This document shows positions 1 to 36,032 of a stretch of 36,032 nucleotides of DNA, in pieces (position 1 is the first letter of the stretch; each line of letters opens with the position of its first letter). The notes under the pieces were generated by a model that was not told the DNA's origin, did not search any database, and saw only the letters and a program-made list of their open reading frames with translations. A program made the position numbers and the translations under genes. The stretch lies in contig CBFFRQ010000116.1 in NCBI GenBank assembly GCA_965644315.1, forward strand, positions 1-36,032, in the 5' to 3' direction. Source of the stretch: Caecitellus pseudoparvulus. Taxonomy: Eukaryota > Protista > Bigyra: Bicosoecida.

Positions 1-253
1 ATCGCAAATGGCGCTGAAGCTGCCGCTGCACCCCGACCCAGTTGAAGGTTGGCAGGTTGGAATCCCCTCAAGTTCAGACCTCAAAACGTGCCACAGGAGC
101 CTCTGTCAGTCTCGCGAGTTCTGCAGCTTACTGTTTTCAACTGTTGATCACGTTCACCTGCATCATCCGGCCAAAGCCTACAAATACTCTTCACAATGCC
201 TCAGCCGCCCAGAACTGAACTCTGCAGCCAGGACCGACGACCACATGTAAACA

Positions 254-1753
254 TCACCGCCCGCAAGCTGCCCTGAGGAGAAGAAAAGCACGCCTCCCAC
301 TTCTCGTGCTTGTTCCGTACCAAGCAGCGTCCTTCCCTGCCTGCAGAGCAGTGTCCCCCGCCAACGCTGCAGCTTCGCGTGGCATGGCCCGGCTGCCTGT
401 GAGCCCCATCAACTCTCGCACCACATGCGAGTGGCCGTTCCTGCATGCCATGCGGAAGCCCACGTCAGGGCCGTCCCAGCTTCCCACATGGACATCCACA
501 GCTCTTTGTCCAGTGAGGGCCAACAACTCGCGCACCACTTGCACGTGGCCACGCTCACAAGCACTCCGAAAACCAACCTCTGGCCCAGTCCCATCTGCGA
601 CATGAACATCAATCGCCCCGTCGCCAACCACGCCAAGTAACTCGCGCAGCACGGCCAAGTGGCCAAGATAGCAAGCCCATCGGAAGCCATACTCGGGCCC
701 AACTCTGTCTCCCGCGTGGATATCCACCGCACGCTCCGCTGGCAACGCCAGCAGCAAACGCACAACGTTTGCGTGGCCATACCGGCAAGCGAGCCGAAAG
801 GCAGACTCGGGCCCATCAAGATCTCCCGCGTGCACATCCACTGCCAGCTCGCCAGAGAGGGCGAGCAAGTCTCGCACGACAGTCTCATGTCCTCCCGCAC
901 ACGCGGACCGAAAGCCAGCTTCAGCCCCATCCTCGTCACATGCGTGCACGTCTACCTGCCGTTCACCAGTGAGAGCCAGCAGCTCCCGAACTACAGCATC
1001 ATGGCCGTGCTGACATGCCCTCCGAAAGCCAGCCTCTGGTCCCTCCCAATCTCCAGCGTGCATGTCCACAACGCGGTGGCCTGTCAGCGCCAGGAGCTCG
1101 CGCACCACACCAACATGGCCCCGTGCACACGCGTACCGAAAGGGGGCCTCAGGCCCATCTTCATCTCCCACATGCACATCAATCTCACGGTCCCCACCAA
1201 GCCGCAGCAACACACGCACAACATCCAAGTGGCCGTGCAAGCACGCGGCTCGGAAGGCAGCCTCCGGCCCAGCCGAGTCCCCAGCGCGCACGTCCACTGC
1301 ACGCTCGCTGCCGAGACGCAGCAGCTCAGAAACAACATCTAGGTGGCCCTCAGAACTGGCCGCTCGAAAGGCAAACTCAGGCCCGTCTTCATCTCCGGCG
1401 TGCACATCCACGGCCCTTTCCCCGCTCAGAGCAAGCAGCTCCCGCACCGTCTCCACATGCCCATTCCAGCAAGCCAATCGAAAACCCGCCTCAGGGCCAT
1501 TCTCATCACCTGCATGGACATCCAGGCCTGCCTCTTCCTCCACGGCCAGCAGTGCTCGCAACAGGCCAACGTGCCCTGCTGCACATGCTCTCAAAAAGCC
1601 AGCGGTAATGTCGTCCCCTGTCAGAGCCCCAAGCACAGACTCTGCACTCGCCTTTGGCCCGTGGAGCATGTCCGTCAGTGTGATTACGTCACCACCTGTG
1701 CAAGCAGCCCTCCACTCTCCCACGGCACCGGCATTGTCCGCCTCACTCTCCAT
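254..1753 (-). CDS. Ankyrin-repeat protein with about 12 tandem 38-aa units
   Basis: Repeated unit VDVHAGDxxGPExxFRxACxxGHxxVVRELLALxGxRx matches the ankyrin helix-turn-helix pattern (A-xxGH-xxVV-xxLL). First ATG is at 1753 (MESEADN) and the stop is TGA at 254-256. Confidence 0.85.
   Translation of the reverse strand: MESEADNAGAVGEWRAACTGGDVITLTDMLHGPKASAESVLGALTGDDITAGFLRACAAGHVGLLRALLAVEEEAGLDVHAGDENGPEAGFRLACWNGHVETVRELLALSGERAVDVHAGDEDGPEFAFRAASSEGHLDVVSELLRLGSERAVDVRAGDSAGPEAAFRAACLHGHLDVVRVLLRLGGDREIDVHVGDEDGPEAPFRYACARGHVGVVRELLALTGHRVVDMHAGDWEGPEAGFRRACQHGHDAVVRELLALTGERQVDVHACDEDGAEAGFRSACAGGHETVVRDLLALSGELAVDVHAGDLDGPESAFRLACRYGHANVVRLLLALPAERAVDIHAGDRVGPEYGFRWACYLGHLAVLRELLGVVGDGAIDVHVADGTGPEVGFRSACERGHVQVVRELLALTGQRAVDVHVGSWDGPDVGFRMACRNGHSHVVRELMGLTGSRAMPREAAALAGDTALQAGKDAAWYGTSTRSGRRAFLLLRAACGR
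390..1610 (-). repeat. Degenerate 114-bp tandem repeat encoding the ankyrin units
   Basis: The recurring plus-strand motif tgcacatcc/tggacatcc/tgcacgtcc...gccc is spaced about 114 nt apart. Confidence 0.75.
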
Positions 1754-2262
1754 GGCGTTGCGGCGCAGATTCCGCACATGTGGCCTCGATGCACCTCCGC
1801 GCTGTGAAAGGAACAAGGCTCCAGCAGGCCGACCAGGGTCAAATTCTAAGTTGCACTTTCACACTCCAGTTGTGAACATGAACAGCACCTGGGTTTCCTC
1901 GTTTTCGTCACGCGCCGTAACTGCTCCAAGTGTCAGCCGAGGCAGTGGCGTTTGCTGCCCCTCGTGCCTTTCGCCTCGTGCTGCCTCCACAGCTTCTTCG
2001 AGCTGGACCTTTCACTCTCTTTTCAAATCAAACACCTTCATGGTCCTCTAGAGATCGCTCCACTTCCTAGTCTTGGCCGAAATCAGTTGCACGTCGCAAG
2101 AATATCTGTGCAAGTTTCCGTTCGGCACCGGCAGTGCTCCAAAAAGCAAAAATTAATCACAGCTTGTCGACCTTTCGTGTACGTAAATGTGCCTGCCACC
2201 AAGCCAGGCAAACTAGTGTGTGCATTTTGCAGCCCATGTCACCCTCTCTTTCCTTTCCTTCA

Positions 2263-5200
2263 TCAAGAGCGAGCAATGGCAGGGCCGACGACCAAGGGCG
2301 ACTTGGTGCGAGTGGCTGGGGTCTCCACACTCGAGTCCTCTGCTTCCAGGTGCAGGCCAGCTTCCCGCACCATGGCCACATCACGCGAGAGAGCGATTGC
2401 CTTGTCCACAGAAATGCAGCTGCCGAGCGCAATGCAGGCCGCTGCGCTCCTGCGTGGTCCAAACGTGCAGCACCAGAGGCCTGGGTGTGGGACGTGCTTC
2501 AGGTGTGAATGCGTCGGCGATTGCTGCAGGTACAGCTTCAGCCAGTCAAAGACTGCAGCTTGCCGCGTACGCAGGGTGGCGACGCCTGCGCCGAGCAGGA
2601 GGAGGAAGGTCATGAACAAGAACAGTGTGTTGGCCAGGAAGAAAGCGCCCTGCAGCAGGAACTCCGTCTTCTCCCCGACCAGTAGTTCGTCGCCCAGCGC
2701 CAGGCCTCCGAAGGCAGACACACAAATGGCGGTCAGTGCTGCGGTTTCCACAGCATTCATCAGCGTGGCCTCGTACGGCAAGGATGCAACATGGACGACA
2801 AGGGAAGCTGACAGCACGAGGCAGATCAGCGCTGCTTGCAGCTCGGCATTGCGCACGGTGACAGCGACTGCAGCAAGGAGCACTTTCCGTGGCAGCACGA
2901 CCAGCAACTCCCAGTACCAGAAGTTGGGCTCGTCTTCGTCTTTGCGGGGAGAGTCGTCAGAGTGCGCATGGGGAATTCTGAACCCTTCATACACCGCACC
3001 GTACACTGCCTTCACGCTGTGCTTGTAGACATGGTGCCTGTGGCGGCATACGAGACAGGCGCTGCCGAGCGGGATGCCGACGCCCCACACCAGCAAGCCA
3101 AGGTATGCCGCCAGCTGGGCTGTCTGGAACATGGAGTCCATGCTTCCGTGTGCGACATCTGAACGGAGGAACAGGAAGCCCAGGATGCGGAAGTCGTACG
3201 TGTCCAGCATGCGCAGACATGCCTCGACTACAGGGAAGTGCACCAGCAAGAGCAGGATGAAGGCTGCGCGATACGCTTGCTCAGCACACCTCGCCCGCTG
3301 CTTGAAGAGGTTCACAGTCTTTGCCAGCACAGCTTTCTCCTCAGAGCGCATGCTTGCAGGGTGGGCCGGCGGTGCGCCAGGCATCACAGCTGCTTCAACC
3401 TGCGCTGCCGCCTGGCTGCGGCTTGATCGCGGCTTGCGCATATCAATGACGACTGGGCCTTCCGACTCTTCATCAGCCTCGGCCAGGTCGTCCAAGTCAG
3501 CCCACGCAGATGTCCGTCTCGCTGCTGGAGATGGGTCTGTCTGGCCTGTATCGTCTTGGAATGAGGTGGACCTTGGAACCAGCGCGGAAGGTCTGGAAGT
3601 TGGAGACACCAGGGTCTTTGGCGCGGGGAAGGCAAAAGTATCATCAACCAGAGCACCCTCTTTCTTGGGAGGAGTGGAAGCGGCAAGGGGCTGTGGCGCC
3701 ACTGCCCCAGACTCCGCAACGCCTTCCCCGCCAACTGAGCCCCCACCCTTCTCCTCAGCATACCTCTCAGCAGCAGCCTGCAGCACTGCGTGGCTTTGCC
3801 GCTGCAAGATGCTGGTCACACCCGCTACGATCAACGGAATGCTCACTGCAGCAATGGGTATGCTCAAGGTGATGAAGAAGCGAGTGTACATGTCTGCACG
3901 CAAGGCGCACTGGGCAGGCACCGAGTTGGTGCTGACACCGACCGACACTGAGGAGAGCCACGCCATGATGCCATCTAACGCGCTTTCAGGAGGCAAGCGG
4001 GTACTCAGCAGCACTGCGTACATCTGGGCCCAACCGGTCATGACACGGAACACCCCAATGATCAGTCCCCTGCTCTGACCCTCCTTGCTTTCCCGATCAC
4101 TCGTGCGCAGGGCCAAGTACACGAGGAGCCCCGTGAACAAAACCCAGGAGCCGATGCTCTGCAGAAAGCCATAACTGTCATCGGGGCACTTCACGCAAAG
4201 CAACTGCGGGCTGGACCTTGCCCAGCCTTCAGCACACTCGCCACAAAGAATGCCCCTGTGCCCAGGCACACAGGAGATGCCACTCGAGTTCGCTACAGGC
4301 CTGCACGCATCTGGAGGCGCGCACTGAAGGATGCTCGCACCAGCGTAAAGAACCGCTTTCCCTGCGACTGCGGCCTGCAATTCAGCTGTCTCATTCACCA
4401 GCACTTGCGGACGCCGTCTCGTGGGCGTGTCAGCGCTGGTTGTGTCACCCTGTAACTCGGCACTGGCCACATCTTTCAGCTTGCTCCAGTACATTTCCTG
4501 CAGCTTTGGGTGTGATGGCACCATGGACGCATCGGTCACGCAGGTATCACACCAGAAACCCGGGCGAGGCCTGAACTGCCCAGCAGCGCAGCTGATGCCG
4601 TTCAAGGGGCACTGCAAGCACTTGGTCTGGGCCAGGTTGGCGAAGGTGCCGCCAGGGCACTGCGTGCATGCGGCCTCTTGGTTTTCAACATTGGCACGGA
4701 TTGTTCCAGGAGGGCAGCGTTCACAGCGAAGCCCAAAAGTGTCATTGGTGCTCTGGCGGCGCTGCCAGCCAGTAGCACAAATGCAGTCCATCTGCGAGTC
4801 AGCCAGCACCTCGCTGTCGGTGCGGCACGTTGGGCTCACAACCACAGCAAGCACAGCCACTGCACCCCGTGACAGAAAAGGATATATGGCTTGTCCTGAG
4901 ATAAAGGACGTGAGCAGCGTAGTCTGTGGCTGAGACGGTTGGAGTTGCAGCACGGCACGCATTTCGTCGAGCGCGGCGAGCCCGACATTCAGGTCGGGTT
5001 CGCCAGTCACTAGCTGTCGCACTTGCGGCAACTCAACGAGGGACTGTACTTCGCGACTTGCGGCATCTCGGGCATCAAGCAAGAGACCCACTTGCAGTCG
5101 CCCAGACACAATCAATGAGCTTCCAGGCGCTGAGACATCCATCATTGACATGTTGCGTTGCCCACTCAAAGCAGAATGAATGGCGATCATTTCGAGGTCA

Positions 5201-7243
5201 GCGCGTTTGGGCCAGGAAACGGCATCGGGCAGCATGAATCTGCTCGTGTGTGAGAAAGCCCCTCCGCCGTGCACCTGCACCCGCACTGGGATAGCCCGAA
5301 TTTCTTCGTACGCAGCCAGTGCGGCCACGTCCGTCGCGCCTGATGCTCCATCGGCCACGGATGCAGTGATCCGCACCAAAATAGTTGCTGAATATTCACC
5401 TGTACCGCACAAAAGCCTCAGTGGTGGCCGTGGCCCAAGACAAAGCTCGCCCCCATGCACGACGCTAATTGGCACCACCAGTTGCCCAGTGGAAGCAGGC
5501 AGCAATATCTCATCCTTTGCCGTGATTGTCTGCAGCCATGCGGCAGTGGAGGAGGTGCCCTGTGACAATACCACTTGCACGTGTAGATCAGCGAAGGATG
5601 CCAACGTTTGCAGGATGGCAATGCCGGAGGCTTCCTTGCTTGGCGCCACTGTCAGCGACACGGTGCCAGGAACCACAGAAAGCAGCGTGGAGCGCATGGT
5701 CACGGGCAGCACATGATCAAGCTGCCCAGCTTTGGACTTGGCATCGTACTCATTCGTGCGCAAGCGCAGGGTGCTCGAAAACAGCCCGCTGACAGCTGCA
5801 CCCGGAGAAACCAGCCACACTGTGAGGATCACGCGCTCACCTACGCCAAGGGACCCCTGCAGCACTCCCGACTCTTCTCGAAGGGAGCCGACGGAAACGA
5901 CGCCCTGCTCATCGGCAAGCACGGAAGCAATGCTGGAGTCAGCGCTTCCTGCGTGGCCACATACACCTGCTGGGGTCCACACTGCGAGCCACGGAGCCAA
6001 GCTAGCGTCCGCATGGTCAAGTGTCCAGGTCAGGGTGCCAGATCCAACGTTTCGCAGAAGCAGCTGCTGCGTGCTTTTGCCGCCTGGGATGACATTGCGC
6101 TCCACCACGCGAGGCCGTATGTCCGAGATCGGCGCGATGACCCGCAATGAAACCTGCACAATGACAGGCAAAAGGTCGGCCACCCGAAGTCGCCCAGGTG
6201 CCCCACCGGCCGCTTCGTTTGAAGCCGTCGAGTTTGCCTGGAAGGTAACAGTGGCCCGGTGTAGGCCAGGAGGAAGGTTCGCAGACTTCATGGTCAAGAC
6301 GACTCCTTGCTGGCCTTGGTTTGCGGGGGGTCGCGCCTTCCGGGATGCAGACAGCGTCAGCCAGCCCTGCTGCTAGCCCCGAAAGGATACCTGTGCGTCC
6401 CAGTGCACGTGTTCGGCACTGGACACAATCACAGCTTGAGACTTTGTATCAGACTGACCGCTGAGCTCAAAAGCAGCGGCCAATTCCACAGGGAAGGCGG
6501 TGAGGAACGGCAGGGGCTGGGGGGTGACGCTGGCGGTGGAAGAGGGGGAGGCACCGGGTGATTTCGTTGGTTGGGCGGACGCACTGCTGGATGCCGTTGG
6601 CGCTGGAGTCCTGCTGCTTGACCGGCGGACAAGGGGCGATCTAGAAGGGGCGATGGAAGGCAGCGGCGCTGAGCTTTGAGCCAAGTCGACCACCTTCACA
6701 GGCACGACTGCAGTCGCATTCAAGCCGGCGACGCCGCGGACGTGAACCACAAGGTCAAATGCTCCCGAGTTCTCAGTCGACTGCAAGTACGCGCTGGGGA
6801 GTCGTGGCAGCCCATCAACTGCGGCAGGCCCAAGCTGCAAGGAGAGGGAGACGACCAAGCGTGGAAATGTGGACGGAAAGGTTCGAGTCACCCTCACCAG
6901 TCAGTCGAGGGCAGACAAGGACCCCAAGCCGCTAGTCTCGCATGGATGCACGACATGCTCAAAACAGCAAGGGTCGCAGCAGAACCGACGTCTGCTGCGT
7001 CAGAGAGAAACAGGGGAGCGCCAACACTGGTCCTTGTCTGGGCACCAACCGCTGGATCGTGCAGTGCCGCCACGATGGTGCGCCCATTTAGGGTCAATTC
7101 TTGCTGCACAGTCGAGGACAGCCACACGGGCGGCCTTGAAGACTGAGTCACGCTGCGAGTTGCTGTCACTGATGGCGTCGCAGAGGGGGAGTTGCTGAGA
7201 GTAGATGCTGTTGACGAAGAGGGCGTGAAGACGCCCAGTGTGC
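2263..7243 (-). CDS. Large surface/membrane protein: Ser/Thr-rich stalks, beta-sandwich-like repeats, Cys-rich (CxxCPxG) region and a C-terminal multi-pass TM domain. 5' exon structure unresolved.
   Basis: The main ORF 2263-6297 has CERCPPGT, CTQCPGGTFAN, CVPGHRGILCGECAEGW and several hydrophobic helices (FWYWELLVVLPRKVLLAAVAV etc.). The same frame continues upstream through a TAG at 6373-6375 to 6897. A further coding-like frame (TPSVTATRSVTQSS) runs about 6900-7243 and needs an intron or frameshift to join. Stop is TGA. Confidence 0.7.
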
Positions 7244-8014
7244 CTGTGGAGTGAATCTAGCGCCTTGTTTTTCCGATGCCAGGTTCAAAGATTGGGCAGA
7301 TCAGATGATTCTCTGTCTCTCCCACCTATAACTTGGCATGCAAGCCGCCATCGCCACACGCACAAGCCAACTCTACAGCATCGGCGAACTCTCGGGGCAG
7401 CAGCCACACCAGAAAGGGTTCATAGCATTCATGCCTTGCAAAAGACTATGCTCTCACTATATTGACCTGCCCATCGCTGCGGACGCCCCTTCCCTGCGTC
7501 AGCTTCTCCAGCATCGACTGCGCCAGTCTTGGCAAGCACAACCGATTTCCGCAGCCCAGCTGCCTGCACTGCCCAGCCCCCTTGCCCTTTTTCGCAGATA
7601 TATGTCAGGAATACAGAGATTGGACCAATATTTGTAGCGTGAAGCCTTCATGCTTGCTGCCCTTCCCTCCATCCCTCGCGCTTTCGTTTTCAGACTGCAA
7701 TGCATGATTGACTGGCTCAGCCCAACGGCAGCGTCAGCTGTTGCGAGTCGCTGCCCAAAAAACCATGGCTGATCAAGAGTGAGGACAACAATTGAGTGTT
7801 TGCACAGCCTGAAGAGATCTCGGATTTGCAAGAATTGATGGTCCGGTGAGCATTAATGGCGGCATGGCCTCAATGTAGGGCGACATCACTCGCTCCTGGC
7901 TCGCCAATCTATGCACGGCATGCCTTGCAAGCCGCATGGAAGGGGGTAACTTAAGAAAAACCTCACTACTAGATCTTCTTTAGAGTGACACTTGTACTGA
8001 CAGTATCATTTGCA

Positions 8015-8467
8015 GCTCTTCAATCGCTAGAGCCAATGCACGCCCGCTTTGGGTCGGTCCGAAACGAAATGCACCGAGCTCAGCGTCAGGATCGCGCCCA
8101 AACACCACCACAGAACCCGGCAGAAACCTTTCAAGAACTGGATTTCTTTGCTGGGCCGTTGCGGCAAAAGTTGCTCCCGAATTCTGGGGGTGCCGCTGAC
8201 GGCAAAAGTTTCTACTGGCCCCACGAGGTGGTCGCCGCACCTCCCGGATGGACGCAAGTCCTGAAAACGTGCATTCGGTACTGTGGGGCCGTGTTTGATC
8301 ACGTAGTAGAAGCTCAACTTCAGGGCGCAGGCGTGCAACGCGGGCAGCCCGCCGCGGACCTCGCGCGGCGAGCCCGCTACACGGCCGCCACGCCTGCCGC
8401 CTGGACCATGCCAAGCCACCTCGCTCCTGGGCGAGGTGGATCGGAAGAGGAGGAAGAAATTGAGTGA
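8015..8467 (+). CDS. Orphan putative terminal exon/ORF of unknown product, with an acidic tail EEEEEIE
   Basis: The open frame 7985-8467 ends in TGA and is preceded by a branch-like CTGAC and a TTTGCAG acceptor ending at 8014. No family recognised. Confidence 0.3.
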   Translation, partial: ALQSLEPMHARFGSVRNEMHRAQRQDRAQTPPQNPAETFQELDFFAGPLRQKLLPNSGGAADGKSFYWPHEVVAAPPGWTQVLKTCIRYCGAVFDHVVEAQLQGAGVQRGQPAADLARRARYTAATPAAWTMPSHLAPGRGGSEEEEEIE

Positions 8468-8895
8468 GACAAGCTTGCTTTGGATTGATAGTGCATTCTA
8501 AGATGTTATTCCGAAATTCCCAGTGTCGTAACGCGCGACAGGGCCGTTTTGGGTCGCGGGGTGGCGCGGTGTGCGCGGAGTCACTGCGGCGCCCCCAACA
8601 CGCCAAGGCCGAAACCCGCACTCAACTCGCCCAACTGGCGCCGAACGCCTGAATGACGACGACTAACATAAAACTACCATGTTCCTGATGGAACATGCCC
8701 ATTTCACAGGGTGACTCACCATGCTTTGTGCAAGATATGTGTACTTAGCAAGCGAGAACTGTGGCCCGCTTCTTTCGAGGAGCAAGTGTGAGGTGAGTGT
8801 GGTGAAAACAAGAGGTGACAATGTATTGAACTTCCTAACCCTGTATATATAGGGGCAACGATGACTGGTTCAAATGGCGGGTGACAGTGATGGAC

Positions 8896-9408
8896 TCAGC
8901 AAGGACAGCTCTTGCCTGAGCTTGTGGAGCCGCCCCCCTTGGGCTTCACTGTGGGGGGTGCCGCTGATAGCTTCGCGCGGCCCATGCGCACTTTGGCAGC
9001 CTCGGTAGCAAGCAGGATGAATGCTTCCCGGACGTTGGCGCCGGTGGCAGCGCTGGCCTCAATGTACGGCACACCACTGCCAATGCTGGCGGCTGCTCTG
9101 CGCCCGGCCTCTTCGCTTACGATGCGCTTGTCAACCAGGTCCACCTTGTTTGCGACCAGTACCAAGGGGGCTCCCTTGCGCAAGGCATCGCCTTTACACA
9201 GCGTCTTCATCCAGCCTCCAACAGCTTCGAACGAGCGGGCATCGGTGACGTCGTACACCAGCATCGCGCCCTGGCACTTCCTCAAGTACGCCTCGGTGAT
9301 GGATAAAAAGCGCTCCTGACCCACTGTGTCCCAGCACTTTACCCGCGTCTGCACGGGATCCCCATTTGGATCCACCTTAAGATCTTCAGTTCGGACTATG
9401 AAGTCCAT
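8896..9408 (-). CDS. Rab-family small GTPase, C-terminal part (aa 46-215), separated from its N-terminus by a transposon
   Basis: MDF (switch I), WDTVGQERF (G3), YLRKCQGAMLVYDVT, ANKVD (G4), EASA (G5), and C-terminal CPC (CxC prenylation motif). Stop is TGA at 8896-8898. Confidence 0.92.
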   Translation of the reverse strand: MDFIVRTEDLKVDPNGDPVQTRVKCWDTVGQERFLSITEAYLRKCQGAMLVYDVTDARSFEAVGGWMKTLCKGDALRKGAPLVLVANKVDLVDKRIVSEEAGRRAAASIGSGVPYIEASAATGANVREAFILLATEAAKVRMGRAKLSAAPPTVKPKGGGSTSSGKSCPC

Positions 9409-9412
9409 TCCG

Positions 9413-9439
9413 AGGGTGCCTACCATAGCCTGATTTCGC
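9413..9439 (+). repeat. Left terminal inverted repeat AGGGTGCCTACCATAGCCTGATTTCGC
   Basis: Exact reverse complement of 13875-13901. Confidence 0.95.
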
Positions 9440-9714
9440 CACCTGTTTGGAAAGTGCTGATTTGGGCTGTGATCGACTTTTTGATCGGCGGTCATTCGTG
9501 ACCCGGCGCACAATTTCAGCCTCGTCACAAAATTTTCACCCCATACAACAATGCATTTTCACACTTTTTGTCGTCCGTTAGACGCTCCATAGCTGGCTAC
9601 CCTGAGCAACGCTGTGCGGGACTCTGGTCTTGCTAGACGCACCTTCATGATACAGCAGTCACAGCTTGTATTCTACATTGTACAATACCATTAGTCGTGG
9701 ACTGTCAGGGCTTC

Positions 9715-12042
9715 ATGGCTGCTCCAGGTGGTGCTACGGGCGTCCGTTTGCAGGTACGTGTGAAACGCCAGTGCCTCTTTGAGGCACCCAAAACGAGACA
9801 AGCGCAGAGTAATTCTCGACATCAATAGTGGCAGTCGACGAACAATTCTCTTCTCTGTCCGATTTCATTGCAGATCAGTGATGAAATTGAACATGCAGCG
9901 CCTGAAGCGAGAAGTACCAACGCAAGCGAAACGCTGGCAGGGCGGCGTGGAACCAAACGCCCACGGTCTCCTTCGAGTGAGACCTCTTCTGCTCATACTC
10001 TACAGAAGCTCTTGTCTGTGATGAAAGGTGGTATTGAAGCCATCCTAGGCCTTCAAGGGTCATTGCTGAAGGCACACGAGGACATCATGCGCGACTCAGG
10101 GCTTCTTCGCAGGGTTCAACGCCACCAAGCGTCAGGTGTACCTCTAGACCAACGCAAGCCCAAACGCCCTGTACTTCCAGATGTCAGTGATGCCTGTGCC
10201 GAGCGTCTTCTCGCCTCCGAACGTGATTGTCGCTCATATACTGGCTTGGGCTGTGACGCTGCGCGGACGCTGATGGCAGCCGTCCTATGCTCGGTCCAAG
10301 ATGACCCAGTCGCCTGCAAGCAGCTGCTCTCCGTAGATGTAACATACAGCCCACGGACGCGTCTCCTGGCGGCCTTCATGCGAGTGAGGGGTGTGACAGC
10401 TCGCGTGGCTGCTGCATTGCTGTGCTGCAGTGAGATGTCTATCGGCCGTTGGACAAGAGCATGGCTTCCCTATGTTTCTGAGTATGTCATGCGCTACTTG
10501 CGCTGTGAGGTTCCCCCCTCTGTCCGTGAGGCCGGCAGGCTGGCATATAGTGGAACCCTTGGGCAGGTTGTAGGCGCCGTAGACGGCATGACTGTGCGCA
10601 TCCATGGCGACAACATGCAGTTTTACAACAGCCACCACAAGCACGAAGGGATTGAGTATGTGGTTGTTGTTCGCTTGGATGGCATGCCATTGGGGATAAG
10701 ACTGGCAGGCCGAGGGTCACAGAGTGAGCAGGCGAACGCTGCCCTGCTTGTCCAAGAGCTTGTCGACACCGGGGTACTGCATGACGGTGACATCCTCCTG
10801 GGGGACGCATTGTACGCCAGTGACTCAGGTTTCATCAGGGCAACTGCTCGCCCATCACATGAGATGCAGTTGGCCAAAGCAGCTTCTGCTCGACTCGAGT
10901 CTGACCTCGCCACGGAGTTGGAAGCCCCGTCCACTCAGATGCGTGCAACCGCAGCGCTGCTCTTCGTGCATGACCTCACAGACTCCTGGATGTCGGGCTT
11001 GCGCCTCGTTGTGGAACACTTCATTGGTGTCGTCAAGTCATTTAACTTGTCATTCAGCAATCAGCGGCCGTGTGCGCCTTTCTACTTGCGCGCCGACACT
11101 CTGCTCGACGCCTACGTGCACTGCGTAGTTGGGTTTGTGGCGTTCAGAATGGCTGTCGAAGGAACTCGTCTGCGTTCACGGACCTTCTTTCTGATCAAAA
11201 CTACGTGTGTGGGGCCACATAGACTCGCAGCCCTGGTTCGCAAAGCTTTGGTTGATCCTGCAACTGGCCTTGTGCAAAGCGAGGCAAAGTACGAAACCGA
11301 CCCTGCAAAGCGAAAAGTTCGAAGGTGCAGGGCACTTAGGCAGCAACTGTACGCAAAGTTGGTCGTGCCACGTCTTGGACAATACCCACACCCAAACACA
11401 ACAATTGCAGATTGTGCAGCATACTTCTTGAGAGCATTGCAGGTACTGCTTGATGTGGATGCCTCTGCTATCGACGAGATCGTTCAGGGGGGTGTCGCTG
11501 CAGTGAGAGAGAAAGGGGGCCGTGTAGAGGGCTCTGGTGGTAGTGTTCAGGTTCAGAGACACGGCCACAGTAGCGGTTTTGTTGCTGAAGTGGCAGTACC
11601 CAACACAGTAGCTGCATCGGTGCTGACGGCTGAACCAGATAGTGTACCAGGTCCACGCAGGTCCAGCAGAAGAAATGAGCGCCTTCCCGTAGAGCACGGG
11701 GATATTCGACGCACGGGCATTGAGGAATGGGGAACAGACGGAACGGTTGGCATGGGATACTGCCTCATGGAGCAGCAATCTGGCGAGGTGTGGGTTGCAC
11801 ATTGGTTTGACCCTGACGGGCAACCTGAGATGAACGAAGATGGTGCAGTCCTGAGCACTGAACTGGCGACACAAGCTGACCTTGCCGCCCTCAGACGAAA
11901 GACAGAACCTGTGCGACTACACGATGTGCAAGGTGAGCTTGAGGCAGAGTGCCCGCTGATTGCCTCAGCCATTGAATGGCAAGAAGCGCGGAAGAGTGGT
12001 GCTTGGCAGGCTCAGCTCAGTGCTGCGGAGCAATGCATTTAA
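9715..12042 (+). CDS. Harbinger/ISL2EU-like DDE transposase (DDE_Tnp_4/HARBI1-like) with a long C-terminal extension. Predicted exons 9715-9753 and 9874-12042.
   Basis: RSYTGL and an HTH-like SPRTRLLAAFMRVRG...CSEMSIGRW, then catalytic triad contexts VGAVDG, LLGDALY and RLVVEHFIGVVK, plus FYNSHHK. A phase-0 intron 9754-9873 (CAG|GTACGT...TTGCAG|ATC) links to ATG 9715. Stop is TAA at 12040-12042. Confidence 0.88.
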
Positions 12043-13492
12043 CCTTTCATGCGACGCATTTCAGCCAGTATCTCACTCAAGGTAGACTTCATTCCCCCGA
12101 TATCCATCGCCATGGTTGCTTGAGTCGCTTCCATCTGCGACAGTCGCGCATCGTGCTCCTTGACGGCATCCACAGCCATTTCAATTGAATCAGCAACTCT
12201 TACTGCATAGCTAGCGACCCCAGCTAGCTCTTGAGCCCTTTGTGCAGCATGTGTGGCTGCGCGCACATCCGATCCCGTAGTGGGGGTGCCACTGCCAGAA
12301 GAAGATTCAGGAGCTGAGACCGTTCCTTCCCGCCGCCTTCTCGCCTTCTGCCTCTGCGCTGAGTGCATCTGTTGCTGCTGCTCGAATGCAGCTGCTACAT
12401 TGGAACCCACTTCGAGTGAACGTTTCGTTCTCCTCGCAGTCTGGCTTCCGCTACTGCTTGGGCTGAGGAAAGAGTCTGTTGAAGCATCAACGCTGAGTTC
12501 AGAACCGCCGACGGCAGAGCTGTCCCTCACGGTCGCTGCCGAAGCTCCAGATATGCTAGCCGGCACCACACCACCCAGCAGGATCGAGTCAGTAGCCTGA
12601 CGTGCATGGACATGAGCCTCAGGCAAAAGGCCCGTGTCTGACAGCCCTGTCTCACCTGCTGTGTAGCTTCTGGACGAGCGATACTTACCACGGCTGACTG
12701 CCATGCCCTTGACCTGCTGGTGCAGGTCAGTGTATAGCCCAACTGCCCAAGCTTTAATCATCATGGGCATGTTGCTTTGGCAGAGGATACCGATATCACC
12801 CATGAACTCTTCTGGGGGAGTACTACAGAGCCAACACTGGCACCGGATGCAGGGTTGGGGTACAGCACTTCCAAGACTGCTCGCAGTGTGACTGCTTGCG
12901 GAACAGGTCGAAGAAGCTGTCCGCGCTCCCCTTCACTCAGCCTGTCGAAAATGTGCCGTTGGACACGCTGTAGGCGTTCGGCACACTTCTTCATGCTTGA
13001 TGTTGTCCGGGCTTGGTTGCGCAAGTACAGAGCGACGTTGCGCTCGGGTAGCCTCAGTAGCCCTTCTGTAAGGGCCACGTCAAGTTCATGGCTTTGTGGT
13101 AAGGAGCACCTTGCCACGCCTGTTGCACCAACGGCATCCAAAGCTTGCCATGGCGGATACAAACCCATATCCTGTGCCTTCGGTATGCACACCGTCCGTT
13201 TTGGCCCTGCATCAGCCTCAGCCGCTGTCTGAGCCAAATCAGGCAACGCACAGTTCAGCAAATGTTGAAACGGAGAGGACGAGTCACTTGACATTGACGG
13301 GGTAAGCGTTGTGTCCCCTCCTGGCGCGTTGATCTGCCGTAAAAGGAACTTGTGTGCAGCCTGCAAAAAGCGAAACGCCACGTCAAAGACCAAATGACTA
13401 CACACGCGCGTCAGTCCATCCAAATACATGCTACGTACCATAAACACAAGCCCCGCAATCACGTTAGCAGTATCCTTTGGTTTAAAGCTCAC
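12039..13492 (-). CDS. Transposon accessory ORF2 of unknown family with a C-terminal coiled coil, split into two frames near 12815
   Basis: Two overlapping ORFs (12761-13492 and 12039-12803) lie inside the TIRs and join with one extra base in the G5 run at 12814-12818 (VVLP-PEEFMGD). There is a basic NLS-like RQKARRRR and a heptad C-terminus. The start codon is uncertain. Confidence 0.6.
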
Positions 13493-13874
13493 TGAAACGG
13501 TGGGGCATGCGCATTTGGTGCGGACTTCAAAGCAACATGAAACGCCAACGGCGGACGAACTTTTGAAGCCAGGTGTGGCACAATTTCAGGGAACCGACGA
13601 ATTATTTTTCAGTGGTAGCACAAGAGTACCCAAGTACACATAGTCGCGCTGGAAAATTATGACAGCGACGTGAGAAAACCTGATGAATCGATTTTATGCT
13701 GTGGTGGTGATTGGGCAAGCTCAAATTGCTAAGCGAAGCTCATAGACGTGTTCCTCAGATAAGATACATTTTTGCCAGACTATAGTTGGTGATGACCCTT
13801 TCAGTCACACACACCCAAATACCCCGCGCGCTCTCAACAAAATGATCCCAGGCATCACACAATCTGGACCCCTT

Positions 13875-13901
13875 GCGAAATCAGGCTATGGTAGGCACCC
13901 T
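13875..13901 (-). repeat. Right terminal inverted repeat GCGAAATCAGGCTATGGTAGGCACCCT
   Basis: Exact reverse complement of 9413-9439. Confidence 0.95.
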
Positions 13902-14035
13902 CCGATGGTGGTCACAAGCGAAGGGCTGAACCGGTTTTCCTCGTATTGCAGCAGCAGGCTGGACTTCCCCACCCCACTGTTGCCCAGTGTGATTAAATGC
14001 ACTGTCAACTCTGTGCTTGCGCTACCGGCAGCCAT
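13901..14035 (-). CDS. Rab-family small GTPase, N-terminal part (aa 1-45)
   Basis: ATG at 14035 gives MAAGSASTELTVHLITLGNSGVGKSSLLLQYEENRFSPSLVTTIG, with P-loop GNSGVGKS and switch-I TIG. It joins MDF at 9408 exactly when the transposon and one TSD copy are removed. Confidence 0.92.
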
Positions 14036-14456
14036 GGTTGTGAGAGCAGGGGAATCTGCGTTGCACGTGGAGCGTGTCGGAGTGTGCGCAAATTCCGCGA
14101 CATGCCCTGCGGACAGCTTCAGGGCTGTGCCTGGGCAGCGAAGGTCACATGCCAGTCCTACTTGTGCTAATGGCCCATGCCTACGTACGCTTTCGAGAAG
14201 AGGATGGTGGCGTTTGCCTTGCCGTGTGCGCGCGCGGTCCAGGCGTGTCGCGGAGGGAGTGCCTGGAGTAGCAGTACTTCGCACCACCACTTGACGGATC
14301 CTGGCCACGGGGCAGTCGGGACAGATCGGCACGTGAAGCGATGAACCTCGAATAATTGCCCGTTTGACGTATTTGTGACATTAATTTAACAGGCATGGAA
14401 GGGTGCCCCGAGCGCAGTGAGGCTCAATAGCTGAGGAGTGCGCTGCAACCGACTCA

Positions 14457-15926
14457 TCACAGCTCCTCACGTGCAGGCTGGTGCTCTCTGGAAAGCCCTG
14501 CTGCGTGCACAACCCGATCCAGCTCAGCCTGCGCGACTTCAGCCACGACAGCAGGGCTGTACTGCCGCAGCATGTCCTCCCTTGCCTGGCTGCCAAGCTT
14601 TTGCGCGAGGAGTGGGTCATCTCTCAGAGTTCGCATGGCCTAGCGCAGGTGCGTCCTGGAGGGCTCAGCCATGAGGTGCCCAGCAAAAGGACCGTCTGGA
14701 ACAGGCCTCAACCCTGCTGTGGGCAGGGGGATAGAGTTCTCCTCTGTCATGAACTGCGTGGGCCCGCTCCAGTTCGTGGCGATGATGGGCAGGCCCATGG
14801 CCATTGCCTCCACGTGGGGCCGCCCCCAGCCCTCCCCCCGAGAAGGCAGCACAAACGCGTCAGCTGGGGCATACAGGCGAGGCAACTTGGCATCACTGAC
14901 GGTCGGCACCAGCTGCACTTGTGGCAAGCTGCTGTACGGGCGCCTGAAGAAAAGACCAACCTGGCCCTCCCCGAGCTGCACCGTCTGGGGCGTGCCCTGC
15001 ATGTGCAAGGTGGGCACGTGCACGGCGGCAGGGTCAGTCGCATTGGCGTGCACGCGCATGACGTGCGTCTCCGGAACTGCGTGGGCATGCGTATCATCCA
15101 TGTCCACACACCACCAGGTTGGGTGCCACACGTGACCCTCGCCACTCCTTTGCAACTCCAAGTCATGCAACCTTGCAGAAGGATCCAGGAAACTGGGAGC
15201 ACGCCCTACAAAGCCACGCCCATCATGCGCGTGGGCCGGCTGCTCTGCCATTCGCTGCTTGATGCCCTGACAGTCGTGCGCCTGGCGAAGGTGCAGCTGC
15301 ACGGCGCTGGAAAAGTCACCCGAACTGTGGTAGGCTGACGTCAGCACGTGCAGGGCGACTCGCTCGCCCCCGTGAAACTCGGCCCAGAACGCGCTCAACA
15401 GCACATCCCACCCCTTCCGGTGCTCCCACTTGAACACGGACAGGAAGTTGAACGTGTCGCTTGGCACGCGCAGCTCATGCGGCGGCAGAGGGCTATGCAG
15501 TGCAGGGTCAAAGCGGTGGGTGTCTACCGCCTCAGGGACGACGCGAATGCGGGAAGGGTCCACGCCGCCGCTGCGGACGAAGATGTCTGCGTGAAATTGA
15601 GTTGGGACCCACACCTCCCCCATGCGCTGCAGGCGCGCTGGCCAACCGTCGGGGACTCTGTCCGTTTCGAACATGGTCCGGCCGATGGTGATGGCGGCGC
15701 TGGAGAGAGGGCACAAACTCGTGTGATAGTGCGCCGGGTGCCATGCCCCTGGTTCTGCGTGGCAGACAATGATGGTGGGCTTGTCTACAGGAAGCGGCGT
15801 GTGGTACAGGGCCAGCAGCTCCTTCCGGACGTGGACGTCCAGACCCGCGAGGAAAGCCCGCGAGAAGGAATCCCCATGCTGTGCATAAATCAACAGACGC
15901 CTCATGGAGGGGGGGTGCGCGATTGT
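14457..15926 (-). CDS. GT4 (glycosyltransferase group 1) protein containing an in-frame TAG at 14640-14642. 5' end unresolved.
   Basis: IGRTMFETD, EVWVPTQFH, FLSVFKWEHRKGWDVLL and DAFVLPSRGEGWGRPHVEAMAMGLPIIATNWSG (EX7E motif). After the TAG the frame continues AMRTLRDDPLLAQKLGSQAREDMLRQYSPAVVAE, a typical GT-B terminal helix pair, to TGA-TGA at 14454-14459. Confidence 0.85.
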
Positions 15927-16923
15927 CATCAAGCAACGATCCACCTGGTCAATGGAGAGGTTCACGCCAGCTTGTACGTGAACATAGGAATATAGTGGAA
16001 GTGGGAAAAAATGATCCGGTGCCCAACTATCGTGTGCGCGAAAGAGGCACATTGTACTGGTTCCTGCGAACCCACCTTTCAAAGGCCCAGCCTAGCCAAC
16101 TGCTACATGCAAGGACGGTAACTTCTAAAGCCCCGCTCCTGGCCCTGACACGGACTGCACTGGACATTCAAGTTCATGAAGGCTTCAAGTGAATTCGAAG
16201 GTTGCTTTCCTGGCCGGTCAGTGCACACTCTTCGCCCTCTGACCCGCCCCCACTCGCCTGCCCAAGGCGGCATCTTCACCTGTCAGAGCTGGGAAGTGCA
16301 CCGCCAACACTTGAGCTGCTTTCTACACTGGTCCGTACCTTGGACGTTTCAATGGCTTCTAGGGTCTTTTCTCGGCGGCAGTAGCAGGCGGATCAGATCG
16401 TGCTCAACTGAGGCCAGCGATTGTTGCTTGCGGCAGAGGAGGAGCCCTTGACCCTCCTGGCGGTTCAGAGGCAGTACGTGGTGAACGTGGCGGCTGTTCG
16501 AGGAATTTGCATCCAATTGTTGGCGCACCTGTCTTCCTGTCTGACATTCCACTTGCACGGCCAGGCGCCTTCCGCCCTGTCGAACTGCCTCATCTCCACT
16601 CACTTGATCTTTTTCAGGGTCTCCATGACACGCCGCTGGAGTGAATCCACTACCTTGAGTTCCAGTCATGTCAGGTCCAGAGCCTGGCGAGTTCAGGTAA
16701 ATCGCTGGCTCCCCTCCAACAACTCGGCACCACAAGTCACAAGTTCCATACCTGCAAGCCTTCTCCATGGCGACAGCGAACTCAAGCGGCAGCAGCGGCA
16801 CTTGAGAGCTTCAAACATCAGGTATGCTGGCATGATGTCAAGTCAGATAATGCACATACGAGCTCAAACTGGGAAGGCCCTTGGACATATCGGGTCCAAA
16901 CTATGGTGCTGACAACTCGCAGC

Positions 16924-19900
16924 CTACAATCCTTGTGCAATGGATGTTGCCAGGCTCAGCTCCGATGCAGTCTCAAGGGCGGCTTGTGCCTGCAGCTCCT
17001 CTGCAAGTTGGGAAAGGGAGTCATGCTCAGGCGACTTCGTGGTCCTGAAGACCTTGCGTCTGTGCCGAATGGAGATTGGGGTTCCTGATGAGCGGGGGCG
17101 CTTCGTTGCGGCTGGAGATTTGGGAGGCAAGGCACTTTGTTCAAGAACGATGTCAACGTGCTCCTTCCTTCCCGATTTGGCAAGAGATAACTGTTCAGCT
17201 TCGGCCCGGAGAAGTGGCTCTATGGGCTCCGTCATGCACCATGTTCGTGGAAGCGGCCGGACAAAGGGTTCCTGTGAAAGCTGCTTCGCGACATGTCCAA
17301 GTGCAAGTGCCAAGCATGCTGGCGTGCAGGTCGAGCCCCCCAACGACGCCCGTGCCGGAGTCCAGTCAAAGCGGCTTCCTTTGGGATTTACCGCTTCGCA
17401 CACTTGATTGGATGCAGTTTGAAACCACCTGAAGAACGCTGCTGTGTCGACGACAACCCGCTGGCTACTCAGGGCTGCCAAGTCGTCCAGAACAGGAGAC
17501 AACAGGCTCTGCACAAGTGGATGATCAGGAGATCCAGTTGCATGCCCAGGTTCAAGTCGGTCAGGCGGTAGAAGGCCCCAAAGGGCAGCCTCTGCGTCAA
17601 CACAGAGCTGCCACGGCTTGGAGGGTTGCCAGCTCACCACGACTGGGAGCACACCGCCGGGCAGTGTGGGGATCAGTGCGGGAGATGTCAAGAGCAGGAT
17701 CACCTTGTTGGAAGTCTGCAGCAGTGCCCTTGCATGGCCAAGGTCGTCAAAGTTGGCTATGGGCACTGCCTGCTCAGAACACTCCCCTTGGGGTACTTCT
17801 CGCAGCAACCAGCTGCAGACCTCAGCGAACGCAGCCGAAGGTGCGGCAGAACCAGGCATGGACGGCTGGAGGGAGAAGGACGGTCTTCCTAGTCGGCAAA
17901 TCATTGACTTAGCAGCCTTGAACGCGACTTCGTCTGTCGGAACCACGTGGAAAGCGTGAGCTGAAACTTCTGCAGCTGCGTTGGGGGTGTCCGCAAGCGA
18001 AAATGCAGACAGCCCAGGCTCGCTGACCAAACTCTCATCGTCTTCAGAGTCGCCAGTGTCGCTTGACTCAGACGTTGCTCCTGCAAGTGGAGACGATGCT
18101 GATGGGGAGTCAGCCACAGACTTGACCGCTCCAAGCGGTGGGGCATGTCGTGGTTCATGGCTTTGCCCGGCGGAGCTGGCTGCCGTGACGCTCAACTCAG
18201 TGTTTGGGACGCTTGCTAGGGGGGCTGACGCACGAATACTTGGGGCAACGAGGCTCTCACTGACTGCCAGTTGTAAGGAGCTCGCTGCATCATGTGCACT
18301 CAACGGAGCAGATGTGTGGGTGGCTGGGGGTTTGCTGGCCCACGCCAGCGAGGTTTCAGGTGCATGGCGGGGGCTTGAACTGGACTTTGTAGCACCTAGG
18401 AGAGCAATAGCGTCAATATGGCTTGTTTCAAGCGGTCCTTTTGGAGCTTCGGATGTTCCCAACTCCAAGTTCTTCGGAGCACCCGGCAACAAGACCGGCA
18501 CAGATTGGTTTTTCACAAGTCCCAGGCCAGTTGGAAGCTGCAGGGGGCTTGACGATGGAGCAAACAAAGCTGCAGGTGACAAAGCTTGGGGTGGCTTTCC
18601 TGGTACCTTTCGAGATTTGTCTGAAGGAAGCGGGCTGAGCCAGTCCAGGGCAGGGGGGAGTCCGACTCCTTCGACCGCCTTGGCTTCCTCTGCAGCAGGC
18701 TGAGATGGAAGAGGACTTAGGTCGTCAGGCTGCATGGGAGTTTGCCCTTTGCCCGCACTCTCTGCACTTCTCGGGGCTGCCATTCCTGACACTCCTCCTT
18801 CAGAAGTCCCCGTGTCCGGCAGAATTGTGGCGTCTGCTCCCTTTGCAAGCGCATCGAGAGCCGCTATGTTCCGTAGTGCGCTTGTTGAGTGGGTGCTCGC
18901 TTCCAGCACAGGCGTGCTCGGCCCTTGGCGGTCAGCTGGCACGCCACGAAGCGCTGCAACTCTTTTCCAGCTCAGCGAGGTCCGTGGTCCGTAAACCGGG
19001 GCACGAGCTTCGAGCGCCCATCTCCGCGCACACACAATGGCTGCCCGAGAAGCCCGTGCGCCTTGCTGAGAAGGGCCACTGTGTGGAGAGCGCACCAAGC
19101 TTGGGGTGAAGGTTGGTTTCGCTGATGCTGGAAGAAGCGGTGTGGACCGAAAGGACAACTTTGTGCCCCTGTCGCTTCGGGAAACAGAGCCACCAAGAGT
19201 TGAGATGACAGTGTCAAGGGCAGACTGGCTGTCGACACCGAACATCTTTTGGGCTGCAGCCTCTGACAGAGGGCGGCCGTGCTTGGCCGACTCGTCGTAC
19301 AGCTTGGCTGCGACCAGCTGCATGTTGGGAATGCCCCGGTGCATGAGGCAGGCTTGCAAGTACGGGGCTTCCTGGCAGACGCGAAAGTACTGGGCAGGCA
19401 GCTCGCACACAAAGAAGGAGAGGGCTCGCAGCGCTATTTGCATGTGCTTGTCTGCAAGAATGTGGGCAGGGAGTGTGGAAATGCTGTTGATAATAGAGGA
19501 GTGCTCGTCCTTCTTTGGCATCATCATGAGGACGAAGTACGAGCGCATCTCAGCTTCGGCCGGGGACGCCAGTACCTCTTGATCCACAGGCACACCGCTG
19601 TCTGTGTCATGGGAAAGCAGGCTCGTTTCGTGTCGCTTTCGAGCATCACTGTACAGCGTCATCAGGGTCTTCAGCGCGTTGTTCAGCTCAGCATCGTTCA
19701 GACCTCCTTGAAAATCCGGTTCCTCGCAGAGTTCATAGATTGACAGAACATGAAAGCGGACAATCTGCTCATGAACTTGCATGGCGAGTGCGTCATTTCG
19801 CCCTACACCGTAGCCTTGGACGCTGAAGTCGCTGCGGATGGCCCTTGTACGGTCGAACGTGAAATTGAAGATGTCGAGGAGCGATGGGGAACCTGGCATT

Positions 19901-22797
19901 CCACTGCGCGACGTGAACTGCGGGTGCGGCATGCGCTTGTCCGCATCGAGGACGTGCTCGCAGAGGTAGTCCATCGTTCGAGCCAATGTTGCCGGGGAGC
20001 GCAGTTCAGCTTCGTGCACGCTGGATGCTGCTGCAGAACGCTGGTGTCGCTTGATCATCAGATCTTGGGCCCTGCCTGGCATGCCCTCAACTTGGGTTTC
20101 AAAGGCGGACAGTTCGCAGTCTGCGACTCGGCGATCACGCTCACTCCTGGGACACATGTCGGCACACCTGCCTTTCATGCCTGGCCCCACCATCGGCCAG
20201 CCTTTGTATGGGCCACTGGCCTGGTCAGTGGTGGAAACTGGTCCCACATCCTGCATGGAGCGAGATGCTTGGGCGTGAATGAAGTTCCTTGGCCGATCTT
20301 GACCGGCTGAAACCAAACTCGCAGCAGGTGCGTGGTCAGTGAAGCCTGAGGCGTGACGTTCGGCTCGTCCGGGGCTAGCAGGAGCCCTGCGCGCTTCCGA
20401 CTCATCAAGGCTTGACGCTATGCGCACCTGAAGACCTTGGGGGTGCAGTGGCAAGTCTTCCTCTTCATCTTCCTCCGCCTCACCATCACTCCCTCCACGC
20501 ACCCACTCCTCAGCAGACTTCGTCCACACCCCATGTCCAGACGACCACACCACATGCACCCCCTTCCCTGACACCTTCTTCACCCTCCTCAGCCCCGCAG
20601 CCGCCCCTGCATGGTCGGCGAACCTCACCAATGCCAGGCCCTTGGCCGCACTCCACCACACGTGCTCCACTTGTCCCGCAATTGCAAATGCAGCTGCAAT
20701 GGTATCCGCGGTGGCTTGCTTTGGAACGCCCCGCACAAACAGCTCCACACCCTCTTCAGCAGCCCCTGCATCAAACCCACCCTGCCGGCGTCCGTTAGGC
20801 ACAGATCTGGCCTTATTCGGCACTGATCCGCGCCTGCTCGAGACTGAGACTGCAGCCTGCATCTGCTGCTCAGCGGCGGAAGCCCTAGAAACATACGCAT
20901 CCCCGCTGAACTCTTGCCCAACTTGATCGTCCTCTACATCAGCATCATACGCCCCTGTGGTGATCGTGAAACGGGGCATGTCAGAGTCTGCCCCAGCTGT
21001 ACTCTCACCTCCTTCACTCCATTCCACCACACCAAGGCCACCATCTTCCTCCGCCTCACCATCACTCCCTCCACGCACCCACTCCTCAGCAGACTTCGTC
21101 CACACCCCATGTCCAGACGACCACACCACATGCACCCCCTTCCCTGACACCTTCTTCACCCTCCTCAGCCCCGCAGCCGCCCCTGCATGGTCGGCGAACC
21201 TCACCAATGCCAGGCCCTTGGCCGCACTCCACCACACGTGCTCCACTTGTCCCGCAGTTGCAAAGACAGCTGCAATGGTATCCGCGGTGGCTTGCTTTGG
21301 AACCCCCCGCACAAACAGTTCGTTTCCTTCACGCTCCCGAGTCTGAGAACCTTGACGAGCCCTTCCCGACGTGCCAACGCTGCGAGCAAAACCATGCTCT
21401 TCTTTGCGAGACGCCCCCCCTGAAGGCCTCTCTCGCTTGGCTGACTTCTGCTCTCGAGTCGAGTTTTGTCCACCAAAGTGGGAAACTTGCGCCGGGTGAT
21501 CCTGGGCTTCAGTTGGGTCTGAACCAAGAAACCCATCCGCACTGTACAAACCTGCACTCCCACGGACTAAACCAGCCGCTCCAACTCCAGCGCCCCCACC
21601 TCCGCCCCCGAACAGGTTCAATCCACCACCGCCTCCACCGCTACCTCCACCACCGCCCACCATCAGCCCACTCCCACCACCCCCATCCGCATGCCCCCGG
21701 CCCTTCCCCTTCCCTCCACTCCTCCCACGGCCGCCCCCAGACCCGCCGGGCGATGTGCCCACTCCAACTCCAGCGCCCCCACCCCCGCCCCCGAACAGGT
21801 TCAATCCACCACCGCCTCCTCCACTTCCCCCCCCGCCCACCATCAGCCCACTCCCACCACCCCCATCCGCATGCCCCCGGCCCTTCCCCTTCCCTCCACT
21901 CCTCCCACGGCCGCCCCCAGACCCGCCAGGCGATGTGCCCACTCCAGCGCCTCCGCCCCCAAACAGGTTCAATCCACCACCGCCTCCAACACCGCCTCCA
22001 CCGCTACCTCCACCACCGCCCACCATCAGCCCACTCCCACCACCCCCATCCGCATGCCCCCGGCCCTTCCCCTTCCCTCCACTCCTCCCACGGCCGCCCC
22101 CAGACCCGCCAGGCGATGTGCCCACTCCAGCGCCTCCGCCCCCAAACAGGTTCAATCCACCACCGCCTCCAACACCGCCACCACCGCTGCCACCACCGCC
22201 CACCATCAGCCCACTCCCACCACCCCCATCCGCATGCCCCCGGCCTTTCCCCTTCCCTCCACTCCTCCCACGGCCGCCCCCAGAGACCCCAGGCGATGTG
22301 CCCACTCCAGCGCCCCCACCCCCGCCCCCGAACAGGTTCAATCCACCACCGCCTCCTCCACTACCCCCACCGCCCACCATCAGCCCACTCCCACCACCTC
22401 CATCCGCATGCCCCCGGCCCTTCCCCTTCCCTCCACTCCTCCCACGGCCGCCCCCAGAGACCCCAGGCGATGTCCCCACTCCAGCGCCTCCGCCCCCAAA
22501 CAGGTTCACTGCACCACCTCCACCACCGTTTGGCTGAAGTCCAGAACCGATGCCACCGCTTGTTCCGTGCGCACCACCGAGGCTAGTGGCAGTGCCGCCC
22601 CATGTAGATTGGCTTTGCATGCCAGATCCCATTCCTTGACTGCTAGAAGCCCCCATTCCCATCAACGGCTGGCCTGCGCCAGCGCCAAACACGCCTGCGG
22701 AAGTTGACTGTGAGACAGACTGGGTCTGGGGCTGAGATTGCGAGCCAAACCAGCCTCCAAGACTGCCGAACAGTCCACCAGCGCCAAATGGGTTCAT
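16924..22797 (-). CDS. SAC3: SAC3/GANP family protein (TREX-2 mRNA export scaffold) with an N-terminal FG/Gly-rich region and two RRMs
   Basis: MKGRCADMCPRSER, IKRHQRSAA, LRSPATLARTMDYL, FNFTFDRTRAIRSDFSVQG, HEQIVRFHVL and EAEMRSYFVL are SAC3/GANP hallmarks. ATG at 22797 (MNPFGAGGLFG). First stop is TAG at 16924-16926; the next TGA is at 16864-16866. Confidence 0.88.
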   Translation of the reverse strand: MNPFGAGGLFGSLGGWFGSQSQPQTQSVSQSTSAGVFGAGAGQPLMGMGASSSQGMGSGMQSQSTWGGTATSLGGAHGTSGGIGSGLQPNGGGGGAVNLFGGGGAGVGTSPGVSGGGRGRSGGKGKGRGHADGGGGSGLMVGGGGSGGGGGGLNLFGGGGGGAGVGTSPGVSGGGRGRSGGKGKGRGHADGGGGSGLMVGGGGSGGGGVGGGGGLNLFGGGGAGVGTSPGGSGGGRGRSGGKGKGRGHADGGGGSGLMVGGGGGSGGGGVGGGGGLNLFGGGGAGVGTSPGGSGGGRGRSGGKGKGRGHADGGGGSGLMVGGGGSGGGGGGLNLFGGGGGGAGVGVGTSPGGSGGGRGRSGGKGKGRGHADGGGGSGLMVGGGGGSGGGGGGLNLFGGGGGGAGVGAAGLVRGSAGLYSADGFLGSDPTEAQDHPAQVSHFGGQNSTREQKSAKRERPSGGASRKEEHGFARSVGTSGRARQGSQTREREGNELFVRGVPKQATADTIAAVFATAGQVEHVWWSAAKGLALVRFADHAGAAAGLRRVKKVSGKGVHVVWSSGHGVWTKSAEEWVRGGSDGEAEEDGGLGVVEWSEGGESTAGADSDMPRFTITTGAYDADVEDDQVGQEFSGDAYVSRASAAEQQMQAAVSVSSRRGSVPNKARSVPNGRRQGGFDAGAAEEGVELFVRGVPKQATADTIAAAFAIAGQVEHVWWSAAKGLALVRFADHAGAAAGLRRVKKVSGKGVHVVWSSGHGVWTKSAEEWVRGGSDGEAEEDEEEDLPLHPQGLQVRIASSLDESEARRAPASPGRAERHASGFTDHAPAASLVSAGQDRPRNFIHAQASRSMQDVGPVSTTDQASGPYKGWPMVGPGMKGRCADMCPRSERDRRVADCELSAFETQVEGMPGRAQDLMIKRHQRSAAASSVHEAELRSPATLARTMDYLCEHVLDADKRMPHPQFTSRSGMPGSPSLLDIFNFTFDRTRAIRSDFSVQGYGVGRNDALAMQVHEQIVRFHVLSIYELCEEPDFQGGLNDAELNNALKTLMTLYSDARKRHETSLLSHDTDSGVPVDQEVLASPAEAEMRSYFVLMMMPKKDEHSSIINSISTLPAHILADKHMQIALRALSFFVCELPAQYFRVCQEAPYLQACLMHRGIPNMQLVAAKLYDESAKHGRPLSEAAAQKMFGVDSQSALDTVISTLGGSVSRSDRGTKLSFRSTPLLPASAKPTFTPSLVRSPHSGPSQQGARASRAAIVCARRWALEARAPVYGPRTSLSWKRVAALRGVPADRQGPSTPVLEASTHSTSALRNIAALDALAKGADATILPDTGTSEGGVSGMAAPRSAESAGKGQTPMQPDDLSPLPSQPAAEEAKAVEGVGLPPALDWLSPLPSDKSRKVPGKPPQALSPAALFAPSSSPLQLPTGLGLVKNQSVPVLLPGAPKNLELGTSEAPKGPLETSHIDAIALLGATKSSSSPRHAPETSLAWASKPPATHTSAPLSAHDAASSLQLAVSESLVAPSIRASAPLASVPNTELSVTAASSAGQSHEPRHAPPLGAVKSVADSPSASSPLAGATSESSDTGDSEDDESLVSEPGLSAFSLADTPNAAAEVSAHAFHVVPTDEVAFKAAKSMICRLGRPSFSLQPSMPGSAAPSAAFAEVCSWLLREVPQGECSEQAVPIANFDDLGHARALLQTSNKVILLLTSPALIPTLPGGVLPVVVSWQPSKPWQLCVDAEAALWGLLPPDRLEPGHATGSPDHPLVQSLLSPVLDDLAALSSQRVVVDTAAFFRWFQTASNQVCEAVNPKGSRFDWTPARASLGGSTCTPACLALALGHVAKQLSQEPFVRPLPRTWCMTEPIEPLLRAEAEQLSLAKSGRKEHVDIVLEQSALPPKSPAATKRPRSSGTPISIRHRRKVFRTTKSPEHDSLSQLAEELQAQAALETASELSLATSIAQGL
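20466..21318. repeat. Near-identical 277-bp internal duplication (20466-20742 and 21042-21318) encoding two RRM domains
   Basis: ELFVRGVPKQATADTIAA...GLALVRFADHAGAAAGLRRVKKVSGKGVHVVWS occurs twice, offset 576 nt, with only a few substitutions. Confidence 0.9.
21580..22530. repeat. Coding minisatellite, about five ~180-bp units, encoding NLFG + GRGRSGGKGKGRG Gly-rich repeats
   Basis: The unit GGGLNLFGGGGAGVGTSPGGSGGGRGRSGGKGKGRGHADGGGGSGLMV repeats with variable poly-Gly lengths. Confidence 0.92.
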
Positions 22798-23281
22798 CGT
22801 TAGTGCCCCACTTTCCACTGAGTTTCTGCCTTAGCTTCCTTCTTATTCAAGATGCCAAGCTGTTGCTGCGGCAAACTCCTGGCGCTCCCCCACACCACCG
22901 CCAGCTGCCGCAAATCCCAGATGAAGGCTCGCTGAAGTCCAAGCACTCAAAAATCGTAGAGGGCAATTTCGTTCACCTGATTGCATTGTGTTCGGGTCGC
23001 GGAACTCCCAGTGCTTACCACTCTACCCCCCCATCCTTGCGTCCGATACGACTTCCACCTTCTGGTCCACCGCATTGGGCGGCACACCTGGACTTGCCTG
23101 CACCAGCCATCCTCAGCATGCAAGTGCAGGCACTGCCCAAGGGACACGCCATCACTTGCCACCTTCCAAAGGGTTCAGCTGCGAGCCATGGAGTGGTGCA
23201 TTATCGGCGCACACGAGCGCGTCACACCTCGACTCCACCAACTAGGACCAAAGTCCGAAGCTTTACCATGAGCTACAAAGA

Positions 23282-24922
23282 TCAAGGGCCAACCATGGCG
23301 GCCTCCTCTGCTTCAAAGACACACAAATAAGCCTGCAACGCGGCGACATGCTCTTCGGGGACTTGTTTGACTTTGCTATCGTTGAAGTGCAGCCAAGCCG
23401 CTCCACTGAGGCTTTTGCAGTACGCTGTGTAATGGCCACCTCCCATTTGCCGACCATGATGCACAATCACTCCTGTACACGTATAGCTTGCAGCCTTCCC
23501 GGTGTCTTGTGAGGGGCCCAGCAACAGCGGCTTTGATACGGCATCAACGGGCTCAAGTAGCTTGCGGCCGCTCCCTCTCCAGGATGTTCGGGGAATGTGA
23601 ATCACAAGCACTGTTGGAAGCGTGGAAAGGCTCAGCGTCCGAGTCGCAGGCTCACGCTTGCCGCACCCTGGACAGTCAAGACCGTGCGGGAACTGCTCTT
23701 GGGTATCAAACCTGTGTGCAACTAGCTCTTGCAGGTGCAAGCGGTGCTTGCGCCTTCGATGGGAAGGCGGCAACGGAGGCAGGTCAAGGGAGAGCGGCCC
23801 TGCGCTGGCGCAAGTGGACGAGCGACGATGACCACAGGCGTGGCATTCTATGTGGCTCGTCTCAGCATATGCACAAGCAGTGGCCATGCTTGTTGGAACT
23901 CCAGGGAGTCGCTCGTCCTGCAGCCGGGACAGGGCTGCAACGAAGAACTCGTGGGCATCTTGCTGTTGAAACCCGACAAACTGTGGGAATAATCGCCACT
24001 GGGCAGCCAAGAAATCGTCCGGCGAGAAGGCTGCCAGCTTTCGCACTGCAAGGGTCTGCAAGGCCAAATCGCGCAGCTCCTCGCTGAGGATGGCCTGAGC
24101 AGGCGGTGCTGCTCCAAGCAGGGGCCTGTGCTTGCTGGGCGGCCTGAGAGCACTCCGCTCAAGTCCGCCTGGATGGATCCCGAGTGCACTCAGGAAGGTC
24201 GGGGAATGTAGGAGGCACTGCAGGACAGAATTCATGTAGCACGTGTTGCCTAAATTGTCCAAGCCTGTGTAGCCTGCCCGTGGGTCCCACGCTGGCTCTG
24301 TGTGAGCCTGCCTGTGCCCTTTCCAAGCTGAGAAGGCTTTGGCGAGAGAAAGGTTGCGCATTCTGAAGAGTGCGGCGTGCTTGAGGCTTTCAACTCGACG
24401 AGCGCGGCGAGCTGCAAGGGAGAAACTCGGCAGAGTTAAGAAATGCACCAGGGCACGGATCCTGCCCCAGCGACGGCGGGCGCCAACGGCCGGCGCTGAG
24501 ACCCTCTGCAGCTTCGCCAGAGTTGCCCGCATCCTGTGCAGCACGCTGCCTTCCACGATCTCCCGGGACACGTCCACCTGCCGGCGAGAATGCACGAGGA
24601 TCACTGGGTGGGCTGGCTCGTTCAGGGCCAAGATGAGGGGGCATGCAGAGCTGCGGGCCTGGCGTGCGGCAAGGTCCTTCTGCAAGATTGCACCAGTGGC
24701 CAGGACCAGGTACAGGTCCTCCGTGGTACCTCGCTCATCACAAACCCAGGAAGGCGGTGCGTTTATGCGATCAAAGCATGCATCCACAGACATTTCGGTC
24801 AACTCGCTGTCTGTCACCCATGCCTTGCGTGGCGCTTTCGGAGCACTGCTGCCTTGTGCCGCATGCAACTTCCGCACGCGCTTCACTCCACCGATTCGCC
24901 GCCCGCTGCGAGTTGTCGGCAT
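23282..24922 (-). CDS. Ubiquitin-specific protease (peptidase C19), USP3/44/49-like architecture
   Basis: Cys box GLDNLGNTCYMNSVLQCL, QQQDAHEF, CHAC and CPGC zinc ribbon, His box GVIVHHGRQMGGGHYTAYCK and WLHFNDSKV. ATG at 24922, TGA stop. Confidence 0.92.
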   Translation of the reverse strand: MPTTRSGRRIGGVKRVRKLHAAQGSSAPKAPRKAWVTDSELTEMSVDACFDRINAPPSWVCDERGTTEDLYLVLATGAILQKDLAARQARSSACPLILALNEPAHPVILVHSRRQVDVSREIVEGSVLHRMRATLAKLQRVSAPAVGARRRWGRIRALVHFLTLPSFSLAARRARRVESLKHAALFRMRNLSLAKAFSAWKGHRQAHTEPAWDPRAGYTGLDNLGNTCYMNSVLQCLLHSPTFLSALGIHPGGLERSALRPPSKHRPLLGAAPPAQAILSEELRDLALQTLAVRKLAAFSPDDFLAAQWRLFPQFVGFQQQDAHEFFVAALSRLQDERLPGVPTSMATACAYAETSHIECHACGHRRSSTCASAGPLSLDLPPLPPSHRRRKHRLHLQELVAHRFDTQEQFPHGLDCPGCGKREPATRTLSLSTLPTVLVIHIPRTSWRGSGRKLLEPVDAVSKPLLLGPSQDTGKAASYTCTGVIVHHGRQMGGGHYTAYCKSLSGAAWLHFNDSKVKQVPEEHVAALQAYLCVFEAEEAAMVGP

Positions 24923-25753
24923 CTTCGTGAAGCGCACTCCACAGTAATCGTAGGGCTCTAGCTAAAGGTTTCCTTGTGTGCCTGCTTGCGGCACCACAGC
25001 AAATCGACTGCGGCGCATCGGCGATGGCCTGTCCCTGTCAGGTACCTGAACCAAGATCAGGCCACAGGTGGGGACTTCAGCACAAGAACTTGCATCCAAT
25101 AACAACAAGCAATGCTCCTGCATGCATCGATCGCTCCCCTTCTTTTGGTTCGGAAACCCTATTTGTCCGGCTGGCGCGTGCCCGAGGTAATCCGGACCAC
25201 TCACGGACTGTTTCCAACCGCAGCCAGTGCCACACAAAATGGTGTGCCAAGAGAAGTGGCGCGGTTTTCAAACAGGAGGCTGCAGTAAGTCTCTCATTGA
25301 CATGCTTAGGGCGCTCCTCTTCCTGCCTGTGCTGACCGTGCCTTGAAGGGCAGCGTACTCCATTCATCGCAATTTCTCAACTCGCCCCGACGCTGCAGCA
25401 TTGCAGACGCTGGGCTGGCAGGTGCAAGGGATGCAGATGTCCTCTGCACCCTATCATTCAGACCCCCCCAGTCCAGCCGTCGATTCTGTAGGTTGCTTCA
25501 TGACCACTTTCTGCCCGCTCCCGTTGGCGCACGATGCAGCAAGCACTGAGAGCGCCCCCAAGCACTTTCTCTCACAAAACACAATAACCACGACAAGAAC
25601 ACCCTTCTCCAGAGGTCCTCTGAGATCTCAAGTGTCTCCCTTATTCTGAAGCTTGCACTTGCAGGGTCAGTGGGCCGTGCCGCAGCACCAGCGTACGAAG
25701 TCAGGCACTTCCGCCGCCAGGGCTGGCGCCAAGACTGTGGACGCAGAGGCACG

Positions 25754-28671
25754 ATGGCATACATGCGAGGACTGACGAATTTCATTGGGGAAGTGCGAAA
25801 GTGTGCGTAGGGCTGGAAAGACAGGCAGGGCGCATCGAAACGCCGTGCTGAAACGTGCAGTGCCAGCACACACCACCACGCCTGCCACGCCCAGGCGCCA
25901 ATCGCGAAGAGGAGCAGGGCCGGGTAGACAAGGAGCTGGCAAACATCCGAAAGCACTTTGCAGGCTCTCGAGAAACTGCGTACGACCGGAAGAAGTACAC
26001 ATGGAAGCTGATCTACATCTTCATGCTGGGGTACGAGGTGGACTTTGGCATGGAGCAGGTCAAGAAGCTGCTGGGCGGCGCCACGTTTGCTGAGAAGGTG
26101 GCGGGGTACATGGCGGTTTCCGTGCTGGTGGGGCAGCAGGACGAGTCCATGGGGGCTGTCTGCGCGGCCATCCGGGAGGACTTGCGCAGCCCGCTGGACA
26201 GCGTGCAGTGCATGGCGTTGAGCGCCATTGCCAACAAGGGCGGCAAGCGCATGGGCGCAGCCTTGGCCCCTGACGTACGTGAGAAAACCTTCTCCGTGGC
26301 AGCCTTTCCCCCAGTTCGGCGGCGTGCTGCGCTCGCCCTTCTGCGGGTCTTCCGCGTGGACCCAGACTACCTGCCACTGCCAGAGTACTCGCCGCAAGTG
26401 CTGAAGCTCCTGGATGACCGGGACGTCTCTGTCAAGATGGCTGGGCTGTTGCTTCTGACGGGCGTTGCACCCAAGGCGCTGGACTCCTTTGCCTCGGCTG
26501 TGCCTACCGTCGTGCGCCTCCTGCAGGCTGCGCAGGCTGGCATTCTCCGTGAAGACTTCAAGTACCACCACACCAACGCGCCCTGGTTCCAAGTTCAGTG
26601 CCTGCGGTTTCTGCAGTTGTTCCCGCGCCCGTCAGAGGCGGGCGTGGACAGCATCCTGTGCGAGACCCTGGAGAAGATCCTGAACGGCACGAAGATCACT
26701 CGCTCGGTGAACCGCAACAACGCCGACCACGCTGTGCTGTTCGAGGCTGTCAACCTCATCATCAAGTACGGCGAGGAGTCTGAGACGAGCATGCGCAACT
26801 TGGCCATGCAGCACTTGACCAGGTTCATCAACATTAAGGAGCCCAACATCCGGTACCTGGGCCTGGTGTGCATGACCAAGCTGTCCAAGCTTCCCGGCAC
26901 CCTGCCAATCATCAAGCGGGAGCAGGAGCGCGTGCTGCTGTCGCTGAAAGACGCCGACCTCTCCATTCGGCGCCGAGCTCTGGACCTGCTCTTTGCCATG
27001 TGTGACCGCAGCAACGCCATTTCCATCGTGAAGGAACTGCTGTCGTACCTGTCGGTCGCCGAGTTCGCCATCAAGGAGGAGATGGTTCTGCGCCTTGCTA
27101 TTCTGTCGGAGCGCTTCGCGCCGAACCTCAAGTGGTACGTGGACACCATCATGGAGCTGGTGTCCACTGCAGGGGACTTTGTCTCAGACGATATCTGGCA
27201 CCGCGTGGTGTACATCGTGACCAACCACACAGAGCTGCAAGCTTACGCGGCTCACAAGCTGTTCCAGGTCGTGGAGGCCCCTGTCGCGCACGAGACTGCT
27301 GTCAAGTTGGGCGGCTACATCCTTGGCGAGTTCGGGTTCTTGCTTGCCAACGCCGAGACATGCGGTGACATTGCCAGCCCCGTCACCGGCGGGCAGCAGT
27401 TCGCAGCACTGCAGCAGCACCTGGAGTCTGTGAGCACGCCCTGTAAGGCTCTGCTGCTGACGACCTTCTTGAAGCTGCAGAACTTCTACCCCCCCTTGAA
27501 GCCCTCCATTCTGCCACTGTTCGAGAAGTACTCGGCAGTCATGGATGCCGAGCTGCAGCAACGAGCAGTGGAGTATTTCCACCTGCCCCTTGTGGAAGAT
27601 GGCGTCACAGCTGCTGTGCTGGGGGCCATGCCGGCATTTCCCGAGAAGAAGTCTCAGCTTGAGCGGCGCCTGGCGGAAAGCAAGCGGGCTCGGGCAGACA
27701 CGGACCACTGGGCCGGCTCCGAGGGTGGCGGGGACGCTGCTGCGGCTGCTGAACACGGTGCGGGGGCCGGAACTGGCGCCGGATCTGTAGCAGAGGCAGA
27801 CGTTGGGGAGGAGGAAGAGGAGGCCGAAGTCAGTGACAGTGGCGATGATGACTTGCTCGGCATGTCTGCTAGCCCCGCCCCTGCAGCAGCGCACAGCGAC
27901 GCTGCCCTGCCGACAGAAGCCACCCAGCGCATTGGGCTGGACAAGACAGCCCCTCTGGCTGCTTGGCTGGCAGCATTTGCCACCAAGCGCTCTGGGCCTC
28001 TGTACCGTGATGCAACTGTGGACATAGAAGCCGATGTGGGCGTGCGAGGGGAAGAAGGCACCATCACCCTCACCATCACCAACAAGACAGCTGCCCCGCT
28101 GAACCTGCTCAAGGTCCGCGTGCCACCAGTGCCATACATGTCTGCTGAGGTGCAGGACGTGTCCAAAGTTGTGTACCCAGGCAAACCCGCCCAGGTGTCA
28201 GTGCAGGTGGAGAGCTTGCGCCCGTTTGGCGCTCCGGCTGATTTGCAAGTGTCGTTCCTGTCCGCCCCGTCCAATGGCCACGCGTACCCTCTGCGACTGC
28301 CCCTGTTTCCCAACCACTTCATCGTGCCGGTGCCCGTGTCGAAAGAAGCATATGCGCAGCGGTGGCGAACTTTGAAGCCAGAGGCGGGCATAGTGGAGTG
28401 TGCCGCACCGGCTGTCCAGGATGCTGGGGACTTGCTCGCCGCTCTCGGCTTTGCTGAGACCCTCCGCGATGCCGCTGCCGTGTATGGCGCTGCAAGCTAC
28501 AAGACAACCACTGTCTCCCAGGCGACTGGAGCCAAGGTTGCTGTTGGGTGCTTGGTGAAGGTCGCAGTCACAGAGGGCGGATACGCTGCGGAGGTCAGGA
28601 CGCAGCACCCGGACGTGTCGAAGGCACTCTTTGGCGTTTTGCGAGTGCAGCTGCGTCACACACAATCCTGA
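25754..28671 (+). CDS. AP2A: AP-2 complex subunit alpha (alpha-adaptin). Exons 25754-25802 and 25895-28671.
   Basis: Exon 1 MAYMRGLTNFIGEVRK splices through a 92-nt GT-AG intron (25803-25894) to CANREEEQGRVDKELANIRKHF...YDRKKYTWKLIYIFMLGY. Also EPNIRYLGL, DLSIRRRALDLLFAMCD, ELQQRAVEY, and a hinge followed by the ear domain. TGA stop. Confidence 0.96.
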
Positions 28672-28718
28672 ATGCATGCACAGTGAGTGGGCAAGCCGAG
28701 AACATGCAAGAAGTACAT

Positions 28719-31549
28719 TCACGCAGGCGTGCGGGGGACTCGGCTGCATAAGCAAACGCAGAGCAAGCTTGCAATGGACACCACGGCGCTGGCCGCTGCC
28801 GCCAGTGCACACAGAAGAACAAACTCATCAGAGCTAATGTGCAGCTCCGCCTTGGCTGCCTGCACCGCCGCTGCTAGCCAGCTTGGGGCTCGGCTGCCCT
28901 TCAGCACTCCAGATTGGTGCTGGGCTGCCGTCCCGGAGAGAGCAGCGAGCGTCAGGTTTGCCTGCAGAGCATCTAGTTGGGCCTGCAGCCTGGAGGAGTT
29001 GGTATGGCAGGCTGCCACTTTGGCCTCCAGCGCAGCTCGGGCAGCTGTCGCTTCTGCAGCTGAGGCAGTGCTCGTGTCCAGGCGGACTTTCAAGCCTTTG
29101 ATGACTTTGTCGTACGCCGCGCGAAAGTCCTCCAAGTACGCGTCCAATGCGTGCTGCTGCAGGGCGAGGTCGTGCACTTGACTGTGCAGCTGCTTGAACA
29201 GGCTTTGTGCAGGGCTGCCCTTGGTCGAGATGGGGGACAGGGAGGTGAGGACTGGGACGACTGCCTCAGCTGGCAGGACTGCACCCGAAGCCTCGGGAAC
29301 TGCCACCCCTCCCGGCTCAACAGCTGCAAGGAGGACAGCAGCAGATGAGTTCGAAGCATTGGGATCCGCTGCCGGCGGCTGCTGCGCTTCCAAGCCCGCC
29401 TTGCTGTCGGCCCGTGTCTCGCCCTCTTCACCCTGCGAAGGCTTCACGCCATCCTTGGCGGGGCTGCTTGCCGGCCGAGACTGCTCGGCCGAGTGTGGAT
29501 CTGGTGAATGGCTGCCATTCCCAGCACTGTCCAGTGGCTGCGGAGAGCTAGGCTCTGCAGATACGTCCAAGTTTGCACTGGGTGTGGGTACGACAGTGCC
29601 CCCTTCGTTGGTGGCATGCTGCCGCGATGGAGTGCTGGTCACTGCTGTGTTGCCTTCATTCGCAGGCACACCAGGCGCAGGCGAGGCGTGCTCCACAGAG
29701 GGCTCTTGCTCTGCATCAACCCTCCGAACTGAAGCAACGGGCGCCGGCGCTGCATCATCTGCTTCCGAAGTGACATTGGCAAAGACGCTGGGTGATGGCT
29801 GCATGCCAGCGAACCTTTCGTGGCTTACTGCGGCGTCAAGCTCGTGCCAACACACTGTGGCTGCGTACATCGAATACGTAGCAGCCGGGCATGTATGCTG
29901 GAGCGCAGCTGGGGCCTGCGTGGGGTGCTGCGCAGGTTCCTCTGCCGCGGCCAGACTGGAACTATCCCCTTCTGAGGCCAAACCCGCCCTTCTCACGACA
30001 CTCCAAGCAGCGCTCCTGTTCAGCATGGCAGCGGCAGCTTCGTCTCTCATCATTCTATCCAACCAGCTTGCTGTACGGTGAGGGGGCTTGGGCTGCTCAG
30101 GGACCGGCGCCCTTGCAGGGCCAAGCAGTGCACGGCACCATACCCAGTCTGTGTGCCTGCCGCCTTGGAGCAGCACAGATCTACAAGAGGCACTCACGTC
30201 GTATAACGCTGACTGCGGGAACGAGCAATTCCTGGCGCCTTGCACAAAGTGGGTGTCAGCCTGCACACTGACCTCCTGATGGGTGGGAGGATCTCCACGC
30301 CGTTCTCCGGGCGATGAAGTGCTGCATCCTGCTGCTTCCACCGTACCTCGCGCCGTGGAGGGCTGGGCCTGAAGACGCGCCTCCTCGGCATCGCCCCTTG
30401 TCGCGTTTGCAGTGGGTGCCTCCCTGGCCTCAGCCCTGCGTGTGCTGCTAGCGTCGTGGGTGGGCTCAGGGCCTGGCGCGTGCGAGGCCTGTGGATCCAC
30501 CACGCCCAAGTCACCGACGGGCGTCGACACAGAAGGTGACTCAGTCGCCATCTGTGCACTGGGTGATCCACCTGCGAGGGCCGAGCCAGACACCGCTTCG
30601 TGCAAGTCTTGCATGATGGTCTGGCCGTGCACTTTGATCTGGGACATGGTGCAGTAGTATTCGTTGCGGTAGTGGCTCTTCCAGACCAGCTTGATGTACC
30701 GTGCCCACACCTTGCGGGTTTGCATGGCGAAGACTTGCTCGCCGCCCTGGTCCAGCGCTGTGAAGTTGCCCAGCACCATCCACTCCTTCGTGGGGTAGGC
30801 CTGGCTGCCGAGGACGAGGAAATCCCGAACACCGCTGCTGTAGCGCTCGTGGTTGGTGAGGGTCAAGCTCTGCACGATGCAGTCTTCAGACAGACCAATG
30901 ACGACAAACTTCTGCTCGCCGCACGGGCTCATGCAGTACTTGTCCTCGTCATCCGTGAGCAGGTTCTTGGACCCCTTGGCCCCGGCGTTCTTGGCCAGGA
31001 TCACAGCCCCCGCAGCTTGCTCGGCGAAATTCACTGGACCACGTTCCTCTGCGTCCCCCTGCACCACCATGGGCGGGTCGTTGTCCACAACGGTGCCCAC
31101 CCCGTCTGGCAGAGAGCTGTCTCGAGTGCCAGCGACTTGCTGCTTGTGTGCCAGGCGCACACGCTCCTTGTACGCCCGAATGGATGGGATACCAGCTTGA
31201 TCCGGCTCTTCTGGCAAATCTTGAACGCCTGCGGCATCTCGAAGTGGGCCCGCTGTGCGCGACGCGGGCATGCGCTTGGCTCAGCCGATGGAAGCCTCAC
31301 TGTCTGAACCGCCACTGCCTGCGGAGTCTGGAGAGGCCGTCAGCACCTCGTCAAAGTCCCCCAAGTCGTCAGCATCCCATCCTGCAGAGAGACCTGTGTG
31401 AGGACGCGTCCACGGGCGACAAGTGAGCATCGCCTCGCCAGCCAGCCACGTGGTTGTTTTGTGGGATGGAATGAAACGCAAGCAGAGCAGGCAAACCCAC
31501 ACAGCACAGCAGCACAAGAGAGCCCGCAGAGCCACAGACGCCAACCCAT
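28719..31549 (-). CDS. Mid-SUN domain protein (SLP1/SUCO-like) with signal peptide, coiled coil and C-terminal TM helix
   Basis: SUN domain NFAEQAAGAVIL...NLLTDDEDKYCMSPC...NHERYSSGVRDF...WARYIK...SHYRNEYYCTMSQIKVHG. ATG 31549 plus intron 31394-31500 gives the signal peptide MGWRLWLCGLSCAAVLCLSAG. A candidate 48-nt intron 31253-31300 removes the in-frame TGA at 31281-31283. Confidence 0.85.
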
Positions 31550-32171
31550 CCAGTCACGTGTTTGACTTGCACATGTGCAGGACCAACCACCCCTGCTGCT
31601 CTCAGTGCCCCGCAGTCATGCACAAGGAGCAGCCCGAAACGCTGGGCAAACCCTGGCTCAGTGCCTGAAACGCCCAGCACTCCCAGTCCAAGCAGTGCGT
31701 AGCAGCTTGGTACAACTGCTACAAGGCGGGTGATGTGCACTTTTCTAGTCGCTTGGGGTTGTTTTCGTTTTTCTCCAGCCCTCTGCATGTCTGCGTGGTG
31801 CGGGCAGTGCAATGCAGAGAGAGCTAGCGGCAGTAGTCCTCGAAAATAATGCCATTGCAGGCACTCTCAGCAGCCAAGGCTCAACCTGCTGAAAACACCA
31901 CGACTCAGCGCGATCATGTCGGACGGTGGGCCGGCGCGCAGCACCTGACTCTCAGCCACCAACCCAACCCTGCCCACGCACCACCATCGCAGTTGCCGAC
32001 TTAGCCCAGCCATGCACAAACGCCACTCCCGCTCACATACCAAATGCAACACTCACCACACTCACACCTTTGGGCCTTCTCAACACACCCCAGTGTCGCG
32101 CCTTCTGCCCTGGCACTGTGCAGCCCTCGCGTTTCAGCTGCGGAAATTGAAATTGAAACGCAGCCACTGCA

Positions 32172-33756
32172 ATGGCCGCCGAGTCCGTGGGCGGGGAGCT
32201 CGCACGCCCCCTCCTTCAGCACAACGGCAAATCACCCATGACCGCCAAATCCACCGATCGACAAAAAGACCAGACGCCCCCACACGTACCCAGCAGCTGG
32301 CGCAAGCAGATTGGTGCCATCCTTGATGACTCGACAGTCAAGGAGCTGCCAGACCGTGTGTGCCGTGACCTTCTACACGCCCTCCCTGAGACAGTGTGTG
32401 TGCTGAACGCGCCACTTCATCCCTCAATGGTGGGCAGTGCGGCAGTCGCCCTCCCAGAGCAAGGCGCGGCGGCGGCTCTGCAAGCCAAGCTGTTGGGTAT
32501 TGCCGCAGACGCCACTGGGAGCCTCCTCGTCCCACACTGCCACCCTGCGGTGACGCTTGTGCAGTTTGCCGTGGCCTGTGGGCAAGTCCTTGTGCAGCTG
32601 GCGTATGAGATCAAGATCGTGACCAACCCCAACAGGTGTGGGCCTCCTTGGCTGCGCGCCCCCCTTGTGCGGAGGCAGGCGGCAGTGCTGGACCTGCTGA
32701 ACAAAGCCATGGTGCAGGCGGGCACACGCTTATCCGATGAGTGCCCGGATGCTGCGTGGACGGACCTGCCGCTGGAGGAGAACCACGCGGAGGTGATCCT
32801 GCGCTGGGTGACTGGCTTGAACATCGTCCGCGATGCGCCTTTGCCCCAGCCTGTGTGGAGGCGAGGGGCGCTGGAGTGCATTGCAGATGACGTCGTGCAG
32901 CGCTCTGAGAAGTGCGGTGTGTCGTGCTTGCGATACCTGGTGGATGCGGCGTGCGAGAAGCTGAAGCCTGCTCACCTGCGTGAAGTGCTCGCTTTGCGGT
33001 TTGCCGTGCAATTTCCACACGTACCATTGAACTGGGTCCTCCACCACCCGAGCGAGTACGAGCTCCGACCCTCGCGAGTGCTGCTCCACGTACTGTGGGA
33101 AGACATTGACGGCGACAGAGTGGCCAGGTCATCGCGCGTGGTCCGCATGTTGACATCTTTCCCGAGTGGCGCTGCTTCGGATCCTTGCAGCATTCTCAGT
33201 CATGCGCTGAGCCGACCTGGGGTGAGTGAGTGGCTGCGGAGAACACCTTTTTCCACCCAAACAGCCAACGTTGGAACGACGCTGCTGTACCTGGACCCAC
33301 CTGTGGAGGACGTAGAGGCAGGCTTGGACAAGGCAGCGGTCGAGGGCGGAGACGAAGAACTTGCGTCGGGCACATCGTGTGTACAGGAAGAGCATGCCCG
33401 CCTCATGGTCATCAGTTCTGATTGTGCGCTGCTCATGGTTGACGTGCACTGGGAAGCTGTCCGAAAGCGTGAGACACAGCCAAGCTATTGGACCCGCCCG
33501 TGGGGCGATGGAAGAGAGCAGCGTGGCCGGGGGTGCGAAATCCAATGATCGTGGCGATGGGCTCATGTGTGCATTTGCGCACGCCTGACAGGTTCGTCCG
33601 TTGTGGGCAGATCTCCTTGTCAGCGGGCAGGATGGCGTGAGCGAGTTTGGCGTGGCCTTCGACCTGGACAAGCTGAGAGCGGTGTAGCGCGCCGAGAGCA
33701 GAGTCCGGCACCAGCTGCTGGCAGCACGGTTGTAAGAGCTGAAGTAGCCAGCCTGA
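32172..33756 (+). CDS. Orphan protein, copy 1. ORF 32172-33548, with a probable second exon from 33592.
   Basis: A 458-codon ORF conserved in the second copy. A candidate phase-0 intron 33459-33591 (GCT|GTCCGA...CTGACAG|GTT) leads to VRPLWADLLVSGQDGVSEFGVAFDLDKLRAV. The true stop is TAG 33685, TAA 33733 or TGA 33754 depending on the code. No family recognised. Confidence 0.6.
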
Positions 33757-34181
33757 AACTGGCTCAATCTCTGGGCACTCTGACTGTCACCTTGCTCAGC
33801 GGTGCGGGTGTGGAAGCGGATGTGGCGCGTGCCAAGGCGCCTTGGTGGTGCACAGGACAGCCCACTACCGCCTTTCCACAGCATTTAAATGGCAGTAAAC
33901 TGCTAGAACTAGTACCTGGAGCGCGCTGGAGTGACCTTGCCTCTGTCCTTGCTCAGGCCCTTCCAGTTTCTTCCATTGCGTCACCATGCAAGTCAGCTTG
34001 CGAGTGCCAGGCATGATTGCCGTGCACAAACGCCACTCCCGCTCACATACCAAATGCAACACTCACCACACTCACACCTTTGGGCCTTCTCAACACACCC
34101 CAGTGTCGCGCCTTCTGCCCTGGCACTGTGCAGCCCTCGCGTTTCAGCTGCGGAAATTGAAATTGAAACGCAGCCACTGCA

Positions 34182-35769
34182 ATGGCCGCCGAGTCCGTGG
34201 GCGGGGAGCTCACTCGCCCCCTCCTTCAGCACAACGGCAAATCACCCATGACCAACAAAGCCATGGATCGACACGAAGACCAGACGCCCCCACACGTCCC
34301 CAGCAGCTGGCGCAAGCAGATTGGTGCCATCCTTGATGACTCGACAGTCAAGGAGCTGCCAGACCGTGTGTGCCGTGACCTTCTACACGCCCTCCCTGAG
34401 ACAGTGTGTGTGCTGAACGCGCCACTTCACCCCTCAAAGGTGGGCAGTGCGGCAGTCGCCCTCCCAGAGCAAGGCGCGGCGGCGGCTCTGCAAGCCAAGC
34501 TGTTGGGCATTGCCACAGACGCCACTGGGAGCCTCCTCGTCCCACACTGCCACCCTGCGGTGACGCTTGTGCAGTTTGCCGTGGCCTGTGGGCAAGTCCT
34601 TGTGCAGCTGGCATTTCAGATCAAGAGCCTGAATGGCCCCGGCGCACCGCCTCTCCCATGGCTGTACGAAGCCCCACGTCTGCGGAGGCAGGCGGCAGTG
34701 CTGGACCTGCTGAACAAAGCCATGGTGCAGGCGGGCACACGCTTATCCGATGAGTGCCCGGATGCTGCGTGGACGGACCTGCCGCTGGAGGAGAACCACG
34801 CGGAGGTGATCCTGCGCTGGGTGACTGCCTTGGACATCGTCCGCGATGCGCCTTTGCCCCAGCCTGTGTGGAGGCGAGGGGCGCTGGAGTGCATTGCAGA
34901 TGACGTCGTGCAGCGCTCTGAGGAGTCTGACATGTCCTGCTTTGACATCCTCATGAATGTGGCGGGTGGAAAACTGAAGCCTGCTCACCTGCGTGAAGTG
35001 CTTGCTCTGCGGTTCTTCGCAGGAGTCCCGTGTCTACCACTGAACTGGGTCCTCCACCACCCGAGCGAGTACGAGCTCCGACCCTCGCGAGTGCTGCTCC
35101 ACGTACTGTGGGAAGACATTGAAAGCGACAGGGTCGTCAGAGCATCCCGCGTAATCCGCATGCTGACAACTCTCCCAAGGGGCGCTGCTTCGGATCCTGG
35201 CAGCATTCTCAGTCATGCGCTGAGCCGACCTGGGGTGAGTGAGTGGCTGGAGTGGACACCCTTTCGCCTTCAAGATGCCAACGTTGGAACGACGCTGCTG
35301 TATCTGGACCCACCTGTGGAGGACGTAGAGGCAGGCTTGGACAAGGCAGCGGTCGAGGGCGAAGACGAAGAACTTGAGTCGGGCACATCGTGTGTACAGG
35401 AAGAGCATGCCCGCCTCATGGTCATCAGTTCTGATTGTGCGCTGCTCATGGTTGACGTGCACTGGGAAGCTGTCCGAAAGCGAGAGACGCAACACAGCTT
35501 TTGGACCGGCCCGTGGGGTGATGGGAAAGGGCAGCGTGGCCGGGGGTGTGAAATCCAATGATCTTGACGACGGGCTCATGTGTGCATTTGCGCACGCCTG
35601 ACAGGGTCGTCCGTTGTGGGCAGATCTCCTTGTCAGCGGGCAGGATGGCGTGAGCGAGTTTGGCGTGGCCTTCGACCTGGACAAGCTGAGAGCGGTGTAG
35701 CGCGCCGAGAACAGAGTCCGGCACCAGCTGCTGGCAGCACGGTTGTAAGAGCTGAAGTAGCCAGCCTGA
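34182..35769 (+). CDS. Orphan protein, copy 2. ORF 34182-35561, with a probable second exon from 35605.
   Basis: Paralogue of copy 1 with a frame-preserving 3-nt indel, the same candidate intron (35472-35604) and the same TAG/TAA/TAG/TGA series. Confidence 0.6.
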
Positions 35770-36032
35770 AACTGGCTCAGTCTCTGGGCACTCTGTCTAC
35801 CCCCGTTCTGAGCGGTGCGGGTGCGGAAGCGGATGCCGCGCGTGCCAAGGCGCCTTGGCTGTGCACAGGGCAGCCCACTGCCGCCTTTCCACAGCATTTA
35901 AATGGCACTAAACTGTTAGAACTAGTACCTGGAGCGCGCTGGAGTGACCTTGCCTCTGTCCTTGCTCAGGCCCTCCCAGTTTCTTCCATTGCGTCACCAT
36001 GCAAGTCAGCTTGCGAGTGCCAGGCATGATTG

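Follow-up and report, generated by a model that had tools for sequence, protein, structure and literature searches.

Among the described PHIS transposons, PIF/Harbinger elements have a 3-bp TWA target-site duplication (TSD) and a second open reading frame (ORF) with a Myb/SANT domain (PMC4482050). In the same description NuwaI duplicates CWG, NuwaII has the target C|TNA|G, which leaves its duplication ambiguous between 3 and 5 bp, Pangu has an ANT TSD, AG/GG termini and a partner ORF without a recognisable Myb/SANT domain, and ISL2EU has an AT duplication, a THAP domain on the transposase and a YqaJ partner (PMC4482050). The partner ORF of PHISTA, which has a TA TSD, is likewise without a recognisable Myb/SANT domain, and the TSDs given for Harbinger relatives are 0, 2 and 3 bp only (PMC12730594).

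The DNA analysed here (the window) is a stretch of 36,032 nt from the marine protist Caecitellus pseudoparvulus (contig CBFFRQ010000116.1, GCA_965644315.1). It was compared with the genome assembly (G000; 30.6 Mb, 215 contigs) and with public contigs of four sequencing runs, of which X1 and X3 are runs of the organism and may themselves be the source of the assembly, X5 is an independent aquaculture metagenome and X8 is the fourth. Here it is proposed, with a probability of about 0.82, that a PHIS-related cut-and-paste transposon recently inserted into a duplicated, Rab8/Rab1/Sec4-like gene, within its switch-I codons Ile44-Gly45.

The transposon spans 4487 bp (9414-13900, forward strand), carries two convergent genes and is flanked by the 5-bp direct repeat TCCGA (9409-9413 and 13901-13905), whose right copy covers the last 2 nt of the Rab Ile44 codon and the whole of Gly45 and which is the longest in-register direct repeat at the junctions. 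Its ends, GGG..CCC, belong to terminal inverted repeats (TIRs) of 26 bp, the left starting with GGG (9414-9439, forward) and the right (13875-13900, reverse) being its exact complement, so that the sequence-only reading was correct in calling the TIRs perfect; the 26-bp TIR has six matches in the genome versus none for a reversed control. That reading had also set the element at 9413-13901 with a 3-bp CCG TSD, and both values are revised here, because the A and T ascribed to the TIR belong to the TSD. Since TCCGA begins with T and ends with A, the window site alone could also be read as 3-bp CCG with a 27-bp TIR (AGGG..CCCT ends). This is excluded by the second full copy, on contig C92, which has TTTGT on either side of GGG..CCC and whose flanks are not complementary at that position; the reconstructed empty site is identical under the 3-bp and 5-bp readings. 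Both TSDs end in A in the window orientation (TCCGA, ACAAA), and a 4-bp TSD with an extra, asymmetric A at the left end therefore fitted both assembly copies equally. This reading is disfavoured by the symmetry of the ends and by a third insertion site, in one X5 contig at depth 2, in which the element starts at G9414 and is preceded by T, so that the left end falls at G9414 and leaves a 5-bp TSD. The X5 site supports this left end and TSD length but is not proof of them, being one contig; complete TSDs were read at two sites (window and C92), where the chance of a 5-bp direct repeat at both is p ~1e-6.

The C92 copy (G000:C92:127127-131614) differs from that of the window by four substitutions and one indel over 4487 bp (0.09% by substitutions, 99.89% overall identity), and these are the two full copies in the genome. 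It splits an ORF of 904 aa for a membrane hybrid histidine kinase (HisKA, HATPase_c and receiver domains; L007:1930-9137), whose empty site is fully open, and each of the full copies interrupts an ORF that is otherwise open. Most of the X5 pieces along the element differ from it by 0-1 letters and come from another insertion site. The earlier claim of a very recent insertion by a probably active family stands as far as recent insertion and mobility are concerned, which are well supported by the two near-identical copies and the X5 element elsewhere; present activity is what we infer from them. Further matches comprise a 166-bp trace on C50 and a right-end relic of 900 bp, 92-93% identical, which lies on C23 and C212 and occurs in metagenomes as well. 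The C23/C212 relic rides inside another TIR element, and its flank is therefore not a TSD. An element of 2.2 kb with 48-bp TIRs (L008:2589-5889, L009:4070-7005) carries the 900-bp right end of the family and adjoins the 5' part of an element of a related family; the metagenome contig L077 has the same structure plus an inner DDE_1 element. Run X8 contains the relic and the C62-type locus described below, and neither the full element nor the window-type Rab body. Scans of JGI metagenomes with the TIR pattern and the transposase had no matches.

The transposase gene is predicted to consist of a first exon of 13 codons from the ATG (9715-9753, forward), a 120-nt GT-AG intron of host-like form (GTACGT..CAG; 9754-9873) and a main exon (9874-12042) with a helix-turn-helix (HTH), an RNase H-like core and a C-terminal domain, which together probably encode 736 aa. 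The DDE triad is made up of D250 (10582), D324 (10804) and E394 (11014), conserved in the relatives except for one degenerate copy. The match to DDE_Tnp_4 (PF13359) has 25.5 bits, just above the cut-off of 24.8 bits, and the same domain was found in five of five relatives; four relatives from this genome match it at E up to 0.1. The HTH_23 match is weak. The predicted fold is HARBI1-like: for the structure model (mean pLDDT 64), the best Atlas match is a HARBI1 cluster (TM 0.72 by target), and the PDB matches are DDE transposases and integrases. A word search with the transposase core returned no outside relatives, and exact look-up of the window proteins found none present. Related transposase families in the genome have 25-49% identity. 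Among these relatives, one carries a SAP domain, and two families have several copies whose transposase is divided between two frames at an identical point (652+217 aa and 619+222 aa; examples C89:404025-405856 and C22:29305-30950), other copies of both families being continuous; the split may go back to one mutation common to these copies, to faulty assembly or to a small intron. By its transposase (DDE_Tnp_4/HARBI1-type with HTH) and its layout of TIRs and two ORFs, the element appears to belong in PHIS and to work like a Harbinger-type cut-and-paste element. The transposase would bind the TIRs and make a 5-nt staggered cut in the target, without a strict target sequence.

The second gene, ORF2 (12039-13441, reverse strand), encodes an orphan partner protein, 467 aa long on C92, which is collinear with its counterpart in a related family (~30% identical). 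The convergent stops of the transposase and ORF2 overlap in a shared TTAA (12039-12042). No Pfam match at E 10 and no Atlas match was obtained for ORF2, only its own relic was found among 1.84 billion representatives, and its predicted fold (pLDDT 36) is unusable; it may contain a very diverged helical domain. It would be a helper subunit, in the role of the Myb/SANT protein of Harbinger. The window ORF2 is frameshifted at ~12813 by one base in a G run, having five G where C92 has six; X1 has six G and X3 has five, but X3 shortens other homopolymers too, so a real frameshift and a homopolymer error stand at about even odds. The description of the transposon as intact is therefore not secure.

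Removal of the insert with one copy of the target leaves, as had been proposed, a 648-nt ORF for a stop-free Rab of 215 aa, with VTTIGMDF and a CPC tail. Its 5' part (13906-14035, reverse strand) runs from Met1 to the first base of Ile44 and includes the P-loop and the start of switch I, and its 3' part (8896-9408, reverse strand) runs from Met46 to the stop and includes switch II, G4, G5 and the CPC tail. The Ras domain (PF00071) was found on both halves, and the protein qualifies as a Rab GTPase, a class marked by a Ras domain with G1-G5, RabF motifs and C-terminal cysteines. All of G1-G5 are present, as had been noted, but G3 reads DTVGQ and not DTAGQ. The best solved-structure matches are Sec4, Rab1B and Rab8A, and the G boxes and CxC tail are like those of the Rab8/Rab1/Sec4 clade; unlike that clade, this Rab is specific to its lineage and shares only 40-45% identity with canonical members. 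An intact, uninterrupted Rab of 215 aa is encoded on contig C62, with 87% amino acid and 89% DNA identity to the window Rab. It is the best match of each half (95% and 85%), so that both come from the same paralogue, as the sequence-only reading required, and an origin of the halves in different paralogues was rejected.

The window Rab lies in a partial segmental duplicate (8887-15974; 2.6 kb without the transposon) of G000:C62:305879-308461, ~90% identical. The duplicate also holds a copy of a glycosyltransferase gene (GT4; 14457-15974, reverse strand, lower bound approximate), cut on its 5' side and with a premature TAG (14640-14642) in place of a Gln codon of the C62 copy, after which the frame runs on for 60 codons to the original stop. 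Metagenome contigs, at a dS of 0.012 to C62, have its gene order glycosyltransferase-Rab-UPRTase, and the Rab-UPRTase order is kept in a 57%-identical relative, which indicates that C62 is the ancestral, syntenic Rab locus and the window Rab the duplicate. A squalene-hopene-cyclase-family gene (L072:1-1382) lies near the ancestral Rab locus. Homology to C62 ends 9 nt past the Rab stop, so the 3' UTR has been replaced. To the left is a subtelomere-like repeat block (6400-8842) with ~60 genome matches, many within 30 kb of contig starts. To the right, 16070-32010 matches contig C111, with identity of 83% near the junction rising to 99%, and C111 is without the block at that junction. This right-hand region holds SAC3/GANP, UCH, adaptin and Sad1/UNC genes and looks like the end of a diverged haplotype. 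The SAC3/GANP ORF, of 1964 aa, contains five copies of a 180-bp tandem unit (21622-22525), with a related stretch on C88.

In the two runs of the organism, depths read from contigs, which do not equal copy number, were 41-42 for window-type versus 83-95 for C62-type pieces and 26-28 versus 47, and the element had twice the window-type depth. The junction piece had a depth of 40.6 versus 42.1 for the window-type flank in one run and of 26 versus 28.4 in the other. The left-junction piece (9260-9442) had 0 differences in two runs, with 29 letters on the element side, below the 31-letter bridging threshold; the pieces listed do not include the right junction. No joint skipping the element, as expected of an empty site, was present in the public contigs of the four runs. 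The half depth, the agreement of junction and flank depth and the absence of a skipping joint fit a block that is present on just one homologue and there invariably includes the insertion, and thus the duplicate is probably hemizygous, beside the subtelomere-like repeat block.

Between the window Rab (8896-14035 without the insert) and the C62 Rab (L017:1462-2109), dS is 0.255 and dN 0.076, and the differences are concentrated in the two switches and in helix 3/loop 7. Switch I and II (28 residues together) contain 11 of the 27 amino acid changes (p 8e-5), and 14 of the 16 polarisable changes fall on the window branch (p 0.004), at sites that are kept by relatives at 57-73% identity. Several changes of the window branch (F48, T83, S104) shift towards canonical Rab8/Rab1 residues. 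Outside the switch and helix-3 regions, dN is 0.022 and dS 0.197 (dN/dS 0.11). The pattern suggests a working paralogue that changed its effector surface; before the insertion, the duplicate would have been under purifying selection outside the switches, with fast change inside them. Synonymous change in switch I is also high (dS 0.96), the N/S ratio does not differ significantly between the switches and the remainder (p 0.12), and the dead glycosyltransferase copy likewise has a low dN/dS (0.23), so that positive selection is not shown.

These same three observations speak for a reading in which the duplicate Rab had already been non-functional, so that its switch changes would be clustered mutations or patches of conversion and the transposon would have hit dead DNA. 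The copy may indeed have been dying before the insertion, its 3' UTR having been replaced and its G3 carrying A74V; however, the reading as already dead DNA is doubtful, because there is no stop or indel over 215 codons at dS 0.25, and only seven nonsynonymous changes lie outside the variable patches where ~28 would be expected if they had been neutral on the window branch alone (p 2e-6). Gene conversion from another Rab was rejected as the source of the switch changes, as no donor was found among 30 Rab loci.

Similarly tentative, and compatible with the insertion into a duplicate proposed here, is an origin of the segment not by duplication within the lineage but by introgression from a diverged haplotype or from a sister lineage, with later rearrangement. 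It is favoured by purifying selection on both genes, whose dS of 0.18-0.25 greatly exceeds the 0.012 that separates C62 from environmental populations, and by the gradient of identity to C111 in the adjoining DNA. No source lineage was found, though, and the C62-type switches persist in relatives with 57-73% identity, from which it follows that the window-type protein is the derived one.

An unspliced transcript of the interrupted gene reaches a stop four codons into the TIR, giving a stub of 49 aa, and no GT-AG pair removes the element precisely. Cut-and-paste excision is expected to leave a footprint, which would be frameshifting if it were 5 bp. The Rab copy is most likely null and covered by C62; the cell would tolerate the insertion because C62 supplies the conserved Rab. 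The sequence-only reading had offered a knockout, a heterozygous allele or rescue by splicing or excision; of these the knockout is retained, with the main explanation, a redundant duplicate of C62, having been missed, and the public contigs contain no uninterrupted allele.

Heterozygosity, with an uninterrupted allele of the same diverged Rab absent from the assembly, is accordingly improbable: contigs do drop variants and the insertion is very young, but the contigs of the four runs contain no skipping joint, the junction depth equals that of the window-type flank, the assembly has no second window-type locus, and among 8000 scored candidates nothing came near the 87% identity to the C62 protein.

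Of about the same low probability is a more elaborate reading of the element itself, as an active, undescribed PHIS group with a 5-bp TSD, an orphan helper and a C-terminal Tudor/PWWP-like reader that steers insertion into gene bodies. The C-terminal transposase domain of ~110 aa (11668-12000) is lineage-wide: five or more families of the genome, with no fewer than 25 copies among them, have it. The chromatin reader and its targeting are the uncertain part, since the weak structural alignments, over 57 residues to the tandem Tudor of BAHCC1 (Z 5.5, rmsd 2.2) and over 90 residues to a PWWP domain from a trypanosome (Z 5.0, rmsd 4.0), score at background level and sequence searches with the domain gave no match to support it. 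Both full copies do sit in coding exons, but with genes packed this densely, two exon insertions out of two are not evidence that insertion is targeted.

Introner elements are known as TIR transposons in coding exons with GT and AG near their ends, and a comparable rescue of the Rab mRNA by splicing out the element, although conceivable from a terminal GT/AG pair in frame and an acceptor (CAG|G) that looks normal, is very unlikely. This pair, the only in-frame one at the ends, has its GT 2 nt inside the TIR and its AG 29 nt from the far end, and splicing there would lengthen switch I by 12 residues. Its donor, GTGCCT, is without the G at +5 that is seen in the credible host introns (GTACGT, GTGAGT, GTGCGT, GTGAGG, GTGAGC, GTGCGG), which measure 71-113 nt, whereas this intron would be 4.46 kb and hold a gene on the same strand. 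The element thus differs from introners in its lack of precise in-frame removal, its weak donor, its 4.5-kb length and its two genes. Misassembly, a repeat having been joined into the Rab gene, can practically be dismissed, as the contig is small and near repeats but the TSD is exact at 5 bp, both Rab halves are collinear with one paralogue, and the left-junction words occur in two runs with zero differences.

The locus thus reads as an ordinary case in which a recently active family has knocked out a redundant gene, and the redundancy removes the apparent paradox of a cell with a broken core trafficking gene. The insertion is a clean natural one, in which an empty site that can be checked against the paralogue fixes both the ends and the 5-bp TSD, and the Rab duplicate appears to preserve a history of rapid change in its effector-binding switches and of subsequent loss.

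The recently mobile family lies outside the described PHIS groups: by their described TSDs and partner domains (PMC4482050), it is none of PIF/Harbinger, NuwaI, NuwaII, Pangu or ISL2EU. Like PIF/Harbinger, the element has a DDE_Tnp_4 transposase with HTH and a HARBI1-like predicted fold, two genes in ~4.5 kb, and short TIRs starting with G; unlike it, the element has a 5-bp TSD without consensus in place of 3-bp TWA, an ORF2 in which no Myb/SANT domain was detected and the extra ~110-aa domain at the C-terminus of the transposase. The TSD and the undetected Myb/SANT partner place it outside Harbinger in the strict sense, and the earlier label "Harbinger-type" is not kept in that sense. It resembles NuwaI and NuwaII in GG/GGG termini, two ORFs and a length of 4.5-4.7 kb; however, neither CWG nor CTNAG is matched by TCCGA or ACAAA, no Myb/SANT partner was detected, and, as the two duplications are not symmetric, a 3-bp duplication with fixed flanking bases cannot account for the 5 bp. 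The element has no AT TSD and no THAP or YqaJ match, unlike ISL2EU. With Pangu and PHISTA it shares a partner ORF without a recognisable Myb/SANT domain, and its 5-bp TSD sets it apart from both (ANT and TA, respectively). It is fairly probable, then, that the element represents an undescribed group or lineage of PHIS with a 5-bp TSD.
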